Shown here: one piece after another, positions 1 through 64,000 of the stretch | Layout of the letters: every line of letters starts with the position of its first letter | Position numbering within the stretch: position 1 is the first letter of the stretch | From: Candidatus Latescibacterota bacterium | GTDB taxonomy: Bacteria > Latescibacterota > UBA2968 > UBA8231 | Direction: 5' to 3' | Length of the DNA: 64,000 nucleotides | NCBI GenBank assembly: GCA_965223905.1 | Contig: CBDCXV010000011.1 | Coordinates: 608,001 to 672,000 of the forward strand | The notes under the pieces: generated by a model | Seen by the model: only the letters and a program-made list of their open reading frames with translations | Database searches by the model: none | Told to the model about the DNA's origin: nothing | Made by a program: the position numbers and the translations under genes

Positions 1-363
1 GATCTGCATGGTGAGGTTTTCCTGGATCTGGAGGCGCCGGGCGAACACGTCGACGATGCGCGCCACCTTCGACAGTCCGATCACCCTGCCCCTGGGCAGA
101 TAGGCTACGTGGCACTTGCCGAAGAACGGCAGGACGTGGTGCTCGCACAGCGAGTACAGCTCGATGTTCTTGACCACCACCATTTCGTCGGAGCAGGAAT
201 CGTAGATGGCGCCCCCGACGGCCTCGGCCGGGGAGGACCGGTACCCCTGGGTGAGGTAGCCCATGGCCCTTGCCGCGCGCGCGGGCGTATGGGCAAGTCC
301 TTCGCGTCCGGCATCCTCCCCGATCTGTTCTATCAGCGTCCTGTAGGTGCTCTCCATTCCCAT
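1..363 (-). CDS. folE: GTP cyclohydrolase I, 3' end truncated by window edge
   Basis: Manual minus-strand translation: [33 protein letters not shown]...[53 protein letters not shown]. Contains the CEHH and GLSK..R...RRLQ.QE motifs of FolE. Absent from the ORF track because it runs off the edge. Confidence 0.95.
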
Positions 364-525
364 TTTCCGCCTCACGTCGAATCGCCTGCGTCTCGTGTCC
401 GGGCAACCACGAGCGCCGCGGTCGACCGCATGACAATGTACGTTTGAAGGGCCCTGCTCGCAGAGGTACCTTTCGTCGTGCAAGCTGCGATTTCGCCGAC
501 CTATTACCGGGAGATCCGCATTCCC

Positions 526-855
526 ATGACCGACCTGGCAGCCAGATCCTGCAAGCCGTGCGAAGCCGGCGTGCCTCCGTTGACCGAGGCGGAAATCGAG
601 GCCCACATCGCCTCCGTCCCCGGGTGGAAAGCGGTCGCCGGCCGCATCGAGAAGAGGTTCCGTTTCCGCAACTATTTCGAGACGATATCGTTCGTCAACG
701 CCGTTGCCTGGCTCGCCAACAGGGAGAACCACCACCCCGATCTCGAGGTCGGATACAGGGCCTGCAAGGTGAAGTACCGCACCCACGCAATAGACGGCCT
801 CTCGGAAAACGACTTCATCTGCGCCGCCAAGATCGACCAGCTGCTCGGCGGATGA
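526..855 (+). CDS. phhB: Pterin-4-alpha-carbinolamine dehydratase (PCD/PhhB family)
   Basis: [19 protein letters not shown]...[11 protein letters not shown]...[19 protein letters not shown]; HHP and TH...GLS.ND motifs. ATG at 526 preferred over GTG at 478. Confidence 0.9.
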
Positions 856-877
856 GCTCTTTCCCAACCCTTGGCAG

Positions 878-1564
878 ATGCTGATATCGGAGATCTTCCA
901 CACCCTTCAGGGGGAGGGTCGCTACACCGGCGTACCGTGCATCTTCATCCGCACCTCCGGATGCAACCTGAGGTGCTCCTGGTGCGACACCCCCTACACC
1001 TCCTGGAACCCGGAGGGCAGGGACATGAGCGTGGCCGCGATCATGGCGGAAACCGAGGCCTGGAGTGCCGTTCCCTACGCGGTGATCACCGGCGGTGAGC
1101 CGCTTCTGCAGAAAGACCTCGCCCCTCTCGTCGAGGCGTTGAGAGAACGCGGACACCACACCACCATCGAGACCGCAGCGACGATCTTCCAGCCCGAGGT
1201 GCGGCCCGATTTCTTCAGCCTCTCCCCCAAGCTCGCCAACAGCACCCCGGGGCGGCGCCACGCTGCGGAGCGGGCCCTCCATCTGCGCAACAACCGCTTC
1301 GAGCCGCTGTCGCGGTACCTTGAGTCGGGAATCGATCTCCAGTTCAAGTTCGTGCTGCAGGAAGAGGAGGATACGGCCGAGGTGGTGCGCCTCGTCGAGG
1401 AGCTTTCGATCCCCCGGCGCCAGGTATTCCTGATGCCGGAGGGGGTAGACGGCGAGCAGCTGAGGGCCCGCGGGCGCTGGGTGGCCGAGGTCTGCAAGCG
1501 GGAAGGCTTCAGCTACAGCGGCCGGCTGCAGATCGATCTGTGGGGCAACACCCGCGGAACCTGA
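878..1564 (+). CDS. queE: 7-carboxy-7-deazaguanine synthase, radical SAM
   Basis: [34 protein letters not shown] (CxxxCxxC), [17 protein letters not shown]. Confidence 0.9.
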
Positions 1565-1726
1565 CGGAACCCAACTGCTGCCCTCCGGTACTTGCACCGC
1601 TCGCAGGAGAAGCCGGAGGAAGTCCGGTTTACAGAGATTTTGACCCTGACTATCTTGCCCGCCTGTCCCTTCTCACGCAGGACCGACGCCCTCGGCGAGC
1701 GCTCACCCCAACCAGCCTGAACCGGA

Positions 1727-2857
1727 ATGCCCGCCACCTACGGCGTGCTGCTTGTCAGCTTCAGCCGCCACAGCCACCAGGACACCTTCGTCCCCCTCTT
1801 CCGCAGCCATCCGCGCCTGCGCATCCTCGCCGTCTCCGACGAAGCGGACATCGAGCCCCATCTGCAGGACCTGAACCGGAAGCGGGCCCGGGAGATCGGC
1901 GTTCCCTATGTCGAGGGGGTTGACGAGGCTCTCGAAATAGAAGGGGTCGACATCGTCAGCATCGGCCACGAGATCGAGCGCCGTTCCGACCTGGCGGTGC
2001 GCGCCGCCCGCGCCGAAAAGCACCTCTGGATCGACAAGTTCATGGGCGGCAACCTCGACGAATGCGACGCCGTCGTCGACGCCGTGGCCCGGTCCGGGGT
2101 CAGGGCGATCGTGCCGAGCTACACCTACGGCACCCTGGTGAGCCGGTGCCGCGAGCTGATCGACAGCGGCGACCTCGGAGAGCTGCTGGGGGTTCACTCC
2201 GATATCCTTTTCTGCAAGGGCTGGCCGGCCCCCGACCTGTCGGTCCCCGACGACTTCCTGCCGGCAGGCCGCTGGAAGTTCCCCGACATCAAGCGCGAGC
2301 TGCTTACGGTCGGGGCCTATTCGGTGGGACTGGTGCAGCGCTGCTTCGGGCCGATCAGGCAGGTGCTGGCCCACGGCGGGGCGCACTTCTTCGCCCAGCA
2401 TACTGCCCACCGCGCCGAGGATTTCGCCACCATGACCCTCGTCGATGCCGGAGGCCGCGTGGCGACCCTGTGCGCGGGAAGGGTCGGGGTGGCCACTCAT
2501 GCGGCCGGAGGGCCGTCGCGAGCCTGGCTCGTCGGCAGCCAGCGCAGCGCCCTGGTAGATGCCAAGCGCCCGCTGCTGGAAACGACGCTCAGCCGGACCA
2601 TCACGGCCTCCGACTACCACCCTCCCGCCGAAGATCCGATGCAGTGGCACACCCCATCGCCGACCACGGCTTCCCCCCTGGTAGACGATCCCTGCCTCGC
2701 CAACGGCCTGGAGGATCTCGTGGCGGCGATCGACGAGGAGCGGCGGCCGCTCTACTCCGTGGCCGAGGCCCGCGACCACATGGAGATCCTTCTCGCCGGA
2801 TACCGCTCCATCGTCGAAAACGGGCCCGTGAGCCTATTGGAAAGGGGTGGCTCGTGA
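1727..2857 (+). CDS. Gfo/Idh/MocA family oxidoreductase
   Basis: N-terminal Rossmann-like segment; 'AEKHLWIDKF' at the EKP-motif position; 'RELIDSGDLGEL'; C-terminal 'EARDHMEILLAGYRS..PVSL'. Confidence 0.75.
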   Translation: MPATYGVLLVSFSRHSHQDTFVPLFRSHPRLRILAVSDEADIEPHLQDLNRKRAREIGVPYVEGVDEALEIEGVDIVSIGHEIERRSDLAVRAARAEKHLWIDKFMGGNLDECDAVVDAVARSGVRAIVPSYTYGTLVSRCRELIDSGDLGELLGVHSDILFCKGWPAPDLSVPDDFLPAGRWKFPDIKRELLTVGAYSVGLVQRCFGPIRQVLAHGGAHFFAQHTAHRAEDFATMTLVDAGGRVATLCAGRVGVATHAAGGPSRAWLVGSQRSALVDAKRPLLETTLSRTITASDYHPPAEDPMQWHTPSPTTASPLVDDPCLANGLEDLVAAIDEERRPLYSVAEARDHMEILLAGYRSIVENGPVSLLERGGS

Positions 2858-3756
2858 GCGGCGCGGTCTGCCTCATCGCTGGCAGAGACCAGCGGCCCCT
2901 CGTCGAGGAGCTCGCCGCGGGCCTGGAGGTCGCCTCCGTCGCCGGCCACGGGCGAATTCCGGGAATTCCCTCGTTCGACACGGTCGACAGCGCCCTGTCC
3001 GCCACTGATGACAACAGAAGGATCGCCTGTTTCCTGTCGCCGTACCGGAACCTCGAGCGCGACGTCGGCGCCGCCCTGGAGGCCGGCTTTCACGTGCTCT
3101 GCCGCGGCCTGCCTGCAACCACTTCAGACGGTCTCGAGGCGGTTCGCGGGACGGCCCGCAAACACGGACTGGGGTTGAGCTGGGGGGGTCTGTACGAGCA
3201 TGGGAGGGCGCATGCGCGGATGCTGAAAGCCAGCGCCGCAGACGACTTCGGCAAGCCGGTCTTCCTGCGCGCCGCGGTCGAAGCTGCGGGGGTTGGAATG
3301 ACGGCGATCTGGTGGGCCCTGGCCGATGCCTGCGACCAGGCTGCGGCCCTGACCCGTTCCGATCCAACGCGCCTCCACGTCACCGCGACCTCGGCGGGCA
3401 GGGTCGCGCACGCGACGGCTACTGTTTCTTTCGCAAATCGCGCTACCGCCCAGCTCTCTGCGATCCGGGCCGGGGCTCCCGAGGGGGATTACCTGTTTCT
3501 GGGAAGCGGTGGAATCCTGACCTACGCCGCCGCGGCCAACCGGGTCGTCGCCTTCGGACCGGGGGGCCAGGAAGTGCGGCAACCGCCCGGCCTGCGACCC
3601 GAACCGGAATGGCTTCGAGCCTTCTGCCGGGCCGTCGTCGAAGGTGTCGCTGTCGAGCCGACTCCCAGCGAGGAAACAGCGGGAGCCCTCGCCCTTCTCA
3701 GGTCGATGCGCAAGGCCCGGCGCTCGGGTGAGGTGGTAGAAGTCCGCCTGCGCTGA
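2854..3756 (+). CDS. Divergent Gfo/Idh/MocA-like protein
   Basis: GTG start overlaps the upstream stop (GTGA). Contains 'AALEAGFHVLC', 'DFGKPVFLR' and C-terminal 'KARRSGEVVEV'. Real gene is the 3' part of ORF 2062..3756. Confidence 0.6.
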   Translation: MSGAVCLIAGRDQRPLVEELAAGLEVASVAGHGRIPGIPSFDTVDSALSATDDNRRIACFLSPYRNLERDVGAALEAGFHVLCRGLPATTSDGLEAVRGTARKHGLGLSWGGLYEHGRAHARMLKASAADDFGKPVFLRAAVEAAGVGMTAIWWALADACDQAAALTRSDPTRLHVTATSAGRVAHATATVSFANRATAQLSAIRAGAPEGDYLFLGSGGILTYAAAANRVVAFGPGGQEVRQPPGLRPEPEWLRAFCRAVVEGVAVEPTPSEETAGALALLRSMRKARRSGEVVEVRLR

Positions 3757-3777
3757 TTCCCCGGTCCCGCCTGCTCC

Positions 3778-6700
3778 CTATCGGCGGTCCGCCCCGCCTC
3801 GCAGCTGCTGCAGACGTGCCTCCGCCTGCGCCCTCGCTTTCGCCGCGGACTCGATCTTGACCTGCTCGTACCCGCGAATCGAATCGGGTGCCTCGGCGAT
3901 CTCCACCGCCCGGGTGCGATCCCCGGCAGTGGTCCCGGGCCGCGACAACAGCTCGGCCACCTCCTGCAGCAAGCTCCTGTACCATGTCACCAGCTCGCGC
4001 TCGAGCTTCCTGCAGGGGGTGCGGCCGAAGGGATCCCAGCGCGTGGCGCGCAGCCCCCGCAAGGCGCGCAGGCAGGAGAACAGCGGCCGGAACCAGGGGC
4101 CGACGGCGATCTTGCCGACCCGGAAACGCCTCAAGGTGGGGGGATTGAGGTAGTGGGAGATTCTCACCTCCCCGTCGAACATCCCTGCCAGTCGCTCCGC
4201 TGATACCCGGTCGAGGGCGAGCCGCGCCACCTCGTACTCGTCCTTGTATGCCATCAGCTTGTGCAGGTTGAGAATCACCGCCCGGGTCAAAGGCCGCGGC
4301 CGGTCCCCCCGCGGCCCGGCTTCGACGGCGGCGACCGAGCGCACGAAATCGACGTACTCCCTCGCGTACGCCTCGTCCTGGTAGGAAATCAGATCGGCGA
4401 TCCGGGTGCTGAAACGGGCTGCCAGCTCGGCCGGCAGGTCGATCGACTGCAGCGCCTCGTCGTGGAGGGAGCGCTCGCTGTCACTGCCGAGCCTGCCGCG
4501 GCTTTCGCGGATGAGGTCCTCCTCGTCGGGGGCGACCGGGCCGACGTGCGCCTGCATCCGCCCCGGGTCGGCCACGGCAAGGCGGCCCCAGCGGAACGCC
4601 TGAACGTTGGCCTCCACGGCTTTGCCGTTCAGGGCGATGGCCGCCTCTATGGAGGCCGGCCTCAGGGGAAGACGCCCGGCCTGGTACGCCGCTCCCAGCA
4701 GCAGCATGTTGGCGTACAGGCTGTCGCCGAACAGCTTCTCCGCGAGCCAGAAGGTGTCGATGTAGATATTGTCCGACTTGCGGCTGCACTGATCGATCAG
4801 CCCGGCAAGGTGATCCGGATCGGGGAATTTCCCCCCGGGATTCCGGTTCATCCGGGCCGTCGGAATGCGCGTCGAGCTGACCAGGGCGACGGAGCGATCG
4901 GATGAGGCGAACTTCAGGTTCCCGGGCTCGGCGGCGCGCAGCAGATCGAAGCCGAGATACAGGTCCGCGGAACCGGGAAACAGCCGGTTGAACACCGGCT
5001 GGCGGCGGCGGCTCAGGACGATCGGGGCTTCAACCGGGCCGCCCTTCTGCGCCAGGCCGGTGTTGTTCGACAGGTACACGTTGAGCCCGTCGATCATGCC
5101 GGCGTAGGCGACGAGGTGGGCAATCGTCACCACCCCGGTGCCGCCGCGGCCGACCGCGAAGATGGTGTAGTCCTCGGTTCGCAGGTCGAAATCGAGCGCC
5201 GGTTCCGGCAGATCGCGGAGCGGCTCCGGGGTCGCACGGCGCAGCCCCACGGAGTCGGAGCGGGGGGTGACCTTGACGAACGAGGGACATTCCCCGTCGA
5301 CGCAGAGGCCATCCTGGACGCAGCTGGCCTGGCGGATCTGCGTCTTCTCCCCGAATTCGGTCTCCGTACCGTAGAGCGCGGCGCAGCCCTCCGACTGCCG
5401 GTAACAGTCGCCGCACCCCTCGCACAGCCTCTCGTGAACGAGGATGTAGCTCTCGGGCCGCTCGCCCAGACGCCGCCGCCGGCGCCCCTTCTCGGTGGCG
5501 CATTCCTTGTCGAGGATCAGCGCCGTGGTGCCGCCGACTCCCTTGAAATGGGCGAGCGCCTCGGCGTGGCGGTCGAGGCCGAACACGCGGACGTTCTCCC
5601 GGTTCAGAGAGCGGTAGCGCTGCGGCTCCTCGCTGACGATCCCGACCTGCCGCACCCCGAGGGCGAGGAGCTCCCCGGCGACCTCGGCGACGCTGCGCTG
5701 GCCCCCGGGCCGCTGTCCTCCCGTCAAGGCAACGGCGCCGTTGAACAGCAGCAGGAAGGTGATGTTGACGTCCCCCTGCACGCAGCTCTGAACGGCCCCC
5801 CTGCCGCTGTGGAAATAGCTGCCGTCGCCGAGGTACTGATAGCTGTGCCTGTTGCCGTTGAAGGGCGCGGTGCCGCTGTAGATCGAGCCTCCCGCACCCA
5901 TGGTCGGGATGTAGAGCACCCCGTAGTCGTAGGCCTCCATCGCCCGGATCGAGCTGCAGCCGATGGCGCCCCCGGGCTTCTCCCCTTTCAGGTCGCGAAA
6001 GCTGTTGTAGGGACATCCCCCGCACGACATCGGGGCGACCTTCGGGACCTCGGAGTAAGTGCGCCCGAGGATATCCTCCAGCCGGCTGTACAGCGCGGAT
6101 GCCGACGACGGGGCCGAGGGGAGGAGACGCGGTCCCAGCAGCTGGGCGATTCCTTCGGGGTCGACTTCCCCCCAGGAGGGCACGAACGGTTTTCCCTCTT
6201 CGTCGTACTGACCGTACACCCCCTCCACGGACGAGCCCCAGAGGGCGGCTTTCACCCCCTCTTCGACAAAGGGTCCGGGCTCTTCGACAAGGTAGATGGT
6301 CCGCAAGCCGGGGGTGCGGGCGAATTCGCGGATGATCTCCTGGTCGAGCGGGTAGGTCACCGACAGCTGCAGCACCGGGACCTCGGCGCCGAGGATCTCC
6401 AGCGCCTGTCTGACGTCGGGGAAGGACTTGCCGGTGGCGATGATGCCGGCCGCGGCCGGGCGGGTGCCGTTGGCCGGGTGAATCCGGTTGAGCCGGTTGA
6501 GCCGGACGTACTCCTCGACCAGGGGGAGCTTCTCCTCGACCAGCTCCTTCTGCATCGGCAGCGCCCCGAGGGCCATGACGATCGGGTTGAACCGCTTCTC
6601 GAAGTCGTCCCCCGGCAGGTGTATGTCCGGGCGTACCTCGTCGAGACGGACCGTTCCGGCGCCGTCGCAGAGCGGGGTCGCGAGCTTGAGCGCCGTCACC

Positions 6701-7302
6701 ACCCCGAGGTGGCGGGACAGGTGGATGGCGTGCATCCCGAGGCTGAGGATCTCCTCGATGCTGGCCGGGTAGAAGATCGGAACCATGCTGCCGCGCAGGA
6801 CCCAGTCGCTGCTGCCCGGGGATACCGAGCTCTTCGAACGGTGGTCCTCCCCGCACAGGAGCACCATCGATCCGCTGCCGCTGGTACCGGCGAGGTTGGC
6901 GAGCCAGACTTCGTCCGGGATCCACATGGTGCCGTGCGCCTTGCCGTACCAGAAGGCGTCGACGTCGGCCGAGGGTGCGTACTGGGTACCGAGCATGGCC
7001 GAGGCCGCGGTCTTCTCGTTGATGCCGAACTGGTGTACCGTGCGCCCGCGCCGGTTCAGGACCTCGAGCTGGGAGACGATTTCGAGGTCCAGCCCTCCCA
7101 GAGGCGACCCCTCGTACCCGGAGACGTACGTCTGGTTGACTGCGCCGGCCCCCGACTGCTGCTCGTCGCGGCGCTGCTTCTCCACCAGCAGGCGCACGAT
7201 CGCCTCGATGCCGGTGAGAAAAACGGTGCCTTCCTCCAGCTCGTACTTGTCCTCGATCCTCGTATTGGCAGGGATGATCCGGGTCCTTTCTGCTTGTTTC
7301 AA
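3778..7302 (-). CDS. Indolepyruvate ferredoxin oxidoreductase family protein (fused subunits)
   Basis: SGYEGSPLGG, GINE, WYGK, TPP-binding GDGSYFHSG...N, ferredoxin CEGCGDC...C, GLAQKGG, LMAYKDEYEVARL, IRGYEQVK. Confidence 0.9.
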   Translation of the reverse strand: MKQAERTRIIPANTRIEDKYELEEGTVFLTGIEAIVRLLVEKQRRDEQQSGAGAVNQTYVSGYEGSPLGGLDLEIVSQLEVLNRRGRTVHQFGINEKTAASAMLGTQYAPSADVDAFWYGKAHGTMWIPDEVWLANLAGTSGSGSMVLLCGEDHRSKSSVSPGSSDWVLRGSMVPIFYPASIEEILSLGMHAIHLSRHLGVVTALKLATPLCDGAGTVRLDEVRPDIHLPGDDFEKRFNPIVMALGALPMQKELVEEKLPLVEEYVRLNRLNRIHPANGTRPAAAGIIATGKSFPDVRQALEILGAEVPVLQLSVTYPLDQEIIREFARTPGLRTIYLVEEPGPFVEEGVKAALWGSSVEGVYGQYDEEGKPFVPSWGEVDPEGIAQLLGPRLLPSAPSSASALYSRLEDILGRTYSEVPKVAPMSCGGCPYNSFRDLKGEKPGGAIGCSSIRAMEAYDYGVLYIPTMGAGGSIYSGTAPFNGNRHSYQYLGDGSYFHSGRGAVQSCVQGDVNITFLLLFNGAVALTGGQRPGGQRSVAEVAGELLALGVRQVGIVSEEPQRYRSLNRENVRVFGLDRHAEALAHFKGVGGTTALILDKECATEKGRRRRRLGERPESYILVHERLCEGCGDCYRQSEGCAALYGTETEFGEKTQIRQASCVQDGLCVDGECPSFVKVTPRSDSVGLRRATPEPLRDLPEPALDFDLRTEDYTIFAVGRGGTGVVTIAHLVAYAGMIDGLNVYLSNNTGLAQKGGPVEAPIVLSRRRQPVFNRLFPGSADLYLGFDLLRAAEPGNLKFASSDRSVALVSSTRIPTARMNRNPGGKFPDPDHLAGLIDQCSRKSDNIYIDTFWLAEKLFGDSLYANMLLLGAAYQAGRLPLRPASIEAAIALNGKAVEANVQAFRWGRLAVADPGRMQAHVGPVAPDEEDLIRESRGRLGSDSERSLHDEALQSIDLPAELAARFSTRIADLISYQDEAYAREYVDFVRSVAAVEAGPRGDRPRPLTRAVILNLHKLMAYKDEYEVARLALDRVSAERLAGMFDGEVRISHYLNPPTLRRFRVGKIAVGPWFRPLFSCLRALRGLRATRWDPFGRTPCRKLERELVTWYRSLLQEVAELLSRPGTTAGDRTRAVEIAEAPDSIRGYEQVKIESAAKARAQAEARLQQLRGGADRR

Positions 7303-7423
7303 GTCAGTATATGGCCCCCTGTACAGGGCGGCAAGGAACTGCGAACCAGGGCAACTGCGGGCAGGGCAAGCATGTCGGCGGCAAAGTTTGCCCCGCCGCC
7401 GGGGGAGCCGTTAATTAGAATTC

Positions 7424-7711
7424 ATGGCTGAAACAGTAGATGAACTGACGATTCAGTACGAAGAAGACGGGAAGGTTTTGCGCAAGCAGCTCGACAAGGA
7501 GGTGCTGAGCAAGGGATCCTGGACGACGATCATGTTTCTCTACCAGGATCTCGATCGCAAATCCGGCGAATACGGCCCGCAGAAGGTGTCGATCAGGCGC
7601 TACCAGAAGCGCGACGGATCCTACCTGCCCCGCAGCAAATTCGAGATCTCGAGCCCCAGGCAGGCCCTGGCGATTCGCGACAAGATCGGGAACTGGTTCC
7701 CCGAAGACTAG
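7424..7711 (+). CDS. Small conserved hypothetical protein (possible PC4-like fold)
   Basis: 95 aa with protein-like composition, divergent from the IOR gene across an AT-richer spacer; beta-rich pattern 'VSIRRYQKRDGSYLPRSKFEIS'. Confidence 0.65.
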   Translation: MAETVDELTIQYEEDGKVLRKQLDKEVLSKGSWTTIMFLYQDLDRKSGEYGPQKVSIRRYQKRDGSYLPRSKFEISSPRQALAIRDKIGNWFPED

Positions 7712-7870
7712 AGCCTACGCACGCAATTTCGGGGGGAATCGGGTCGGCGCTGCATCACGGCGCGCGGCATGGCCCGTTCGCAGTATTCCCCCCCCGTATG
7801 GCTCCATCGCGCACCTCGCCGGCAGGGTTCCCGGGGCCTTCGATTCCCCAAGCTGTTCCCGGAACACCCA

Positions 7871-9011
7871 CTACACCTCCGTGCGCACGACGTCGATCGG
7901 CACGCGGTGCCAGCCGGTGCGGCCGTCGTAGAGATCGGCCCCCTTGTCTTCGGCCGGCTGCCTGTCCCCGGCGTTGTCGGTGGCCCGGGCGACAATCTCG
8001 TAGCGGCCCGAGGGCGGCAGAGGCCACTCGTAGCGCCAGGCTGTCCAGACGTTTTCGCGCGGGTGGTTGAGTACCTGCGCCTCTTCCCAGGTAGCCCCGC
8101 CATCCGTGCTCACCTCGACGATGTCGACCTTGCGCTCCCCGGCCATGGCGATCCCGTGTATGGAGAACACCGTGTCGGCATCCCCGCGTATGGTCTGCAG
8201 GCGCATTGTGACCCCGCCGTTGGCCGGATCCTTGACGTCGTCCCACAGCGACAGCGGCGAATCGATTCGCGAGTTGATGGTGGCGATCGCGTCGTCCGAC
8301 CATTTGAACGGCTTGTTCTTCGGCTTGCTCTCCCAGTAGCCCAGGTAGACCTCGTCGATCAGCTCGATTCGCGTGATCCACTTCGGCATCTTCTGGCCGT
8401 AGTGACCCGGGTTTATCAGGCGCACCGGGAAGCCGTGCTTCGACGGCAGCACCTCGCCGTTCATCTCCCACACCAGCAGACATTCCTCCCGCAGCGCCCG
8501 CTCCAGCGGGATGGAGGTCGTGTAATCGTCGACGCTGTAGAACTTCACGCGGATGGCGTCCTCGCCGACACCGGCCATGTCGAGCAGGTTGCTCAACGGG
8601 GTGCCTCCCCATTCGGCGTTCCCCACCAGGGGCCCGCCGATCCAGTTCCCGATGCACTGCATCGTCATCGTCTGGCGCACCAGCGGCATGGAGGTGATCG
8701 CCTCATAGGCCAGCGACTCCACCGCGTTGTCGACCAGCCCGTCGACGCGCAGGCTCCAGTTGGCCGCGTCGATCTTCGGGTCGTAGTTCTGCCCGTTGAT
8801 CGACTGCAGGTAGAAGCGGCTGTTCGGGGTGATCCTGGCCTCCGGCATCTCCTCCATCGGGGTGTCGGGGGGCATGTCCATGGGCGGTGCGGTGGGCATC
8901 TCCCGGAAGGTCACCTTGTTGCTGTCGCACCCCCACTGCGGGACCAGCGCCGAAATGGCGACCACTACCGCTCGATTGCAGAAAACGCCGGCGGCTCTGT
9001 TGCTTCTTCAT
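7871..9011 (-). CDS. Molybdopterin-dependent oxidoreductase (sulfite oxidase family), predicted Tat lipoprotein; frameshift near 8968
   Basis: ITPNSRFY, WSLRVDGLV, TMQCIGN (Mo-ligand Cys), MNGEVLPSKHGFPVRLINPGHYGQKMPKWI, EVSTDGGATW. The Tat signal MKKQQSRRRFLQ (ATG 9011) is in a different frame from the h-region VVVAISALVPQWG-C. Confidence 0.85.
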
Positions 9012-9034
9012 TTCATTCCCTCTCCCGCGTTGCA

Positions 9035-9889
9035 TCAGTAACTGCAGGAAACGCCGATGCCGAGGGAGGCACCGGCGCCGATGTTCTCTCCGGAAATCGT
9101 GCGCTCGGCCAGAACGTCTACCCAGAAGGGGCCCTGGAGGTTCCAGGCCGCGTTCAGGCCGGCCTTGGCGAAATCCCCTTCCGACACCTGGACCGAGCCC
9201 CCGACCACGCCGAGATCCTCGGTGTCCTCGCTCACCCGGGTGTCCTTGCCCTCGACGTACGCCTTCGCGAACAGCCTGGGATGCGGAGTAACGCCGACCT
9301 CTACAAACCACGGTACCTGGTTGGAGTACTCGCCCCCGCGCATCCGGTACCCCCCCTCCAGTCCGACGTACAGCGGCAGCGGATACAGCGAGCGGGCGGC
9401 CAGGATGCGCACTTCGGCGTCGATCTTCCCGGTTCCGAACGGGGGATCGTAGTCGGCGTGGTATCCCGTGGGCAGCTTGAAGGTCACTAACGGAGAAAGG
9501 ACGACGGGGCCGTCTGTCAGCTGGTACCTGGCCCCGATGTCGACGTCGCCGATCCCCCTCGTCTCCCTCTGCACCAGCCGGTTCTCCGACACCAGGACTC
9601 CGGCGTTCGCCTGCGCGATAACGGTGAGGCGGTGACGGAGCCCGTACTCGGCGTAGAGAAACCCCTGCGAGCCGTCGAAGGAATCGTTCTCCTCCCCCAT
9701 GGGCTGGCGGTCTCCCATGTCGTTGTAGACCTCGTCCGACGAGTAGGAAATGCCGGAAAACTTGAGGTAGAGGCTTCCCTTTTCCTGGCTCCAGGCACCG
9801 GCGAAAAGCGGGGGGGCCGCCGCCGCCAGCGCCAGGAAAGCCAGCGCCGCGGGAAAACCTCGGCGATCGAGCATGGAAGGCATTTTCAT
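9035..9889 (-). CDS. Putative outer-membrane beta-barrel protein
   Basis: Signal peptide ending LFAGAW; alternating amphipathic strands (YAEYGL, GDVDIGARYQL, FKLPTGY); C-terminal aromatic residue (VSCSY). Confidence 0.65.
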   Translation of the reverse strand: MKMPSMLDRRGFPAALAFLALAAAAPPLFAGAWSQEKGSLYLKFSGISYSSDEVYNDMGDRQPMGEENDSFDGSQGFLYAEYGLRHRLTVIAQANAGVLVSENRLVQRETRGIGDVDIGARYQLTDGPVVLSPLVTFKLPTGYHADYDPPFGTGKIDAEVRILAARSLYPLPLYVGLEGGYRMRGGEYSNQVPWFVEVGVTPHPRLFAKAYVEGKDTRVSEDTEDLGVVGGSVQVSEGDFAKAGLNAAWNLQGPFWVDVLAERTISGENIGAGASLGIGVSCSY

Positions 9890-9899
9890 CACACCGGAA

Positions 9900-11222
9900 T
9901 CACTCCTCCTTTTCGGGATCAATGCTGCTGCCGTTGCGGATGCGGTCGTAGAAGGCGATCAGCTTCCGGGACTCGAGCCCCCAGTTGTAGCGCTCCTCGA
10001 CCAGGGCCCGGCCCCGGTGTCCCTTTTCTGCCGCGGCGGCAGGAGCTTCCAGCAGTCGCGCGATCTCCCGCGCGTGAGCCGCCGGATCCGACGGGTCGGC
10101 GATCGCTCCCCAGTCCCCCTCCTCGTAGAAGGCCCTGATGGAAGGCAGGTCGCTGGCGACCACCGGGATTCCGCAGGCAAGGTACTCGAAAAGCTTGGTA
10201 GGGATGAAGGGAGCGAGGTTCTTCACGGAAACCTGGCCGGGAATCAAGCCGATCCGGTGGCGCCGGATCTCCTGCCCGAGACGGTCGTAGGGGACCAGCT
10301 CCTGCTGGCAGAGGATGCGGTTCTGCAGACCGCAGGTTTCCAGGCGGCCGCGGAAGTTCGCCTCGTCCTGCCCGGTGTGGAAGCGGCCGATGGCGCGCAG
10401 CCGGACCCCGGGATGCGTCTTCCCGAGCTCGCGCATGACGTCGACGAGGAAATCGCTGCCGCGGTCGGCCGACAGGGATCCGAGGTGAAGGAGCTCGCAC
10501 TCCTCCGGATGTCCGCTCTCGGCGAGGCGGCCGTTGGCTTGGAACCATTCGAGGCGGGGAAAGTTCTTCACCGCGGCGAACGGCCGGTGGCCGAACCTGC
10601 TCCCCTGTTCCTCGACCACCCCGAGCACGCCGCTGAGATGCCTTGCAATGAAGCGCTCCAGGCGGTCGAGGGCGGCCGCTAGCGAACCGCGAAGCATTCC
10701 GGGGACCCAGCGGCGAACGTACGCCGTCTGGGGGAAATGCTCGTGGCAGTCGTAGATGACCTCGCTCCCCATCAGGCGCAACAGCAGCCCGAGCGGCAGC
10801 AGCTCGGGATCGTGGAAGTGGTAGATGTCGGCGCGCATCGAAGCGGCCTTGCGGAACAGCCTGAGGGCGTTGCCGAGGCGCCCGGAAAACCCGCGGCCCC
10901 GCGGAACGGTCACCACCCGCACTCCCTCGCGCACCCCCTCCATGTCGCGAGAACCCGGGCCCGCCACGCAGACCTCGTACCCGGCTGCAGCCAGGCTGAA
11001 GGCCTCCTTGTAGTAGATACGCTGGTCCAGCGGGCTGTGCACGTTGGTCAGCTGGCAAACCTTGGCCGCCCGTTGAAAATGTCCATCTGGGCTACGGGCC
11101 CTGACGGCCTCGGACCCTTCGGCTACGGAACGCTCGGAAGGGCCTTCCGTAGCCGGCGTTGCGCCCCCTCCCCGGATCCCCTGCGATTCGACCCGGTTGC
11201 GCGCCTTGTCTTCGGCGGCCAT
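9900..11222 (-). CDS. Glycosyltransferase family 4 (GT-B); N-terminal ~53 aa encoded by a MITE-like repeat
   Basis: KVCQLTNVHSPLDQRIYYKEA, ADIYHFHDPELL, IYDCHE, PTKLFEYLACGIPVVASDLP. Start position uncertain. Confidence 0.9.
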   Translation of the reverse strand: MAAEDKARNRVESQGIRGGGATPATEGPSERSVAEGSEAVRARSPDGHFQRAAKVCQLTNVHSPLDQRIYYKEAFSLAAAGYEVCVAGPGSRDMEGVREGVRVVTVPRGRGFSGRLGNALRLFRKAASMRADIYHFHDPELLPLGLLLRLMGSEVIYDCHEHFPQTAYVRRWVPGMLRGSLAAALDRLERFIARHLSGVLGVVEEQGSRFGHRPFAAVKNFPRLEWFQANGRLAESGHPEECELLHLGSLSADRGSDFLVDVMRELGKTHPGVRLRAIGRFHTGQDEANFRGRLETCGLQNRILCQQELVPYDRLGQEIRRHRIGLIPGQVSVKNLAPFIPTKLFEYLACGIPVVASDLPSIRAFYEEGDWGAIADPSDPAAHAREIARLLEAPAAAAEKGHRGRALVEERYNWGLESRKLIAFYDRIRNGSSIDPEKEE

Positions 11223-11264
11223 GACCCGGCCTCGCCTGCAGAGCAACTTAATCAATGGGCTGTC
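11064..11264. mobile_element. MITE-like repeat, copy 1 (~200 bp)
   Basis: Aligns end to end with 21463-21668. Left end ggccgcccgttgaaaatgtccatctgggct; core gatcccctgcgattcgacccggttgcgcgccttgtc; right end atcaatgggctgtc is an imperfect inverted repeat of the left end. Confidence 0.7.
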
Positions 11265-11998
11265 AGTTCCTCGCACTCTCCAGCACCCTTCGCGCGTACT
11301 CCGCTCCGCAGTTGAACAGCAGGTCGAGGGCGGTCAAGTTGGCTTCGAAACCGGGAAAGCACTGGCGGTACTCCGGGTGCTCGAAATCGACGAACCTCAG
11401 CTCGACGCCGGCCTCGGCGAAGCAGGACTCCTCAAGGTAGCGCCCGCGAGCCCCCTGCGCCGGCGAGATAGACGTCGCAGCCGCAGGCGAGCGCCATGTC
11501 GGCGAGCCGCTCGCTCCGTTCCCGGCGCAGCTCCATGCTCGAGCTCAGCCGCGCCTCCACCTCGATGCCGAGTTGGCCCCGAAGGAAATCGCAGAGGGCG
11601 ACGTTGACGTCGACGAGGTGGCGCCACCGCGTCTCCGCATAGAAGCTCGCCAGGAAAGGCGCGAAGTCGTCGAAATGGGCACTGCTGCGGTAGTTCCACT
11701 CCAGGGTCCTCCAATGCTTCGACTGCCAGTTCGAGCCGTTGGTTTCCACCTGCCGGATCTGCTGCCCCCCTTTCCTCCTGGTCCTGACCGGGACCGTCAG
11801 CCACTGCCATCCCCCGGCGGTGCGCACCCGCACCCGGTTCGTGTACCCGTGCTTGCTGAACTGAACGTCGTCGGCGAGGACCCATACGTCGGCCTGCGCG
11901 ACCCTGTGAAAGAGGCCGAGCCAGGGCAGGTAGTTGGGCTGGTGGGCGGTGAGAACACGGCTTCCGCCCACCCGGCGCCCGCTTCCGGCAGGGCTCAT
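11263..11998 (-). CDS. WbqC-like family protein; frameshift near 11444
   Basis: AHQPNYLPWLGLFHRV..ADVWVLADDVQF..GYTNR, WLTVPV. After an apparent extra G the frame continues YLEESCFAEAGVELRFVDFEHPEYRQCFPGFEANLTALDLLFNCG to TGA at 11263-11265. Confidence 0.85.
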
Positions 11999-12633
11999 GG
12001 CAGGACCCACCGCAACACGTCGAAGGCCTCGGCGTATTGGACGGAGATCTGGACCCCGCGGCTTCTCGCCCAGCTCCAGATGAAATCCTCATCGCTGTAT
12101 GGCCGGGATTGCTGAGACCGGTAGCACCTGAGCGCCGCGACCTTGGTGCCGACGTGGCGGCGCTGGAGCACGACGAAATGGCGGCAGTCGAAGCTGATGT
12201 TGTTCCAGGGAAGCTCGTACGCCAGCACAGTCTCCATCTTGAAGGCGCGCAGGCCCTCCATGTAGACAGTCTGGTGATCCTGGTGCAGGTCGTGGCTGCT
12301 GGGGAGAAATACGGTCGAGGGTCGCAGGTCCCGCCGCAGACGCACCAGCTCTTCGAGGATCTCCTGGCGGACGTGCGGGAGGTGGCGGACACGGTACTTG
12401 TAGACCAGCAGGTTTTCGCTGGCGATCCCGAGCGCGCGCGTGCCTTCCCTCACCTCGGTCTCCAGGACGTCGGGTGGAAACTCCGCAGGCACCGACTCCT
12501 CCGCGGTCGAGAAGGCGGCATAGAAAACCTGGCGCCCCTCCTCGATCAGGCGGCTGATCGTGCCGCCGCAGCCGAATTCGCCGTCGTCGGTGTGCGGGGC
12601 GAGCACCAGGACGCGGTTGTTATCCTCCGGCAC
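11995..12633 (-). CDS. PIG-L/LmbE family deacetylase
   Basis: VLVLAPHTDDGEFGCGGT and DLHQDH zinc motifs; GTG at 12633 preceded by AGGAGG. Confidence 0.9.
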   Translation of the reverse strand: MPEDNNRVLVLAPHTDDGEFGCGGTISRLIEEGRQVFYAAFSTAEESVPAEFPPDVLETEVREGTRALGIASENLLVYKYRVRHLPHVRQEILEELVRLRRDLRPSTVFLPSSHDLHQDHQTVYMEGLRAFKMETVLAYELPWNNISFDCRHFVVLQRRHVGTKVAALRCYRSQQSRPYSDEDFIWSWARSRGVQISVQYAEAFDVLRWVLP

Positions 12634-13216
12634 GATCTGTCTCCTCCTTGCCGGCGTCAATCCCGAAGACGCGATAGACCGCCTCGACGACGTCGTCGAG
12701 GTAGTGCACGGCCGGTCCCGGAAGCGAGGATTCGCCGATCAACCTTGGGAGGTTGAGCATGAGGCCGGTGAAATGGCAGACAGCCAGCTTCGGATCGATC
12801 TCGTCGATCTCCCCTGCAGCGGCCGCCTCCTCGATCAAGCCGGTCAACATCTGCCCCTGCCGCGCAGCGACCTCCCGGATCTCCGGTGGGAAATCGTGAT
12901 CCTTGAGCAGGACGTAGGAAAAAGCATCGGGGAAGCGGTCGAAATACTCGAAAGTCATCTGTATCCAGGACCGGAATTTGGATGGTATCGATCCAGGGCC
13001 ATGAACAATCTCCTGTTTCTGCTCCGCCATCTCGGCGACGATCTGACAGTACGCCGCCTGGCACAGCTCCTCCTTGCTGGAGAAGTGGCGGTATATCGCC
13101 CCCTCGGTGACTCCGGCCTCCGCGGCGATACCCCGGACGGTGGAACCGCTGACCCCGTGCCGGGCCGCTTCCCGGATGGTAGCGGCGATGATTTCATTCC
13201 TTCGGTTCGGTCGCAT
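12620..13216 (-). CDS. TetR/AcrR family transcriptional regulator
   Basis: HTH: GSTVRGIAAEAGVTEGAIYRHFSSKEEL. Confidence 0.92.
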   Translation of the reverse strand: MRPNRRNEIIAATIREAARHGVSGSTVRGIAAEAGVTEGAIYRHFSSKEELCQAAYCQIVAEMAEQKQEIVHGPGSIPSKFRSWIQMTFEYFDRFPDAFSYVLLKDHDFPPEIREVAARQGQMLTGLIEEAAAAGEIDEIDPKLAVCHFTGLMLNLPRLIGESSLPGPAVHYLDDVVEAVYRVFGIDAGKEETDRAGG

Positions 13217-13218
13217 CT

Positions 13219-13242
13219 GTAAGTAAACAATAACTTACTTAC
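13219..13242. promoter_or_regulatory. Putative TetR operator (8-8-8 inverted repeat)
   Basis: GTAAGTAA-acaataac-TTACTTAC, a perfect 8-bp inverted repeat in an AT-rich patch 2 nt upstream of the tetR start codon. Confidence 0.7.
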
Positions 13243-13282
13243 TTGGAAGGTGTAAAGAAGGCCAGTCCGGGATCCCTGTTCT

Positions 13283-14401
13283 TCAGTCGAGAGCCCGCAC
13301 CAGGGACTCGCAGACCAGGTCCACTTCCTCGAGGCTCATGCCGGTGTGCAGCGGCAGGGTCAGGGTTCTCGAAAGGATCTCCTCCGCCACCGGACAGTGG
13401 GCCCGGATCTCCCCCGACTGTCCGGCGAAATACGGCTCGAGGTGGCACGGGGGCCAGTAGATGCTTCCCGTGGCAATCCCCTGGGCGGAGAGGGCCGCGG
13501 TCATGCGGTCGCGCCGCATCCCAGGAGGCAGGACCACGGGGAGCTTGTAGTGCGAGTGAACCTGGTTCTCCGGGGTAGCGATCAGCCGGATGTCCTTCCG
13601 GCTTCCGAGCCGTTGCCGGTAGCGATCGGCGAGACGGGCGCGCCTGGCGATGATCTCATCGAGCTTGCGCAGCTGGCTCAGGCCGAGAGCCGCGCTGAGC
13701 TCGGGGAGGCGGTAGTTGCTGCCGAGCCGCACGATGCTGCGGCTGTCCGCGGCCTGCCCGTGGGAGCGGAAGCTGCGCGCGAAGGCAGCCAGTTCGGGAT
13801 CGTTCGTCGTCAGCATCCCCCCTTCCCCGCTGGTCATCACCTTGGAGGGGTAGAAGCTGAAGGAGGCGGCATCGGCGAGGGCTCCGGCGGCGCGGTCCCC
13901 GATCCGGGAACCGTGAGCGTGGGCGGCGTCCTCGAGCAGGAAGAGGGAGTTGGCGCGGCACCAGGCGGAGATGTCGTCGATGCCGGGCACGATCAGCCCG
14001 GCCAGGTGAACGGCGATGACTGCACGGGTCCGACCGGTCAGCAGCCCATCGACCTCCCCCAGGCCGCTGCAGAGGGTCGACGGGTCGAGATCGGCGAAGA
14101 CCGGGGTTCCCCCGGCGAGAATCACGGCGTTGGCGGTGGCTGCGAAGGTGTTGGTCGGTACGATCACTTCGCCCCCCTCGACGCCGAAATAGCGCAGGGC
14201 TACCTCCAGGGGGGCGGTGCCGGAACTCATGCCGACGGCGTGGGCTACCCCCACGTACTCGGAAAACGCGCGTTCGAAGCGGTCGAGGAACTGCCCCTGT
14301 GTCAGCCTGCCGCCAGCCAGGATGGCGCGGAAGTCCTGGAGGAGACCTTCGATGTCCGCGGCGTAAAGGCTCGGACTGCCCTTGTCGATCCTGTGAGTCA
14401 T
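13283..14401 (-). CDS. DegT/DnrJ/EryC1/StrS family PLP-dependent sugar aminotransferase
   Basis: SSGTAPLE, EVIVPTNTFAATANAV, LLEDAAHAHG, FSFYPSKVMTSGEGG, GSNYRLPEL. Confidence 0.92.
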   Translation of the reverse strand: MTHRIDKGSPSLYAADIEGLLQDFRAILAGGRLTQGQFLDRFERAFSEYVGVAHAVGMSSGTAPLEVALRYFGVEGGEVIVPTNTFAATANAVILAGGTPVFADLDPSTLCSGLGEVDGLLTGRTRAVIAVHLAGLIVPGIDDISAWCRANSLFLLEDAAHAHGSRIGDRAAGALADAASFSFYPSKVMTSGEGGMLTTNDPELAAFARSFRSHGQAADSRSIVRLGSNYRLPELSAALGLSQLRKLDEIIARRARLADRYRQRLGSRKDIRLIATPENQVHSHYKLPVVLPPGMRRDRMTAALSAQGIATGSIYWPPCHLEPYFAGQSGEIRAHCPVAEEILSRTLTLPLHTGMSLEEVDLVCESLVRALD

Positions 14402-14506
14402 CGATTTCCCGGTCCTTACGTCGCAACCTCCCGGGCGGTCCCCCGATGCCATCGGCACGGGTCGCAAACCCCGGTAGCGGCATCCGGCCATCCGGCGAAA
14501 ACTGCT

Positions 14507-14536
14507 TTGACAGGCTCCAACCGACCTCCATATAAT
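14507..14536 (+). promoter_or_regulatory. Sigma70-type promoter upstream of ispG
   Basis: TTGACA (14507-14512), 18-nt spacer, TATAAT (14531-14536). Confidence 0.7.
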
Positions 14537-14582
14537 CCCCAGAGCGAACGGCGCTTACTTCCCAGGAACCTGGAAGTCCAAC

Positions 14583-15725
14583 ATGACCACCCCGCCCCAG
14601 CGCAACCCGACGAGGACGGTGCGGATCGGCAGCACCGCGATCGGCAACGGCCATCCGATCGCCGTTCAGAGCATGGCGGCGACGCGGACCCAGGACATCG
14701 AGGCCACGACGAGGCAGGTCCGGCTCCTCGAGAAGGCCGGCGCCGACATCATACGGGTGGCCATCGACAGCCGCAAAGACGCCGAGGCCCTGACCCGCAT
14801 AGCTGGCGAGACCGACACCCCGCTGTCCGTCGACCTTCAGGAGAACTACCGCCTGGCGACCGCGGTCGCCCCGCACCTGCAGAAAATCCGCTACAACCCG
14901 GGCCACCTGTATCACCACGAGACCGAGCGGCCGGTGCGGGACAAGGTCGCCTTTCTCGCCGACACCGCGGCAGGGAACGACTGCGCGATTCGCGTCGGCG
15001 TCAACTGCGGCTCCGTCGACCCGGAGCAGGTCGCCCGCTTCGACGCGGAGGATTCGATCTCGCCGATGCTCGCCTCCGCCTTCGAGCACTGCGAGATGCT
15101 CGACGACCTCGGCTTCACCCGCTACTGCGTGTCCCTGAAGGATTCCGACCCCAACAAGGTCATCGAAGCCAACAAGCGGTTCGCCGCACAACGCCCCGAC
15201 GTGCCCCTCCACCTCGGGGTCACCGAGGCCGGCATGCCCCCCGACGGCATCATCAAGACCCGCATCGCCTTCGAGCAGCTGATCTCGCGGGGCATCGGGG
15301 ACACGATCCGCGTTTCCCTGACGCTGCCCTTCGACGACAAGGGTGAGGAAATTCGCGTCGGCAGGCAGATCCTCGACGACATCGCCAACGGCCGCTTCCG
15401 CTCCGTTCCGGAATTCCGGCCCGAGGGGTTGAACATCATCTCCTGTCCTTCCTGCTCCCGCGTCGAGAACAACGCCTTCGTCGATCTCGCCCTCAAGGTC
15501 CGCGAAGTCACGGCGTACGCCGAGCGCCACTCCATCACCATTGCCGTGATGGGCTGCCGCGTCAACGGACCCGGAGAGACAGACGACGCCGATCTCGGGC
15601 TCTGGTGCGCACCGACCTTCGTGAATCTCAAGCGCGGCCCGGAGCTGATCGGGCGCTTCTCCTACGACGAGGTTCTCGACCGTCTCACCTCCGAGGTCGA
15701 CAGACTGATCGAGTCGGCAGGCTGA
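14583..15725 (+). CDS. ispG: (E)-4-hydroxy-3-methylbut-2-enyl-diphosphate synthase
   Basis: [62 protein letters not shown]. Confidence 0.96.
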
Positions 15726-15931
15726 CAGGGCCGCTGACCTTCCTGCGGCCCCAACCCCTGGCATCTTCTTCGGCCTGCATGCCGGGCGGTATTCGCTCGC
15801 TGAATGGCTTGCCGGAAATTCCTCGACCGGCCACCTTGTCCCCCCTTTAACCGGACCCCAACGACGGGCGGCATCTTGCGGCCATTGACGATTGGAGCCG
15901 CGGCGATTGAGAAGCCAGAAAGGAGCCGATT

Positions 15932-16660
15932 GTGAAATCAGGTGAAGTCAGACTCTGGAAGCTGACCCGCAAGCAGGTGCGCGAGCGCCTCGCCTCCGGG
16001 GAGCTGAGAGGGGCACTGCTGCCGACGGGAAGCACCGAGCAGCACAACGAGCACCTCGCGATGGAGCACGACACGGCGAGCGCCGTGTACGTCGCCCACC
16101 AGGCCGCCCTGGCGCTGTACCCGTCGGTGGTCGTGGCGACGCCGATTCCCGTCGGCATTTCCGAACACTGGATGGAGTGGAAGGGCACCCTGAGTCTGCG
16201 CCGCGAAACCTTCGCCGCGGTCGCCTTCGACATCTGCGAGAGCCTGCAGCGCCACGGCATCGAGCACATCATGATCGTCAACGGCCACGCCGGCAACGGA
16301 CCGCTTCGGGAGCACATGGAGGAGTTCCGGGAGAAGCTGGGTATCGACGTCGAGTTCTGCTCCTACTGGGAGTCGTACCCGCCCGAGTTCGTCGCCGAGC
16401 ATCTCGAGTCGGGGGACTGCCCCGCCCACGCCGCCGAGTTCGAGACCTCTATGGCGATGGCGGCCTTTCCCGAAAACGTGCACTGGGAGGACGTCGACTA
16501 CGACCGCGAGCGGTTCGACATCAAGGCCGACAACTACCGGGACAAGGATCCGATCTACTACCGGGCGGCCCGCGACCTGGCGACCGCCCACAAGGGCAGG
16601 GTGGTCTCCGACTACGCCATCGAATGGGTGGCGGGAAAGATGAAGTCGATCTGTTCCTGA
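15932..16660 (+). CDS. Creatininase / creatinine amidohydrolase family protein
   Basis: LPTGSTEQHNEHL..D, GISEH, VNGHAGN, HAAEFETS. Confidence 0.88.
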   Translation: MKSGEVRLWKLTRKQVRERLASGELRGALLPTGSTEQHNEHLAMEHDTASAVYVAHQAALALYPSVVVATPIPVGISEHWMEWKGTLSLRRETFAAVAFDICESLQRHGIEHIMIVNGHAGNGPLREHMEEFREKLGIDVEFCSYWESYPPEFVAEHLESGDCPAHAAEFETSMAMAAFPENVHWEDVDYDRERFDIKADNYRDKDPIYYRAARDLATAHKGRVVSDYAIEWVAGKMKSICS

Positions 16661-16697
16661 ACAGCTCCCCGAAAAGCGGAAAGGCAGACGATCTGCG

Positions 16698-17447
16698 ATG
16701 AAAGAGATTTCCCCGATAAGCGAGGCCTTGGCCGCGGGCAGGCCTTCGGTCGGATCCTGGCTCAACATGGCCTCCCCCCTGGCGGCCGAAGTCATGGCCG
16801 CGGCGGGGTACCCGTGGCTGTGCGTCGATGCCGAGCACGGCCCCTTCGACCTCGATTCCATCACCCACACCTTCCGCGCCATCGAAGCCCGCGGGTCCGT
16901 GCCGCTGGCGCGGGCCTGGGACCACGAGCCGGCCACCGCCGGGCGCCTTCTCGATGCCGGAGCCCTGGGAATCGTCTTTCCCCACGTCAGCACCCCGGAG
17001 CAGGCGGAAAGGCTCGCCTCCTCGGTGCGCTATCCGCCGCGCGGGCTGCGCTCCTCCGGCACCGGCCGCTGCGTCACCATGTCGCCCGACTACCGCGGCC
17101 GCTGCGACGACGTCATTCTCTGCATCCCCCAGATCGAGGACATGGAGGGGATCGAAAACAGCGAGGCGATCGCCGCGGTCGAGGGGGTCGACATCGGCTT
17201 CCTCGGCCCCGGGGATTTCGCCCTGTCGATGGGGGTCGAGGCGGGCCACCCCGATCACGAGGCGGCCCTGCAATCGTTTCGCCTGGGCTGCGAGCGCGCC
17301 GGCAAGCCGTGCGGGATACCGGTAAAAAGCGCGGTCGAAGCTCGCCGCCGGATCGCCGAGGGGTTCCTCTTCATCGACCTCAACAGCGACCTCAGGCTGC
17401 TCGAGAGCGCGGCGCGAACGGCGTATTCCGAGGCGGTCGCCCCTTGA
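16698..17447 (+). CDS. HpcH/HpaI aldolase/citrate lyase family protein
   Basis: VDAEHG, LLDAGALGIVFPHV, RYPPRGLR, QIE, FLGPGD. Confidence 0.88.
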   Translation: MKEISPISEALAAGRPSVGSWLNMASPLAAEVMAAAGYPWLCVDAEHGPFDLDSITHTFRAIEARGSVPLARAWDHEPATAGRLLDAGALGIVFPHVSTPEQAERLASSVRYPPRGLRSSGTGRCVTMSPDYRGRCDDVILCIPQIEDMEGIENSEAIAAVEGVDIGFLGPGDFALSMGVEAGHPDHEAALQSFRLGCERAGKPCGIPVKSAVEARRRIAEGFLFIDLNSDLRLLESAARTAYSEAVAP

Positions 17448-17507
17448 GCCTGCCCGTTTTCCCCTGCTGATCCCGTATCCCGGTTTCTCCGGGCCTCGAC
17501 CCGACCT

Positions 17508-18655
17508 GTGAAAATCACCCGGCTGGACGTGACCCCGATCGAGCGCCGCGGCCTGCTGCTCGAGATGCGGACCGACGAGGGGCTGGTGGGCCTGGGCTCG
17601 CCGATGAACTACGAGCACGGTCGCACGGTCGCCCGCGCCGTCCACGACATGGGGGGATTACCTGATCACAATGGGGGGATTACCTGATCGGCCGGGATCC
17701 GCGCCAGGTGGAGGATCACTGGCAGGCGCTGTTTCGCTCCAGCTACAGCCGCCAGATGCCGATCCTGCTCGCCGCCCTCAGCGGCATCGAGATGGCCTGC
17801 CTCGACATTCTGGGAAAATCGCTCGACACCCCGGTTTGGAGGCTGCTCGGGGGAAGCTGCCGCGACCGCGTCAGGGTCTACGCCGCGGCGGCTGGAACCA
17901 CGCCGGAGGAATTAGCCGCCAGCGCCAGGAAGGCGGTTCGCGAGGGGTTTTCCGCGGTCAAGCTGACTCCCTTTCCCGACCCGGTACGCTACATCGACAC
18001 CCCGGCGGCGACCGCCGCGGTGGTCAGCCGCGTCGCCGCGGTGCGCGAGGCGGTCGGGAGTGAAGTCGACGTAGCCGTCGATTTCCACCGCGCCGTGAGT
18101 CCGGCGATGGCCCGGCTCCTGCTGCGCGAGCTCGAGCCGCTCTCCCCGATGTTCGTCGAGGAGCCGGCGCATCCCGAGAACGTCGACGCCCTGCTGGAGA
18201 TCGCGCGCTCCACGACCATCCCGATAGCTACCGGCGAGCGCAACACGACGCGGTGGGGCTTTCGCGAAATCTGTGAAAAGAAGGCGGCCGCGGTGCTGCA
18301 GCCGGACATCCGCCACTGCGGCGGCATCCTCGAGATGAGGAAGATCGCCGCCTACGCCGAGGTCCACTACATCGCCCTCGCCCCCCACTCGGCTGCCGAC
18401 GCCGTCGGGGTGGCTGCTTCCATTCAGGCAGCGGCGGCGATCCCCAACCTGCTGATCCACGAGTTCGGCGGCGGTACCGGGGAGGGCCTGTTCAGGAACC
18501 CTCTCGTTTTCAACCAGGGTTACGTCGAGCTGCCCCGGGGTCCCGGGCTGGGGATCGAGATCGATCCTTCCGGGTTGGAGCGGCACAGGCTGCGGGAATG
18601 GCGGCTACGCCCCGGGCGGCGGGACCCCGGGGACGGTTCGGTCAACGACATCTGA
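17508..18655 (+). CDS. Enolase-superfamily acid-sugar dehydratase (galactonate dehydratase-like); interrupted by a ~22-bp duplication at 17647-17689
   Basis: GTG 17508 gives MKITRLDVTPIERRGLLLEMRTDEGLVGLG...; resumes YLIGRDPRQVEDHWQ...ALSGIEMACLDILGK...VDFH...FVEEP...IATGER...QPDIRHCGG...APH. Confidence 0.85.
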
Positions 18656-18799
18656 CTCCGTGTCCTGACCGGCGGAGGGCGTTGCCTCCGTTGGTCGACC
18701 CCTCGGGACGACCGGTCAGAACCTTACGAGCGGGGCGACTCGGCGGAAGGACGCAGTGATCCTCGCCCTCTTTCGTACGCATACCTAGGCGCGCAGCCA

Positions 18800-20061
18800 C
18801 TAGACGCGGGTTCCGTCGGCTACGACCGCATCCTTGGGGACGACGACGATGCCGTCTCGGATGTAGTACCCGTCCCCGTCGGCGCGTTCGACGTTGCTCT
18901 CGTTGGCGATGATCACCTTTTCCCCGATGCGGGCGTTCTTGTCGACGATGGCGCGGTGAATGACCGTGCCGGCGCCGATGCCAACCGCCGGCAGCCGGCG
19001 CGACAGGCGCCGCTCGTGATCCTGCGGCGACTCGTAATAGTCGGCCCCCATCAGAATGGTGTTGTACAAACGCGCGCCCCGGGCGATAGTGCTCCTGACG
19101 CCGATGACGGAGCGCTCGATTTCCGCCTCGCTGATCCGGCAGCCCTCGGCGACGATGCTGCGGTCGATGCGGCAATTCTCGATCCGGGAGCCGGCCAGGT
19201 AGCGCTGGTGGGTGTAGATCGGCGCGCCCGGCTTGTAGAACTCGAAGGCCGGCTCGCGGTTCGTCAACATCATGTTGGCATCGTAGAAGGCGCGGATGCT
19301 GCCGATGTCCTGCCAGTAGCCGTCGAACCTGTGGGCGAACACGGCGACCTTGCCGATGGCGTCGGGAATGATGTCCCTGCCGAAGTCATCCTCGTCGTTG
19401 GCAATCAACATGCTGGTCAGGACCGGGCATTCGAACAGGTACACGCCCATCGAGGCGAGGTACATCTCTCCCCTTGCGCGCCGCGCTCCGGGAGTCTCAG
19501 ATCGTCGAGGGCCCCCTCCGACTTCGGTTTCTCCACGAAATCGACGACGCGTCCATCCCCGTCCACCTGGAGAATTCCCAGCTCCGGGGCAGCGTGGCGG
19601 GGAACCGGTTTGACGGCGATGGTCACGTCGGCCTGCCGCTGTCTGTGCTCCTCGACGAAGGCGCGGTAATCCATACGGTAGAGATGGTCGCCCGAGAGAA
19701 TCAGGCACTCGGTTGCGTTGCGCGACATGATGCGGTGCATCTGCCTGCGCACCGCGTCCGCGTTGCCCTGGTACCAGTTGGTGTTCTCCATCGTCTGCTC
19801 GGCGGCCAGTATTTCGACGAATCCGTCGGAAAAGCTGTCAAAGCGATAGGTGGCGCTGATGTGGCGGTGGAGGGAGGCGGAGTTGAACTGGGTGAGGACG
19901 AAGATGCCCTCGACACCCGAATGCAGGCAGTTGCTGATCGGAATATCGATCAGGCGGTACTTGCAGCCGATCGGCACGGCCGGCTTCGAGCGGAACTTGG
20001 TTAGGGGAAACAGGCGCGTTCCGCGGCCCCCTCCCAGGACGATGCTGATGACCCTGTTCAC
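18800..20061 (-). CDS. glgC: Glucose-1-phosphate adenylyltransferase; frameshift near 19467
   Basis: [59 protein letters not shown] in one frame; [23 protein letters not shown] and left-handed beta-helix repeats in another. Shift falls in a GAGAGA run. Confidence 0.93.
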
Positions 20062-20275
20062 ACAATTATCCGGTGATGGTGCTCCGGCTACGCAGGGAGG
20101 AAACTCATCCCATCCCGCCAGGACCGCAAACGGGATCGGGGCCAATACCATCCCCCCGGCAGCATGCTCCGTAGTCCACTAAACCCTTGTCCTGCGACAT
20201 CGAACGGCGGTTCATGGGGAAGCGGTGGAATCGGGTCCATGAGGGGATGATCGGTTCCCGCAGCCGTGCCTGGCA

Positions 20276-21354
20276 TCAGTTCCAGATCCGCAGAACCGCC
20301 GCGGCGATGGCGAAGTAGATCGTCAGCGACAGGACGTCGTTGAGGGTGGTGATCAGGGGCCCGGACGAAACCGCGGGATCGATTCCGAGGGCCCTGAAAA
20401 ACAGCGGCACCACCGCGCCAAGCAGCGCCGACAGGATGATCGCCGCGGCCATGGCAATGCCGACGCAGGCGGCGACGACCCCGGCCTCCGCCCACATCCC
20501 GGCCACCCCTCCTACCAGCAGCCCGAGGAACAGCCCCATGCCGAGGGCCGTGCGCAGCTCCCGCCACACCACATGCATGAGGTTCCGCTGCGGGAAGTTC
20601 TCGGTCGCCAGGCTGCGCACGGTGACGGTGGATGTCTGAATCCCCGAGTTCCCCCCCATCGCCATGATCGCCGGCACGAACAGGATCAGCGCCCCGAGGC
20701 GGGACAGGAGATCCTCGAAGCGATCGATCACCGCCCCGCACGCCAGGGTGCCCGCGAGGCAAAGCAGAAGCCAGGGCAGCCGCCGCCGCATGACCGCGAA
20801 GGTCGAGTGCTCGCCGATCTCCTCCGAGCTCATCGCCGCCATCTCGTAGATGTCCTCCGTCGCCTCGTCGCGGATCACGTCGACGATGTCGTCGACGGTG
20901 ACCTGCCCGACGAGCTCCCCACCCTCCTCGACCACCGGCACTGCGAGCAGATCGTACTCGGCGAAGATGCGGGCGATCTCTTCCTGATCGACATCGACCT
21001 GCACCGATATCGGACCCGGCTCTACGAGATCCTCGATGACGGTCTCCGGATCGGCCAGAAGCAGGCGCCGCAGGGACAGAGTGTAGCCGCGTCCGCGGCG
21101 GCCAGGGTCTGCGCCGCCAGGCCGGCGCCAAGCAGGCCGAGAATTCGGGGGCGGCTCTCTTCCCCGAGACGCCGCACCAGGTCGGCGAGGTCGGCGGCAT
21201 GGTGGCTGTTGAGCACGAGCCGCAGGGTCCCTTCGTCTCCCCCCCGCAGCAGCTCCCCGCAGGTGTCGGCCAGGGTCTGCCGCTGTTCCCGCAGGCTTCC
21301 CGGCTCCAGCCTCTCTTTTCGCGGCTTCAGTACCGGCGGCGTGGATTGTGACAT
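20276..21354 (-). pseudogene. mgtE: Magnesium transporter MgtE with apparent internal deletion and frameshift near 21083
   Basis: N-domain HHAADLADL (21022..21354 frame) jumps to TLSLRRLLLAD...DQEEIARIFAEYDLLAVPVV...VTVDDIVDVIRDEATEDI...RLPWL...MGGNSGIQ...IDPAVSSGPLITTLND. About 100 residues (rest of N-domain and first CBS) are missing. Confidence 0.85.
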
Positions 21355-21462
21355 GGGCTCCTGATCCTCCTGGTATGGACTGGGTTCGACGGGGGCTCAC
21401 CGAAAGGTAGGGAGAGCCCGTAACAGCTGTGTGTCACTTTGCCCGACGCCGCGGCGATCCCT

Positions 21463-21668
21463 GGCAGCCCGGTGAAAAAGGCCATCCGGGCTGTGCCCGG
21501 TTCTTGGGGTGCGGACCTCCGGGTTCGTGAAAACGCTCGGAGGAGCGTTCCGAATACGGGGGGTTGTGCTCCATCCCGATCCCCTGCGATTCGACCCGGC
21601 CGCGCGCCTTGTCATGGACCCCAGCACCCGGCCTTGCCTGCAGCGCTAGCTTATCGACCGGGCCTGCT
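21463..21668. mobile_element. MITE-like repeat, copy 2 (~205 bp)
   Basis: Left end ggcagcccggtgaaaaaggccatccgggct; core gatcccctgcgattcgacccggccgcgcgccttgtc; right end ttatcgaccgggcctgct. Homologous to 11064-11264. Confidence 0.7.
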
Positions 21669-21733
21669 CAGAGGTGCTTGCTGGGAAAAAAGGCGATCCG
21701 TAGACTCACACTACCCAAGAAGGAGCATGGCGG

Positions 21734-22474
21734 ATGCCAGGAAAACTCGAAGGCAGAACAGCACTCGTGACCGGTGGCGGGCGCGGCATCGGCGAAGCGA
21801 TATGCCGGCGCTTCGCCGGAGAAGGCGCCCGCGTGGCGGTCGCCGATATCGATGCGGATACCGCGGAGGCGACCAGCGCCGACCTGCCGATTCCCGGCTT
21901 GCCGATTCGGATGGACGTTTCCTCGACCAGGGAGGTCCGCGAAGGAGTCGATCGCGTCGCCGCGGAGTTCGGCCACCTCGACATCCTCGTCAACAACGCC
22001 GGATACCTGGTACACACCAAGGTTCACGACTGTTCTGAAGAAGAGTGGGACAAGCAGATCGACATCAACCTGAAGGGGATGTTCTTCTGCTCACAGGCGG
22101 CGCTGAACCTGATGATGCCTCGCCGCCGGGGGGTGATCCTCAGCATGAGCTCACTCGCCGCCAAGAACGGAGGGCTGGCGGCCAGCGCTCCCTACGCCGC
22201 GGCCAAGGGGGCGATCTTCACCTTGACCATCACCCTGGCGCGCTACGCGGCGCCCCACGGCATCCGCGTCAACGCCCTGGCACCGGGAGTCATCGACACC
22301 CCGATGACGCGCGGCCTCTCCCCCGACCACGCCGACCTCGCGAGCACCATTCCGCTTGGAGAAAAGGGGCAGCCCGAGGACGTTGCCGCCTGCGCCCTTT
22401 TCCTCGCCTCGGACGACGCCCGCCACATCACCGGTGAAACCGTGGACGTCAACGGCGGGCTCTTCATGGATTGA
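21734..22474 (+). CDS. Short-chain dehydrogenase/reductase (FabG-like)
   Basis: TGGGRGIG, NNAG, YAAAK, NALAPG, AGGAG RBS. Confidence 0.92.
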   Translation: MPGKLEGRTALVTGGGRGIGEAICRRFAGEGARVAVADIDADTAEATSADLPIPGLPIRMDVSSTREVREGVDRVAAEFGHLDILVNNAGYLVHTKVHDCSEEEWDKQIDINLKGMFFCSQAALNLMMPRRRGVILSMSSLAAKNGGLAASAPYAAAKGAIFTLTITLARYAAPHGIRVNALAPGVIDTPMTRGLSPDHADLASTIPLGEKGQPEDVAACALFLASDDARHITGETVDVNGGLFMD

Positions 22475-22551
22475 TACTGCAGGGACTGCGGCCGTGGTCC
22501 CTTGATGAACCGAACTGCTACAGGAGAGTGCGGCTTGCGGCGTGCCGCCTT

Positions 22552-23361
22552 TCAGGCGGGGGCCCTGCCTCCGGCGAGCTCCTTCAGCAGAGCGCGGTAC
22601 CCATCCTCGCCACCGCTTTCCCACGCATCGAGCAGGACGGATCCGACGATGGCGATCTCGCCGCGGCCGTGCAGGAGCTCGACGTCCTCCCGCTGGCGCA
22701 GGCCGAACCCGACGGCCAGCGGCAGCCGGGTCGCCGATCGGCAGCGATCGACGAACCGGTACAGGCCCTGTTCCAGCTCGGTCCGTTTCCCCGTCACCCC
22801 CTTGCGCGCCACAGCGTAGACGAAACCGCTGGCAAGCTCGCCGATTGCAGCCAGGCGATGCTCCCTGTTGGTGGGGGTCATCATCAGGATGGGGCTCAGA
22901 CCGTTGTCGCGGCTGAGGTCGAAGAGGTCCCCGTACTCTTCAATGGGAAGGTCGGGGAGGATGAAACCGGCCGCGGCCGCGGCGCGCAGACGCTCGCAGA
23001 AGACCTGGTGGCCGAGCTTGTACGCAGTGTTGTAGTACCCCATCATCAGGTGGGGAATGGAAAAACTCGCCGTCGCCCGGGTCATGAAATCGAAGTACTC
23101 GTCCACCGAGAGCCCGGCCTCGAGGGCGAGCTGGTTGGCGCGCACGAAGGTCGGACCGTCGGCGACCGGCTCGCTGAACGGCATCTGCAGCTCGACGAGG
23201 TCGACCTCCACCTCCTGCATGATCTCGAGCATGCGCCAGTTCGCTTCGAGTGACGGGAAGCCGACGATCAGGTGGGCCATCAACAGGATGGCGCGGTCGT
23301 CGCGAACCAGCTCCGCGCGTACGTGATCTTCTATTGTTTCCTGGCGCAAATGAGTTCCCAT
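22552..23361 (-). CDS. trpA: Tryptophan synthase alpha chain
   Basis: VELQMPFSEPVADGP, MMGYYN, ILPDLP, GFVYAVARKGVTG, LAVGFG, IVGS. Confidence 0.93.
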   Translation of the reverse strand: MGTHLRQETIEDHVRAELVRDDRAILLMAHLIVGFPSLEANWRMLEIMQEVEVDLVELQMPFSEPVADGPTFVRANQLALEAGLSVDEYFDFMTRATASFSIPHLMMGYYNTAYKLGHQVFCERLRAAAAAGFILPDLPIEEYGDLFDLSRDNGLSPILMMTPTNREHRLAAIGELASGFVYAVARKGVTGKRTELEQGLYRFVDRCRSATRLPLAVGFGLRQREDVELLHGRGEIAIVGSVLLDAWESGGEDGYRALLKELAGGRAPA

Positions 23362-23455
23362 GGAGTCGGGCGGAACAGGCAGGACCTGGGGGCATAGTCC
23401 AGGCGGCTTGAAGAAGCCCGGCGAGAGAGTGCAACGCCGCCAGCCGGCGTGATAT

Positions 23456-24727
23456 TCACAGCCGCGACGCCTTGTCCTTGAGGAATCCCTTCCACTTCTC
23501 ATCCTCGAGAGCGTCGCCGATCGTGAAGATGTCCTTGTCGCCGCGGCCGGAGAGATTGATCAGGAGGATCCGGTCGCCCCGCAGCTCGGCCGCCTCGCGC
23601 AGGGCTCCGGCGACGGCATGCATGCTCTCGAGCGCGCCGACGATCCCCTCGCTGCGCATCAGCCTGCGCAATCCGGCGATCACCTCCTCGTCCGTTGCCG
23701 CTTCGAAACGCACGCGTCCCGATCGGTGCAGGTGGGCGAGGATGGGACTTACCCCGATGTAGTCGAGGCCCGCCGCCACCGAGTGCGTGTCGAGCATCTG
23801 CCCCTCGTCGTTCTGCAGGAAGTAGGTCTTGTACCCTTGGGCAACACCGGCCGAGCCTGCCTTCCCGGCAAGGCGCGAGGCGTGGTGGCCGGAATCGAGC
23901 CCAAGCCCGCCCGCCTCGACGCCGACCAGCTCGACCTCGGGATCGTCGACAAAGCCGAGGAACATTCCGGTCGCGTTCGAGCCTCCGCCGACGCAGGCGT
24001 ACACGCGATCGGGCAGACGGCCGCACTTCTCCAGCATCTGCTCGCGCGACTCGCGCCCTATGACGTGCACGAAGCGGGCGACCATCGCCGGAAACGGGTG
24101 CGGGCCGCAGGCCGTGCCGAGCACGTAGTGGGTGTCCTCCATCGAGAAGGCCCAGTCGCGGAAGCACTCGTTGATCGCGTCCTTGAGGGTGGCGGTGCCG
24201 TCCTCGACGGAGATGACCTCGGCCCCGAGCTGCTCCATCCAGAAGACATTGGGACGCTGGCGCTCGACATCCTCCGCCCCCATGTAGACGGTGCACTGCA
24301 GCCCGAAGCGCGCCGCCATGGTTGCGGTGGCGACGCCGTGCTGTCCGGCTCCGGTCTCGGCGATCACCCGCTTCTTGCCCATGCGGCGGACGAGGAGTCC
24401 CTGCCCCATGACGTTGTTGATCTTGTGAGCGCCGGTCTGGTTGAGGTCTTCCCGCTTGAGGTAGAGAGAGGGACCGTCGAGTTCGGCAGAGAGGTTCTCG
24501 AGACGGGTGATCGGGGTGGGCCGGCAGGAGTAGGTGCTCATCACGCGGTGGAAGTCCTCCCAGAAGGAGGGATCCTCCGCGGCCTGGTAGAAGGCATCGG
24601 TGAGCTCGTCGAGAGTGGTGCGCAGAATTTCGGGAACGAAGGCGCCACCGAACTCGCCGTAGTACCCATCCCGGCTGCCGGGGCCGATCAGGGAAGCGAG
24701 GATGCTGCCGGCTGGCGGTGCGGACAC
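23456..24727 (-). CDS. trpB: Tryptophan synthase beta chain
   Basis: GYYGEFGGAFVPE, LKREDLNQTGAHKINN, IAETGAGQHGVA, CVGGGSNA, LSGRGDKD. Confidence 0.96.
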   Translation of the reverse strand: MSAPPAGSILASLIGPGSRDGYYGEFGGAFVPEILRTTLDELTDAFYQAAEDPSFWEDFHRVMSTYSCRPTPITRLENLSAELDGPSLYLKREDLNQTGAHKINNVMGQGLLVRRMGKKRVIAETGAGQHGVATATMAARFGLQCTVYMGAEDVERQRPNVFWMEQLGAEVISVEDGTATLKDAINECFRDWAFSMEDTHYVLGTACGPHPFPAMVARFVHVIGRESREQMLEKCGRLPDRVYACVGGGSNATGMFLGFVDDPEVELVGVEAGGLGLDSGHHASRLAGKAGSAGVAQGYKTYFLQNDEGQMLDTHSVAAGLDYIGVSPILAHLHRSGRVRFEAATDEEVIAGLRRLMRSEGIVGALESMHAVAGALREAAELRGDRILLINLSGRGDKDIFTIGDALEDEKWKGFLKDKASRL

Positions 24728-24743
24728 TGGCTGGTAGCAGGCC

Positions 24744-26153
24744 TCAGCCGAGGCCAGCCCGCCTCAGGGCGTCTGCGAGCGCATTGCCCGCCACCTGGTT
24801 GTCGACTTCCTCGGCCTGACGCTTGCGGAACTCCTCGAGATTGCTGTCCGCCTCCATTTTCTCCGCCCGCTTCATGGAAAGGCGCAGCCGGCGGCGGCGG
24901 GAATCGATCTCGAGAACGGCGACCTTGACCTTGTCGCCGATGGAGACTACATCGCGTGGGTGGTTGACGCGGCGCTCGGCGAGTTCCGAGACGTGGACCA
25001 TGCCGCGCACGTTGGGCGCGAGTTCGACAAAGGCGCCGTAATCCTCGACGGCGTCAACCGTGCCCTGCACGATTTCACCCTTCTCGAACTGCTTGCGCAC
25101 CTGATCCCGGGGATCCTCCTCCAGCGCTTTGATCGACAGCGAGATACGCTCCTTCTTGGGGTCTCCCAGGTTCTTTGTCCTGATGACGCAGACGGTGATC
25201 TCCGCACCCTCCTCGACGACCTCCCGGGGATGCTCGACGCGCTCGTGCCGCATCTCCGAGACGTGAATCAGGCCCTCGACCCCGGACCCGAGATCGACAA
25301 ACGCCCCGAAGGACTCCAGGCGGGTAACCTTTCCCTTCAGCCGGGCCCCTTTTACGATCTGCTGCCGGACCTCGGCGGCCACCTTGTCGACCTCCGCCTG
25401 CAGCAGGGCGCGGCGCGACAGCACGATGTTGCGTCCGTGGTCGCGGTAGCGCAGGATCCGGAACTGCAGCGTCTGCCCGCGGTACTCCTCGGTGCTCTTT
25501 ACGGGACGTGTGTCGATCTGGGATTTGGGACAGAAGGCGCGCGTCCCCTGAATTTCGACGCCGAGGCCCCATTTGTTCACCGCGGTTACCTTTCCCTCGA
25601 CCGGCATTCCCGACTTGAAGGCTCGGTAGAGCATGTCCGCCTGCCGCTGATCCTTGCTCAGAAATCGGGAGAGGACGATCTCCTCTTCCGTGCTGACGAC
25701 GTAGGCCTCGAGCGGATCCCCGGTGCCGAAGACCATCTCTCCCTCGTCGTTCATCAGCTCGCTCGCCTGGATGACCCCTTCGCTGCGGCCCCCGAAGTCG
25801 ACGAAAGCGTTTTCCCCTTTCACCTGTGACAGCACACCGCTGATTTTCTCGCCAGGGACCAGTTCCTGCGTGCTGCCTATACCGGGAGAGGCATCGAGCA
25901 TGGCGGCAAAATCCGCGGATTCCGGGCCGCCCTCCGCCTCTTCGACAGGGCCGCTCTCGCCGTTCCCCTGGTTCATCCCGGGAGGCGGTATCTCCTCGGG
26001 CGGCATGGACTCTCCCGCAGACCGGTCTGCCGACACGGCACTCTCGACCGTGGCGGTGGCTTCCGGGGGGCTCTCTTCTGGTTCTCCCGCCAGGTGGGTC
26101 GGAGCGGGGGCCTGGTCTTCCCGTGCCGGTTCTTCTGTTGAAGGCTGATTCAT
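24744..26153 (-). CDS. S1 RNA-binding domain protein (RpsA-like, four S1 domains, acidic N-terminal extension)
   Basis: Repeated S1 motifs: AFVDFGGRSEGVI, RAFCPKSQID, FGAFVDLGSGVEGLIHVSEM, YGAFVELAPNVRGMVHVSEL. Confidence 0.85.
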   Translation of the reverse strand: MNQPSTEEPAREDQAPAPTHLAGEPEESPPEATATVESAVSADRSAGESMPPEEIPPPGMNQGNGESGPVEEAEGGPESADFAAMLDASPGIGSTQELVPGEKISGVLSQVKGENAFVDFGGRSEGVIQASELMNDEGEMVFGTGDPLEAYVVSTEEEIVLSRFLSKDQRQADMLYRAFKSGMPVEGKVTAVNKWGLGVEIQGTRAFCPKSQIDTRPVKSTEEYRGQTLQFRILRYRDHGRNIVLSRRALLQAEVDKVAAEVRQQIVKGARLKGKVTRLESFGAFVDLGSGVEGLIHVSEMRHERVEHPREVVEEGAEITVCVIRTKNLGDPKKERISLSIKALEEDPRDQVRKQFEKGEIVQGTVDAVEDYGAFVELAPNVRGMVHVSELAERRVNHPRDVVSIGDKVKVAVLEIDSRRRRLRLSMKRAEKMEADSNLEEFRKRQAEEVDNQVAGNALADALRRAGLG

Positions 26154-26202
26154 CTGGACGCTTCCTCCCTTGCGGAGTCGGCCGAGGGGACACCGGTGGG
26201 GA

Positions 26203-27171
26203 TCAGGTGAGCAGAAGTACCTTGCCCGTCGTGAGCCTGCCCTGAAGTGCGCGATGGGCGTCCGCGGCCTCGGCGAGCGGATAGCGGGCCCCGATTCGCA
26301 GGGTGAGCTCGCCGCTGTTGATCCAGTTCAGGACATCCCCGGCGCGTTGAAGAAGCTCGTCGCGGGTCAGGGTGTAGTGGGTCATCGTCGGCCGCGTCAC
26401 GAACAGGCTGCCCCCGGCACTCAGGAGCTGCGGATCGAAGGGCTCCACCGGACCGCTCGACTGCCCGAAGAGGACCATGTAGCCGCGGGGGCGCAGCAGC
26501 TCGAGCCCCTTCAGGAAGGTCGTCCTGCCGACCGAATCGTAGATGACGTCCACCCCTTCGCCCCCGGTGAGCTCGCGCACTGCTTCTCCGTACTCCACCT
26601 CGGTGTAGCGGATGACGTCGTCGGCACCGGCCTCGCGGGCGAGCTGCTCCTTCTCCTCCGTCGACACCGTGCCGATGACGCGGGCGCCGGCGCGCTTGGC
26701 CATCTGCACCAGCAGCAGGCCGACGCCCCCCGCAGCGGCGTGCACGACTGCGACCTTCCCCGCGGACAGGGGGTAGCTCCCGTGGGCGAGGTAGTGAGCG
26801 GTCATGCCCTGGAGCAGGGCCGCGGCTCCGGTCTCGACCTCCACCCCGTCCGGGAGCGGCACCAATTGTTCCGCGTCGACGCAGGCGAGCTGGGCGTACG
26901 AGCCCATGACCCCGGCATAGGCGACGCGGTCTCCGGGCGAAACACCCTTCACCCCGGAACCGATTTCCCGCACCACGCCGGCCCCTTCCATCCCGGGGGT
27001 GCAAGGCAGGGCGACGGGATAGAGACCTTCGCGGTGATAAGTGTCGATGTAGTTCAGCCCGGCCGCTTCGATCTCGATCAGGGCCTCCCCCTGCCCGGGA
27101 GCAGGATCGGCCACCTCTTCGTATTGCAGGACCTCCGCACCGCCTGTCTGGTGGAAACGCACCGCTTTCAT
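26203..27171 (-). CDS. qor: NADPH:quinone oxidoreductase (MDR family)
   Basis: GLNYIDTYHREGLY, PGMEGAG, LQGMTAHYL, HAAAGGVG, YDSVG, FGQSSG, TTGKVLL. Confidence 0.9.
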   Translation of the reverse strand: MKAVRFHQTGGAEVLQYEEVADPAPGQGEALIEIEAAGLNYIDTYHREGLYPVALPCTPGMEGAGVVREIGSGVKGVSPGDRVAYAGVMGSYAQLACVDAEQLVPLPDGVEVETGAAALLQGMTAHYLAHGSYPLSAGKVAVVHAAAGGVGLLLVQMAKRAGARVIGTVSTEEKEQLAREAGADDVIRYTEVEYGEAVRELTGGEGVDVIYDSVGRTTFLKGLELLRPRGYMVLFGQSSGPVEPFDPQLLSAGGSLFVTRPTMTHYTLTRDELLQRAGDVLNWINSGELTLRIGARYPLAEAADAHRALQGRLTTGKVLLLT

Positions 27172-27279
27172 CTCAAACCGCCTTCCAAACGTCCTTGCCA
27201 GCCCGCGACCGACAGATTCCGCGCCCGTTCATTCGTTGCTGCTGCGACCGCAACAGTCAAGTTCCACTAAATCCGAAAC

Positions 27280-28827
27280 TTAAGGTCGAGACTGGTTTTC
27301 GACAATCGAGGATTCGGTGCGCGGTTGCCGCAGGAACAGCACCGGGCTGTAGGCTCCGAGGAGCCTGCGGCGCCACCAGTTTCCGCTTTCTCCCCGTTCC
27401 TTTCGATCGGTGAAGCGGTAGTCGTACAGCAACGCCCGCACGTACCTCGGACGGGCAAAGGGACTGGATTCGATCAGGCCGGTCACCTCCGGGGAGCCCT
27501 GAAGCAACCGCGCCATCATGCGCTCGAACCAGGGGGCGCCCTGGTAGGTGCGGAGGGCGGCGAACCACATCTGCCAGTCGAGCCTGGGCATGTGGGGGGC
27601 AACGAAGGAGGGAGGGCGCCCCTGGTTCCCCGGTTTCCACTTGAATTCGTACGCCTGCCAATCTTCCCCGTCCATGCTGCACTCGACGACGATCTCCGGC
27701 CGCTCGGTAGTCATGACGGCGAACAGCCCGTAGCTGTTGGCGAGACGGAACGGCGCGAGCGATCGCCGCGTCTCCGCGAGAAATGAGGGCCTGGAGACCG
27801 GCAGCCCGACCGTGGCCGCCAGCTGCATGCTGCTGAGGAGCAGCAGAAGCAGGATCAGGGGCGGGACCAGGTACTCCCAAGGGAAGTGCCTCCTGTGAGG
27901 ACCGGGCCTCGGCCCCGGTTGCGGTGCGCCCGTGGGCGGCGATTTCCCCGGTACGAAACGCTTGAAAAAGCCGTCATCGAGCAACGGCACGCAGAGGAGG
28001 AGTACGAGCAGGTTGAAGAACCCGTAGTTGCCGGTCGCGACGATGACGACCTGCAGCAGGGCGAAGGCGGCCGCGGCACCCAGGCGGGCGCGGCACCCGG
28101 CGAAGATCGCGAACGGGGCGACCAGCTCGATGGCGAACGTCGCCAGCACCTCGCCGCTGTGAAACCACTCCGGGAGGTTATGGGCGTACCAACTCGTCCA
28201 GGACGGCAGCGGCTGCGTCTCGTAGTGGAAGTCCAGGGCGCGCAGATCCCTCCAGGCAGCGTCGCCGCTGGCGAGCTTGACGAACCCGGACGAAAACATC
28301 AGCCGGAACTGCAGCCAGCGCAGCAGCCACAACACCGCTCGCGAAGGGGCTGTCCACACCCATTGCGGCCGCCACGCCGCGGGCGACCAGAGGATGGCCA
28401 GGAAGCCGGTTTCGAGGAGCAGAAGGTCCCACTGAAAAGACAGGAATATCTGACCGGCGGTGAACAAGGACAGGTACAGCGCCCAGAGTCCTGCCGCGCA
28501 CACCGCAGGCGCCGCCCCTGCGAGCAGGGTGAGGGCGAGAGCCACCCCGAGTCCGCACTGGACGTCGAGAGCGGCGTCCCCGGAGCCCACCCAGCAGAAT
28601 GTCGGAACCCGCAGCCAGGCCGCATCCCCGAGCACGGCCCCGGCGCGCTCGAGGTACTCCCTCACCGGCAGGATTCCCCGGCTGCCGACAAGCCCTTGTA
28701 TCTGCACCCACAGCGAGCCGAAGGCGATCAGGTACACGACGGCGAGAAAGCGCAGGAACAGGGCCCGCACCAGCGCGCAGTCCCCGGATGGTGGTATCAG
28801 CCGCCGGATCGCACCGCTTCGGATCAT
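27280..28827 (-). CDS. Lipase maturation factor (LMF1) family membrane protein
   Basis: FLRFLAVVYLIAFGSL, FQWDLLLLETGFL, FHYETQPLP, TGNYGFFN, NSYGLFAVMT, PHMPRLDWQMWFAAL; ATGA coupling to the upstream gene. Confidence 0.9.
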   Translation of the reverse strand: MIRSGAIRRLIPPSGDCALVRALFLRFLAVVYLIAFGSLWVQIQGLVGSRGILPVREYLERAGAVLGDAAWLRVPTFCWVGSGDAALDVQCGLGVALALTLLAGAAPAVCAAGLWALYLSLFTAGQIFLSFQWDLLLLETGFLAILWSPAAWRPQWVWTAPSRAVLWLLRWLQFRLMFSSGFVKLASGDAAWRDLRALDFHYETQPLPSWTSWYAHNLPEWFHSGEVLATFAIELVAPFAIFAGCRARLGAAAAFALLQVVIVATGNYGFFNLLVLLLCVPLLDDGFFKRFVPGKSPPTGAPQPGPRPGPHRRHFPWEYLVPPLILLLLLLSSMQLAATVGLPVSRPSFLAETRRSLAPFRLANSYGLFAVMTTERPEIVVECSMDGEDWQAYEFKWKPGNQGRPPSFVAPHMPRLDWQMWFAALRTYQGAPWFERMMARLLQGSPEVTGLIESSPFARPRYVRALLYDYRFTDRKERGESGNWWRRRLLGAYSPVLFLRQPRTESSIVENQSRP

Positions 28828-29855
28828 CGGTTCAGGCCGGAAACCGAGACCAGGGCGCCGCTGCCCCGGCCCGGGTCCGCGCAGCCGATGAGGAGCTTGA
28901 GGGCGCCGTCGAACCCCGCGGTCCCAGATCCCGGAACGGCCAGGCCGGTAATCCGGGTCCCCCGATCCAGGCGAAGCCGCCAGTGCACCCCTTGCAGCTC
29001 CTGCCCCCGCTGGACGAAAGCGGTCACCCCACCGTCGACGGTGGCGGCGATCAGCAGGTCGCGGCTGCCGTCCCGCACCGCGGACAGACTCAGCAGCCGC
29101 CGCGCCTCGGCATCGGCCGGCCGGGAGAAGGAGAGCTCGGGACCGCGGCCGGCCATGACGTACACATCGAGCCGGCCGCCGATCTCCTCCACACCGGTCT
29201 CGACAACGAGTTCGCCGCGGCCGTCCCCGTCGAGATCGGCGAAACAGAGGTCCCCGACGTGGGCCCGCAACGGCGTGTCGGAGAGCAGCCGCCACGAACC
29301 GTCCGCGGACACCGAGGCGACGCGCAGCAGCGTGCTTGCGCCCCCCTCCCCGGAGGCTTCGCTCCAGGTCTCCGTCCAGGCGATCTCGACCTCGCCGTCG
29401 CCGTCGACGTCCCTGCAGTCGACGCGATTCACCCCCCCGGCAGCCGCTCCTGTGAAAGCGGGTACGCCGGTTTGGGGTACCGGGACGAGGCTGCCATCCC
29501 GAACTGCAATGACCGCCAGCTCACCGCCGCCGGCGACGATCAGCTCCTCTTTCCCGTCGCCGTCGAGGTCGGCGCCGGCAACGTCCCTGACGGCGTCGAA
29601 CATCGAGGCTGCCAGAGGCGCCGAGGAGGCGTCCGGCAGCACCTCGAGGCGGGCGGAATGATGCCGGTTCCGGGGAGAGAAACCCCCCACCCGCCCCCCG
29701 ACAGCGAGCTCGGCATCTCCGTCGCCGTCGATATCCACCAGGGCGATGCGCGGCGCCCCGATCTCCATGTCCGGGCGCATGGTCGTCCAGTCGATGGCGC
29801 TCGCGGGAGCGGAGAAACCTGCGGCGATCGCGGTCAGCAGAAGGAGCGGCCTCAT
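28824..29855 (-). CDS. Secreted FG-GAP/VCBS repeat protein
   Basis: Signal peptide MRPLLLLTAIAAGFSAPASA; four DxDGDG loops (DIDGDG, DLDGDG, DVDGDG, DLDGDG). Confidence 0.75.
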   Translation of the reverse strand: MRPLLLLTAIAAGFSAPASAIDWTTMRPDMEIGAPRIALVDIDGDGDAELAVGGRVGGFSPRNRHHSARLEVLPDASSAPLAASMFDAVRDVAGADLDGDGKEELIVAGGGELAVIAVRDGSLVPVPQTGVPAFTGAAAGGVNRVDCRDVDGDGEVEIAWTETWSEASGEGGASTLLRVASVSADGSWRLLSDTPLRAHVGDLCFADLDGDGRGELVVETGVEEIGGRLDVYVMAGRGPELSFSRPADAEARRLLSLSAVRDGSRDLLIAATVDGGVTAFVQRGQELQGVHWRLRLDRGTRITGLAVPGSGTAGFDGALKLLIGCADPGRGSGALVSVSGLNR

Positions 29856-29856
29856 G

Positions 29857-30594
29857 TCATCTCGATTCCGGGGTATTGAGGGGCCAGCCGCGGGTATCGA
29901 TGTGGATCCAGGGGTTTGCACGGCCCTCGATCGTCAGCGACGCCGGCTCGAGGAAGCTGACGTCGAGAAATTTCGCCAGGTTGAAGAGGTCCTGGGCGGC
30001 CTGCTGCGACGGGGCGCGTATGTCGACCGCGTCTCCGTACATGTGGCGGCTGAACAGGGCGCCGCCGATTTCCGCGTTGTACTCCGGACTGCGGAAGGTC
30101 GAGGAAAGCACCAGAGGCCCCCCCCATGCATAGCGCAGCTCCTGGGCGTAGAAGGCGATCTCGGGATCGACGTAGATGCTGAGATCTCCGTTGCGCTCGG
30201 GAATCCGGACGTACTCTACCAGCTTGAAATTTTCACTCACTTGTTGCTGTCGCAGCGCTTGGGAAAGGGTCTCGACATCGATGAAAAACTCGACCGGCCG
30301 GTAGTGGACTCGGCGCTCCCTGCCGAACGGAAAGAGGCCGCCCTCCTCGTCGGGGTAGGACTCGGTCAGTGGACCGTTCCCGGACAGGCCCTCCAGTCTC
30401 AGGCCGCTGGGAAAAATCACGCGGTCGGAGTAGGGAGGATCGGACGGTCCGATCACGGGGCGGCTCCCATCGGTGGCATCGCTTGAGCGCGTCCGCACCT
30501 CCTCGAGCGAGTCGACCAATCTGCCTTTTCCCTGGTCGCACGCCGCGGCGGCGAGGGCTGCAGCGCAGAGTGCGGCCGCGGCCGAGGCGTTCAC
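29857..30594 (-). CDS. Peptidase M15 family (D-Ala-D-Ala carboxypeptidase-like) lipoprotein
   Basis: Lipobox-like AAAA-C; SSTFRSPEYNAEIGG, SRHMYGDAVDI (SxHxxGxAxD), WIHID. Confidence 0.82.
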   Translation of the reverse strand: MNASAAAALCAAALAAAACDQGKGRLVDSLEEVRTRSSDATDGSRPVIGPSDPPYSDRVIFPSGLRLEGLSGNGPLTESYPDEEGGLFPFGRERRVHYRPVEFFIDVETLSQALRQQQVSENFKLVEYVRIPERNGDLSIYVDPEIAFYAQELRYAWGGPLVLSSTFRSPEYNAEIGGALFSRHMYGDAVDIRAPSQQAAQDLFNLAKFLDVSFLEPASLTIEGRANPWIHIDTRGWPLNTPESR

Positions 30595-30598
30595 AATG

Positions 30599-31495
30599 CT
30601 ACTTACCCTCGAGCACCTTGATCGCTCGGCTGGCCATGAAGCGCACGCCGGAGTCCTCGTCCCATACGGCGAGCTTGCGCAGCACCGGCCTCGCCGCCGG
30701 GTTCCCCAGCTCGCCGAGGGCCATTGCGGCGTGCTTGCGAACGTGCTGGTTGTCGCTGCCCGTGAACTCGATCAACCTGTCGTACGCCCTGGCGGCGCGC
30801 AGCCTGCCGAGGCCGACCATGGCGGCGTTCACCACCGAGTAGCTGGTGTCGTCGAGGGCTTCCAACAGGGAAGCGACCGCAGTGGTGTCGCCGATCTCGC
30901 CGAGGGCGTGTGCCGCTCCCATGCGGACCCAGGAATCCCGGTGCCGCAGCTGTTCGGCAACCGCGCCGATCTCAGCGCTCGCCTTGAGCTTGCCGAGGGC
31001 ATCGAGGGCGCGCAGCACCACCGACGGATCGGCGTCCCCGAGAAGGGCGGCAAGTGGTTTTTCCGCCCTTGGGCCGAAGCTCAGCAGCGCCAACTCGAAG
31101 TCGATCCGCTCCTCCCCGCCGCGCCGTTGGAAGAGCAGGACCAGCAGCGGAATGACGGTGGTGTCCCCTGCGGCGACCCCGCGGTTGATCGCGGCCCTGA
31201 CGGCCGCGGTGTTGGCTGGATTTCCGTACTCCCCGGCGAGAAAGGCCGGATCGCGGGAAAACAGGTGCCGCGCCAGAAGCTGGCGCACGGAGTCGGAGGA
31301 CGAAGGGCTCAGAAACAGGCGGCGGAACTCCGAATTGGAATCGAGCGGCCTCTTCTTTCCGTCAGCGCCGGGGGGCGCGGAACTCGCCGCTCCCTGCGCA
31401 GCCTCGGCCGCGGGCTTCCCGCCTTCGTCCGTTCCCTCCCTGCAGCCTCCGCAGACGACCGACAGGAGCGAAATCAGCAGCAGGGCCTCCCCCAT
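30599..31495 (-). CDS. HEAT (PBS-lyase-type) repeat lipoprotein
   Basis: Hydrophobic N-terminus ending CGG-C; repeats VVLRALDALGKL, VRMGAAHALGEIG, VVNAAMVGLGRL, VRKHAAMALGELG. Confidence 0.8.
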   Translation of the reverse strand: MGEALLLISLLSVVCGGCREGTDEGGKPAAEAAQGAASSAPPGADGKKRPLDSNSEFRRLFLSPSSSDSVRQLLARHLFSRDPAFLAGEYGNPANTAAVRAAINRGVAAGDTTVIPLLVLLFQRRGGEERIDFELALLSFGPRAEKPLAALLGDADPSVVLRALDALGKLKASAEIGAVAEQLRHRDSWVRMGAAHALGEIGDTTAVASLLEALDDTSYSVVNAAMVGLGRLRAARAYDRLIEFTGSDNQHVRKHAAMALGELGNPAARPVLRKLAVWDEDSGVRFMASRAIKVLEGK

Positions 31496-31610
31496 CTTCG
31501 AGGGTGGGATCGCGGTCCCGGCCGTTTCTTGACCGCCTGCCGGACCGGCCCTAGGCTTGGCTCCGCTCAGAAAGCCCTTGTTCGCGCACACACTCACCAA
31601 GATACCCACT

Positions 31611-33059
31611 ATGGCCAGGAAAAAGCTCAATCTGCTGTTCTTCGGCGTCGACAGCCTGCGCGCCGACCACATGAGTTGCTACGGGTACGAGCGCCTGACG
31701 ACTCCCCACATCGACCGGCTCGCCTCGCAGGGAGTCCTCTTCGAGCGCAACTACGCCCCCCACATACCGACCACCTCGGCCTATACTTCGATGCTCAGCG
31801 GGCGCGACTGCTTCTCGACGACGGTGGTCGCCCTGCGCCACAAGACCGAGGTGCCCGCCGACGTTCTGACCCTTCCCCGGATACTCGGCGAGCACGGGTA
31901 CAACACCACCGGCGTCGGCTGCGGGGGCAATGTCGGCATGCGCGGCTTCGACAGCTACCTCGAGTACGCAGGCTGGGGCAGCTGGGCGGAGGGACGCAGC
32001 CCCAAGGCGGAGAATCTCAACGAAGTCGCGGTCCCGGAGCTCGAGCGCCTCGCCGCCGCGGGGAAGCCGTTCTTTCTCTTCCTGCGGCACATGGATCCGC
32101 ACGCTCCTTACCTGCCTCCCGCCCCTTTCGAGCGCCTGTTCTACAGCGGCGACGAGCTCGACGCGGACAACAAATCGATGGAACCGGTCTGGGCTTTCAA
32201 GCCGTTTCGCGACTTCTTCGCCGAGTGGATGCCCCCCGGCCTGACGGACGCCGAATACGCCGTCGCCCAGTACGACGGCGCCCTCGCCTACATGGACGCC
32301 TGTATCCAGCGCCTCCTGACCCGTCTCGACGAGCTGGGACTGCGGGACGACACCCTGGTGATATTCAACGGCGATCACGGCGAGACCCTCTACGAGCACG
32401 AGTGCTGGTTCGATCACCACGGCCTCTACGAGAACACCTTGCACGTGCCGCTGATCATGCGCCTTCCCGGACGCCTCCCTGCCGGCCGCAGGGTTTCCGG
32501 GTTCTCGCTGCACCAGGATCTCATGCCCACGATCCTGAAGCTGCTGGGAATCCCGGCGCGCAGAATCCCGTTCGACGGCACCTCGTTGCTGCCGCTGATC
32601 ACGGGAGAACGGTCCTCGAACTACTCGGATTTCTACATCACCGAGTGCACCTGGATGCGCAAGCACGGGTGGCGCACCCCGGAATGGAAGCTGATCCAGG
32701 CGCTTGAGCCCGACTTCCACTTCAAACCGGAGCTCGAGCTCTACAATCTCGTGCGCGACCCCCTTGAGCTCGAAAATCTAGCCGACAAGGAGCCGGACAT
32801 CGTCGCCACCCTGCGCGGCAGGATGGAGGGCTGGGTGGCCAGAAGGGAGCGCGAGACCGGGCGCACCAATCCCATGTACACCAACCTCGAGTGGCACGGA
32901 ACCGACAATCCGGGTCCATTCGAGAGCTCACAGCAGGCGTACGACACCCTCCATATCGGCTCGGTCAAGGCTGCCGACCGCCTGCAGGCGGGAAAGCGCC
33001 GCACCGCCAGGAGCAAGGGAAAGCGGAAAAAAGCGGGCTCCCGCTCATCGGGTGGCTAA
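31611..33059 (+). CDS. Sulfatase-like hydrolase (alkaline phosphatase superfamily)
   Basis: NLLFFGVDSLRADH, TPHIDRLA, PFFLFLRHMDPHAPY, DDTLVIFNGDHGE, ELYNL..DP.E. Active-site segment is PTTSAYTSMLSG. Confidence 0.85.
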   Translation: MARKKLNLLFFGVDSLRADHMSCYGYERLTTPHIDRLASQGVLFERNYAPHIPTTSAYTSMLSGRDCFSTTVVALRHKTEVPADVLTLPRILGEHGYNTTGVGCGGNVGMRGFDSYLEYAGWGSWAEGRSPKAENLNEVAVPELERLAAAGKPFFLFLRHMDPHAPYLPPAPFERLFYSGDELDADNKSMEPVWAFKPFRDFFAEWMPPGLTDAEYAVAQYDGALAYMDACIQRLLTRLDELGLRDDTLVIFNGDHGETLYEHECWFDHHGLYENTLHVPLIMRLPGRLPAGRRVSGFSLHQDLMPTILKLLGIPARRIPFDGTSLLPLITGERSSNYSDFYITECTWMRKHGWRTPEWKLIQALEPDFHFKPELELYNLVRDPLELENLADKEPDIVATLRGRMEGWVARRERETGRTNPMYTNLEWHGTDNPGPFESSQQAYDTLHIGSVKAADRLQAGKRRTARSKGKRKKAGSRSSGG

Positions 33060-33061
33060 GC

Positions 33062-33142
33062 TGCATCCGGGAAGAGCAGGTAGGCGGAACTCCCCCTGAT
33101 CCTGGGTGCCGCATTCAGGGTCCGTTTGCTCTTCGGACGCGG
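33062..33142. terminator. Long imperfect hairpin between convergent genes (terminator or REP-like)
   Basis: tccg..gaagagca..gcgga..ccctga pairs with tcaggg-tccg..tgctcttc-gga across ~80 nt. No clear U-tract. Confidence 0.4.
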
Positions 33143-33174
33143 TGAAACCGCGACGGTTCTGCGGGAGAAACCCT

Positions 33175-34308
33175 CTACTGGCTGGCGGCGAAGTCGCGCA
33201 TGAAATCGGCGAGGGCCCGGCAACCCTCTTCCGTCATGCCGTTGTAGAGCGAGGCGCGCAGCCCCCCCACGGAGCGGTGGCCCTGCAGCCCGACGAATCC
33301 CTGCTGTCCGGCCGCAGTTGAAAAGCGGCTCCGCAGCCGCGGGTCCGAGAGGTCGAAGGTGACGTTCATCGCCGACCGCGAGGAAGGCTCGGCGAAGCCC
33401 CGGTACACAGGATTGCCGTCGATGACGTCGTAGAGGATGCGCGCCTTGCGGTTGTTGCGCATTTCCGCGGCATGGAGGCCGCCGGACTCCTCCAGCCATC
33501 CGAGGACGAGATCGAGCACGAACACGGCGAACACCGGGGGGGTGTTGTAGAGAGAGACGGTGCCGGCATGGGTCGAATACCGGAAAATCGCCGGTATCGA
33601 GTCCTCCTCCCTCGAAAGGAGGTCGCGGCGCACAAAAACCAGCGTGCACCCGGCGACTCCGCCGTTCTTCTGGGTGCCGCCGTAGGCCACTCCGACCCGC
33701 TCCCAGGAGAAGGGCCGCGCCAGCAGGTCCGAGGTGAGGTCGACGGCCAGCGGAACCTCGCCGCTGTCGGGGTAACCGCGGTACTGGGTGCCGACGATGG
33801 TGTTGTTGCTGGTCAGGTGGAGGTACTCTGCGTCGGCATCGAGGCGGAGAGAGTCCTGCCCCGGGATGTAGCTGTATCCCCTGTCGGCGCTCGAAGCGGC
33901 GATCCGCGTCTTCCTGCCGAGACGCGCGGCCTCGGCCTCGGCCTTCCGCGACCAGGAGCCGGTATCGATATAGTTGGCCGAGCACCCCCGGCGCAGCAGG
34001 TTCATCGGCACCATGGCGAACTGCTGCGAGGCCCCTCCCCCCAGGAGCAGTACTTCGATGCCGTCCGGGATCCCGTAGAGCGCGCGGCAACGCGCCAGGG
34101 CCCGGTGGTGGATCTCCTCGTACTCCGGGCTGCGGTGGCTGATCTCGACGATCGAAAGGCCGTCGGGACTGGCGGCGAAGTGGTCCCCTACCTGCTCCCT
34201 GACAGGTTTCGGCAGCAGCGCCGGACCCGGGGAGAAGTTATAGCTGCTAGGCTCCCCGGCATCGGCCCTGCCGCCCTCCATCGCCGCGAGCGGTTCCGCG
34301 CTCGTCAC
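33175..34308 (-). CDS. serC: Phosphoserine aminotransferase
   Basis: YNFSPGPALLP, EISHRS, GGASQQF, TGSWS, SNNTIVG, GTQKN (PLP Lys), YNTPP, GHRSVGGLRASLYN. Start at GTG 34308 (coupled) or ATG 34281. Confidence 0.94.
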   Translation of the reverse strand: MTSAEPLAAMEGGRADAGEPSSYNFSPGPALLPKPVREQVGDHFAASPDGLSIVEISHRSPEYEEIHHRALARCRALYGIPDGIEVLLLGGGASQQFAMVPMNLLRRGCSANYIDTGSWSRKAEAEAARLGRKTRIAASSADRGYSYIPGQDSLRLDADAEYLHLTSNNTIVGTQYRGYPDSGEVPLAVDLTSDLLARPFSWERVGVAYGGTQKNGGVAGCTLVFVRRDLLSREEDSIPAIFRYSTHAGTVSLYNTPPVFAVFVLDLVLGWLEESGGLHAAEMRNNRKARILYDVIDGNPVYRGFAEPSSRSAMNVTFDLSDPRLRSRFSTAAGQQGFVGLQGHRSVGGLRASLYNGMTEEGCRALADFMRDFAASQ

Positions 34309-34649
34309 ACGTGTTCCTGAAGGTCGAAGACCTGCTCCATCAGGGCCCACCACTCCCCTTCCTTTGCCTCCGGCACGCGCTCCTGGAAGGTCCTCATCAG
34401 TTCGTCCCATTCCGCGGCCTTGGGATTCTGCTCGATGTAGCGTGGAAAGTCGACGTCGGGTTCGAACTCGTCGACAGCCGTCATGTACATGAACATGCGG
34501 CGGCCGAGAAGGAAGATTTTCATGTCGGTGATGCCGACCTCCCCCAGTCCCTGGAGTGGCTCGGGCCAGGGGTTTCGGTGGTACTCCTTGTATTTCTCAA
34601 TGGTCCCGGCATCGTCGACGAGATTGAGGGTCAGGGCGTATACCTTCAC
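34305..34649 (-). CDS. L-rhamnose mutarotase family protein
   Basis: EKYKEYHRNPWPE, GITDMKIF, WDELM, W..MEQVFDL. Confidence 0.85.
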   Translation of the reverse strand: MKVYALTLNLVDDAGTIEKYKEYHRNPWPEPLQGLGEVGITDMKIFLLGRRMFMYMTAVDEFEPDVDFPRYIEQNPKAAEWDELMRTFQERVPEAKEGEWWALMEQVFDLQEHV

Positions 34650-34698
34650 GATTCAGCTCCGTTTCAGCTCTTGCCTGACAGCGGCGATTGTAGCGCGC

Positions 34699-35385
34699 CT
34701 AGTGAGAGAGGAGGTGGGCGGGCAGGTGGTCGGCGCGGTTCATGTACTCGACCACGACCCCGTCGTCGAAGTCGATTCTCGTGATCGCGGTGTTCTCGTG
34801 GTGGTACTGCAGACCCCAACTCGGCAGGTGATTCGCCAGCGCCTTTATCAGGGCGCTCATGAAATCGCCGTGCGACACGACCCCTACCCGCAACGGCTCG
34901 CTGGAACGGGAGGTGAGCTCCGCGGCCGCGGCCAGGGCCCTGCCGCGCCCCTCTCCCGGGGTTTCCTTGCCGCCCAGCCACCAGCCGCGATTCCCGATAC
35001 CATCGCACGCGAAACCGGAAAACCGACCGGCGATCTCCTCCCGGGTGCAACCCGGGAAACCTGTGGCCGTGCCGTCATCGTTGTCGAGGAAGATCCCCCC
35101 GATCTCGTGAACGTCGGTCCGGACCTGGGGGGTCAACCCCAGGGCCCGGGCGATCGGTTCGGCTGTCTGCAGAGCCCTGATCATCGGGCTGCAGCAGAGC
35201 ACGTCGAGTTTCGGTCCGCTGTCGCGCTCGGATTCCCTAAGGTGGCCTCCGGCGGCGAGGTGGGCGGCGGCGAGCCGTGCCTGCTCTACACCCAGTTCCG
35301 TCAGTTCCGGATCGGCGACTCGAGCGGTGACGTCTTTCAGGGCGTTGTTGAACGATTGTCCGTGGCGGATCAGGAACAGCTTCAT
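34699..35385 (-). CDS. Histidine phosphatase (phosphoglycerate mutase-like) family protein
   Basis: LFLIRHGQS, LTELGVEQA, SPMIRALQTA, VVSHGD, NTAIT. Confidence 0.88.
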   Translation of the reverse strand: MKLFLIRHGQSFNNALKDVTARVADPELTELGVEQARLAAAHLAAGGHLRESERDSGPKLDVLCCSPMIRALQTAEPIARALGLTPQVRTDVHEIGGIFLDNDDGTATGFPGCTREEIAGRFSGFACDGIGNRGWWLGGKETPGEGRGRALAAAAELTSRSSEPLRVGVVSHGDFMSALIKALANHLPSWGLQYHHENTAITRIDFDDGVVVEYMNRADHLPAHLLSH

Positions 35386-35402
35386 GCAGTCGCGTCGGAT
35401 GC

Positions 35403-35431
35403 TTGACACCCGGATTGGGCAAATCTACAAT
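35403..35431 (+). promoter_or_regulatory. Sigma70-type promoter upstream of pepA
   Basis: TTGACA (35403-35408), 17-nt spacer, TACAAT (35426-35431). Confidence 0.65.
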
Positions 35432-35496
35432 CCCCGCCTTCCGCGGCGGGAAATTGCGATTCAATTGACCATGTAGAACGAAAAGTAAGAACGAAA

Positions 35497-36996
35497 ATGA
35501 ATATTACTGTAACGCGTGGTGAAATTCAAAAGCGCAAGGAGCCAGCGCTGATCCTCAACCTGTTCGAGGGCGTCGAGCGGCCGGGAGGAGCCACCGGCGC
35601 CGTCGACCGGGAGATCGGGGGGCTGATCAGCAGGGCGGTTGCCGACGGGGATTTCGCCGGCAAGAAGAACGAGACCTTGTTGCTGTACACCCATGGCCGC
35701 ATCGAGGCGCCCCGCGTCCTCGTCGTCGGACTCGGCAGGAAGGAATCGTTCGACGCAGAGACCGCGCGCCAGGCCGCGGGAACCGCGGCAGCGGCGCTTC
35801 AGGACCTCCGGGTCGAGAGAGCGGCGACCATACTCCACGGCGCAGGCGAGGCCGGACTCGACGTCGAGGAGGCGGCCCAGGCGGTCGCCGAGGCGAGCAT
35901 CCTCGCCTGTTACCGCTTCGACCAGTACCGGACCCGGGAAATAAAGGCCTCGCGGCTGCGCGCCCTCGCCATCGTCGAGTTCGACCAGTCGAAGCTCGCC
36001 GCGGCCCGCCGCGGAAACAGGACAGGCCGCGCCATTGCAGAAGCCGCTTCCCTCGCCCGCGACCTCGCCAACCACCCAGGCAACACCGCAACCCCGACCT
36101 ACCTGGCGAGCATCGCCCGCAGGATCGCGCGCAACCGCAGCCTGCGCTGCCAGGTTCTCGACGAAACCGGCATGCGCCGGCTGGGCATGGGGGCGCTGTT
36201 GGGGGTGACCCGCGGCAGCAGCGAACCTGCGCGGTTCATCGTCCTGGAGCACAACGGCTCCAAGGCCGGAAAACCTCTGGTTTTCGTCGGCAAGGGGGTG
36301 ACCTTCGACAGCGGCGGCATTTCACTGAAGCCGGGCGACCGCATGGGCGACATGAAGTTCGACATGTCCGGAGCCGCGGCGGTGATCGGGGCGATGCAGG
36401 CGGTTTCCGACCTCGACCTTCCCCATCACATCGTCGGCCTGGTGCCGGCGACGGAGAACCTCCCGGGAGGCAGAGCGTTCAAGCCCGGGGACGTCCTGAA
36501 GACGATCACGGGGAAAACCATAGAGATCGACAACACCGACGCCGAGGGGCGGCTCATCCTCGCCGATGCACTCGGGTATGCGCGCCGGCTGAAACCGGCC
36601 GCCATCGTCGATCTGGCGACCCTGACCGGTGCTTGCGTCGTCGCCCTGGGATCGCACGCCGCGGGCATGCTCGGTAACGACGAGGAACTCAAGGAGAAGG
36701 TGCTGAGAGCGGGGGAAGAGACCGGTGAGCGCGTCTGGCCGCTGCCGCTGTGGCCGGAGTACCGCGATCAGATCAAGAGCCCGGTCGCCGACATGAAGAA
36801 CACCGGCGGGCGCTCCGGGGGGGCCATCACCGCAGCGGCCCTCCTGCAGGAGTTTGTCGATTCCCCCTGGGTCCATCTCGATATCGCCGGCACCGCCTGG
36901 ACCACCCGGACAAAACCCTACATACCCAAGGGGGGCGTCGGCTTCGGGGTCCGCCTGCTGACCCGGCTCGCCAGGGACTGGAAGCAATCGGGATAG
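35497..36996 (+). CDS. pepA: Leucyl aminopeptidase (M17)
   Basis: VGKGVTFDSGGISLKP, MKFDMSGAA, NTDAEGRLILAD, DLATLTGA, WVHLDIAG. Confidence 0.95.
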   Translation: MNITVTRGEIQKRKEPALILNLFEGVERPGGATGAVDREIGGLISRAVADGDFAGKKNETLLLYTHGRIEAPRVLVVGLGRKESFDAETARQAAGTAAAALQDLRVERAATILHGAGEAGLDVEEAAQAVAEASILACYRFDQYRTREIKASRLRALAIVEFDQSKLAAARRGNRTGRAIAEAASLARDLANHPGNTATPTYLASIARRIARNRSLRCQVLDETGMRRLGMGALLGVTRGSSEPARFIVLEHNGSKAGKPLVFVGKGVTFDSGGISLKPGDRMGDMKFDMSGAAAVIGAMQAVSDLDLPHHIVGLVPATENLPGGRAFKPGDVLKTITGKTIEIDNTDAEGRLILADALGYARRLKPAAIVDLATLTGACVVALGSHAAGMLGNDEELKEKVLRAGEETGERVWPLPLWPEYRDQIKSPVADMKNTGGRSGGAITAAALLQEFVDSPWVHLDIAGTAWTTRTKPYIPKGGVGFGVRLLTRLARDWKQSG

Positions 36997-37029
36997 CGCC
37001 CCGGCCCCTGCCGCTTCCAGCCGGATGCG

Positions 37030-37563
37030 ATGATCCTTTCCGACGCCGCCATTCGCGACCTGCTCTCCACCGGAGAGTTGGGGGTCGATCCCCACACCCC
37101 GGACCAGATCCAGCCCGCTTCCATCGACCTGCGCCTCAGCGATCACTTCCTCAAGGTGGACGAGAACCGCCTCGAAGTGATGCGGCTCGATCAGGAGATC
37201 ACCTACCAGGAGCTGCACCAGGAGGAAATCGTGATACCGCCGCACTCCTTCCTGCTGGCGGGGACCCTCGAGTCGATCCGGCTGCCCGACAACCTGACCG
37301 CCTTCGTCGAGGGGCGCAGCTCCATCGGCCGCATCGGCCTCTTCATCCAGAATGCCGGCTGGGTCGATCCCGGTTTCTCCGGCACCCTGACCCTGGAGCT
37401 GTTCAACGCCAACAGGCTGCCGATTCGCCTGCGCAGCGGCAGGCGCATCTGCCAGCTGGTGTTCGCCCGGCTCGACCGCTCCGCCTCCAACCCCTACAGC
37501 GGCAAGTATCAATTCCAGACCAGGGCCACCGGCAGCCGCATCGCCCTGGACCGCGACAGATAA
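37030..37563 (+). CDS. dcd: dCTP deaminase
   Basis: MILSD, IQPASIDLRL, VEGRSSIGR, AGWVDPGFSGTLTLE, ICQLVF, YSGKYQ. Confidence 0.93.
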   Translation: MILSDAAIRDLLSTGELGVDPHTPDQIQPASIDLRLSDHFLKVDENRLEVMRLDQEITYQELHQEEIVIPPHSFLLAGTLESIRLPDNLTAFVEGRSSIGRIGLFIQNAGWVDPGFSGTLTLELFNANRLPIRLRSGRRICQLVFARLDRSASNPYSGKYQFQTRATGSRIALDRDR

Positions 37564-37614
37564 GCACCTGGACCGGCGTTTTTCCGCGGGGACACCGCCG
37601 CTCCCGCAAGCGCA

Positions 37615-40515
37615 ATGAACCTTCCAAGACGGCGGGGCTTCGCCCTGTCCGGGCGCCGCCGGGCTCTTGCCGCCGTGGCCCTGCTGGCCGCGGGTCTCGC
37701 CGGCTGGCTCGTCGCCGACAGCTTCGACGTGCTGATCGCCTTCTCCCACGAACGCCTCCAGGCCGCGGTCGAAGATCCGCGCTGGCAGCCGGAGTGGGGC
37801 TTCCGGGGACAGCTGTTCACCGCCCTCGCCGCGGCCGCCCTTCTGCTCGCTGCCCGCGCGGCGACCTCGGCGCCGAGGGGAGTCGATGCCCTCCTTCCGG
37901 CGGTCGGCCTGGTCTGGACCCTGCTCCTGCTGCGCCTCCTCGCCCTGTTGAATCCGGTCACCAACCTGTTTCCCTGGCTGACGCTGCTATGGTCTCCGCA
38001 TGCCGGCTGGGCGGTTGCCGGAGCTTGCTGCATCGCCGCGGCAAGGGGACTGGCCGGCTCGGGGGAGAGCTGGTCGAACCGCTTCCGGCAAGGCTTCCGC
38101 GCCCTGCCCGACTACGGCATCGCCGCGGCAGTCGCCTGCTTCGCCTTCCTGGCCTACGCGGCGTACGGCATCTACATCGGGCAGATGACCATGATGCACG
38201 GGGACGAGGGGCATTACCTGAGGGTTACCCAGAGCCTGCTTCGCGACGGCGACTTCGACCTCTCCGACAACCTGGGGGACAGGGACGTCGCCGAGTACCA
38301 CTCCGTTCAGTTCGACGTGCACAAAGCGCCGGCCTCACCCCCGGGAAAGATCCACTCCGTGCATCCGATCGGGCTCTCCCTCCTGCTCGTTCCCGCCTAT
38401 TGGACCGGGCTGGAGCTCTGGGCCAATCCGAGGCTGGCCTGCATCCTGTTCACGAACCTGCTGACCGCGGCCTCCTGCGGGCTCGCCTACCTTTGGCTCG
38501 TGCGCCTGCGGCTCCCCCGCTTCGCGGCCCTGTCGAGCGTCGCCGCGGCAGCCACGACGACCCCGCTTTTCCTCTACAGCACCCAGCTGTACCCCGAAAT
38601 CCCCGCCCTTCTGGCGGCGCTTTTCACACTGCTGCTGTTCAGCCACTGGCTCCTGCCGGGGGGAGGCTACGCCCGCCTGCCCGCCGAGCCCGTCCTGCTG
38701 CCGTTCCTCGCCCTGATCCCGGCAGGCCTGGTTCTCCTTCACCCTCGCTACGCGCCCCTCGGAATGCTGCTGGGCGGGCTCGTCGCCCTGCAGGCCTTCT
38801 TCAGCACCAGGAGAAAGACTGCCATTGCGGGGGTGGTCGCCGCGGCGGGCGCCTCCCTTGCTGGAGTCCTGGCCTACCACTTCGCCTACAGCGGCGACTG
38901 GATGGGACCGTTCCGCCCCGGCAACGCCTGGAACGAGAACGCCCTGGACCCGGCGACCTGGCTGGTGTCGCTGCCCGGCCACTGGCTGCACCGCACCAAG
39001 GGACTGGTCAACAACTCCCCGGTCTTTCTCATCGCCATTGCCGGCCTGTTGGCGCTGGTGCGCGCCGGAGACCGGCGCCTGCTTGTGGTCGCGGCCCTGT
39101 ACACGGCCACCGCGGGGGCGAACGGCATCCACCCGGACTGGGAATTCGGCTTCTGTCCGCCCGCGAGGTTCCTGGTGACCGCCCTGCCGGCCCTGCTCCC
39201 CTGCCTGGCCGCGGGCATTGCCGCCTCGGTGCGGTCCGCGACAGCCGTAGCCGCCTGCCTGCTCGCCCTGACTGTCAGCTGGGACAGCGTAGTTTCCGCG
39301 CTATTTGTACCGGAGCGCGCCTATGACGGGATCCACCTCGGCTTCCGGAAAATCGCCGGTTTCTACCCGTTCTCCATCCATTTCTTCGACGGAGAAATCA
39401 CCGGAATACCGTACCTCGCGGTATCGTTCTGGCTCGGCCTGCTGGCTCTGTCCTTGGCTGCCGGAATCTTTCAGTGCCGCGGCCCCCGCCTCGCCATCGC
39501 CGGCCTCGCCGCCCTGATGCCGGTAGCCTGGGGGTATTCGGACGCCGTCGGGGCCGCGATCCAGAAGCGCAGCTCGCCGGGACTTGGGGTCTTGACGGAG
39601 GCGGCAGACGGAGGCATTCGCGCCTGGCGGCGCTCCCGGATTCTGACCGCTGAATTCCACAAAAGCGAAACCGGAAGCGAGCGGGACGGACGCTACTCGG
39701 CAAAGGGCCCTTCGGATCCCCCCGGCCTGTTGGCCTCGTACCGCCTGCCGATGTGGCAGCGGGGGGTCTACCGGGCGGAGGTTCCGGTGGGGTCCCGCGA
39801 TCGGTCCGAGGACGCTCCGCACACTGCGGTAGTCAGCCGTCGCGACGTCCTGCCTGTCTCAGGACCCTGGGAACAGCGGCTGTTCAAGGCCATGGGGGCC
39901 GAGCAGGACACGAGCCTTCTGGCCCTGGCTTTCTATCTCGACCGACCCTCTTTCGGACACGCTTCCCTGCTGTTTTCAGGAGCCGGCGAGCTGTCGCTGG
40001 GTCCTTTGAAATTCAGCATGCTGCCGGTTCGTCTTGCCCTCGCCGCCGACGAGGTCCAGGTCTTCGACGAGCAGCACCGCCTGGGATCAGACGACATGGT
40101 CCTGGTCGCCACCGACCCTCTCGACCAGGGGCGCTACCTCCTCGACCTGCGGCTCAGCGGTTCGACGCTGCCGGCGCTTTTCGAGCGCCGGGCCGAGCCG
40201 ATCTTCGCCGCAATCTTCCCAGCGGCCAGCGGGGGTTTCGAGGCGGTCGAGCAGACCGCCCGGCGCTGGTTCTCCGAAGACCGCACCCGCGCCGAGGATA
40301 TTTCCGGGTTCACCATCCCCGTTGCAGAGGGGGTTTTCTCCCCTGCCTGGCTGTCGCTTCCGTTCACGGGCGGGGCCTACCGGCTCGCCTTTTCGCTCGC
40401 CGGCACACAGCGACTGCTGGTTGCAATCAAATACCAGGGGGACCACGAGATCCGCGTCGACCGGGTCCTGATACGAAAGCAGAAACTCCGCCACCAACCG
40501 AGAAAAGCAGGTTGA
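37615..40515 (+). CDS. Large polytopic membrane protein, putative GT-C-fold glycosyltransferase with C-terminal extracytoplasmic domain
   Basis: Many hydrophobic helices; acidic loop HGDEGHYL..TQSLLRDGDFDL after early TMs; YSTQLYPE and PPARFL motifs; soluble C-terminal ~300 aa. Confidence 0.6.
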   Translation: MNLPRRRGFALSGRRRALAAVALLAAGLAGWLVADSFDVLIAFSHERLQAAVEDPRWQPEWGFRGQLFTALAAAALLLAARAATSAPRGVDALLPAVGLVWTLLLLRLLALLNPVTNLFPWLTLLWSPHAGWAVAGACCIAAARGLAGSGESWSNRFRQGFRALPDYGIAAAVACFAFLAYAAYGIYIGQMTMMHGDEGHYLRVTQSLLRDGDFDLSDNLGDRDVAEYHSVQFDVHKAPASPPGKIHSVHPIGLSLLLVPAYWTGLELWANPRLACILFTNLLTAASCGLAYLWLVRLRLPRFAALSSVAAAATTTPLFLYSTQLYPEIPALLAALFTLLLFSHWLLPGGGYARLPAEPVLLPFLALIPAGLVLLHPRYAPLGMLLGGLVALQAFFSTRRKTAIAGVVAAAGASLAGVLAYHFAYSGDWMGPFRPGNAWNENALDPATWLVSLPGHWLHRTKGLVNNSPVFLIAIAGLLALVRAGDRRLLVVAALYTATAGANGIHPDWEFGFCPPARFLVTALPALLPCLAAGIAASVRSATAVAACLLALTVSWDSVVSALFVPERAYDGIHLGFRKIAGFYPFSIHFFDGEITGIPYLAVSFWLGLLALSLAAGIFQCRGPRLAIAGLAALMPVAWGYSDAVGAAIQKRSSPGLGVLTEAADGGIRAWRRSRILTAEFHKSETGSERDGRYSAKGPSDPPGLLASYRLPMWQRGVYRAEVPVGSRDRSEDAPHTAVVSRRDVLPVSGPWEQRLFKAMGAEQDTSLLALAFYLDRPSFGHASLLFSGAGELSLGPLKFSMLPVRLALAADEVQVFDEQHRLGSDDMVLVATDPLDQGRYLLDLRLSGSTLPALFERRAEPIFAAIFPAASGGFEAVEQTARRWFSEDRTRAEDISGFTIPVAEGVFSPAWLSLPFTGGAYRLAFSLAGTQRLLVAIKYQGDHEIRVDRVLIRKQKLRHQPRKAG

Positions 40516-40529
40516 CCGGGAGACCAAAG

Positions 40530-41552
40530 ATGATCGATGCCGGTGAAATACATCGCCAAAACCTCGTCGTGGATTCGCACAACGACAGCACCGTCGGCCA
40601 CATCCGGCGCGGCAACATCGGACTGGCAGGAGAGCGCTCCGCAGAACGCAGCCGCCGGGGCGGCGCCATTCGCCACCTGCGGGAGCAGATCGACCCTGCC
40701 GTCTCCCCGTTGCAGCTCGATATTCCCCGGATGCGCAAGGGCGGCATCGATGCCGCCTTTTTCGCCGTCGACGTCACCAACGCCTGGGACAATCACCTCC
40801 TCTACGCCCTCGACGGGCTGGCCTGGCTCAAGCGGGAGATCGCCGCCCACGGAGACGACATCGAGCTGGCCCTCACCGCCGGGGCCATCACCGCGGCCAG
40901 GGAACGGGGCAGGATCGCCGCGCTGCTCGCCGTGGAGAACAGCGACGCCCTGCAGCGCAGCGTGCAGATCATCGACTCCCTGTACGATATCGGGGTGCGC
41001 ACCATGACGCTGACCCACAGCACGCGCTCCCACGCCGGGGACGGCTGCGAGGTCGTCGGAGGAGGGGGCCTGACGGGATTCGGCCGCGAGTTGGTCGCGT
41101 CGATGAACCAGCGCGGGATGCTGATCGACGTGTCGCACCTGAACGACGCCGGGTTCCGGGATGTCCTCGAGCTCTCGAGCGACCCGGTGGTCGCTTCCCA
41201 CAGCTGCTGCCGTCGCCTCTGCGGGCATCCGCGCAACCTCACCGACGACCAGCTCCGCGCCCTCGGCGAAATGGGGGGCGTCGTCGGCCTGACCTTCGTG
41301 CCCCGGTTCCTCGCCGAGGAGAACCCCGGCCTGTCCCATCTTCTAGACCACATCGAGCACGCCGCCTCCGTGGCTGGTCCCGGGGCCGTCGGGCTCGGGT
41401 CGGATTTCGACGGCGGCGGCACCCTGCTGGAAAGCGCCGCGGACTTCCCCCGCATCACCGCCGGACTCGTCGACCGCGGGTTCGGGGAGGAGACCTTGGA
41501 AGGAATCCTCGGCGGCAACCACCTGCGCCTGCTCGCAGCGGCCATCCGGTGA
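40530..41552 (+). CDS. Membrane dipeptidase (peptidase M19) family
   Basis: VDSHND, VEN, GLTGFGRELV..MN..GMLIDVSHL, VASHS, HPRNLTD, GLGSDFDG. Confidence 0.9.
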   Translation: MIDAGEIHRQNLVVDSHNDSTVGHIRRGNIGLAGERSAERSRRGGAIRHLREQIDPAVSPLQLDIPRMRKGGIDAAFFAVDVTNAWDNHLLYALDGLAWLKREIAAHGDDIELALTAGAITAARERGRIAALLAVENSDALQRSVQIIDSLYDIGVRTMTLTHSTRSHAGDGCEVVGGGGLTGFGRELVASMNQRGMLIDVSHLNDAGFRDVLELSSDPVVASHSCCRRLCGHPRNLTDDQLRALGEMGGVVGLTFVPRFLAEENPGLSHLLDHIEHAASVAGPGAVGLGSDFDGGGTLLESAADFPRITAGLVDRGFGEETLEGILGGNHLRLLAAAIR

Positions 41553-41781
41553 GCAGGCGGCTGCCGCCGGCTCATGGCGAACCCCCCGGTTTTCTCAGGG
41601 CAATCGGGGTCTAGATCGCGGGAAATACCCGAGGGCCCTGTGAGATCCGCCCGGGGCATCCGGGGCCGGTGGCCTGGCCGTGCTCGCCGGGAACAGCCTT
41701 CCGAAAGCGTGGACGGCCACCTGACGAACGACCGTCCGGAGGCTCAGTCGCCACCGCGGGAGGACGTTCACGGGCCGAGGT

Positions 41782-43284
41782 TCAGAGCGAGTACAGCTCG
41801 CCGTACTTGGTTTCCAGGTATGCGATCAGGGGAGCGGTCGACAGCGGCTCGCCTGCGACCTCTGCGACCAGCTCCTCAGCGGTGAGCCGGGACCCCCGGG
41901 AATGGATGTTGTCGCGCAGCCAGGCCAGCAGTCCGGCGAACTCCCCGCGGCGCACGTCCTGCATCAGGCCGGGCATCTCTCGGCGGGCGCAGGCGAAGAA
42001 CTGGGCCGCGTACAGGTTTCCCAGCGAGTAGGTCGGGAAATAGCCGATCGCTCCGGAAGACCAGTGGATGTCCTGGAGCACGCCGACGGCGTCGTTTTCC
42101 GGACGGATGCCGAGGAAATCCTCCATGCGGTCGTTCCAGCGCTCAGGCAACTCGGCAACGGCGAGCTCTCCGCCGACCAACTGCTGCTCCAGCTCGAAAC
42201 GGAGCAGGATGTGCAGGTTGTAGGTCACCTCGTCCGCCTCGACCCGGACAGGGGCGGCCTCGACGTGATTGACCGCGGCGTAGAACTGCTCGAGCTCCAC
42301 GTCCTCGAGCTGCCGGGGGAAGCGGCTCTTCAGCTTCGGCAGGTAATGCTCCCAGAACTCGCGGCTGCGCCCGATCATGTTCTCCCACAGGCGCGACTGC
42401 GACTCGTGGATGCCGAGAGAGACCGCCTGGCAGAGGGGAGTTCCCATCGCCTCCTGCGGCAGGCCCTGCTCGTACAGCCCGTGGCCGCATTCGTGGATGA
42501 TCCCGAACAGGGACTCGGCAAGGGCACCGGAGCTGTAGCGCGTCGTCAGGCGGACGTCGGTCGGGGCCAGAGCGGAACAGAAGGGGTGGACGGAGACGTC
42601 GAGGCGTCCCGCCTCCATGTCGAAACCGAGATCGGCCAGGACCTCGCGTCCGAACCCCTCCTGGGCCCCGACCGGGAACTCGCGGCCGAGCAGGTCCGGC
42701 CTTTGCCTCCCCTTGGCCAGGATCGCTTCGGCCAGGGGAATCAGCCGGTCGCGCAGTTCTTCCAGCAGGGGCGCGACCTCCTCGACCCGCGCCTGCGGCT
42801 CGTACTCGTCGAGGAAGGCGTTGTAGATCGAACCCTCGTACCCGACCAGGCCGGCGACCCTCCCCTGCAGCTCGAGAATCCGGGTCAGCCAGGGGGCGAA
42901 GGTGCCGAACTCGGACCTTTGCCGCGCCTCGACCCAGGCCTCGTGAGCGCGGGCCTGCGTCACGGACAGCTCGACGACGAGCTGCCGCGGGATCTTCAGA
43001 GCCCGGTCCTGCTCGCGCCCGACCAGGCGCAGGTTGGCTGCGGCGTCCGCTTCGAGAGAATCCCCCGACAGCTCTCCCACGAGGTCGACGAGGAGGCCCG
43101 CAGTCAGCTTCTCGTGATACAGCCCGGCGAGGAGGCCGATACTGCGCGCCCGCTCCCCGGCGCCCCGCCGCGGCATGCTGGTTTCCTGGTCCCAGCCCAG
43201 CAGCGCCCGGGCGTGGCCGAGATCGGTCAATTCTCGGGCGAGGCGTAGAAACTCCGTATACTTGGGGCTCACCTGCGGCACCAT
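41782..43284 (-). CDS. Carboxypeptidase M32 (Taq-type)
   Basis: LLGWDQET.MP, GRLDVSVHPF, DVRLTTRY, HECGH (HEXXH), HESQS, RVEADEVTYNLH, LQDIHWS, GYFPTYSLG. Confidence 0.94.
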   Translation of the reverse strand: MVPQVSPKYTEFLRLARELTDLGHARALLGWDQETSMPRRGAGERARSIGLLAGLYHEKLTAGLLVDLVGELSGDSLEADAAANLRLVGREQDRALKIPRQLVVELSVTQARAHEAWVEARQRSEFGTFAPWLTRILELQGRVAGLVGYEGSIYNAFLDEYEPQARVEEVAPLLEELRDRLIPLAEAILAKGRQRPDLLGREFPVGAQEGFGREVLADLGFDMEAGRLDVSVHPFCSALAPTDVRLTTRYSSGALAESLFGIIHECGHGLYEQGLPQEAMGTPLCQAVSLGIHESQSRLWENMIGRSREFWEHYLPKLKSRFPRQLEDVELEQFYAAVNHVEAAPVRVEADEVTYNLHILLRFELEQQLVGGELAVAELPERWNDRMEDFLGIRPENDAVGVLQDIHWSSGAIGYFPTYSLGNLYAAQFFACARREMPGLMQDVRRGEFAGLLAWLRDNIHSRGSRLTAEELVAEVAGEPLSTAPLIAYLETKYGELYSL

Positions 43285-43306
43285 TCCAGAGAGAGGCTTC
43301 CGAGTC

Positions 43307-44539
43307 ATGAAAATCGCGCAAGCGGAAGAAATCGTTCTCAACATCCCATTCTATGCCGAACACGTAACCCGCGCCATGCAGAGGGCGCTGACCCACAACG
43401 AGCGGGTACACGTCTACCGGGTGGAGCTCGACGACGGCAGCGTCGGGTACGGAGACGGAGCCAGCGGCGGCGACCTCGAACGCCTGAACGGGGCAAACCC
43501 GCTGGCCGTCATTCAGGACGACGGCCTGGGACAGGGTCTGCAGATGGCGGTGATCGACGCCGTCGGCAGGGCCACCGGAACGCCTGCGCACGCCCTGATC
43601 GGAACCAGGGTCCGGGACCGCTGCCCGATCTCCTGGTGGGACATCGACATGTCTCCCGCCGACTGGGCCCTGGAGGCCAAGGAGTCGGTAGCCAGGGGGT
43701 ACACTTGCTTCAAGATGAAGGCGCGGCCCTGGTGGGACATCGTCGAGCAGGTCGAAACCGTGAGCGAGGTGGTGCCGGCGGATTACAAGTTCGACATCGA
43801 TTTCAACGGCTTCCTGCTAAATCCGGCGCGCGCCGAAGTGATGCTGCAACGGCTCGACGAGGTCCCCAACGTGGGCATGTACGAAAGCCCATTCTATCTA
43901 GGCACTGACCTCACCGGCGCCCGCATCCTGCGCGAGCGGGTGCGCAAACCGATCGTCGAGCACTTCCGCGAAGAGGTCCTGCACGCCCACTGCAGCGACG
44001 GCTTCGTCGTCGGCGGGGGCATCACCGGGTGCAGGACGCAGAACGCCCTGGCCGCGAGCTTCAACAAGCCGTTCTGGCTGCAGCTGGTCGGAACCGGACT
44101 TACCACCGCCTTCGCCGTGCAGCTGGGCTCGACCCTGTCCCACGCGCAGCTGCCCTACATAACCTGCAGCGAGCTGTGGGAGCACGACCTGCTGAGCGAA
44201 CGCCTCGAGATCGTCGACGGGTACGCGGCAGTCTCGGACGCCCCCGGGCTGGGGGTCGATGTCGACGAGTCCGCCATCGAGCGCTACCGCGTCGATCCCG
44301 GGGCGACGATTCCGACTCAACAGTACCGGGAGCGCAAGCGCATTCTGCGGATCAGCTGGCCAGGGGCCGGTGGCGGCAGGCGCACCCTGGATTTCACCGA
44401 CGAATCGCAATACCAGCAGGCCTTCTACAAGGGCAGCATCCCCGGGTTCGAGCGCGGCGTCGGCCTGGAGGTCATAGAAGACGACGGCAGCCCCGGCTTT
44501 GCCAGGAAGCACGAGAAACTGCTCGCCTCGGGGCGCTAG
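43307..44539 (+). CDS. Mandelate racemase / muconate lactonizing enzyme family protein
   Basis: GSVGYG, QMAVIDAVGR, FKMK (KxK), DIDFN, YESP, DAPGLGVDVD; extra C-terminal extension. Confidence 0.8.
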   Translation: MKIAQAEEIVLNIPFYAEHVTRAMQRALTHNERVHVYRVELDDGSVGYGDGASGGDLERLNGANPLAVIQDDGLGQGLQMAVIDAVGRATGTPAHALIGTRVRDRCPISWWDIDMSPADWALEAKESVARGYTCFKMKARPWWDIVEQVETVSEVVPADYKFDIDFNGFLLNPARAEVMLQRLDEVPNVGMYESPFYLGTDLTGARILRERVRKPIVEHFREEVLHAHCSDGFVVGGGITGCRTQNALAASFNKPFWLQLVGTGLTTAFAVQLGSTLSHAQLPYITCSELWEHDLLSERLEIVDGYAAVSDAPGLGVDVDESAIERYRVDPGATIPTQQYRERKRILRISWPGAGGGRRTLDFTDESQYQQAFYKGSIPGFERGVGLEVIEDDGSPGFARKHEKLLASGR

Positions 44540-44685
44540 TGCCTGCCCGGCAGTCGGAAAAGTCCCGATCGATACCCCCGGACAGGACTGGAAGGTCTGC
44601 GCATCTCGCAGGCAAAGGCAGCAAGCTGATACCGGCCTAGTCGAGAAATCCCGCGCGTCAGGCTGCGCAGGGTCCCTGCCGCGGG

Positions 44686-45681
44686 CTACAGATCTTCGTA
44701 GGCTGTCAGGCGGTAGCCGATGCCGACGTAATCGAGAAGCCGCGTCAGGCTGCGCAGGGCGACGCCGAAGCCGTCAACGCCGCTGTAACCCCCGAACTGC
44801 CCTCCGCCCCTGAGATGGGGCTCGAGGTCGAGGAAGACCCCCGGGACCCCGAGGCGCCTGAGCTTTCTGTCGAGAGCGGGGATGCGGTTCCTGAAATCGA
44901 GCAGAATCGCCTCGTGCCCCGAGTCCCCGCGGTCCGCGGGGACGAAGTTTTCCAGCCGCTCCTCGTCGACGAATCCCTTCCACTCCAGGGCGGGATCGAT
45001 CCTGTAGTCCTTCACGTGCAGCCAGCCGATGCCGTTTCGCATCGCCCGGTACTGTTCGAAGGTCTCGACCGCGGTCAGGTTCTGACTCGACAGGTTGCCG
45101 CCGTCGAAGATCAGCAACAGGTGGGGGTTCTTCACCTTGCGGTGAAGGGCGCGCAGCAGGTGTCCGGACTGCCCGACGAGATTCGCTTCCACCTCCAGTC
45201 CGAAGAAGACGCCGCGGCGCTGGCAGAGCGAGGCGATCTCCCCCAGCCTGTCGGCCGCGGCGTCGACGTGCCCGGCAGGGTCGTCGCCGCGGGGATGGTA
45301 GAAGGAGAATCCCCTGATCAGCCTGGTCTCGAACTCTTCGGCGAGATCGATGGCGCGGGCGACCTCCTCTTTCAGGTAGCGGCGGAACGGCACGTACTGG
45401 TTGCTCGAGCCGTCCTCGCGATCGAGGAGCTTCACCTTGCCGATGGGGGAGCCGATGGAGGAGACGCGAACCCCGTAGCGGGCGTGCAGCTTCCGCAGGC
45501 TGCCGATCTCCGCGCGCGACAGCTGCATGACGTTCTTGACCCCCTGTCCGGCATCGATCCAGCGCAAGCTGTAGTAGCTCATTCCGAGGGCGGCCAGCAT
45601 GGTCAGCTGCGCCTCGGCCTTCTTGTCTTCGGGACCTTCGTCGGCGAAGCCGCTGAGGATGACTTCCGGACGCTCGGGCAT
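44686..45681 (-). CDS. Sugar phosphate isomerase/epimerase (xylose-isomerase-like TIM barrel)
   Basis: LSGFADE, SSIGSPIGK, IRGFSFY, GLEVE, IFDGGN, LHVKD, LDLEPHL. Confidence 0.82.
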   Translation of the reverse strand: MPERPEVILSGFADEGPEDKKAEAQLTMLAALGMSYYSLRWIDAGQGVKNVMQLSRAEIGSLRKLHARYGVRVSSIGSPIGKVKLLDREDGSSNQYVPFRRYLKEEVARAIDLAEEFETRLIRGFSFYHPRGDDPAGHVDAAADRLGEIASLCQRRGVFFGLEVEANLVGQSGHLLRALHRKVKNPHLLLIFDGGNLSSQNLTAVETFEQYRAMRNGIGWLHVKDYRIDPALEWKGFVDEERLENFVPADRGDSGHEAILLDFRNRIPALDRKLRRLGVPGVFLDLEPHLRGGGQFGGYSGVDGFGVALRSLTRLLDYVGIGYRLTAYEDL

Positions 45682-45914
45682 GGGTACACTTTCCCTGGCA
45701 AGGGTGAAGCCGACTGCCGCGTTCGCTAGCCCGAAGGCAGGCAACCCCTGGCGAGCGCGAACGCGCCCTCGGCACGGGCTGCCCCGGCAGTGGGGGTGGG
45801 CGGAATATAACCCGCAATCGGCAGCGGCACTGTCCGCGGCCCAAAAATGGACACAAACCGCATGCCGCCCCTTTCTTGCCGCAAACACCCCGGACCGCCC
45901 TCGTGAAAGCTGCG

Positions 45915-48101
45915 ATGAAACCTCTTGCCACCATTCACGTACTCCCCGATCTGCCGGCGCCGCTGGCCCCCCTGTGGGACCTCAGCTACAACCTCTGGTG
46001 GAGCTGGAGCACGGAGGTTCTCGAGCTGTTCTTCGACATCGACCCCGAGGTTTGGTTCGAGTCGGGACGAAACCCCCTGCGCTTCCTAGCCTCTTTGAGC
46101 CAGGACCGCCTGGCCGCGGCCGATGCAAACGGCGAGCTCGCCGCCCGCATCGCCAGGCTGACCTCCGCGTTCGAGGAGTACGTGTCGAGAAAGACCTGGT
46201 TCGACGAGAGGTACGGTGAGAACGGTTTGCAGATCGCCTATTTCTCGCTGGAATTCGGAATCGCCAGATCCCTGCCGATCTATTCGGGGGGCCTCGGGGT
46301 GCTCGCCGGGGACCACCTGAAGTCGGCGAGCAACCTCGGCCTCCCCCTGGCCGGGGTCGGTCTCCTGTATCGCCAGGGGTACTTCCGGCAGACGCTCAAC
46401 CCGGACGGCTGGCAGCTCGAGACCTATCCCGAGAACGACTTCGACCGCCTTCCGGTCCAACCGGTCACCGACTCCTCGGGGGCCGCCCTGACCGTCGAGG
46501 TCCCCTACCCTCACGGCGCCGTAGCCGCCCGGATATGGCGCGCCGACGTCGACCGGGAGGGTCTCGGCCCTCACCCGGGAGCAGCTCCTCGGGCTCGGAC
46601 ACGCCGACCCCGGCGACCACGACAGCGATTTCTGCATGACCGTGCTCGCCCTGAGGCTGTCCGCCCAGGCCAACGGCGTCAGCCGGCTGCACGGGGAGGT
46701 GGCGCGGTCGATGTGGGGTCACCTGTGGCCCGACCTCGCCCCTTCCGAGGTACCGATCGCGGCGATTGCCAACGGGGTGCACAGCCAGACCTGGGCGTCC
46801 CCGCAGATGGCTGGGCTGCTCGACCGCGAGGCAGGGTCTCTGCCTGGCGCTTCTCCCCCGACTGCGGAAAGGACATGGAGGCGGTTCGCCGGATCCCCGA
46901 CGGAGAGCTGTGGCAGATCCGCCAGGTCCGCCGCCAGCGCCTGCTCGACTTCACGCGGCGTCACCTGCGGAGTCAGTTCCGGCGCCAGGGCGTCCCCCCG
47001 GCCAAGGCGGAGCGATCCCTGCAAAGGCTGGACGACAGCGTCTTCACCCTCGGTTTCGCCCGCCGCTTCGCCACCTACAAGCGCGGCACCCTGCTGCTGA
47101 GAAACCCCGACCGCCTCGCGGCCCTGATGGAGAGCGACCGGCAGCCGCTGCAGGTACTGTTCGCCGGCAAGGCCCATCCCCACGACCACGCCGGCAAGGA
47201 GCTGATCCGCGACATCGTGGCGCTGTCGCGCCAGGAGCCGTTCGCCGGGCGCCTGTTCTTCCTCGAGGACTACGACATCAACATCGCCCGCTTCATGTTC
47301 CAGGGTTGCGACGTCTGGCTCAACAACCCGAGACGCCCCCAGGAAGCGAGCGGCACCAGCGGCATGAAGGCGGCGATCAACGGCACCCTGAACATCAGCG
47401 TCCTCGACGGCTGGTGGGAGGAGGCCTGCGAGCTGCATCCCGGATGGGTTATCGGCCGCGGCGAGGTGTACGAAGACGCCGACTACAAGGACGAAGTCGA
47501 GTCGAATGCCCTCTACGACCTGCTAGAAACCGAGGTGATCCCCCTGTTCTACTCCCGCTCGCAGGACGGGATGCCCCATGGCTGGATCGAGCGCATCAAG
47601 GAGTCGCTGGCGACGCTCGTTCCGCAGTACAACACCAACCGCATGGTGCGCGAGTACCTCGAGGATCTCTAGACGCCCAACCACAGACGCTGGGAACAGC
47701 TCAACGGCGAGCGCGAGCGGATCGCCAGGTTGAGCGAGTGGAAGGCCGGTATCCGCTCCGCCTGGTCGGAGGTGCGGATCGAGGAGGTCGAAGCCGACTC
47801 GCCGCAGCGGCCGAAAGTCGGCGCCCGCATACCTGTCTCGGCGAGCGTCCGCCTCGGATCCCTGGCACCGCATGACGTTCGCGTCGAGCTGTTTGCCGGC
47901 CGCGTCAACGCCCGGCAGGAGATCGTGCAGGGAGAATCCACGGCGCTGCAGTACTCGAACTCCGATGGAGACGACAGGCACACCTTCACCGGAAGCTACC
48001 GCTGCTCGACCCCGGGATCCCACGGCTACACCCTGCGGGTCCTGCCCGACCACCCCGGTCTGCAAAACCCCCTGGAGATGGGGCTGGTGCGCTGGGCATA
48101 G
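45915..48101 (+). pseudogene. glgP: Alpha-glucan (glycogen/starch) phosphorylase; internal deletion ~46550, frameshifts ~46568 and ~46838, in-frame TAG at 47670-47672
   Basis: NLWWSW, IAYFSLEFG, YSGGLGVLAGDHLK, NGVSRLHG, GFARRFATYKR, FAGKAHP, DVWLNNP, EASGTSGMKA. The LLDT...RLYGG...LNEGH...FTTHTP block is absent. The C-terminal domain continues in frame after the TAG. Confidence 0.9.
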
Positions 48102-48134
48102 GGACAACCTCATCCTGCGATGCCGAACAGGGTG

Positions 48135-48494
48135 GTGACGGACGCTTCAGGCTACATAGTCCGGCCTGCCGGAGAGGGGGACGCCGGCTCGGTGGTAGGT
48201 TTGTCAGAACTATGGGCGGAAGAAGGCTGTACGACCGGCTATGCCCCGTTGTCTGAAGGGGACGGGCATTTCCGGTCCTGGCTGGAGGGCGGCTATTTTT
48301 TCGACCCGGCGACCTACAGGAGGTTGCTTGCCGAGTGCCGGCTTCCGGATCGAGCGGAAAGGTGTCCTGGGAGGCGGAGGGATTCCGCGAACCCCGCGCA
48401 GGAGGTCTACCCAATTTTCTTTGCTGTCAGAAACGAGCCTTCCAGAAGAGCAGCGCTCGGCGGCGGGATCCACGCGGAATTGCGCGCGCAGTAA
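48135..48494 (+). pseudogene. GNAT-like N-terminal fragment joined to unrelated sequence
   Basis: YIVRPAGEGDAGSVVGLSELW resembles a GNAT beta1-alpha1 start, but the acetyl-CoA motif (R/QxxGxG) never appears and the sequence changes character after ~48300. Confidence 0.35.
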
Positions 48495-49880
48495 TCAGAA
48501 CTCAGGCTCCTGCTCTCTGCGGTACCCAGGAGCGAGGTTCTCGAAGGAGGCGCAGGCGGCGTTCCACATCAGCTCCACCGAGTCGGTGGGCCCGTTGCGC
48601 TGCTTGCCAATGATGATCTCTGCAGTCCCCTCCTGGCTGCCCGCCTCGTCCGATTTGACGTACAGGTCGGGGCGGTAGATGAACATCACGACGTCGGCGT
48701 CCTGCTCGAGCGAGCCGCTCTCCCTCAGGTCGGACAGCTGCGGCCGCCCCCCCGTGCGCGCCTCGGGTGCCCGCGACAGTTGCGACAGGGCGAGCACCGG
48801 TATGTCGAGCTCCTTGGCGAGCCCCTTCAACCCGCGCGAGATCTGCGCCACCTCCTGCTCGCGGCTGTTGACGTTCACGTGGGTTCCCATCAGCTGCAGG
48901 TAGTCTATGACGATCAGGTCGACGCCGTGCTCGCGCTTCAGGCGCCGGGCCTTGGCCCGCGTCTCGAGGATGGTGATGCCCGGGGTATCGTCGACGTAGA
49001 TCGGGGCCTGGGCCAACTTGCCTACCTGCCTCGTCAGGCGGAGCCAGTCGTCGTCGCGCAGGCGGCCGGTTCTCAGCTTGTGCAGATCGACCCGGGTCTC
49101 GAGGCAGAGCAGCCGCTGCGCGACCTGCTGCTTGGACATCTCGAGGCTGAAGATCGCCACCCCGGCCCCGGTCTCGACCGCGGCGTTGCGGGCCATGCCC
49201 AGGGCCAGGGCCGTCTTGCCGACGCTCGGACGCGCCGCGAGGATGACGAGATCCCCCGCCTGCAGGCCGGATGTCAGGTCGTTGAGATCGGAAAAGCCGG
49301 TGTCGACGCCGGAGACCGCGGAGTCGCGGTTGTGGGCCCGCTCAATCTGCTCGTACGTGTCCTCCAGGACCGCCTTGATGCTCTCGAAGCCGCTCGTAAG
49401 CCGCCTTTCCGAGAGGGAGAAGATCCGCTGCTCTGCCCAGTCGAGGAGCTCGTACACCTCGGTCCGGCCCTCGAAGGCCCGGTCGGAAACCAGCGCCGCG
49501 GTTTCGATCAGGGAGCGGCTCAGTCCCCTGTCGAGGACGATGTTTGCGTGGTGAACGATGTTGGCCGCGGTGGCGACCTCGGCCGCCAGGGTCGACAGGT
49601 AGACCAGGCCTCCCACCTCCTCGAGCTCGCCCCGTTTCTTGAGCTCCTCGCTGACGGTGAGCTGGTCGATCCCCTCGCTGCGATCGAAGAGGGAGATCAT
49701 GGCGGAGAAGATCCTGGCGTGGGGATTGTGGTAGAAGCAGCCCTCGTCGAGAATCTCGATGGCGCGCCCGACCGCCCGCTGATCGATCAGCATGGCGCCG
49801 ATGACCGCCTGCTCGACGTCGACGGCCTGCGGCGGCAGGCGGTCGAGGCCGCGGCCGTTCTCCGGCCTCCCCTGGTTCAC
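48495..49880 (-). CDS. dnaB: Replicative DNA helicase
   Basis: PPQAVDVEQAVIGAML, ILAARPSVGKT, FSLEMS, IDYLQLM, LSQLSR, SDLRESGSLEQDAD, KQRNGP. Confidence 0.97.
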   Translation of the reverse strand: MNQGRPENGRGLDRLPPQAVDVEQAVIGAMLIDQRAVGRAIEILDEGCFYHNPHARIFSAMISLFDRSEGIDQLTVSEELKKRGELEEVGGLVYLSTLAAEVATAANIVHHANIVLDRGLSRSLIETAALVSDRAFEGRTEVYELLDWAEQRIFSLSERRLTSGFESIKAVLEDTYEQIERAHNRDSAVSGVDTGFSDLNDLTSGLQAGDLVILAARPSVGKTALALGMARNAAVETGAGVAIFSLEMSKQQVAQRLLCLETRVDLHKLRTGRLRDDDWLRLTRQVGKLAQAPIYVDDTPGITILETRAKARRLKREHGVDLIVIDYLQLMGTHVNVNSREQEVAQISRGLKGLAKELDIPVLALSQLSRAPEARTGGRPQLSDLRESGSLEQDADVVMFIYRPDLYVKSDEAGSQEGTAEIIIGKQRNGPTDSVELMWNAACASFENLAPGYRREQEPEF

Positions 49881-49905
49881 GGCGATTCTCCCCTTTCCGG
49901 AACGG

Positions 49906-50637
49906 TCACAGCTCCACTCCGTCGTACTGGCGCCGGAGCCACTTGATGTCCTCCCACGTCTGCCGTTTGAAACCGGCATTGCGCAGCAGGGCGGCAGGGT
50001 GATAGGTGACGATCACGGGAATCCCCTCGTACTGGTGCAGGGTGCGGCGCAGCTCCCCAAGCGGCGATGTCGTCTTGAGCAGCGCCTGCGAGGCGACGCG
50101 CCCGAGGGCGCAGATGATGCGCGGCTGCACGATCTCTATCTGCCGCTTGAGGTAGGGCTCGCACTGGTCGACCTCCTCGGGCAGGGGATCGCGGTTGTTC
50201 GGAGGCCGGCACTTCAGCACGTTGCAGATGTAGACGTCCTCTCGCCGCAGCCGCATCGCCTCGATGATCCGGGTCAGCAGTCCGCCCGCCTCCCCGACGA
50301 ACGGCAGCCCCTGCCGGTCCTCCTCGGCCCCCGGGGCCTCCCCGACGAACATGATGCCGGCCTCGGGATTCCCCGAGCCGAACACGAAATTCTGCCGCGA
50401 ATGCCCCAGCGGACAGGCGGTGCAGTTGCAGATCTCCGAGTGGAAGGCGTCGAGCACGGCGGCGGCGCCTGCCTGCCCGACTTCCCCTCCCGTCGCTTCC
50501 GGGAGGGGTTCTGCATCTCCCAGGCCGGCGGGGAGAACGAAGTCCGGCCCCTCGAATGCCACGAGGTCGTCGAGGAACCGCGCCGCAAGGCCGAGGGAAT
50601 CGCCGCCGCTGCCAGGGCGCTCTTCTGTCGCTGCCAT
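49906..50637 (-). CDS. Uracil-DNA glycosylase family 4 (Fe-S)
   Basis: [46 protein letters not shown]. Confidence 0.92.
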
Positions 50638-50699
50638 CGAGATGAAGTTCGGTGTGGGGGTGGTTTCAGGACGGAAAATGAGGGGGGTGCAGCACCCTG

Positions 50700-51938
50700 T
50701 CAACCGGATTTCCGGCGGCGCGCAAGCAGCTCGCGAGCGCGGTCGAGCAGCCGGTCGGCCACCTCCATTTTGCTCATCTTCGGAAGCGCCTCTTCCCTGC
50801 CGTCGGCATCGATCAGGGTTACGACATTGGTGTCGACGGCGAACCCGGCCCCCTCCTCCCGGAGGTTGTTGAGGGCGATGAGGTCGCTCTTCTTGCGGGC
50901 GAGCTTGGCGCGCGCCCGGGCGCTGCCATCCTCTGTCTCCATGGCGAAGGAGACGACCACGCGATTCCCCTTGCTCGCCCCCAGCTCCGCGGCGATGTCC
51001 GGGTTCGGGACCAGCTCCAGGGCGATCCGGCCGGGCGCCCGCTTGATCTTGTCTTCGGAATACCCCGCGGCGCGATAGTCGGCTACGGCCGCGGCCATGA
51101 CGGCGATGTCGGCCTCCCGGAACCACTCCCGGGCCACGTCCAGCATCTCCACGGCGCTGCGCACCTGGGCCACCTGCGCCTTCCCCGGAGGCTGGAGGTC
51201 CGTCGGTCCGCTGATAAGCTTCACCGCGGCGCCCCGGCGGACAGCCCTGGCGGCAACGGCGTAGCCCATCTTTCCGGTCGAGCGGTTGCTGATGAAGCGG
51301 ACCGGATCGAGATCCTCACAGGTAGGTCCCGCGGTGACCAGCACGGTGAGCCCTGCAAGGTCCCCTGACTCGCCCGGCGCCCGTCTCCGGTGCGTCTCCA
51401 GGAAATCCTCCACCTGACCGACTACCGCCTCCGGGCTCGCCATGCGCCCCTTGCCGTGCGCCCCGGAAGCCAGCTCCCCTTCCTCCGGATCGATCCAGCC
51501 GACTCCTTGCTGCCGCAGGAGGCGGGCGTTGCGCTGCACGTGGGGGTTTTCGAGCATCCCCTCTTCCATCGCCGGGGCGAGCAGGACAGGCGCCGCAGCC
51601 GTCAGCAGCACGGAAGAGAGCAGGTCGTCGCCGATGCCGTTGGCCATCTTCCCGATGGTGTTGGCCGTCGCCGGGGCGATCAGCAGCAGCTCCGCCCACT
51701 CACCGAGGCCGACGTGGAGGACGGGGAACTCGTCGCTGCGTTCGAACAGATCGATGTGAACGGCGTGGCGGGTCACGACCTCGAGGGTGGTCGCGGTGAC
51801 GAAACGGGCCGCGGCCGCGGTCATGGCGGCGCGAACCTCGGCCCCGGAGGTGACCAGCAGTCTGGCGATCAGGGGTGTCTTGTAAGCGGCAATGCCGCCG
51901 CTTACCCCGAGAAGGATCCTGCGTCCCTCGAGTCCCAT
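50700..51938 (-). CDS. coaBC: Bifunctional phosphopantothenoylcysteine decarboxylase / phosphopantothenate-cysteine ligase
   Basis: [59 protein letters not shown]. Confidence 0.96.
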
Positions 51939-51942
51939 CGTT

Positions 51943-52500
51943 TCACCCGCTGCCGGGGAGGCGCTGGGCGATGCGGTCGGCCACCTGCCGCGCCGCATCC
52001 TTTCCCGAATCGATAACGAGGTCGTAGATCGACAGATCGCGGATATCGATGCCGTGGTGATCGCGATAGCGGGTCCGCTCCGACTGCTCCCTGTGCACCA
52101 TCTCCTGCAGCGCCTCCTCGACGGACTGGCCGTCGCGGTTGCCGACGCGGTCGGCCCGCACCGCCATGTCGGCGAATATCCACACCTTCAGCGCCGGAAG
52201 CTGCGCCCGCACGACCATCCAGCCGGTGAGGCGGCCTTCGAGTATCATCCCCCCGCAGCGGGTGCGGACCGCCTCGGTCATGCGGGCGTCGAGGCCGCGG
52301 TCGAGTTCGGGATCGCACTCGGCGCGGCGGCAGAAGACGGCCATGGATTCCCCGGCTTCCGCGGCCATCTCCCGGAACGTCCTGCCGGCGTCGAGGTGCC
52401 GCCATCCGGTGCGCCTTCCCAGGAGCTCGCACACGGTGCTGGTGCCGGAGCCGGGAAACCCCCCTATGGTCACGACGTCAATCGCCTTGGTACAGGCCAT
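51943..52500 (-). CDS. cmk: Archaeal-type (d)CMP kinase family protein
   Basis: VTIGGFPGSGTST, AGRTFREMA, ELDRGLD, ILEGRLTGW, KVWIFA...RADRV..RD, RY...GIDIRDLSIYDLVIDS. This is the short archaeal-type Cmk pattern, not Gmk. Confidence 0.8.
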   Translation of the reverse strand: MACTKAIDVVTIGGFPGSGTSTVCELLGRRTGWRHLDAGRTFREMAAEAGESMAVFCRRAECDPELDRGLDARMTEAVRTRCGGMILEGRLTGWMVVRAQLPALKVWIFADMAVRADRVGNRDGQSVEEALQEMVHREQSERTRYRDHHGIDIRDLSIYDLVIDSGKDAARQVADRIAQRLPGSG

Positions 52501-52511
52501 GGTCGCCGCGG

Positions 52512-53405
52512 TCACGCCAGGTTCTGGACCTGCTCCCGCATCCGCTCGATCTCCTCCTTGACCGCCAGCACCTCGTGTACGATCTCCGTTGCAGTCGCCT
52601 TCGAGCCGATGGTGTTGGCCTCCCGGTGCATCTCCTGAAGCAGGAAATTGAGGCGCTTGCCGACGTCGCCGCCGGCCTTCAGGGTTTCCGCGAACTGCCC
52701 GGTGTGGCTGCGGAAGCGCACGAGCTCTTCGGCTACGTCGCTCCGTTCCGCCATCAGCACCACTTCCGTCACGAGGCGGTCCTCGTCGATCGCGCCCGGC
52801 TCGAGCAGGGAGGCCACCTTTTCGCGCAGGCGGGTCAGATGCTTCTCCCTGCAGCCGGCAGCCAGGACCTCCATCTCCCCCTGCCGTTTTTTCAGGGAAT
52901 CGACGCGGGTGCGCAGATCCGCGGCGAGGGCCTGCCCCTCCGTCATCCTCATCTCGTTGCATTCCCGAAGTGCCTCTTCGACGGCCGCCAGCACCAGGGG
53001 TGCAGCACTATCCGCATCGAGTTGGACCGGGTCGTTGCGAAACACGCCCGGCATCCCCGCCACCGATCCGAGGGAAATCGCCGGTTCGATACCCTCGGCC
53101 TCGGCGAGCCGTCTCAACCCGGCGATGTATCGCCTCGCCGCCTCCAGGTCGAGTACCGGTCCGGCGTCGTCGACCCCCGGGGATTCCTCGAGCTCGACGA
53201 GAACCGTCACCTTGCCCCGCGCCAGGACCTCCTGAACGCGCTCGCCGATGGCGCTCTCCATGTCGCGGAGTGGAGCGGGACAGCGAACCTGGACGTCGAG
53301 AAATCGCCCGTTGAGCGAGCGCACCGTCGCCCTAACCGCGGCACCGGGCCCTTCCGCCCTGCCGCTGCCGAAGCCTGTCATGCTGATGATTTTTCCGCAA
53401 CTCAT
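52512..53405 (-). CDS. yicC: YicC/YloC family endoribonuclease
   Basis: ISMTGFG, RSLNGRFLD, RGKV, DVAEELVRFRSH, GKRLNFLLQEMHREANTIGSK, REQVQN. Confidence 0.93.
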   Translation of the reverse strand: MSCGKIISMTGFGSGRAEGPGAAVRATVRSLNGRFLDVQVRCPAPLRDMESAIGERVQEVLARGKVTVLVELEESPGVDDAGPVLDLEAARRYIAGLRRLAEAEGIEPAISLGSVAGMPGVFRNDPVQLDADSAAPLVLAAVEEALRECNEMRMTEGQALAADLRTRVDSLKKRQGEMEVLAAGCREKHLTRLREKVASLLEPGAIDEDRLVTEVVLMAERSDVAEELVRFRSHTGQFAETLKAGGDVGKRLNFLLQEMHREANTIGSKATATEIVHEVLAVKEEIERMREQVQNLA

Positions 53406-53459
53406 GCCATTGACCTCGGTAGAAAACCGGCGCCAGGCCCGCAAACTCCCGGGCCGGGG

Positions 53460-54752
53460 CTAAGGTCCCGAACCTGGGTCCACCTGTACCCGCAACGGTC
53501 TGGAAAACCCTCCGAGAAACGTCCCCCCGGAGCCCTCGATTCCCACTTTCCAGAGGCCCTCGGACCCGGTGATCCAGAGCTGCCGATGACTGGCGTCGAC
53601 ATCGAGATCCCGCCCCTCCCCGACCGGAAGGCTCTCCCAATGTACGCGAAGGGCGCCGTCGCGGCCGAAGGCGGCGACCCCGTTTTCCCCCAGGACCCAG
53701 CAGTCTCCGGTGGCCGCATCGACCTCCAATGCGACCCCGGTTGCGAAGGGAAGCTCGATCTCCACCGCGGGGAAGCCGACCTCCAGTCTCGCAAGGCGGT
53801 TCCCGTCGATCAGCACCCAGGCCTCGGAGGGAAATCGCCGGCCCTGGTCATCCTCTCCTTCCGAGGCGGGTGAGGTGGCGATCGCACCCGGTGAATCCAG
53901 CCCGGTCCAGGCCGCTATCCGAGTGCCGTCGCGGTGGTAGAGCAGCACCCGGGGTTCGACGCTGTCGACGATCCAGCAGGCGTCGAGGGCCGCGGCGAGC
54001 GCCGACGGTTCCTCGAAGTGGGCGTCCACGGCAGTCAGCCGCAGGGAATCGGAGGCCGCGGCGAGATCGGCCCACCAGACGCGGTCCCCCTCCGCTTCGA
54101 TCATCCAGCCGAGACCATCGGCCGCGGCGAACTCCCCCACCCCCTCGATGTCACCGGGGATTTCCTGCAACTCCCCTTCCGGGTCGATCCGGTAGAGTCC
54201 GCCGAATCTCAGGTCGCCGACCCAGCAGGCGCGGTCCTCGCCTGTCACGGCAATCGAAGCGAGGGAGGGAAACCGGCCCTGTGCGAAAACCGAGCTGCGG
54301 CCGTCCGGGGCCAGGCGCCAGACCAACCCACTGCCGGGGTCCCCCACCCAGGCGAACGCGGTCCCGGGAGTGGCGCGTTCGGTCACTCCGGAATCCCGCT
54401 CCCCTTCCCCGGCGATCACGAGGCCGAGCCGGTACTCGTAGACGGTGCCGTTGACGACATCGCGGTCTTCGTAGGAGGTCTGCCCGGAGGCGAGGGCCAC
54501 GGCTGTTTCCCCCGATCCGGCGGTCCGGCGATACATCCGCAGTCCGACCAGATCCTCGAAGTAGGTGAAATCCCAGGTCAGGGTGACCCGCTGGTCGCCT
54601 GCGGTGGCCTCGAGTGCAGTGACCCTGTCGATGGGGTTTTCCACCATCGGGTCGAAGGGGTTGCGGTGCTGGCGGTCGCTGCAGGCCAGAGCGAGCCAGG
54701 CCAGCGCAAGGCATGCCGCAGAGCGCAGGCGCACGGGGGGAATGGCAGTCAC
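53460..54752 (-). CDS. Lipoprotein with fibronectin type III domain and beta-propeller-like repeats
   Basis: Lipobox LALA-C, NPFDP, FN3-like ATAGDQRVTLTW...MYRR...YEDRDVVNGTVYEYRL, followed by repeated C/A-W-V/I-x-D blades. Confidence 0.65.
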   Translation of the reverse strand: MTAIPPVRLRSAACLALAWLALACSDRQHRNPFDPMVENPIDRVTALEATAGDQRVTLTWDFTYFEDLVGLRMYRRTAGSGETAVALASGQTSYEDRDVVNGTVYEYRLGLVIAGEGERDSGVTERATPGTAFAWVGDPGSGLVWRLAPDGRSSVFAQGRFPSLASIAVTGEDRACWVGDLRFGGLYRIDPEGELQEIPGDIEGVGEFAAADGLGWMIEAEGDRVWWADLAAASDSLRLTAVDAHFEEPSALAAALDACWIVDSVEPRVLLYHRDGTRIAAWTGLDSPGAIATSPASEGEDDQGRRFPSEAWVLIDGNRLARLEVGFPAVEIELPFATGVALEVDAATGDCWVLGENGVAAFGRDGALRVHWESLPVGEGRDLDVDASHRQLWITGSEGLWKVGIEGSGGTFLGGFSRPLRVQVDPGSGP

Positions 54753-54754
54753 GT

Positions 54755-55465
54755 TCAGAAAAACAGCAGGTAGACGGACCATACCAGCCCCGCTTCCATT
54801 ACGGCGAAGGCGGCCCCGGCGATGCGGTCGTAGCGCTCCGCCTCTTCGAAGTGGTTCTGCTGGCGCTGCCGACCCGCGGATTTGAGATAGGTTTCGTACG
54901 CGTCGTCCGCCCGGTCCTTGCTGAAGCGGGCGACCGCGGCCGCAGAAACCGTTACCGCGGCGCTGAGGTAGAGGGGCGCCGAAAACCGGGACCGATCCCC
55001 CGGCTCCCGGTCGCCGCCTGATCTGCCCTGATGCCGTGACAGCGGGCTCCGAAGAGCCTGCCCCGGCCCCGGGAACGGCAGCTGCCGGTGCCCATCCCGT
55101 TCTGCATCCGCAATGAACAGGGACGCCAGCGGCGCCTGCGCCGAAACCCTTGACCGATTCCCCTGCTGCCAATCGCCCACGGCTCTGTCCTGCTGCCGGG
55201 ACAGCGGGTTCCCAAGGGCCTGCCCCGGCCCCGAGAACCGCGGCTGCCCATCCTGTTCTGCATGCGCCGGTATCCCGGCTGCGACCAGAGGCGGAGCCCC
55301 TTCATAAAGAAACGGGCCGAGCCGTGAAAACGTCTTGCTCGAGAAGGCCGCCGCAGGCTCGGCCCTGGATTCCCCGGCGAGCGCGGTTCTGTCGAAGGCG
55401 TACCCCGGCAGCGCCGCCAGCTGAATAGCTGCCAGCGCCGAACCGAGCCGGTGCAGGGCGTCCAT
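54755..55465 (-). CDS. Hypothetical exported/membrane protein with internal ~54-aa repeat
   Basis: Signal-like N-terminus; C-terminal TM-DRADDAYETY-TM pattern; co-directional and tightly spaced in the operon. Confidence 0.55.
   Translation of the reverse strand: MDALHRLGSALAAIQLAALPGYAFDRTALAGESRAEPAAAFSSKTFSRLGPFLYEGAPPLVAAGIPAHAEQDGQPRFSGPGQALGNPLSRQQDRAVGDWQQGNRSRVSAQAPLASLFIADAERDGHRQLPFPGPGQALRSPLSRHQGRSGGDREPGDRSRFSAPLYLSAAVTVSAAAVARFSKDRADDAYETYLKSAGRQRQQNHFEEAERYDRIAGAAFAVMEAGLVWSVYLLFF
54977..55266. repeat. Two imperfect direct repeats (~130 bp, period ~162 nt) inside a CDS
   Basis: cgccgaaa..gaccgat..gacagcggg..gcctgccccggcccc..cccatcc.gttctgcat occurs at ~54977-55108 and ~55139-55266. 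Confidence 0.75.
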
Positions 55466-55524
55466 CCGCCGAGGCCGCGGGCCTGCCCCTGCTTCGAAAC
55501 CTCGCTTGTCCCGGAGGCGCACCC

Positions 55525-56649
55525 CTATCTCCTCCCGAAGAGGTAGATTGTTCCCGAGTCGGTCGCCAGGGCGACGGCGTCGCGCACTGCGACCACCGGC
55601 CCGGAGACCGGTCCGTCGAGCCTGAACTTCCACTCGAGATTTCCGGTATCGATGCGCAGGGCGTAGAGGAACTGGTCATTGCCTGCCGCGAACAGGATCC
55701 GCCCGGAAGCGGCCGGGGTGGAGCGGATCGCCGCGCCGGTCTCGAAGCGCCAGGCGATCTCCCCGGTTGCCGCGTCGATCCCGTACAGCTTGCGGTCCGA
55801 GCAGCCGGCAACGACCATCCCTTCCCCTGCCGCCAGCCCGGGCGCGGGAAGGGATGAGAGCGCCGCTTTCCAGAGGAGGTCGCCGGAAGCGCCGGCCAGG
55901 GCGAAGACGTCCCCGGTTGCGGATGCGGCGAACACGCGCCCTTCGGCCACCGCGGGACGCCCGCAGAATCCCGAGCCCAGGGCGCGGGTCCAGCGCTCGC
56001 TGCCGTCGGCGAGCCGCAGGGCGGTGACCGCGCCCTCGCTGTCGCAGATGTAGGCGACGCTGTCGGCAAGCGAAGGGGGAGTGACCCATCTCGCCGCGGG
56101 CTCTCGCGACCACAGCTCGCCGCCGTCGGCCAGGGAGAGCGAAAGCAGCGGCCCGTTCTCCCGCACGATCAGCAGGGTGTCTCCCCGCACTACCGGTGCG
56201 GAGCAGAACCTGCCCGGGCGGCTCCAGACGGTTTCGCCGCTGCGCCTGTCGACGGCGCGCAATGCCGGCTTGCGGCCGAGCTCCCCGAGCAGCAGCAGCT
56301 CAGAAGAGGTCCCGGCGACCGCGGCCGGACCGCAGATAGAGTTGTCGAAGCCCTTCCGGGACAGGGGGAGCCCGCTGCGGCGGTCTAGGACCGCCAGGGT
56401 AGCGGTCTTCGTCAACTGCAGCATCAGCTCCCCGGAGAGCAGGGCCCCTCCGAGGGGAGCGCTGTCTATCTGCTGGCGCCAGCGCAGCCGCAAGGGCGGC
56501 TCCGGACCGTCGCTGCGAAAGGAGGAGCCGCTCGGGGAGCCGCTCTCCTGCAGCCACTGGCTCGCATCTCCGATGGTCGAGGGCAGGAAAAGCAGTTTCG
56601 GCTGGCAGCCCCACAGCGCCAGGAGTGCCGGCAGTCCGGCGGCGCTCAA
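55525..56649 (-). CDS. PQQ-like beta-propeller repeat lipoprotein (BamB-like)
   Basis: Lipobox-like LWG-C; repeated A.D..TG...W blades (AVDRRSGETVW, LADGSERW, IDAATGEIAWRF, IDTGNLEWKF). Start uncertain (TTG 56649). Confidence 0.8.
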   Translation of the reverse strand: MSAAGLPALLALWGCQPKLLFLPSTIGDASQWLQESGSPSGSSFRSDGPEPPLRLRWRQQIDSAPLGGALLSGELMLQLTKTATLAVLDRRSGLPLSRKGFDNSICGPAAVAGTSSELLLLGELGRKPALRAVDRRSGETVWSRPGRFCSAPVVRGDTLLIVRENGPLLSLSLADGGELWSREPAARWVTPPSLADSVAYICDSEGAVTALRLADGSERWTRALGSGFCGRPAVAEGRVFAASATGDVFALAGASGDLLWKAALSSLPAPGLAAGEGMVVAGCSDRKLYGIDAATGEIAWRFETGAAIRSTPAASGRILFAAGNDQFLYALRIDTGNLEWKFRLDGPVSGPVVAVRDAVALATDSGTIYLFGRR

Positions 56650-56652
56650 CTT

Positions 56653-56747
56653 TACAACCCGTAGAAAAAGCCCATCCGGGCAGCGGCCGGCCCCCACGGC
56701 CTCCACGGCCCCGCCTCGCCCGCCGCGCCACCTCACCAACGGGCTGA
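56653..56747. mobile_element. MITE-like repeat, copy 3 (internally deleted, ~95 bp)
   Basis: Left end caacccgtagaaaaagcccatccgggc and right end cgcctcgcccgccgcgccacctcaccaacgggctg match the two ends of copies 1 and 2. Confidence 0.6.
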
Positions 56748-56771
56748 AAAAAAACGCCGGCGTTCCGACGC

Positions 56772-59615
56772 TCAGAAATCCCATCCGAAAAAAAAGTCCC
56801 AATGGGTGTTGTCCCCGATCGATTTGAAATCGGTGCGGCGCGAGGCGTCCAGCCGGAAAACGAAGACGCCGCCCAGTGCGACGCGGACGCCCGTCCCGAA
56901 GCTGCCGCGCCAGTCGCCGAAGCGGTCGTTCCAGGCGTTGCCGGCATCGACGAACAAGGCGCCGCGAAAGGCGCTCAGGTCGATGTTTCCGAACGGGAAC
57001 GCCAGCACGATGCGGTCGAGCAGTGGAAAGCGAAGCTCGTGGTTTGCGAGAAGGAGGTTGTTCCCCCAGAGCGAGCGCCACGGGTATCCCCTGAGGGTCC
57101 AGCTGCCGCCCAGGGAGAAGAACTCCGGCACTTCCCCGCGGCTGTGCCTGGCCATGTAGCGCACTGCGAAGCTGCTGCGCCGGGACAGGCGCAGGTAGCG
57201 GCGATAGTCCCCGAAGAGGGTCACGTTGAAGCGGCGGGAGCTCTTGAAGTCGACGCTCTGGCCTGCCCCGAAACTGTAGCGGGTACCCTCCAGCGGCCCG
57301 GTGGGAATCCAGAAGCTGCCGTCGTGGGTGTAGCTGACGTGGTTCGACATCAGCCAGCCCTTGAGCCTGCGGCCCTGGAAGCTCCGGTCGATATCGGCGT
57401 GGCGGACCGAAAGCCGGGTCACGATGCGGTTGTTGCGGCTGAAGGGATAGCTGAACTCGGTGTAGGCGCCGGTACGCTTCTCGCGCACGAAGCGGCCGAA
57501 GCGGCTGGAGAAGCGATCGTTGAGGCGGTATACCCCCCAGGCGATGTTGAGCTGACGGGCGAGGTGGAGGCGGCCCAAGGCGAGATTGAGGCCGTTGAAA
57601 AAACCGACGTCGCTGCCGGATATGTGAGACAGGACGAAGTAGAACTGGTCGTTCCCGAGGATGTCGCTCAAGGCGATCTGGATACCGCCAGAGGTCCCGA
57701 AAACCGGGTCCTGCGATATCTGGCTCTGCGCGATGTCGAGGCTGAGGTGCTTGCGGTAGCGGCTCTTGACGATGGCCCCGGAAGCGCCCGATCCCTCGAG
57801 GGTCCAGCCCGAGTCCGCGGCCGCGGCGAGGGAGTCGAGGTCCGTGGGCTCTCCGGGCACGGATTCCTCGTCGCTGCCGGGTGGTTCGAGGTCGAGCCGG
57901 TAGATCTGAAAGCCGCCGCCCTCGAAACCGGTATAGAGAAGCCCGCTTTCGTCAGGCAGCCAGGCCGGGTCGAAAACGCCGGTGAGAACCCTCGTCAGTC
58001 TGCGCAGGCTCGCCGCCCCGGGGTCCTGCAGGTCGAGCTGAAACAGGTCGTACCTCCCGTCCCGATCCGAACTGAAGGCAATGCGGCTGCCGTCGGGGGA
58101 CCACGCCGGGTGCAGGTCGTTGTTCTTCCCCCGGGTCAGCGGGCGCACCTTCCGGGCAGCGAGATCGTACTCGAAGAGGTTGTAGTACCCCTCGCGGCCC
58201 GCAGCCTCCCAGCGGTCCGAGCTGAAAACCAGGCGGTCATCGGCGGGATGCCAGTCCGGGTCCCGGTCGTGAAACAGGTCGGCGGTCAGGCGCGTAAGCT
58301 CACCGCTGGCGACGTTCACCACGTGCAGGTCGGAAATCCCCCCCTTGCCGGCTCCGGAAAAGGCTATGCGGCCCCCCTCCGGCGACCAGGTCGGGCTCGA
58401 TATGGCGACGACGTTTTCGAACCGCATTGTCGCCGCCAGGCGTCCGGCGCCCAAGTTCCAGACGTGCAGGCGGTCGCGTCCCATGCGCTTGGCGGAGAAG
58501 GCGAGGAAGCGGCCGTCGGGAGAAACGGCGAGACTGCTGTTCAGCTCGTGAAGGGATTCGTACTGCGGCAGCCGCGTGCCGGCGACGACGACCTCCGGCT
58601 CGGCACCGACCCCCTGCAGAGGCGCCCGGGCGATCTGGGAATGCCCGCGGTGATTGTGAAAAAACAGCACCTCCGGCTCTCCGCCGTCTGACTTGCCGCC
58701 AGGGGCGATCTCCGGCTTTAGATTGAAACCGGCATGGGTGACCGCCTGGGAAATCTCCCCGGGGGGATCGCTGCTTTCAATATCGGGCAGGTAGGTCTTG
58801 CGGAGGTAATAGGCCCACTTCTCGTCGAACTCGGCGAGCGGATCGCCGGTGGTGATCTCGAACACCTCGGCGAACTCCTCGGACCGCCACCAGTTGCCGA
58901 GAAGGCGGACGAAGACATCCTCGCCGTAGCGGGCGGCCATGAATTCGCAGATCGACTGCCCCTCCTTGTACATCTGGAAGGTGCCATGGATGCGGTGCAT
59001 CTGCGCGATCGGCACCAGGCGCTGGGAGAACAGGGCGTCGCGGATGATCATGTCGCCGTAGCTGTCCCACGACCCGGACCAGTACTCGGCCAGCCCCTCG
59101 GAGAACCACAGCGGTCCGCGCCGGAAGCGGGCGGCACCCCTGGCCTTGAGCACGGTACGGATGCGGTCGAACATGAACACGTGCACGAGCTCGTGAACGA
59201 GGACGCGCTCGAACTCGGGAAGCGACCCGCTTAGCGGCAGGGCCACGCGCCCCTTCAGGGACTCGGTGAACCCGGCCACCCCTTCGGGAAGGAAGCCCGG
59301 TATGATGTTGGTCTGCTCGAAATAGACGTGCGACGAGTAGACGATCAGGGGTATGCGGCGCTGCACGGTATGGCCGGAAACCTGCTCGACGGTGCGGTAT
59401 CCCTCTTCGGCCATGCGGGCGGCATAGGAGGCGAGCTCCTGCTCTTCGGGATAGAAGTACAGGTCGAAGTGGGGGGTCTCCATCTTCTGCCAGTCGAACT
59501 CGTCGAACTGGACCTTGTTCTTGCCGAACTGGTACAGCTGCGCGCTCCCCCGCTCCGGGCCTGAAAGGCCTGCGGAGAGGAGAATGAGCCAGCAGAAAAT
59601 GCGCCCGGTCCGCAT
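56772..59615 (-). CDS. Omp85/BamA-TamA-family outer-membrane protein with N-terminal zincin (HEXXH) domain and PD40/TolB-like propeller
   Basis: Signal peptide, FGKNKVQF, HELVH...WFSEGLAEY, PTWSPEG / PDWHP / PAWSPDG repeats, LGGSWTLRGY, ELRFP, LFVDAG, C-terminal FFFGWDF. Confidence 0.85.
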   Translation of the reverse strand: MRTGRIFCWLILLSAGLSGPERGSAQLYQFGKNKVQFDEFDWQKMETPHFDLYFYPEEQELASYAARMAEEGYRTVEQVSGHTVQRRIPLIVYSSHVYFEQTNIIPGFLPEGVAGFTESLKGRVALPLSGSLPEFERVLVHELVHVFMFDRIRTVLKARGAARFRRGPLWFSEGLAEYWSGSWDSYGDMIIRDALFSQRLVPIAQMHRIHGTFQMYKEGQSICEFMAARYGEDVFVRLLGNWWRSEEFAEVFEITTGDPLAEFDEKWAYYLRKTYLPDIESSDPPGEISQAVTHAGFNLKPEIAPGGKSDGGEPEVLFFHNHRGHSQIARAPLQGVGAEPEVVVAGTRLPQYESLHELNSSLAVSPDGRFLAFSAKRMGRDRLHVWNLGAGRLAATMRFENVVAISSPTWSPEGGRIAFSGAGKGGISDLHVVNVASGELTRLTADLFHDRDPDWHPADDRLVFSSDRWEAAGREGYYNLFEYDLAARKVRPLTRGKNNDLHPAWSPDGSRIAFSSDRDGRYDLFQLDLQDPGAASLRRLTRVLTGVFDPAWLPDESGLLYTGFEGGGFQIYRLDLEPPGSDEESVPGEPTDLDSLAAAADSGWTLEGSGASGAIVKSRYRKHLSLDIAQSQISQDPVFGTSGGIQIALSDILGNDQFYFVLSHISGSDVGFFNGLNLALGRLHLARQLNIAWGVYRLNDRFSSRFGRFVREKRTGAYTEFSYPFSRNNRIVTRLSVRHADIDRSFQGRRLKGWLMSNHVSYTHDGSFWIPTGPLEGTRYSFGAGQSVDFKSSRRFNVTLFGDYRRYLRLSRRSSFAVRYMARHSRGEVPEFFSLGGSWTLRGYPWRSLWGNNLLLANHELRFPLLDRIVLAFPFGNIDLSAFRGALFVDAGNAWNDRFGDWRGSFGTGVRVALGGVFVFRLDASRRTDFKSIGDNTHWDFFFGWDF

Positions 59616-59617
59616 CG

Positions 59618-60706
59618 CTACCCCGGTCCAAGCAGACCGCCGAAGCCGGCGGCGGCGGTCAGGGGGCGGCGGATGTCGACCTTCCTGCCTTCGCGGAGGC
59701 CGTCGCGGAACGCCTCGCTCGCCGACACGCCGGAGGTGGTTCGGGTCTGCACGTACGGGTTCAGGTGGCGGTAGTATGCCTGCAGGCGGCTGTCCCCCTT
59801 CCACACGAGGTCATTGGAACCTCCGGGGCGCCAGGCGTTGGCCGCGGCCTCGGCTTCGCGGGGGAGCTTGTCGTGGAATCCCTGCGCGACTCCGGCATAG
59901 AAGCGCATGCGCTCGCGATTTCCGGTAAGACCGTTGTCGCGGCGGTACTGATTCCACAGCCGCGGCAGCAGCGTCCCGAGGTAGTCGTGGACGTAGGAGG
60001 CCATGGAGAGGTTGGTCGGGGTGCCGAACAGCTGCAGCACGGTTCCCATCCTGTCGCGCTGGGGGTGGTAGGTTCGCGCCCACAGCACCTCGACGAAGAA
60101 GAACTCGTTGAGGATCGCCGCCACCCACAGTTCCCACGTCGACCGCCGCCCCTTGACCTCGCCGATGGCCATGCAGTCGAAGTTGCGCTCGCGGTCAAGG
60201 GCCACGAGATCGACGTTGTACTCGAGCAGCATCCTGCGAGCCTTGTTCACCGCGGCCTGGGCCTCATGCTCGTTGGGACTGGTTGCCAGCGAGAGGATTT
60301 TCTTGAGGACGCGGACGATGCGCTCATCCTTTTCCCCCGCAGGCCGTTCACCGGTTGGAACCGAGCTGGCGCGAGGGGAGCAGCGCAGGATTTCGCAGGC
60401 GCGCCGGAAGGCCGGACCGTGCGGCGGTTCGTCGGCGTCGAGGACCTCCTGCGCGTACTGGTGGGCCATCTCGTGGCGCAGGGTATCCATGACCTCGAGC
60501 CAGGGATCGCGGCGCACGTGCTCGACGGAGATGGTGATGCGGCGCATGGCAGGGTCCCAACTGCCCAGCTGCCGGCAACCGGAAGCGAGCGTGATGAGCG
60601 GCCTTCGCAGGCGGCCCCCGGCGTACTCCTCGTTGTACTGGGAGAACCACAGGTAGAGCTTGCGGTTCCAGGCCGCCAGCAGTCCGGCGGCGATCTCCGG
60701 CTTCAT
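59618..60706 (-). CDS. SprT-like metalloprotease domain plus DUF2786-like domain protein
   Basis: LGSW...I...DTLRHEMAHQY...PHGPAF...C (SprT); KKILSLATSPNEHEAQAAVNKARRMLLEYN (DUF2786-like). Confidence 0.8.
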   Translation of the reverse strand: MKPEIAAGLLAAWNRKLYLWFSQYNEEYAGGRLRRPLITLASGCRQLGSWDPAMRRITISVEHVRRDPWLEVMDTLRHEMAHQYAQEVLDADEPPHGPAFRRACEILRCSPRASSVPTGERPAGEKDERIVRVLKKILSLATSPNEHEAQAAVNKARRMLLEYNVDLVALDRERNFDCMAIGEVKGRRSTWELWVAAILNEFFFVEVLWARTYHPQRDRMGTVLQLFGTPTNLSMASYVHDYLGTLLPRLWNQYRRDNGLTGNRERMRFYAGVAQGFHDKLPREAEAAANAWRPGGSNDLVWKGDSRLQAYYRHLNPYVQTRTTSGVSASEAFRDGLREGRKVDIRRPLTAAAGFGGLLGPG

Positions 60707-60726
60707 CCCTGCACCGCGATACTCCC

Positions 60727-61596
60727 TCAGCGCAGGGAGCGGATGAACGCCGGGGTGAAGCTGCCTGTCGCCACCTCGTCGACCGGCCCCTTCATCGTCA
60801 GGTCGAAATCGTCGGAGACCTCGATCTCGAGGGCGCCCCCCGGAGCCTGCACGGTGACCGGGCTGCCCACCAGTCCGAGGCGGACCGCGGCGCTGGCCGC
60901 GGCGCAGGATGAGGAGCCGGACGCCTGGGTCTCCCCTGCCCCCCTTTCCCAGATGAGGATGTAGATCGATTGCGGTCCGAGCGGAACGGCGAGCTGGACG
61001 TTGATGCGGCGCGGAAACAGCTCGTGGTTCTCGAGCCGGGGGCCGAGGTCGAGAAGCTCGCGGCGCGACCACTCCTGCCCCTTCTCTCTGAACAGGACGC
61101 AGTGCGGGTTGCCGACGCTGACCCCGGTGAACCGGAGCTCCCTGCCGTCTACCGGGATCGGCTGGTCGATCAGCTCCTCTGCGGCCAGGGTGCAGGGCAG
61201 GTCCGCCGGGCGGAAAGAGGCGCCCCCCATCGCGACCGTAGCGGCGCCGGCGTCTCCGTGGCGGTCGATGTGCAGCTCGATCTCGACGAGGCCGCCCACG
61301 GTATCTACGGTGAAGCGCCTGCGGCGGGTCCTTCCGGTCGAATGCAGGTAGCGCCCGAGAATGCGCAGGCCGTTCCCGGACTTTTCAGCTTCGCTGCCGT
61401 CGGGGTTGTATATTCTGACGCCGAAGTCCGCTGTTGCGGTGGGGGCGACGGCGAGGATACCGTCGCTTCCCAGACCCCGGTTGCGGTCGCACAGCGCCCT
61501 TATGGCACCTGGTGTGAGCTCGAAATCGAGATCGCCGGGATCGAGGGCGATGTAGTCGTTTCCGAGCCCGTGACCCTTGAAGAATCCGTTTCTCAC
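60727..61596 (-). CDS. dapF: Diaminopimelate epimerase family protein (Ser at both catalytic positions)
   Basis: FFKGHGLGNDY, DRNRGLGSDG, IYNPDGSEAEKSGNG, VSVGNPHCV, FPRRINV, WERGAGETQASGSSSCA. Confidence 0.88.
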   Translation of the reverse strand: MRNGFFKGHGLGNDYIALDPGDLDFELTPGAIRALCDRNRGLGSDGILAVAPTATADFGVRIYNPDGSEAEKSGNGLRILGRYLHSTGRTRRRRFTVDTVGGLVEIELHIDRHGDAGAATVAMGGASFRPADLPCTLAAEELIDQPIPVDGRELRFTGVSVGNPHCVLFREKGQEWSRRELLDLGPRLENHELFPRRINVQLAVPLGPQSIYILIWERGAGETQASGSSSCAAASAAVRLGLVGSPVTVQAPGGALEIEVSDDFDLTMKGPVDEVATGSFTPAFIRSLR

Positions 61597-61632
61597 GCCG
61601 CCGCCCCTTGTGACCATTGGCTGTTGTTTTCC

Positions 61633-62550
61633 ATGAAGTTGGACGACGAGGACAGAACGGTCAACGACGCTTCCGCTGGGGGTGAAGCCAGCCTCCGGCC
61701 CGCCATCGACGTCCGCCTGCTGTGCGCCTTTACCGCCGAGGCGCAGCCGCTGGTCAGGGGCTTGCGGCTCAAGCCTGCGCCTGCCGGGAGACAGGGGGGG
61801 CCGCGGCTCTGGGAAGGGCATTGGCAGGGTGTCGACCTGTCGCTGATCTCGTGGGGCCAAGGAGCCGCGGGCGCTGAGGCCGCGGTGCGAACGTTCCGCG
61901 GCGAAGGAGAAGGCCGCCTGCCCTGCGCCTGGCTCAACGTCGGCATCGCCGGCCATCAACGGCACCCGGTGGGAACCCCGCTGCTGGCGCACAAGATCAG
62001 CCGGCGCGACCTGGAGACCGCCAGCTTCTACCCGATGTTCTCCTTCACTCCCCCTTGTCCCACGGTCGAGGTCGCCACGGTCGCCCGGGAGGAGCGGGAG
62101 TACCCCGCCGACGCCGCGTACGACATGGAAGCCCACCCCTTCTTTGCCGCTGCCAGCGACCAGACGACGCCGGAGCTGATTCACTGCTTCAAGGTCGTAT
62201 CCGACAACCCTTCCACCCCGGCGGCGACGGTGACCGCGGCCAGGGCGAGGGCCCTTATCGGCGCCCACCTGCAGCTCGTCGCCGATATCATCGCGGAGCT
62301 CGCGGCGCTCCTGCGCCTCCCCGGGCCGCTGACCCCGGCCGACCCGGAATACCGGTGCCTGCTGGAACGCTGGCACTTCACCGAGACGCAGGGGCACCAG
62401 CTGCGGCTGCTGCTGCAACGCCTGCGGGCCGCGGCTCCCGGCATCGAAGTCGTGGCCGGCTTCCAGGGGCAGGGCCCGCGCACGGGGGCGGAGGTGATCC
62501 GCCTCCTGAAGAATCGCCTGGCACTGTCGCTTCCAGGCCGGATGGGGTGA
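61633..62550 (+). CDS. Nucleoside phosphorylase / MTA-SAH nucleosidase-like domain protein
   Basis: AFTAEAQPL, ISWGQG, WLNVGIAG, AYDMEA, HCFKVVSDN (PNP_UDP fold motifs) plus a helical C-terminal extension. Confidence 0.7.
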   Translation: MKLDDEDRTVNDASAGGEASLRPAIDVRLLCAFTAEAQPLVRGLRLKPAPAGRQGGPRLWEGHWQGVDLSLISWGQGAAGAEAAVRTFRGEGEGRLPCAWLNVGIAGHQRHPVGTPLLAHKISRRDLETASFYPMFSFTPPCPTVEVATVAREEREYPADAAYDMEAHPFFAAASDQTTPELIHCFKVVSDNPSTPAATVTAARARALIGAHLQLVADIIAELAALLRLPGPLTPADPEYRCLLERWHFTETQGHQLRLLLQRLRAAAPGIEVVAGFQGQGPRTGAEVIRLLKNRLALSLPGRMG

Positions 62551-62552
62551 CG

Positions 62553-63566
62553 ATGTTCGATTTCCTCTACGTCGAGGAAGCGGTGCGCGACTGCGAGCGC
62601 ACGCGGGAGATCTGCCGGCGCTTTCCCACCGCCACCATCGTCGACTGTGCCCGCTACGGCGAGATCTTCAACCGCTCCGGCCAGAGCTTCAGGCTCCAGA
62701 AACGCAACCCCGCCCTCATCCTCGCGGCAAAGCAGGGCCGGCGGGTGCTGCCGGCGCCCCCGGGCTACGGAATCGGCAGCAGCAGCAATTTCTACTTCTC
62801 CCACATGCTGAACTGCCTGTACGATTGCCGCTACTGTTTCCTTCAGGGAATGTACCGCTCCGCCCACATGGTGGTTTTCGTCAACTACGACGACTTCATG
62901 GCAGACATCGAGGAGGTGTTCCACGCGGACGCAGCCAGTGCAGAGCAGCTCGTGGAGCCCCATTTTTTCACCGGCTACGATTGCGACAGCCTGGCGATGG
63001 AGGGGATCACGGGATTCGTCGAAGACTTCCTGCCCTTTTTCGCTGCTCACCCGGAAGCGCTGTTCGAGCTGCGCACCAAGAGTGTGCGAACCGCCCCTCT
63101 GAAATCCGCACTCGGCAACGTCGTCGTCGCCTACAGCCTCAACCCGGGGGAGCTGGCCATGTACGAGAGTGGTGCTCCCCCGGTGCGCAGCCGCATCGCC
63201 GCCGCGGCTCGGCTTCAGCAAGCCGGATGGCCCGTCGGCCTGCGCTTCGATCCGCTGATCTGGTGCCCCGGTTTTCACCAGTCGTACCGGGGGCTTTTCG
63301 CCGAAACCTTTACCGAGGTGCGCGGGGACCGCGTCCATTCCGTCTCCCTCGGCACCCTGCGCCTGCCCCGCCCCTTCCACCGCCGCATGGAAGCGCTCTA
63401 CCCCGAAGAAGCGCTGTTCGCCCGCGGCCTCGAGGAAACCGCCGGGGAGACCGGGTATCCCGGCCGCCTTCGCGAAGAGATTCTCGGTTTCTGCCTGGAA
63501 GAGCTGCGGCGATACGTCCCGGAAGAGGTCCTGTTTCCGTGCCTGAGCACCTGCGCCCCGGAGTAG
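62553..63566 (+). CDS. Spore photoproduct lyase-like radical SAM protein
   Basis: NCLYDCRYCFLQG (CxxxCxxC), VFVNYDD, TGYDCDSL, ELRTKS, AYSLNP, E.GAP...RI.AA, GLRFDP. Confidence 0.85.
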   Translation: MFDFLYVEEAVRDCERTREICRRFPTATIVDCARYGEIFNRSGQSFRLQKRNPALILAAKQGRRVLPAPPGYGIGSSSNFYFSHMLNCLYDCRYCFLQGMYRSAHMVVFVNYDDFMADIEEVFHADAASAEQLVEPHFFTGYDCDSLAMEGITGFVEDFLPFFAAHPEALFELRTKSVRTAPLKSALGNVVVAYSLNPGELAMYESGAPPVRSRIAAAARLQQAGWPVGLRFDPLIWCPGFHQSYRGLFAETFTEVRGDRVHSVSLGTLRLPRPFHRRMEALYPEEALFARGLEETAGETGYPGRLREEILGFCLEELRRYVPEEVLFPCLSTCAPE

Positions 63567-63570
63567 CAAA

Positions 63571-64000
63571 ATGAGCCGGACGGTCCTGGTGACCGGGGCC
63601 AGCGCAGGGATCGGCCGCGCCGTGTGCGAGGCTCGCCTGGAAGCCTGGGATCGGGTCGTCGGCCTCGCCCGCGATTTCGGCAAATTCCCCTGTCAGGGGC
63701 TGACAGGTTTCGATGCGGTCGAGATCGACCTCGCCGACCTCGACGCGCTGCCTGGCCGGCTGGCCGGGATCGCCGCGGCTCACCCGGAGATCGACGCCCT
63801 TGTCTGCAACGCCGGAGAGGCGGTGTTCGGCCACCTCGAGCAGTTTTCCTACGACCGGATTCGCCGCGCTCTCGACCTCAACTTCACAAGCCAGGTCTTT
63901 CTCGTGCGCGCCTTTCTCCCGGGGTTCCGGAGGCGCGGCAAGGGGGATGTCGTGATGATCGGTTCCGAAGCTGCGGTCAAGGGCGGACGCCGGGGTTCGC
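63571..64000 (+). CDS. Short-chain dehydrogenase/reductase, truncated by window edge
   Basis: MSRTVLVTGASAGIGRA...IDLAD...ALVCNAG...LDLNF...MIGSEA. Starts 4 nt after the radical SAM stop. Confidence 0.85.
   Translation, partial: MSRTVLVTGASAGIGRAVCEARLEAWDRVVGLARDFGKFPCQGLTGFDAVEIDLADLDALPGRLAGIAAAHPEIDALVCNAGEAVFGHLEQFSYDRIRRALDLNFTSQVFLVRAFLPGFRRRGKGDVVMIGSEAAVKGGRRGS

Follow-up and report, generated by a model that had tools for sequence, protein, structure and literature searches.

Cells cannot make GTP and dGTP without phosphorylating GMP to GDP. The bacterial GMP kinase, Gmk, is the closest described system with respect to the genomic position of the gene studied here. In sister families of the organism (f2-f4), the order yicC, gmk, an omega-like ORF and coaBC was observed in all six gmk loci, in line with the statement in the original prediction that yicC-gmk-rpoZ-coaBC is a widespread bacterial arrangement. 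With respect to sequence, the closest described system is the archaeal-type (d)CMP kinase family. Every source names this family (d)CMP kinase or cytidylate kinase and the corresponding NCBIfam model, TIGR02173, is labelled an equivalog, while the model description seems to call its members only 'believed' cytidylate kinases and to mention spirochaetes. A literature search found no paper reporting measured CMP kinase activity for an archaeal-family member, and also none naming an archaeal GMP kinase gene. The archaeal GMP kinase gene was stated as unidentified in the available portion of a 2014 comparative study (PMC4177761).

In archaea, the kinase gene was located in the context secY-(adk)-EMC3/TMCO1-cmk-cbf5 in three of the four loci examined, whereas the gene described here occupies the gmk slot of a yicC-coaBC cluster. 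It differs from the archaeal family members also in that it is found in a bacterium, alongside a normal bacterial cmk.

An archaeal-type kinase gene between yicC and coaBC

The window, a stretch of 64,000 nucleotides from a Candidatus Latescibacterota genome, was analysed by family models, structure prediction and genome comparison. The features of the locus are listed in Table 1. The predicted order yicC - kinase - coaBC - UDG - dnaB with near-zero spacers agreed with both the family models and the spacing: the GTG start codon of the kinase gene is overlapped by the yicC stop codon, and only 4 nt separate the kinase stop codon from the coaBC ATG. Read as an ORF of the window, the kinase gene extends from GTG at 52515 to TGA at 51943-51945 and encodes 190 aa; an alternative start, ATG at 52500, would yield 185 aa, the length of the closest database homologues. 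The UDG gene may start at TTG 50703, which overlaps the stop codon of coaBC, or at ATG 50637, and for dnaB the start candidates are ATG at 49979 and GTG at 49880.

Table 1. Features of the kinase locus and two related genes elsewhere in the genome (positions are those of the window unless a contig is given)
Feature	Position	Strand	Evidence and remarks
Archaeal-type Cmk-family NMP kinase gene	51943..52515	minus	TIGR02173 and PF13189 matches; AF2 model; Foldseek
Kinase P-loop, G19-F-P-G22-S-G24-T25-S-T27	52435..52461	minus	Thr25 codon ACC at 52441-52443
yicC/yloC-family endoribonuclease gene	52512..53444	minus	Directly upstream of kinase; TIGR00255 219.5 bits; PF03755, PF08340
coaBC (phosphopantothenoylcysteine decarboxylase/synthetase)	50700..51938	minus	TIGR00521 400.3 bits
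Family-4 uracil-DNA glycosylase (UDG)	49906..50703	minus	TIGR00758 211 bits; PF03167
Replicative helicase dnaB	48495..49979	minus	TIGR00665 540.1 bits
Genuine bacterial cmk	G000:C1:1022123-1022755		193.4 bits
PF13189 paralogue	C11:323178-323798		142.5 bits; separate gene

The kinase matched TIGR02173 (cyt_kin_arch) with 145.2 bits at a cut-off of 102.1 (E 1.8e-42, residues 14-183) and Pfam PF13189 (Cytidylate_kin2) with 71.4 bits (E 1.4e-19). Both matches are far above chance, and an archaeal-type CMP-kinase-family gene does lie between yicC and coaBC at 51943-52515, as had been predicted. The bacterial cmk model TIGR00017 reached 32.5 bits against a cut-off of 135.55 and covered residues 14-52 only, which places the protein outside the bacterial Cmk family. 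It is likewise no member of the Gmk family, as neither TIGR03263 nor PF00625 matched it at E<=0.01. In an alignment of 131 rows that also held closer homologues, the kinase was 29-48% identical to archaeal-type representatives, with which it shares its length and the conserved Gly, Arg and Asp residues. With bacterial Cmk (TIGR00017; 2cmk, 1kdo, 3akd) the kinase shares its P-loop region and general NMP-kinase fold, but it is about 40 residues shorter. Bacterial Gmk and the kinase are both P-loop NMP kinases in the broad class, and the kinase gene lies where gmk lies in the sister families, on the same strand and packed in the same way between yicC and coaBC, but sequence similarity to the Gmk models was undetectable.

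One cluster of homologues at 90% identity contained sequences named 'Myxococcota' and 'Nitriliruptoraceae', located on contigs of 3-5.6 kb; these members look like binning noise. Six fusion proteins were considered as functional hints and discarded. P0124 (YicC C-terminus and kinase), P0150 (kinase and CoaBC N-terminus) and P0174 look like gene calls crossing tightly packed neighbours; P0151, P0222 and P0268 have two domains in tandem. No hint to the substrate came from any of the six.

The original prediction had pointed to a P-loop GSGTST lacking the usual Lys. The Lys of the Walker-A motif is normally essential in P-loop kinases. The motif GFPGSGTST, with Thr25 at the Lys position, indeed departs from the Walker-A pattern GxxGxGK[ST]. 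Thr occupied this position in 10/10 orthologues of the window's family and in 119 of 121 proteins comprising the query and its best 120 homologues. However, the Thr-type P-loop is no mark of the displacement, since roughly every second member of the archaeal family shows it: among 149 family representatives, 61 carried Thr and 70 Lys, the two forms were interspersed on the family tree, and the Thr type also occurred in the cluster holding the Methanosarcina barkeri protein named KCY_METBF. A comparison of 120 f1-type with 117 archaeal-type sequences (f1 being the window's family) revealed that G19, G22, G24, T27, G44, F47, R48, A51, D72 and D76, and likewise R95, R120, R123, R127, R142, R149, Y150 and Y164, were kept in both groups; only four columns, W38, N42, L106 and H154, were clade-specific. 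Judged from the sequence, the active site looks intact, and we infer that the kinase is catalytically competent despite the Thr in place of the P-loop Lys.

The AF2 model of the kinase had a mean pLDDT of 94.9 and a pTM of 0.89, and the Foldseek matches listed were all P-loop small-molecule kinases, mostly NMP kinases. The best structural matches were the PF13189 'cytidylate kinase-like' putative kinases 3hdt and 3fdi (query-normalised TM 0.72-0.74, rmsd 2.6-2.8 Å), which belong to the same Pfam family as the kinase at an identity of only 16-18%. The nearest solved structures with known function were CMP kinases, the bacterial Cmk structures 2cmk, 1kdo and 3akd (E 1.5e-7 to 6e-7, query-normalised TM 0.59-0.62). 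No Gmk structure occurred among the matches listed to rank 49, which were Cmk/Adk/shikimate-kinase-like, and no solved structure of any archaeal-type family member was found; Foldseek yields only generic kinase folds. Together with the conserved arginines R48, R95, R120, R123, R127, R142 and R149, the model and its matches demonstrate an NMP-kinase fold. The kinase thus belongs to the archaeal family, has the NMP-kinase fold and retains the Arg and Asp residues conserved in that family.

Contigs from four metatranscriptome libraries of one study covered part of the kinase gene, and the yicC/kinase junction was bridged by one contig in each of the four libraries. Depth was low and DNA carry-over is possible, and the contigs are a weak sign of expression of the kinase gene. 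The kinase/coaBC junction and positions 51457-51986 lay outside all of these contigs.

Distribution of gmk, cmk and the archaeal-type kinase

The window's genome comprises 7.92 Mb on 11 contigs and is 93.6% complete by marker genes. No gmk was detected in it: TIGR03263 remained without a match at E<=0.001 and PF00625 reached an E of 0.51 at best, while the same search succeeded in 10/10 control bacteria. The genome also contains adk (217 bits) and, with matches below their equivalog cut-offs, a guaA-like (239 bits) and an IMPDH-like gene (341 bits); with these genes present, the organism needs the step from GMP to GDP.

The analysis was extended to 168 genomes of the phylum, 76 of them from family f1 (19 single-contig) and 92 from 13 other families. 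Genes were counted at E<=1e-15 for gmk, above the TIGR02173 cut-off for the archaeal-type kinase and at E<=1e-25 with TIGR00017 for bacterial cmk. In f1, gmk was found in 0/76, the archaeal-type kinase in 74/76 and bacterial cmk in 74/76 genomes; the two that lack the kinase are assemblies of 770-810 contigs with a completeness of 75-81%. In the other 13 families, gmk was found in 89/92 genomes (86 over the cut-off; model scores in these families 173-238 bits), the archaeal-type kinase in 0/92 and bacterial cmk in 89/92. None of the 168 genomes had both gmk and the archaeal-type kinase. Among the checks that the original prediction had proposed, absence of gmk in the presence of a normal cmk and anti-correlation of the kinase with gmk both came out in its favour, the second with complete complementarity. 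As the replacement represents one evolutionary event, this complementarity has an effective sample size of one, and further genes gained at that node could show it too. Incompleteness of the assemblies was considered as a cause of the missing gmk and ruled out by its absence from all 76 genomes, 19 of them single contigs. The loss of gmk may in turn account for the 'completeness' of only 91-96% in closed genomes of the f1 clade, provided that the marker set includes gmk.

The PF13189 paralogue was considered as a replacement GMP kinase. It was present in 22/25 f1 and 15/16 non-f1 genomes, being split in two pieces in the sixteenth, and thus occurs both with and without gmk; because its presence does not track gmk, it was rejected in this role.

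At the level of the locus, yicC, kinase and coaBC followed each other with nothing in between in the window and in 10/10 further f1 loci. The kinase has the genomic role of Gmk, filling the slot from yicC to rpoZ/coaBC once per genome. This shared slot and the mutual exclusion of the two genes support the predicted non-orthologous displacement of gmk in situ. The claim that rpoZ is missing held for the slot, from which the gene is absent. However, rpoZ was not simply lost, as a weak omega/Rpb6-like ORF specific to f1 occurs elsewhere, unlinked to the yicC-coaBC locus; this candidate, an ORF of 74 aa, had no NCBIfam match and gave no BLASTP alignment to the rpoZ of a sister family.

The nearest named relatives of the kinase belong to Poseidoniales and Thermoplasmata, and its Atlas neighbours are Thermoplasmatota. 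A genome scan with an alignment of Thr-type sequences returned 79 archaeal records and one Latescibacterota record among the best 80 of 469 relatives, and these 80 contained no other bacterial lineage with the swap. A tree of 102 rows did not single out an archaeal donor lineage. Canonical Gmk had been claimed to be generally absent from archaea, in line with which gmk was found in 0/4 control archaea, 0/5 archaeal genomes and, over the cut-off, 0/251 Thermoplasmatota. The converse event, an archaeon that gained bacterial gmk and lost the kinase family, was not encountered, as gmk over the cut-off occurred in none of the archaeal genomes examined. Of the 231 genomes in the Thermoplasmatota sample with a match to the kinase family, 230 had just one, and the Thr-form kinases must therefore act as the only copy.

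Probable displacement of gmk and competing explanations

The kinase takes the exact place of gmk, bacterial cmk has been kept, and the sequence is of archaeal affinity. Based on these observations, the kinase probably came from archaea and displaced gmk in situ, and because of this displacement it would be the GMP kinase of the f1 clade, GMP being the presumed substrate. The ancestor of f1 within Candidatus Latescibacterota would have acquired the kinase gene from archaea, and the gene would have replaced gmk and the adjacent rpoZ in a yicC-gmk-rpoZ-coaBC cluster. Its product would be an active NMP kinase belonging to the archaeal 'Cmk' family. In the pathway it would follow GuaB and GuaA and supply the essential step for which other bacteria use Gmk, and CMP phosphorylation would be left to the retained bacterial-type Cmk.

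That the kinase is instead a CMP/dCMP kinase as annotated, redundant or specialised beside bacterial Cmk, with another enzyme (a broad Adk or another P-loop kinase) phosphorylating GMP and the slot position a by-product of insertion or deletion, appears unlikely. The equivalog label of TIGR02173 and the naming of its members as cytidylate kinases fit this explanation, as do the CMP kinases 3akd, 2cmk and 1kdo as Foldseek matches of known function and the presence of adk in the window's genome. Yet the pathway requires gmk, all 76 f1 genomes were devoid of Gmk-like sequences, and since these kept bacterial cmk in 74 cases, a second CMP kinase would be surplus. In addition, this kinase, and not the PF13189 paralogue, was the only one found with a distribution opposite to that of gmk, and the CMP kinase activity implied by the family name had no measurement behind it in the papers found. 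A broad-specificity NMP kinase (CMP, GMP and perhaps others) that became the sole GMP kinase only after coexisting with gmk, its archaeal relatives being mainly CMP kinases with a GMP side activity, would fit the mere four clade-specific substitutions, as expected if a latent activity was exploited. It would also fit the argument, in the available portion of the 2014 study, that archaea phosphorylate GMP by means of a promiscuous P-loop NMP kinase, although AK6 is favoured there (PMC4177761). This is a variant of the displacement rather than an exclusive alternative, and as no intermediate genome with both genes was seen among the 168, we regard it as quite unlikely in this specific form.

Thr25 in place of the Walker-A Lys might also indicate a catalytically weak or inactive pseudo-kinase acting as a nucleotide-binding regulator. 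This is highly improbable given that Thr occurs in 61/149 representatives mixed with Lys forms on the tree, and in the KCY_METBF cluster, that Thr forms must be the sole copy in the Thermoplasmatota sample, and that the remaining conserved residues, seven arginines among them, are retained. A gmk that is present and was missed, through incomplete assembly or divergence, could be invoked for the window's genome at its completeness of 93.6%, but there is next to no chance of this in view of 0/76 f1 genomes, the single-contig ones included, scores of 173-238 bits with the same model in other families, and a kinase that sits in the ancestral gmk position 4 nt from coaBC.

Implications for the archaeal family

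The probable displacement of gmk by the kinase leads to a wider proposition, to which we give slightly less than even weight: the entire archaeal 'cytidylate kinase' family is misnamed and represents the GMP or dual CMP/GMP kinase that archaea seemed to lack. If so, the transfer into the gmk slot of f1 with hardly any change in the conserved residues may be regarded as a natural complementation experiment, and one P-loop kinase family would work just as well whether Thr or Lys fills the Walker-A position. The f1 kinase may thus also be the GMP kinase long seemingly missing from archaea, GMP being the substrate that we infer. With f1, a bacterial clade with large genomes that has lost gmk, kept cmk and carries an archaeal-type 'Cmk' in the gmk slot, a concrete and cheap test of this proposition is at hand. 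If the enzyme is a GMP kinase, thousands of archaeal genes and these bacterial ones would have to be re-annotated, metabolic models of archaea would be rid of a pathway hole, and a P-loop kinase family that tolerates the loss of the Walker-A Lys would become a useful case for enzymology.

The kinase gene and its neighbourhood

Family models assigned five closely packed genes to the minus strand of the window, in the order yicC-kinase-coaBC-UDG-dnaB. As originally predicted, spacers are nearly absent: the stop codon of yicC overlaps the GTG start of the kinase gene, and the ATG of coaBC lies 4 bases past the kinase stop. An alternative kinase start, the ATG at 52500, would yield 185 aa, which is the length of the closest homologues. 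In the NCBIfam scan the product matched the archaeal-type (d)CMP kinase model TIGR02173 with 145.2 bits (cut-off 102.1), in agreement with its predicted archaeal-type Cmk identity, and Pfam PF13189 with 71.4 bits. With the bacterial cmk model the score was 32.5 bits, far under the 135.55 required, and Gmk models were absent from the Pfam and NCBIfam matches. The P-loop, GFPGSGTST, indeed lacks the usual Lys and carries Thr25 at the Walker-A Lys position of NMP kinases, so that all details of the original observation held. Further downstream, the open frame of UDG runs on for some 140-220 codons ahead of its glycosylase domain and into the coaBC 3' end; the start candidates TTG 50703 and ATG 50637 would leave an N-terminal extension of about 60-90 residues without family match.

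Features in the window and elsewhere in its genome, G000 (contigs C1, C9, C11), with loci cut from it (L003, L004, L023)
Feature	Position	Strand	Basis or remark
yicC	52512-53444	-	family model
small archaeal-type kinase	51943-52515	-	TIGR02173 + PF13189
coaBC	50700-51938	-	family model
family-4 uracil-DNA glycosylase (UDG)	ending at 49906 (open frame 49906-51126)	-	family model
dnaB	48495-49979	-	family model
omega/Rpb6-like ORF	G000:C1:13320-13541 (L003 1462-1686)		74 aa
omega/Rpb6-like ORF, second copy	G000:C9:24905-25126 (L004)
3.1-kb stretch	G000:C1:11859-15002 (L003)
3.1-kb stretch, second copy	G000:C9:23444-26587 (L004)		opposite orientation
PF13189 paralogue	G000:C11:323178-323798 (L023)		142.5 bits, ~205 aa; outside window

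In the sister families f2, f3 and f4 of the phylum, all six gmk loci read yicC, gmk, a short omega-like ORF and coaBC, which is the arrangement originally described as widespread in bacteria. The available text of PMC9973325 likewise gives gmk-rpoZ as the usual bacterial order, found in 18,302 of 23,517 genomes, and gmk-rpoZ-coaBC for several species. In the window and in ten of ten further loci of its own family (f1), the archaeal-type kinase gene stands between yicC and coaBC with nothing else in between. Therefore, the replacement occurred in place and took out gmk and rpoZ together, which supports the proposed in situ displacement.

Distribution of gmk, the kinase and omega

In the window's genome (7.92 Mb, 11 contigs, 93.6% complete) gmk was not found, with no TIGR03263 match at E<=0.001 and a best PF00625 E of 0.51; the same search found gmk in 10 of 10 control bacteria and in 0 of 4 archaea. 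As predicted, an ordinary bacterial-type cmk was kept (193.4 bits), and adk was also present (217 bits). Judging from a GMP-synthase-like (239 bits) and an IMP-dehydrogenase-like gene (341 bits), both under their equivalog cut-offs, the organism appears to make GMP, which it would then have to phosphorylate.

The analysis was extended to 168 genomes of the phylum, 76 from f1 (the window's own counted) and 92 from the other 13 families, using thresholds of E<=1e-15 for gmk, the TIGR02173 cut-off for the archaeal-type kinase and E<=1e-25 for bacterial cmk. The anticipated anti-correlation was complete: gmk occurred in 0/76 f1 genomes and 89/92 others (86 over cut-off), the archaeal-type kinase in 74/76 and 0/92, while bacterial cmk was present in 74/76 and 89/92. 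The two kinase-less f1 genomes have completeness values of 75% and 81% and fall into 770 and 810 contigs, respectively. As 19 f1 genomes consist of one contig, assembly gaps are ruled out as the cause of gmk absence. A smaller first sample of 41 genomes had given the same pattern; two 21-bit matches in f1 genomes were dismissed as P-loop noise. The swap of the kinase for gmk is a single evolutionary event. Marker-based estimates for the single-contig f1 genomes were only 91-96% completeness with 4-13% contamination, suggesting that lineage-specific marker absences, possibly of gmk and rpoZ, and duplications bias such estimates in f1.

That rpoZ would be missing held for the slot, where no omega gene occurs in f1, but not as clearly for the genome, in which a weak, unlinked omega-like ORF lies elsewhere. 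This 74-aa ORF scored 23.5 bits against RNA_pol_Rpb6 (PF01192; cut-off 26); NCBIfam models did not match it, and BLASTP did not align it with the rpoZ of a sister family. Used as query, it had matches in 23/25 f1 and 0/16 non-f1 genomes. The rpoZ model gave the opposite pattern: 12 of 16 non-f1 genomes had weak matches beside gmk, and the 25 f1 genomes yielded a single doubtful one (19 bits). This suggests that omega in f1 was either replaced or strongly diverged. The ORF may represent a second replacement accompanying the gmk swap. It lies in the 3.1-kb stretch present twice at 97.6% identity, along with a neighbouring ORF and an ORF whose translation, judged by eye, looks like adenosylhomocysteinase. 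The repeat may stem from a true duplication, from strain heterogeneity or from redundancy in the assembly; the contamination estimate for this genome is 5.1%.

Relatives, P-loop and fold of the kinase

The best 120 database homologues were 49-95% identical to the kinase, and those named were labelled Latescibacterota or, in one case, Gemmatimonadota. Past these, the nearest named clusters were archaeal (Poseidoniales, Thermoplasmata, Methanosarcina, Wukongarchaeota, Hecatella). A species-genome scan with a Thr-type alignment returned 469 relatives, the best 80 being 79 archaeal records and one titled Candidatus Latescibacterota bacterium; the Atlas neighbours were Thermoplasmatota. A quick IQ-TREE phylogeny of 102 rows placed the bacterial sequences, as one or more groups of their own, outside an 83-row branch (SH-aLRT 94) made up of 75 archaeal records with names plus 8 representatives without, and no single donor lineage was picked out. 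Of 4 archaeal loci examined, 3 have the gene within a housekeeping cluster of the order secY-(adk)-EMC3/TMCO1-kinase-cbf5. In a sample of 251 Thermoplasmatota genomes, 231 had the family at E<=1e-15, with 200 passing the cut-off and 230 showing one match only, and none had gmk over cut-off, which, like the control archaea, bears out the presumed absence of canonical Gmk from archaea.

Thr occupied the Walker-A Lys position in 10/10 f1 orthologues and, when the query is counted with its 120 best homologues, in 119 of 121 sequences (one Lys, one N-terminally truncated). However, 149 representatives of the archaeal 'Cmk' family at 50% identity (P0122-P0270) had 61 Thr against 70 Lys (Arg 1, Ser 1, unreadable motif 16), so that the Thr P-loop is no hallmark of the f1 clade. 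A FastTree phylogeny of 131 rows showed both forms intermixed and at least 17 changes between them, and the Thr type also occurred in the cluster with a Methanosarcina barkeri protein named KCY_METBF by sources. The P-loop of this family thus seems indifferent to the canonical Lys. All other conserved residues were common to 120 f1-type and 117 archaeal-type sequences, namely three P-loop glycines, R48, D72, D76, R95, R142, R149 and the lid arginines R120, R123 and R127; only four columns were clade-specific (W38, N42, L106, H154). The AF2 model, of high confidence (pLDDT 94.9), has a fold like that of putative kinases in PF13189 and of CMP, adenylate and shikimate kinases; no member of the archaeal-type family has a solved structure. 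Three metagenomic representatives (P0151, P0222, P0268; 374-379 aa) are tandem two-domain Cmk-like kinases, P0222 having one P-loop with Lys (GVSGSGKST) and the other with Ser (GDTGAGSST).

Candidates for GMP kinase activity

On this genomic evidence, non-orthologous displacement offers the most economical account, with the archaeal-type kinase probably providing GMP kinase activity in f1; every computational test proposed supported it. An enzyme of broad specificity would be a variant of this reading and is rather unlikely. Somewhat less unlikely is a CMP kinase that is surplus to need, in which case GMP would be handled by some unrecognised kinase encoded elsewhere in the genome. The other Cmk-like gene, the PF13189 paralogue (~140 bits), is unfit for that role and was ruled out, being present irrespective of gmk in 22/25 f1 and 15/16 non-f1 genomes (the 16th non-f1 copy is split); within the class, families with gmk and families lacking it both conserve this gene. 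Another candidate may, however, have been gained at the same node. A pseudo-kinase is improbable, because Thr forms occur family-wide and act as the only copy, and that gmk was simply missed is hardly credible.

Four metatranscriptome libraries from one study, labelled sponge metagenome, contained contigs with at least 95% likeness over part of the kinase gene, and in each one contig bridged the yicC/kinase junction (depth 2-5). This is a weak hint of expression, as the contigs are no proof of one transcript and DNA carry-over was uncontrolled.

In the full-text literature, with most subscription journals outside coverage, we found no paper naming an archaeal GMP kinase gene, characterising an archaeal-type Cmk or describing gmk displacement in Latescibacterota. 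The accessible part of PMC4177761 describes the archaeal guanylate kinase gene as unidentified as of 2014, with AK6-type adenylate kinases favoured; that of PMC10248530 covers Thermotoga enzymes only. By the displacement reading, the kinase probably took over from Gmk and would be a functionally new form within a known enzyme family; its place in the gmk slot also bears on the gap that has long stood in the archaeal route to guanine nucleotides.
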